DNA of 5,666 bases from Octopus sinensis (lineage: Eukaryota). The stretch lies in NCBI RefSeq assembly GCF_006345805.1, contig NW_021829825.1, forward strand, positions 1 to 5,666. Reading direction: 5' to 3'. The notes beneath the pieces were generated by a model. That model was not told the DNA's origin, ran no database searches, and saw only the letters and a program-made list of their open reading frames with translations. Shown piece after piece: positions 1-5,666 of the stretch. The number at the start of each line of letters is the position of its first letter. Positions within the stretch are counted from its first letter, which is position 1. A program made the translations under genes and the position numbers.

Positions 1-70
1 TGACCATGAATATTCACCGTCACAGCTCAATGATTGCTCATGGACACTCCTCCCACACACCTACAAAGCG

Positions 71-121
<51 letters not shown>

Positions 122-525
122 GCACATACACATATATACGCGCACACACATACATACATGCACACACACACACATAAACGCAACCCATATACATATAAAT
201 GTCTAGTTATAGATGGATATGCGCGGTCATAACACATATACACACACACAAATATATATGCATAGATTTGTATGACTATGCGTATATAGGTGTATATATA
301 TATATATATATATACATGTATTTTCAGAGACATACAGTACTATATATATATACATACATACATATATATATATGTATGTATGTATATATATATATATACA
401 CACATGTATATTCAGAGACATACACGCACGCAGACAGTATATATATATATATGTACAAATATATACGTACATACACACATGCAAACGCACATACACATTT
501 GCATAGAGATACGTACACATACATA
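71..525. repeat. Compound (CA)n/(TA)n/(TACA)n microsatellite, including a pure (CA)22 at 75-118
   Basis: Dinucleotide periodicity is directly visible. ORFs over this region translate to HT/YI/CV runs, i.e. repeat artefacts. Confidence 0.97.
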
Positions 526-640
526 TTCCCTGTGTCTCTTTCTTTCTCTCTCTGTCCCTCCCACTCCCTCTCTCTATTTCTCTCTCTCTTTCTATCCCTC
601 CCTTGCTCTCTCTCTATTTCTATCTCTCTCTCTCTCCCTC
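526..640. repeat. Degenerate (CT)n polypyrimidine tract
   Basis: Almost all C/T on the + strand with interrupted (CT)n runs. Confidence 0.9.
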
Positions 641-716
641 CCCCGATCTTATTCAGTCACTTTCTCATTGTCTTCAATGACGATTTCTTCTCCCTTCCGC
701 CGACTCTCCCTCTCTG

Positions 717-752
717 CATCCACCCATCCATCCATCCATTCATCCATGCATC
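717..752. repeat. Short degenerate (TCCA)n/(CATC)n tetranucleotide repeat
   Basis: catccacccatccatccatccattcatccatgcatc. Confidence 0.85.
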
Positions 753-901
753 TATCTTACCCAGTGGTTTCCCTCTGCAGATGGCAGTTGTCTGGGGTTG
801 AACCATGGACCACTCACCAATCCTCGCTTTCATTGAAATCCAGTCTGATGCTCTCCCGTCGGCGCCACGCCACCATTTTCCTTTTTATCATTCGTAGAAG
901 C

Positions 902-1165
902 CACTCACTCACTCACACTCTTACATTCTCTCACTCACACTCTTACATTCTCTCACTCACTCACCCACTCACTCACTCACTCATTCATTCACTCACTAAC
1001 TTACTCATTCACTCATTCACTTACTCAATCACTCTCTTATATTCCCTCACTCGCTCACTCGCTCACTCACTCGCTCACTCACTCACTCATTCACTCACTC
1101 ACTCACTCACTCACTCACTAACTCACTCACTCACTCCCTCCCTCATTCACTAGCTGATTCACTCA
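902..1165. repeat. Degenerate (TCAC)n tetranucleotide microsatellite
   Basis: Long runs of actcactcactc with variants (tcat, tcgc, ttac). Confidence 0.95.
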
Positions 1166-1431
1166 AAGTAAAATCTATCCAAAGTTTCCTTAACATTTCT
1201 CTTCCAGAAGTGGAGATATTCTTTTATGCTGAACATAATTATCTCAAAATGAAAAATTTTAATCGAAAGATGAAAGGAATACTAAACTTTCATCTGCCTG
1301 TCAGCTATTTGCGACGAGTGGATGACAACAAAATCATAGCTGTGGCGCATCACTCTTATTGCCGATCATGTTTACACAAAACATCTCAGCTAGAAATGGC
1401 AATCCTCTTTCCCAAAATATAAACAACACAG

Positions 1432-1626
1432 TTGTTACCATTGCAACCAGACATGTTCCTGCTCTCCAAGAATATAAAAACAATTATCGTAGTCGAAGTC
1501 ACAATGCTCTGGGAGGACAGCCTCGATATTCCCCACCAGGTAAAGAGATCGAAATATCAGGACTTAGTCGACGAGGCCCTTATCAATGGTTGGTCTGCGG
1601 CCTCACCCACCGATGAAGTTTTATAA
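1432..1626 (+). pseudogene. Restriction-like endonuclease (RLE, PD-(D/E)xK) fragment of a HERO-like non-LTR retrotransposon, truncated
   Basis: Translation LQPDMFLLSKNIKTIIVVEVTMLWEDSLDIPHQVKRSKYQDLVDEALINGWSA follows the pattern I recall for HERO-clade RLE domains (LRPD-hydrophobic-S-x-x-x-K-x-hydrophobic-ELTVPWE-x5-H-x-x-K-x-x-KY-x-x-L-x-x-E-x4-GW). P-D at 1447-1452, E at 1495, K-x-x-K-Y at 1543-1557. Upstream in-frame stop TAA at 1420-1422; stop at 1624-1626 where the usual EVGxRG would continue. No RT domain seen. Confidence 0.8.
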
Positions 1627-1668
1627 TTTAAACGTTTTATAATTGTGACTTGTTCATAATCACAAACG

Positions 1669-1800
1669 TTCTTCTTCTTCTTCTTCTTCTTCTTCTTCTT
1701 CTTCTTCTTCTTCTTCTTCTTTTCTTCTCTTCTTCTTCTTCTTCTTCTTCTTCTTCTTCTTCTTCTTCTTCTTCTTCTTCTTCTTCTTCTTCTTCTTCTT
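1669..1800. repeat. (TTC)n/(GAA)n trinucleotide microsatellite, about 44 units, with an interruption near 1721-1730
   Basis: Direct reading. Explains the poly-E/S/L/R ORFs. Confidence 0.98.
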
Positions 1801-1853
1801 TATATATACACACACACACACACCACACACATATATATATATATTTTTTTTTT
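1801..1853. repeat. (TA)n-(CA)n-(TA)n-T10 compound tract
   Basis: tatatatacacacacacacacaccacacacatatatatatatatttttttttt. T10 (1844-1853) is the A-tail side of the adjacent minus-strand SINE. Confidence 0.9.
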
Positions 1854-2224
1854 AAGCACTCCGTCGGTTACGACGACGAGGGTTCCGGTTGATCCGATCA
1901 ACGGAACAGCCTGCTCATGAAATTAACGTGTAAGTGGCTGAGCACTCCACAGACACGTGTACGCTTAACGTAGTTCTCGGGGATATTCAGCGTGACACAG
2001 AGAGTGACAAGGCCGGCCCTTTGAAATACAGGTACAACAGAAACAGGAAGAGTGAGAGTGAGAGAAAGTTGTGGTGAAAGAGTACAGCAGGGATCACCAC
2101 CATCCCCTGCCGGAGCGTCGTGGAGCTTTTAGGTGTTTTCGCTCAATAAACACTCACAACGCCCGGTCTGGGAATCGAAACCGCGATCCTACGACTGCGA
2201 GTCCGCTGCCCTAACCACTGGGCC

Positions 2225-2226
<2 letters not shown>
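1844..2226 (-). mobile_element. Near full-length tRNA-derived SINE (tRNA-Arg-like head; resembles octopus OR-type SINEs)
   Basis: Minus strand begins ATGGCCCAGTGGTTAGGGCAGCGGACTCGCAGTCGTAGGATCGCGGTTTCGATTCCC. A box TGGCCCAGTGG (2225-2215), B box GTTTCGATTCC (2181-2171). This aligns without gaps to a recalled eukaryotic tRNA-Arg at roughly two-thirds identity. Body of ~300 nt ends ...GTAACCGACGGAGTGCTT followed by A10. Family name is from memory. Confidence 0.88.

Positions 2227-2254
<28 letters not shown>
2227..2254. repeat. (AG)14 microsatellite
   Basis: Direct reading; abuts the SINE 5' end. Confidence 0.97.
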
Positions 2255-2257
<3 letters not shown>

Positions 2258-2335
2258 ACGAAAAAAACACAAGATGAAGACCGGTGGTGTACAAAACAAA
2301 CAGATGTATTAGTATAACGCTCAGGAATAGAAAGA

Positions 2336-2377
2336 GTCTTTTACGTTTCGAGCCAACGCTCTTATAAGGAAAGGGAC
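2336..2377 (-). ncRNA. Degenerate minimal type I hammerhead-like motif (Penelope-type), probably inactive
   Basis: Minus strand GUCCCUUUC-CUUAUAA-GAGC(GUUG)GCUC-GAAA-CGU-A-AAAGAC. Stem II, GAAA and palindromic ACGU stem III are present, and stem I can pair GUC..UUU with AAAGAC. The core reads CUUAUAA instead of CUGANGA (2 mismatches). Confidence 0.4.
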
Positions 2378-2546
2378 ACAGATAAAACAAGGAGAGAAAA
2401 AATATGTGTAGTGGCTAACGATCTATCATGATATATATATATAGGCATTACGATACAAATCACCTGGTGTAGAACTCAATATACGCATGATTCTGAACGA
2501 AGCGTATAGAGCCGTAATAAGAATACGAAACGACAAAGGAATAACC

Positions 2547-2913
2547 GATTAGCATATGAACCTCATTACCTTACAGCTGTTTCCTCTTTTGTGGAGGTGG
2601 ATGGCTTAGTGGTTAGGGGCGTTGAACTCATGACAGTAAGATTGCGGTTTCGATTCTTGGATTTCGTTCCACGTTGTTCCAGTCCACTCACCTGGCAAAA
2701 ATGAGTAATCCTGAGACGGACCGGGGTCCCGTCCAGGTGGGGAATACATGCGCCATAGAAAAAGGGAAATTGGTCCTTATGAATCGGTATAACCTGAGAA
2801 GTTAACTTAGTTTGGTTTCTACTATAACATGCGGTAGACCCATAGTTGATTGTCTGAGTAACACCTTACTATTTCATCAGAGCCTCAAGCATGAAATGCG
2901 TTTTATTTATGAA
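2547..2913 (-). ncRNA. Long-stem-II hammerhead repeat, copy B, interrupted by a SINE
   Basis: Removing 2584-2819 gives a 131-nt minus-strand sequence that aligns ungapped to 3563-3693 (+) at 106/131 identity by hand count. CUGAUGA at 2880-2874; GAAACAGCUGUA reconstituted across the insertion. Confidence 0.8.
2584..2814 (+). mobile_element. tRNA-derived SINE with CORE-like central segment and an internal deletion, flanked by 5-bp TSD GTTTC
   Basis: A box TGGCTTAGTGG (2602-2612), B box GTTTCGATTC (2647-2656). Body (cacgttgttccagtccactcacctggcaaaaatgagtaatcctg...gtccaggtgg...catgcgccatagaaa...cttatgaatcggtataacctgagaag) is colinear with the reverse complement of 5427-5666 but lacks ~32 nt after the B box. 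GTTTC occurs at 2579-2583 and 2815-2819. Confidence 0.88.
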
Positions 2914-2929
2914 AACGGAGAATTAGTAT

Positions 2930-3131
2930 AAAACCAAGCGACACACAGTCACTGATCTCGTAACGAGCAAATTATGAGAGCAGTAACAATATTGATAAAT
3001 AATATTTATCGCCCCTTAAACATGGCTCTCCCTTCGGAACAGTATCATCATTATTCTCATCTCTTATAGAGATTTCCTAACTCGCTAATTTGCCTGTTGC
3101 AAGATCCAGTGACTGTGTGTCGCTTGGTTTT
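2930..3131. repeat. Inverted repeat: arms 2930-2974 and 3086-3131
   Basis: 24-bp perfect inverted match AGTGACTGTGTGTCGCTTGGTTTT (3108-3131 vs reverse complement of 2930-2953), extending imperfectly to ~45 bp. Confidence 0.92.
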
Positions 3132-3450
3132 CTATATATTGAGAGCTGGAGTGAACTACAGCTATCTCTAGCGGGCGAGTATCCACCACTGAGGATGACC
3201 ACAAAGAGGTCGAAACCGTACGGTCTGGTTGTATCGTGGCTAGAAGATAGGGGTTCACTCCCCTGCTGGCAACATATATCGGGTGCAGATTATATCGAAT
3301 AACCAGCTGAAGGAGGCGTCCTCCTGGGATTAAAAATAGCAGTAATTTCGCTTCCTATGGAACAGCCATGCTGAAGTGGTGACAAGCATTACTTCTCTGT
3401 ACAGTTACTGCTTTCATCTCTTATAGAGATTTTCTAATTAGCTGATTTGC
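3057..3450 (+). repeat. Dispersed direct repeat: 3057-3093 and 3414-3450 (357-bp offset)
   Basis: 19-bp exact TCATCTCTTATAGAGATTT, then cctaactcgctaatttgc vs tctaattagctgatttgc. Confidence 0.92.
3148..3261 (+). ncRNA. Type I hammerhead ribozyme, near-canonical, on a long stem I
   Basis: Stem I ACCA(3185-88)/UGGU(3226-29); core CUGAGGA (3189-95) plus an extra U; stem II GACC-ACAAAGA-GGUC (3197-3211); GAAA (3212-15); palindromic stem III ACCGUACGGU (3215-24); GUC triplet with predicted cut after 3225. Stem I continues with GCGA/UCGU, CUAUCU-CUAGC/GCUAG-A-AGAUAG and GGAGUGAAC/GUUCACUCC. Confidence 0.88.
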
Positions 3451-3562
3451 TTGAAGGATTAATATTATTCTAATTGTGGTAGGAGCCGTGGATATCAACC
3501 CCAAACATGTATGCTTTCTCATTATCAATACTTTCTTGTACATATGTTTAAATGCATTTCTT

Positions 3563-3693
3563 TTCTCAAATAAATTGCACTTCATGGTTGAGGCTCTGAT
3601 GAAACTGTAAAGTGTTACTCAGGTACTGAACTATGACGCTACCGCATACTATATCAGAAACAGCTGTAAGCTAGTGAAGTTCATAAGATAATC
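3563..3693 (+). ncRNA. Atypical type I hammerhead with a 54-nt stem II domain, copy A (fold 3579-3680)
   Basis: CUGAUGA (3596-3602), GAAA (3657-60), palindromic stem III ACAGCUGU (3660-67), GUA triplet with predicted cut after 3668. Stem I GGCU/AGCU, an internal loop, then ACUUCAU/GUGAAGU. Positions 10.1/11.1 are A/A (non-canonical). AATAAA at 3569-3574 just upstream. Confidence 0.72.
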
Positions 3694-3710
3694 TTTAATC
3701 CTTTGTCATC

Positions 3711-3737
3711 TTCTCTCTCTCATATATATATATATAT

Positions 3738-3822
<85 letters not shown>

Positions 3823-4154
3823 GTATGCATGTATGTATGTATGTATACATACATGTATATATATATATATATGTGTATGCATATATATATCTATGTAGCA
3901 TGTATGTATGTATGTATGTATGTATACATATGCATGCGTGTGCATATACGTGTTTATATAATTACTTCTTGCGTTATATCTATTATACATCGCAAATTAT
4001 GAAAAATACCATGTATGTGTGTTCGTATATATATGTAAGTGCGTGTATATGTGTGCGTGTATACACATACAACATACATATTTAAAATATACGCTATGCA
4101 CAGTGTATATATAAAATCATCTCCCCTCTCTCTCTCTATATATATTTATGTATA

Positions 4155-4185
<31 letters not shown>

Positions 4186-4410
4186 CATACATCCATGTAT
4201 ACGTGTATATATACATATATATATATATATACCTACATATATATATATATGTATATACATACTTATACATACATATATACACGTATACTCACACACACAC
4301 TCACTCACATATATTTCCATGTATACATATACACATCTAGTATATTTCATACACGAACGCATCCACACTCACACGTACACGCACACGAACACACTTATAC
4401 TTACATACAT
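3711..4410. repeat. Large compound (TA)n/(TATG)n/(CA)n low-complexity block with two short (CT)n lead-ins
   Basis: Direct reading. All ORFs here are YI/CM/HT repeat artefacts. Confidence 0.95.
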
Positions 4411-4689
4411 CGGTTTTATGAATGTTTAGCAAGACAGGCGTTTAATGGCAACCGGAATAAATTTGTTAATGTCGGTGGCGGCGGTTCACAAACCTAATAT
4501 TTGAATCCTCATTCAATACCACGATATTTATTAGTGTTTCACGAAAAAAAAAGTCAACAAAAACAAACACAGAAATAAATAAAACATCTAAGAAAAAATT
4601 TATTCAGCGGAAATTACAACAAATAGACAGAGTTATTATATTTTTAACTGATTGGTTCCAACCGATTAAGCATCAAAGGTTTCCCCGAT

Positions 4690-4728
4690 CTTGTTGTTCT
4701 GTCGTCTTTTTCATTCCGTTAGGTAAGA
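4690..4728 (+). other. Juxtaposed 3' and 5' splice-site motif (YnTAG|GTAAGA), candidate recursive splice site
   Basis: cttgttgttctgtcgtctttttcattccgttAG|GTAAGA, with AG at 4721-4722. Motif only; no transcript evidence. Confidence 0.3.
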
Positions 4729-4746
4729 TTATCAAACATAGTTAAT

Positions 4747-4747
<1 letters not shown>

Positions 4748-4784
<37 letters not shown>
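4748..4784. repeat. (AC)18 microsatellite
   Basis: Direct reading; leads into the tandem array. Confidence 0.97.
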
Positions 4785-4787
<3 letters not shown>

Positions 4788-5328
4788 CGATGCTTCTTAA
4801 CTTTGTATTTAAGTAGTAACCTTTGTAGGAGATACAGAATGGTTGTTATTGAATTTCAATCGGGGATGTATGCTCAGGGGTGAATGGAGTTGACTGAATA
4901 ATTTGTGCATTTTCCCTCCTTCAAGAAAGTATTTTGCTCCCCTTCGACCAAATACACACACACACACAGTTCGATGCTTCTTAACTTTGTATTTAAGCAG
5001 TCACCTTTGTAGGAGATACAGAATGGTTGTTATTGAATTTCAATTGGGAATGTATGCTCAGGGGTGAATGGAGTTGACTGAATAATTTGTGCATTTTCCC
5101 TCCTTCAAGAAAGTATTTTGCTCCCCTTCGACCAAATACACACACACACACAGTTCGATGCTTCTTAACTTTGTATTTAAGCAGTAACCTTTGTAGGAGA
5201 TACAGAATGGTTGTTATTGAATTTCAATTGGGAATGTATACTCAGGGGTGAATGGAGTTGACTGAATAATTTGTGCATTTTCCTCCTTCAAGAAAGTATT
5301 TTGCTCCCCTTCGACCAAATACACACAC
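4783..5328. repeat. Three tandem ~184-bp units separated by (CA)n tracts
   Basis: Unit start CAGTTCGATGCTTC at 4783, 4967 and 5151 (period 184). Copies differ at only 3-5 positions pairwise; copy 3 has a 1-bp deletion. Confidence 0.98.
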
Positions 5329-5339
5329 GTACACATAGA

Positions 5340-5426
5340 GGTGCAGACGTGGCTCTGTGGTAAGAAGTTTATTTCCCAACAACATAATTCCAGGTTCGGT
5401 CCCACTGTGTGACACCTTGAGCAAGT
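5340..5426 (+). mobile_element. 5' part of a different tRNA-derived SINE (resembles octopus OK-type), interrupted
   Basis: A-box-like TGGCTCTGTGG (5350-5360) and B-box-like GGTTCGGTCCC (5393-5403), followed by actgtgtgacaccttgagcaagt. Matches a recalled octopus SINE head; sequence switches abruptly at 5427. Confidence 0.8.
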
Positions 5427-5666
5427 AAAGGTAACGTCATCTTCTCGAGTCATGCCGACTCATAAGAGCCGGTTCCCCGGTTTCCATGGCGTATGTATTA
5501 CTCCACCTGGACAGGACCCCGATCCCTCGCAGGATTACACATTTTTTGCCAGCTGGGTGGACTGGAGCAACGTGTAATGAAGTGTTTTGCTCAAGAACAC
5601 AGCGCGTCGCCCGGTCCAGGAATCGAAACCACAATCTTAAGATCATGAGTTTAAAACCCTAACCCC
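5427..5666 (-). mobile_element. tRNA-derived SINE with CORE-like segment (same family as 2584-2814); 5' end runs off the window
   Basis: B box GTTTCGATTCC (5629-5619). CORE-like TGTGTTCTTGAGCAAAACACTTCATTACACGTTGCTCCAGTCCACCCAGCTGGCAAAAAATG on the minus strand. Colinear with the 2584-2814 copy. Confidence 0.88.

Follow-up and report, generated by a model that had tools for sequence, protein, structure and literature searches.

A candidate type I hammerhead within a mosaic of non-coding repeats in Octopus sinensis DNA

Overview

On balance, positions 2336-3693 of the window (the whole stretch of Octopus sinensis DNA that was analysed, 5,666 nucleotides) are likely to be a patch in which short interspersed non-coding repeats have decayed and been rearranged, and which holds a single genuine hammerhead of type I, HH-A, of the kind known from animal Penelope-like elements (PLEs) and retrozymes. 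An earlier note had counted four hammerheads of three types in this segment, a count that now becomes one good hammerhead, one look-alike that is repeated (HH-B and HH-C), and one degenerate look-alike (HH-D). The strings that it quoted (GAAACGUA, GAAACCGUACGGUC and GAAACAGCUGUA) are all located where it had placed them, with two motifs per strand; its description, of hammerheads whose helix III is palindromic and which lie in non-coding repeat DNA, holds for HH-A and fails for HH-B, HH-C and HH-D. Among the four, HH-A is the sole convincing candidate, and its sequence and modelled fold would make it an unremarkable type I hammerhead, like those of animal Penelope elements and retrozymes. The coordinates of all features are collected in Table 1.

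Table 1. Positions of the motifs and repeat modules in the window
Feature	Position	Strand	Description or basis
HH-D, degenerate hammerhead-like motif	2338..2373	-	CUUU / C / CUUAUAA / GAGC-GUUG-GCUC / GAAA / CG / U-A / AAAG
Block d, left copy, with look-alike HH-C	2532..2915 (2915>2815 and 2583>2532)	-	Self-comparison, folding
tRNA-derived SINE-like insertion	2584..2814	+	231 bp; 5-bp target duplication GTTTC at 2579-2583 and 2815-2819
MITE-like hairpin	2927..3134	.	Left copy and partial middle copy joined head to head
Module f	3135..3351	+	Single copy in the window, 217 nt, holds HH-A
Helix I rod with HH-A at its tip	3144..3264	+	25 base pairs between the flanks; ~120 nt
HH-A, predicted type I hammerhead	3183..3231	+	Sequence, Rfam HH9 alignment, descriptor, shuffles, constrained fold
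Right copy, 5′ part	3352..3560	+	Blocks a, b and c
Block d, right copy, with look-alike HH-B	3561..3712	+	Self-comparison, folding

Structure and catalytic core of HH-A

Three helices adjoin the core of HH-A, with helix I open and helices II and III capped, and a single nucleotide, U3196, is bulged between A9 and G10.1. The proximal part of helix I (3183-3188/3226-3231) comprises 6 positions with one C.U mismatch and leads into the core CUGAGGA (3189-3195). Helix II (GACC/GGUC, 3197-3200/3208-3211) has 4 bp, is closed by the G10.1-C11.1 pair, and carries the loop ACAAAGA; it is followed by the GAA box (3212-3214) and by a helix III of 3 bp (A-U, C-G and C-G; 3215-3217/3222-3224) with the palindromic loop GUAC. 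The string GAAACCGUACGGUC was confirmed at 3212-3225 on the + strand. All of the conserved core is present, namely C3 U4 G5 A6 N7 G8 A9, G12 A13 A14, the A15.1-U16.1 pair and H17, and the cleavage triplet is GUC, from which the model predicts a site 3′ of C3225.

The definition of a canonical metazoan hammerhead (PMC4209133) fits HH-A, which has a 6-bp helix I and a 4-bp helix II, and the hallmarks of PLE hammerheads given in the same work (a nucleotide between 9 and 10.1, the G10.1-C11.1 pair, and a palindromic 15.2-16.2/loop 3) are found in HH-A three out of three. A nucleotide bulge at a position of this type is known from PLE hammerheads and from some canonical ones (PMC4209133).

The repeat mosaic around the motifs

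The shared direct and inverted modules that had been reported for this segment are real, as self-comparison showed, and the region is a mosaic of one inverted and two direct partial copies of a non-coding repeat of ~300-370 nt, with a (TA)n tract on the right flank of the a-b-e-d repeat copies. In the right copy, block a (3352-3417) is 73% identical to 3039>2974 and block b (3414-3453) is 87.5% identical to 3057-3096, while block c (3454-3560) is unique. The two direct units, M and R, have a b-b spacing of 357 bp and only 40 nt in common, and R contains no valid hammerhead. HH-A itself lies in module f, which shows no self-match within the window and no detectable shared sequence with block d, and which has a GC content of 48% versus 35-39% in its neighbours (39% for the whole element). 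This module is a candidate for a solo unit derived from a retrozyme or a PLE. Pol III A and B boxes were also considered in module f and were rejected, both their spacing and their match being poor.

The hairpin at the head-to-head junction is composed of blocks a (3039>2974) and e (2973>2927) from the left copy and of blocks b (3057-3096) and e (3088-3134) from the middle copy; its terminal arms of 28 nt show 96% complementarity, and TA flanks it in surroundings that are themselves rich in TA. A match to Rfam MIR6217 at this hairpin was below threshold and reflects the hairpin shape alone. The SINE-like insertion, which has ~80% identity to a minus-strand copy at 5436-5666, sits inside the GAAAC box of HH-C and splits the left copy of block d. 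Together, this insertion and the hairpin would account for what remains of the modular pattern.

As the earlier note had said of reverse transcriptase (RT), no RT or GIY-YIG coding sequence or remnant was found in 2336-3693 by an ORF scan and a protein search, and no ORF in the element had homologues. The stop-free segments of the element in all six frames were joined into a composite of 749 aa, and its search against 5.8 billion proteins yielded 6428 word candidates, none with E<=0.1. A look-up of the exact products of three ORFs in the window (3090-3302, 290-1153 and 1432-1626) gave no recorded protein. Elsewhere in the window, a coding remnant at 1423-1623 matches a domain that follows RVT_1/zf-RVT on the C-terminal side in proteins of LINE type, and it shows no GIY-YIG; the remnant at 1210-1626 was considered as a PLE link for the cluster and was rejected as being LINE-type. 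Its nearest match with a name is a protein from a fish, which gives no information on the host.

Searches, statistics and folding of HH-A

The Rfam covariance search that had been proposed as a check on the motifs returned, among 4227 families, a single hammerhead match, which is HH-A with the model HH9. The alignment spans the full length of the model, and the score of 18.1 bits falls short of the gathering score, which is 52 bits (E=0.26 when 1.4 kb was searched, E=1 for the whole window); nothing was returned at E<=10 for HH-B, HH-C or HH-D. A structural descriptor that needs helices I, II and III is passed by HH-A alone, given one extra nucleotide after A9, and the expected number of matches of this grade is 0.0003-0.0007 per window in dinucleotide shuffles. 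The descriptor left several features of HH-A unrequired: the G10.1-C11.1 pair, the GUC triplet, the bulged nucleotide, the 6-bp/4-bp helix lengths and the A-rich loop 2.

Folded under the hammerhead constraint, HH-A sits 3.9 kcal/mol above the minimum free energy (MFE), and the flanks extend helix I into a rod with HH-A at its tip (z=-4.96), the observed energy being reached by 0 of 1000 flank shuffles in which the hammerhead was held fixed. Plain MFE z-scores were uninformative for all four candidates. As a negative control, the HH-A-type pattern CUGANGA...GAAACCGUACGGU was scanned in metagenome_contigs and gave 40 matches, about the number expected by chance; none of these 40 unrelated sequences had both helices I and II. 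Exact-pattern scans of viral_contigs gave no match for the HH-A or the block d pattern, and those of metagenome_contigs none for the block d pattern. No second copy of HH-A was seen in the window by self-comparison or in the scans of viral_contigs and metagenome_contigs, nor were further copies of any module retrieved outside the window in the collections searched.

These numbers bear on the reading, unlikely in our view, that all resemblance to hammerheads, that of HH-A included, is coincidental, the segment being a foldback or MITE-type DNA-transposon mosaic with a hairpin whose apex happens to spell a hammerhead. Long inverted arms do lie at the outer edges, the internal hairpin has nearly complementary termini with TA flanks, and HH-A is at the apex of an inverted repeat. 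Moreover, CUGANGA cores are no more frequent than expected (n=3 on both strands of the whole window, at 3189+, 3596+ and 2880-, vs ~2.8 by chance), the Rfam score of HH-A is below threshold, and a rate of 0.0005 per window amounts to a few hundred chance matches of HH-A grade in a genome of several gigabases. Such a coincidence would, however, have to extend to the features that the descriptor did not demand, including a bulge that is typical of PLEs, canonical helix lengths and a loop 2 that aligns to HH9. A foldback or MITE origin is further opposed by the outer inverted arms, which lack a target-site duplication (GAAAC on the left vs ATCTT on the right), and by blocks a and b, which are present in direct orientation as well.

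The look-alikes HH-B and HH-C in block d

HH-B (3579-3680) consists of CUGAUGA at 3596-3602, a spacer of 54 nt and GAAACAGCUGUA at 3657-3668, with a flanking helix at 3579-3589/3669-3680, and HH-C (2896-2555) of CUGAUGA at 2880-2874, GAAAC at 2819-2815 and GAAACAGCUGUA at 2583-2572 (- strand). These "ACAGCUGU" motifs belong to a single repeat block of 150 nt, the two copies of which form the arms of one inverted repeat, and hence they are not independent of each other. With the insertion removed from the left copy, the arms are 81% identical over 148 nt, and within them the core boxes are fully conserved (P ~0.014). The expected number of HH-B-grade matches, helix II not being required, is ~0.005 per window in dinucleotide shuffles, an optimistic value from a descriptor that was tailored post hoc.

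Neither copy has a helix II adjoining the core, where 3+10 nt (right) or 0+6 nt (left) are unpaired, and the G10.1-C11.1 pair is not present. Forcing the hammerhead fold costs 14.8 kcal/mol for HH-B and 15.6 kcal/mol for HH-C, the forced fold differs between the copies, as do the spacer structures, and in the left copy the third pair of helix I is G.G. In the consensus fold of block d, CUGA pairs with UCAG; the only compensatory change, from G-C to C-G, falls in a non-hammerhead register, in a helix that lies 6 nt from the "core" and is incompatible with helix I. HH-B and HH-C were rejected as hammerheads on these grounds: no Rfam match, no helix II, a cost of ~15 kcal/mol and the preference for another fold. 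As modelled, the "ACAGCUGU" motifs are not hammerheads; they mimic the core boxes and make up the 3′ blocks of another repeat, of ~300-370 nt, which is present in two inverted copies.

Two further readings of block d were discarded. The 54-nt spacer resembles a mini-intron (GUAAAG on the right, GUAAGG on the left, ... AG), and its splicing would not restore helix II; the UGAUGA and CUGA boxes recall a C/D-box snoRNA, for which there is no D box beside the terminal stem and no Rfam match. It also seems highly improbable that block d is a new hammerhead variant, with a 54-nt structured insert in place of helix II and a dimer formed via the ACAGCUGU palindrome, which would act together with the unrelated HH-A further upstream to cut out an RNA of 443 nt (3226-3668) and would make the locus a two-ribozyme, retrozyme-like element.

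The degenerate motif HH-D

The "ACGU" motif GAAACGUA was confirmed at 2349-2342 on the - strand, within HH-D. Its core reads CUUAUAA, not CUGANGA, so that it has neither of the catalytic residues G5 and G8, and one extra nucleotide (C) stands between helix I and the core. Even when two substitutions in the core are tolerated, HH-D does not pass the descriptor if helix I must abut the core. Matches of HH-D grade, with two core mismatches tolerated, are expected at ~0.0035 per window in dinucleotide shuffles, again an optimistic figure from a post hoc descriptor. Lacking G5 and G8 and any Rfam match, HH-D was rejected as a working hammerhead, and it is at most a dead relic. Given the conserved boxes of block d and how uncommon an HH-D-grade match is, HH-B, HH-C and HH-D may have some hammerhead ancestry.

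Comparison with Penelope-like elements and retrozymes

The suggestion that a composite element uses two unrelated ribozymes did not survive, as only one is predicted to be competent. In its broadest form, the composite reading takes 2530-3710 as one non-autonomous Penelope-like or retrozyme element in which all motifs come from functional ribozymes, HH-B and HH-C having a large insert in helix II and dimerising via ACAGCUGU, and HH-D being a decayed min-HHR. We regard this as improbable. A repeat arrangement like the PLE insertion architecture that the earlier note had mentioned is nonetheless present: one inverted and two direct partial units, each with a motif towards its 3′ end and with a (TA)n tract to their right, resemble PLE insertions (PMC8557442), and inverted-plus-tandem copies beside a (TA)n tract are likewise seen in PLE pseudo-LTRs (Cervera & de la Pena 2014, PMC4209133; Craig et al. 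2021, PMC8557442). Another likeness is that motifs of both strands lie a few hundred bp from one another; for PLE remnants, dual motifs on the two strands have been reported at distances of 100-700 bp (PMC4209133). The identity of the block d core boxes between the arms, and the improbability under independence of three kinds of motif within 1.35 kb, point the same way. In Naiad PLEs, remnants of which occur in Octopus, "HHR_half_core" cases have halves 35-50 nt apart (Craig et al. 2021, PMC8557442), and block d is like them, by description only, in its CUGAUGA and GAAA with a long spacer (54 nt), its place near the repeat 3′ end and the adjacent (TA)n; such cases are treated there as non-canonical, not as ribozymes.

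What speaks against the composite element is that HH-B and HH-C lack helix II and G10.1-C11.1 and can be forced into the fold only at high cost and differently in each copy, that the compensatory change backs another helix, that modules f and d have no detectable sequence in common, and that the descriptors for HH-B and HH-D were defined post hoc. PLEs, moreover, have an RT/GIY-YIG ORF, of which the window holds none, the sole coding remnant nearby being LINE-type, and the inverted and tandem copies here are of the a-b-e-d repeat, whose derivation from PLEs is conjectural and whose motif is no valid hammerhead. PLE min-HHRs also differ from HH-A in that their helix II typically has 7-8 bp, compared with 4 bp in HH-A, in which helix III is a true stem of 3 bp.

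In its type I topology, HH-A resembles the canonical metazoan hammerheads of non-LTR retrozymes (Cervera & de la Pena, NAR 2020, PMC7229834): the 6-bp helix I opens into an internal loop, the 4-bp helix II is capped by a loop rich in A, and a palindromic tetraloop closes the short helix III. Retrozymes have a similar context too, being non-coding with a GC content <50%, and the 217 nt of module f fall within their range of 170-400 nt. Unlike the single HH-A unit, however, they form tandem 170-400 bp units, each with a type I hammerhead, whereas the neighbouring direct unit here shares only a 40-nt block and has no valid hammerhead. Solo retrozyme monomers are common and dispersed (10.64898/2026.07.22.740005), and it is only this "solo monomer" form that the HH-A locus fits. 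Rfam Hammerhead_HH9 (RF02275), an amniote intronic motif, matches HH-A over its full length, the helices being equally long and loop 2 similar; it is a conserved single-copy intronic motif, in contrast to HH-A in its repeat DNA, and the similarity is architectural and not one of family membership.

A proposed course of events and its bearing

Returning to the favoured reading, of a repeat patch with one hammerhead, transcription of the + strand would allow HH-A to fold and to cleave 3′ of C3225, which would leave 2′,3′-cyclic phosphate and 5′-OH ends. If units of the f type were arranged in tandem, such cleavage would release unit-length RNAs, which by analogy with animal retrozymes could be circularised by tRNA ligase. 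This copy would be a "solo" dead-end insertion: with only one competent ribozyme, no unit-length RNA could be excised from the locus. The HH-A locus is thus probably a solo, dead-end hammerhead module of the retrozyme/PLE type.

The idea that such motifs are new to cephalopods finds no support, as the giant-squid genome is reported to have 235 Hammerhead_1 matches together with Penelope elements (PMC6962438), and Naiad remnants are on record from Octopus spp. (PMC8557442). Should HH-A belong to a multi-copy family, a cephalopod-type genome would join the hosts of PLE-derived or retrozyme hammerheads, and module f would serve as a query for tandem arrays and possible circular RNAs. This would extend a well-described phenomenon and open no new one, because type I hammerhead matches and Penelope elements had already been recorded in cephalopod genome papers. 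For the recognition of hammerheads, the locus illustrates that CUGAUGA, GAAAC and a palindrome together are insufficient for a call, and that a helix II beside the core is what discriminates.

One credible hammerhead

Four hammerheads had been claimed in the segment 2336-3693, and the strings quoted for them in the earlier note were all located in the window by string search (see the table). The CUGANGA box occurs three times on the two strands, at 3189 (+), 3596 (+) and 2880 (-), which is close to the chance expectation of roughly 2.8, and the fourth motif, HH-D, has CUUAUAA instead. An Rfam scan with all 4227 families at permissive thresholds, applied to the whole window and then to 2300-3720 alone, gave Hammerhead_HH9 as its sole ribozyme match, at 3171-3250 (+) and thus at candidate HH-A. 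The 18.1 bits of this match lie below the gathering score, which is 52; its E-value is 1 when the window is searched and 0.26 when the 1.4 kb are searched. HH-B, HH-C and HH-D had no Rfam match even at E<=10, and no other self-cleaving family was found among the 4227. The structural descriptor, in which helices I (at least 4 bp), II (at least 3-4 bp) and III all directly abut the core, was passed by HH-A alone, provided that one extra nucleotide after A9 was permitted.

The HH9 alignment is full-length, taking in both parts of helix I, CUGAGGA, the 4-bp helix II, GAAA, helix III and the UC site, with a single U inserted after A9, and helices I (6 bp) and II (4 bp) have canonical metazoan dimensions. 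In dinucleotide shuffles, the chance of a match of this grade was 0.0003-0.0007 per window. As an empirical control, 241 million metagenome records were scanned for the pattern; CUGANGA...GAAACCGUACGGU was found in 40 unrelated sequences, about the number expected by chance, and both helices were present in none of the 40. The hammerhead-constrained fold lies 3.9 kcal/mol above the unconstrained optimum. Helix I is extended by a long rod of 25 base pairs, and none of 1000 shuffles of the flanks, with the hammerhead held fixed, was as low in energy (z=-4.96). The 10-nt palindrome of helix III is able to pair between two copies (-16.4 kcal/mol), while the 3-bp stem with its tetraloop should, by analogy with invertebrate hammerheads, permit monomeric action. 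HH-A is the one credible hammerhead of the locus, most likely a solo copy of the retrozyme or Penelope-like element (PLE) type.

Positions of the motifs, repeat modules and other features
Feature	Position	Strand	Remarks
HH-A	3183-3231	+	predicted cleavage 3' of C3225
Rod of HH-A	3144-3182 / 3232-3264	+	
HH-B	3579-3680	+	within right copy of block d
HH-C	2896-2555	-	within left copy of block d
HH-D	2373-2338	-	
GAAACGUA	2349-2342	-	
GAAACCGUACGGUC	3212-3225	+	
GAAACAGCUGUA	3657-3668; 2583-2572	+; -	two sites
Copy L	a 3039-2974, e 2973-2927, d 2915-2532	-	
Copy M	b 3057-3096, e 3088-3134, f 3135-3351	+	partial; f holds HH-A
Copy R	a 3352-3417, b 3414-3453, c 3454-3560, d 3561-3712	+	
TATACGCATGATTCTGAACGAAGCGTATA	2480-2508		29-nt near-perfect palindrome between left repeat arm and short (TA)n 2431-2443
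Coding remnant	1210-1626, especially 1423-1623	+	one in-frame stop, 1420-1422
SINE-like, tRNA-derived	2584-2814; 5436-5666	+; -	one family, about 80% identity
SINE-like, tRNA-derived	1846-2220	-	common tRNA-like head, poly(A) end
SINE-like, tRNA-derived	5340-5425	+	distinct tRNA-like head
Tandem repeat	4770-5335		184-bp unit, 3.1 copies, 97% identity
(CACT)n	902-1151		about 62 units
(TTC)n	1669-1800		about 45 units, 96% purity

Look-alike motifs

HH-B and HH-C are the arms of one inverted repeat, 3561-3707 on the right and 2915-2815 plus 2583-2532 on the left, which are 81% identical over 148 nt. A SINE-like insertion of 231 bp, with a GTTTC duplication on both sides, interrupts the left arm inside the GAAAC box of HH-C. 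In both arms the spacing from CUGAUGA to GAAA is 54 nt, and A stands next to A9 and next to G12, so the 10.1-11.1 pair is missing. When the core was kept unpaired and helices I and III were imposed, the forced hammerhead reached -13.0 kcal/mol in the right arm (MFE -27.8) and -6.1 in the left (MFE -21.7), leaving 3 + 10 and 0 + 6 nt unpaired at the helix II junction, and the spacer structures of the two were unlike each other. In the two-sequence consensus fold the "core" CUGA is paired with a conserved UCAG. The arms differ by a single compensatory change, from G-C to C-G, which backs an 11-bp helix, 5'-ACUUCAUGGUU / AGCUA(G)UGAAGU, that lies 6 nt away from the "core" and is therefore not hammerhead helix I. 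None of the 28 mismatches between the arms falls in the 19 box positions (P about 0.014 for random placement), a point in favour of some constraint; only about 0.005 of shuffled windows held a motif of HH-B grade, with a descriptor written post hoc. Failing on helix II, forced fold and consensus fold, the pair was rejected as one repeated look-alike. "HHR_half_core" cases of similar kind in Naiad PLEs were treated as non-canonical by Craig et al. (PMC8557442).

HH-D (CUUU-C-CUUAUAA-GAGC GUUG GCUC-GAAA-CG-U-A-AAAG) has a helix II with G10.1-C11.1 and an ACGU in the style of the minimal hammerhead type. It was rejected as a hammerhead, lacking the G5 and G8 required for catalysis and having an extra nucleotide between core and helix I; its grade of match was reached in about 0.0035 of shuffles, again with a post hoc descriptor. 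It is possibly a decayed relic, for which the analysis gave no further support. The locus thus holds one credible hammerhead, one repeated look-alike and one degenerate look-alike, and the analysis does not support the proposal that two unrelated ribozymes serve one composite element.

Modules and known systems

Repeats are abundant in the window: microsatellites are numerous, tRNA-derived SINE-like copies occur several times, and there is a tandem array with a unit of 184 bp. The shared direct and inverted modules described earlier are real, as the block map of the left, middle and right copies (L, M, R) shows. M and R are direct, with block b alone in common (b-b spacing 357 bp); L and M meet head to head in a 208-bp hairpin, MITE-like, whose 28-nt termini are 96% complementary with TA on both sides, and a sub-threshold MIR6217 match in Rfam is due to this hairpin only. 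Module f has one copy in the window and a GC content of 48% versus 35-39%, which suggests a separate unit. No target-site duplication was found at the outer arms, and a long (TA)n tract begins 10 bp past the right arm. The inverted-plus-direct layout adjoining a microsatellite is like that of PLE insertions, and it is also compatible with a mosaic of DNA transposons.

As the earlier note had stated, the segment has no RT coding sequence, and no homologue was found for any of its ORFs. The degenerate coding remnant, 900 bp upstream, has 128 relatives (for 1423-1623) in a library of 1.84 billion proteins, the closest named match being a chimeric fish gene model. In the long relatives the match falls on a domain that follows RVT_1 and zf-RVT on the C-terminal side, and GIY-YIG is absent from them; by this LINE-type architecture the remnant comes from the 3' end of the ORF of a LINE-type retrotransposon, not from a PLE.

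Type I hammerheads of animals are well described, both from the pseudo-LTRs of PLEs and from retrozymes, which are non-coding tandem repeats (PMC7229834, PMC4209133), and a 2026 preprint argued that retrozymes derive from those pseudo-LTRs and documented dispersed solo monomers (10.64898/2026.07.22.740005). In cephalopods, such motifs and elements are already on record, with 235 Hammerhead_1 matches and Penelope elements in the giant-squid genome paper (PMC6962438) and Naiad PLE remnants in Octopus spp. (PMC8557442). In looks and predicted working HH-A resembles this known kind. It is a candidate and not yet an accepted member of any family of retrozymes or PLEs: its unit forms no tandem array at the locus, RT and GIY-YIG are absent from the segment, and the comparison of copies was a within-window one.

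Other repeats

No tRNA gene was called by ARAGORN at any SINE-like copy, and the 184-bp tandem repeat had no RNA-family match. Dozens of sub-threshold Rfam "microRNA" matches at 229-524 and 3758-4288, including mir-297, mir-466, mir-3149 and mir-1277, were rejected as low-complexity artefacts on (TA)n/(TG)n, those of the mir-297/mir-466 type being microsatellite artefacts. The 184-bp tandem units each start with a short (CA)n run, and (CACT)n and (TTC)n form long microsatellites.
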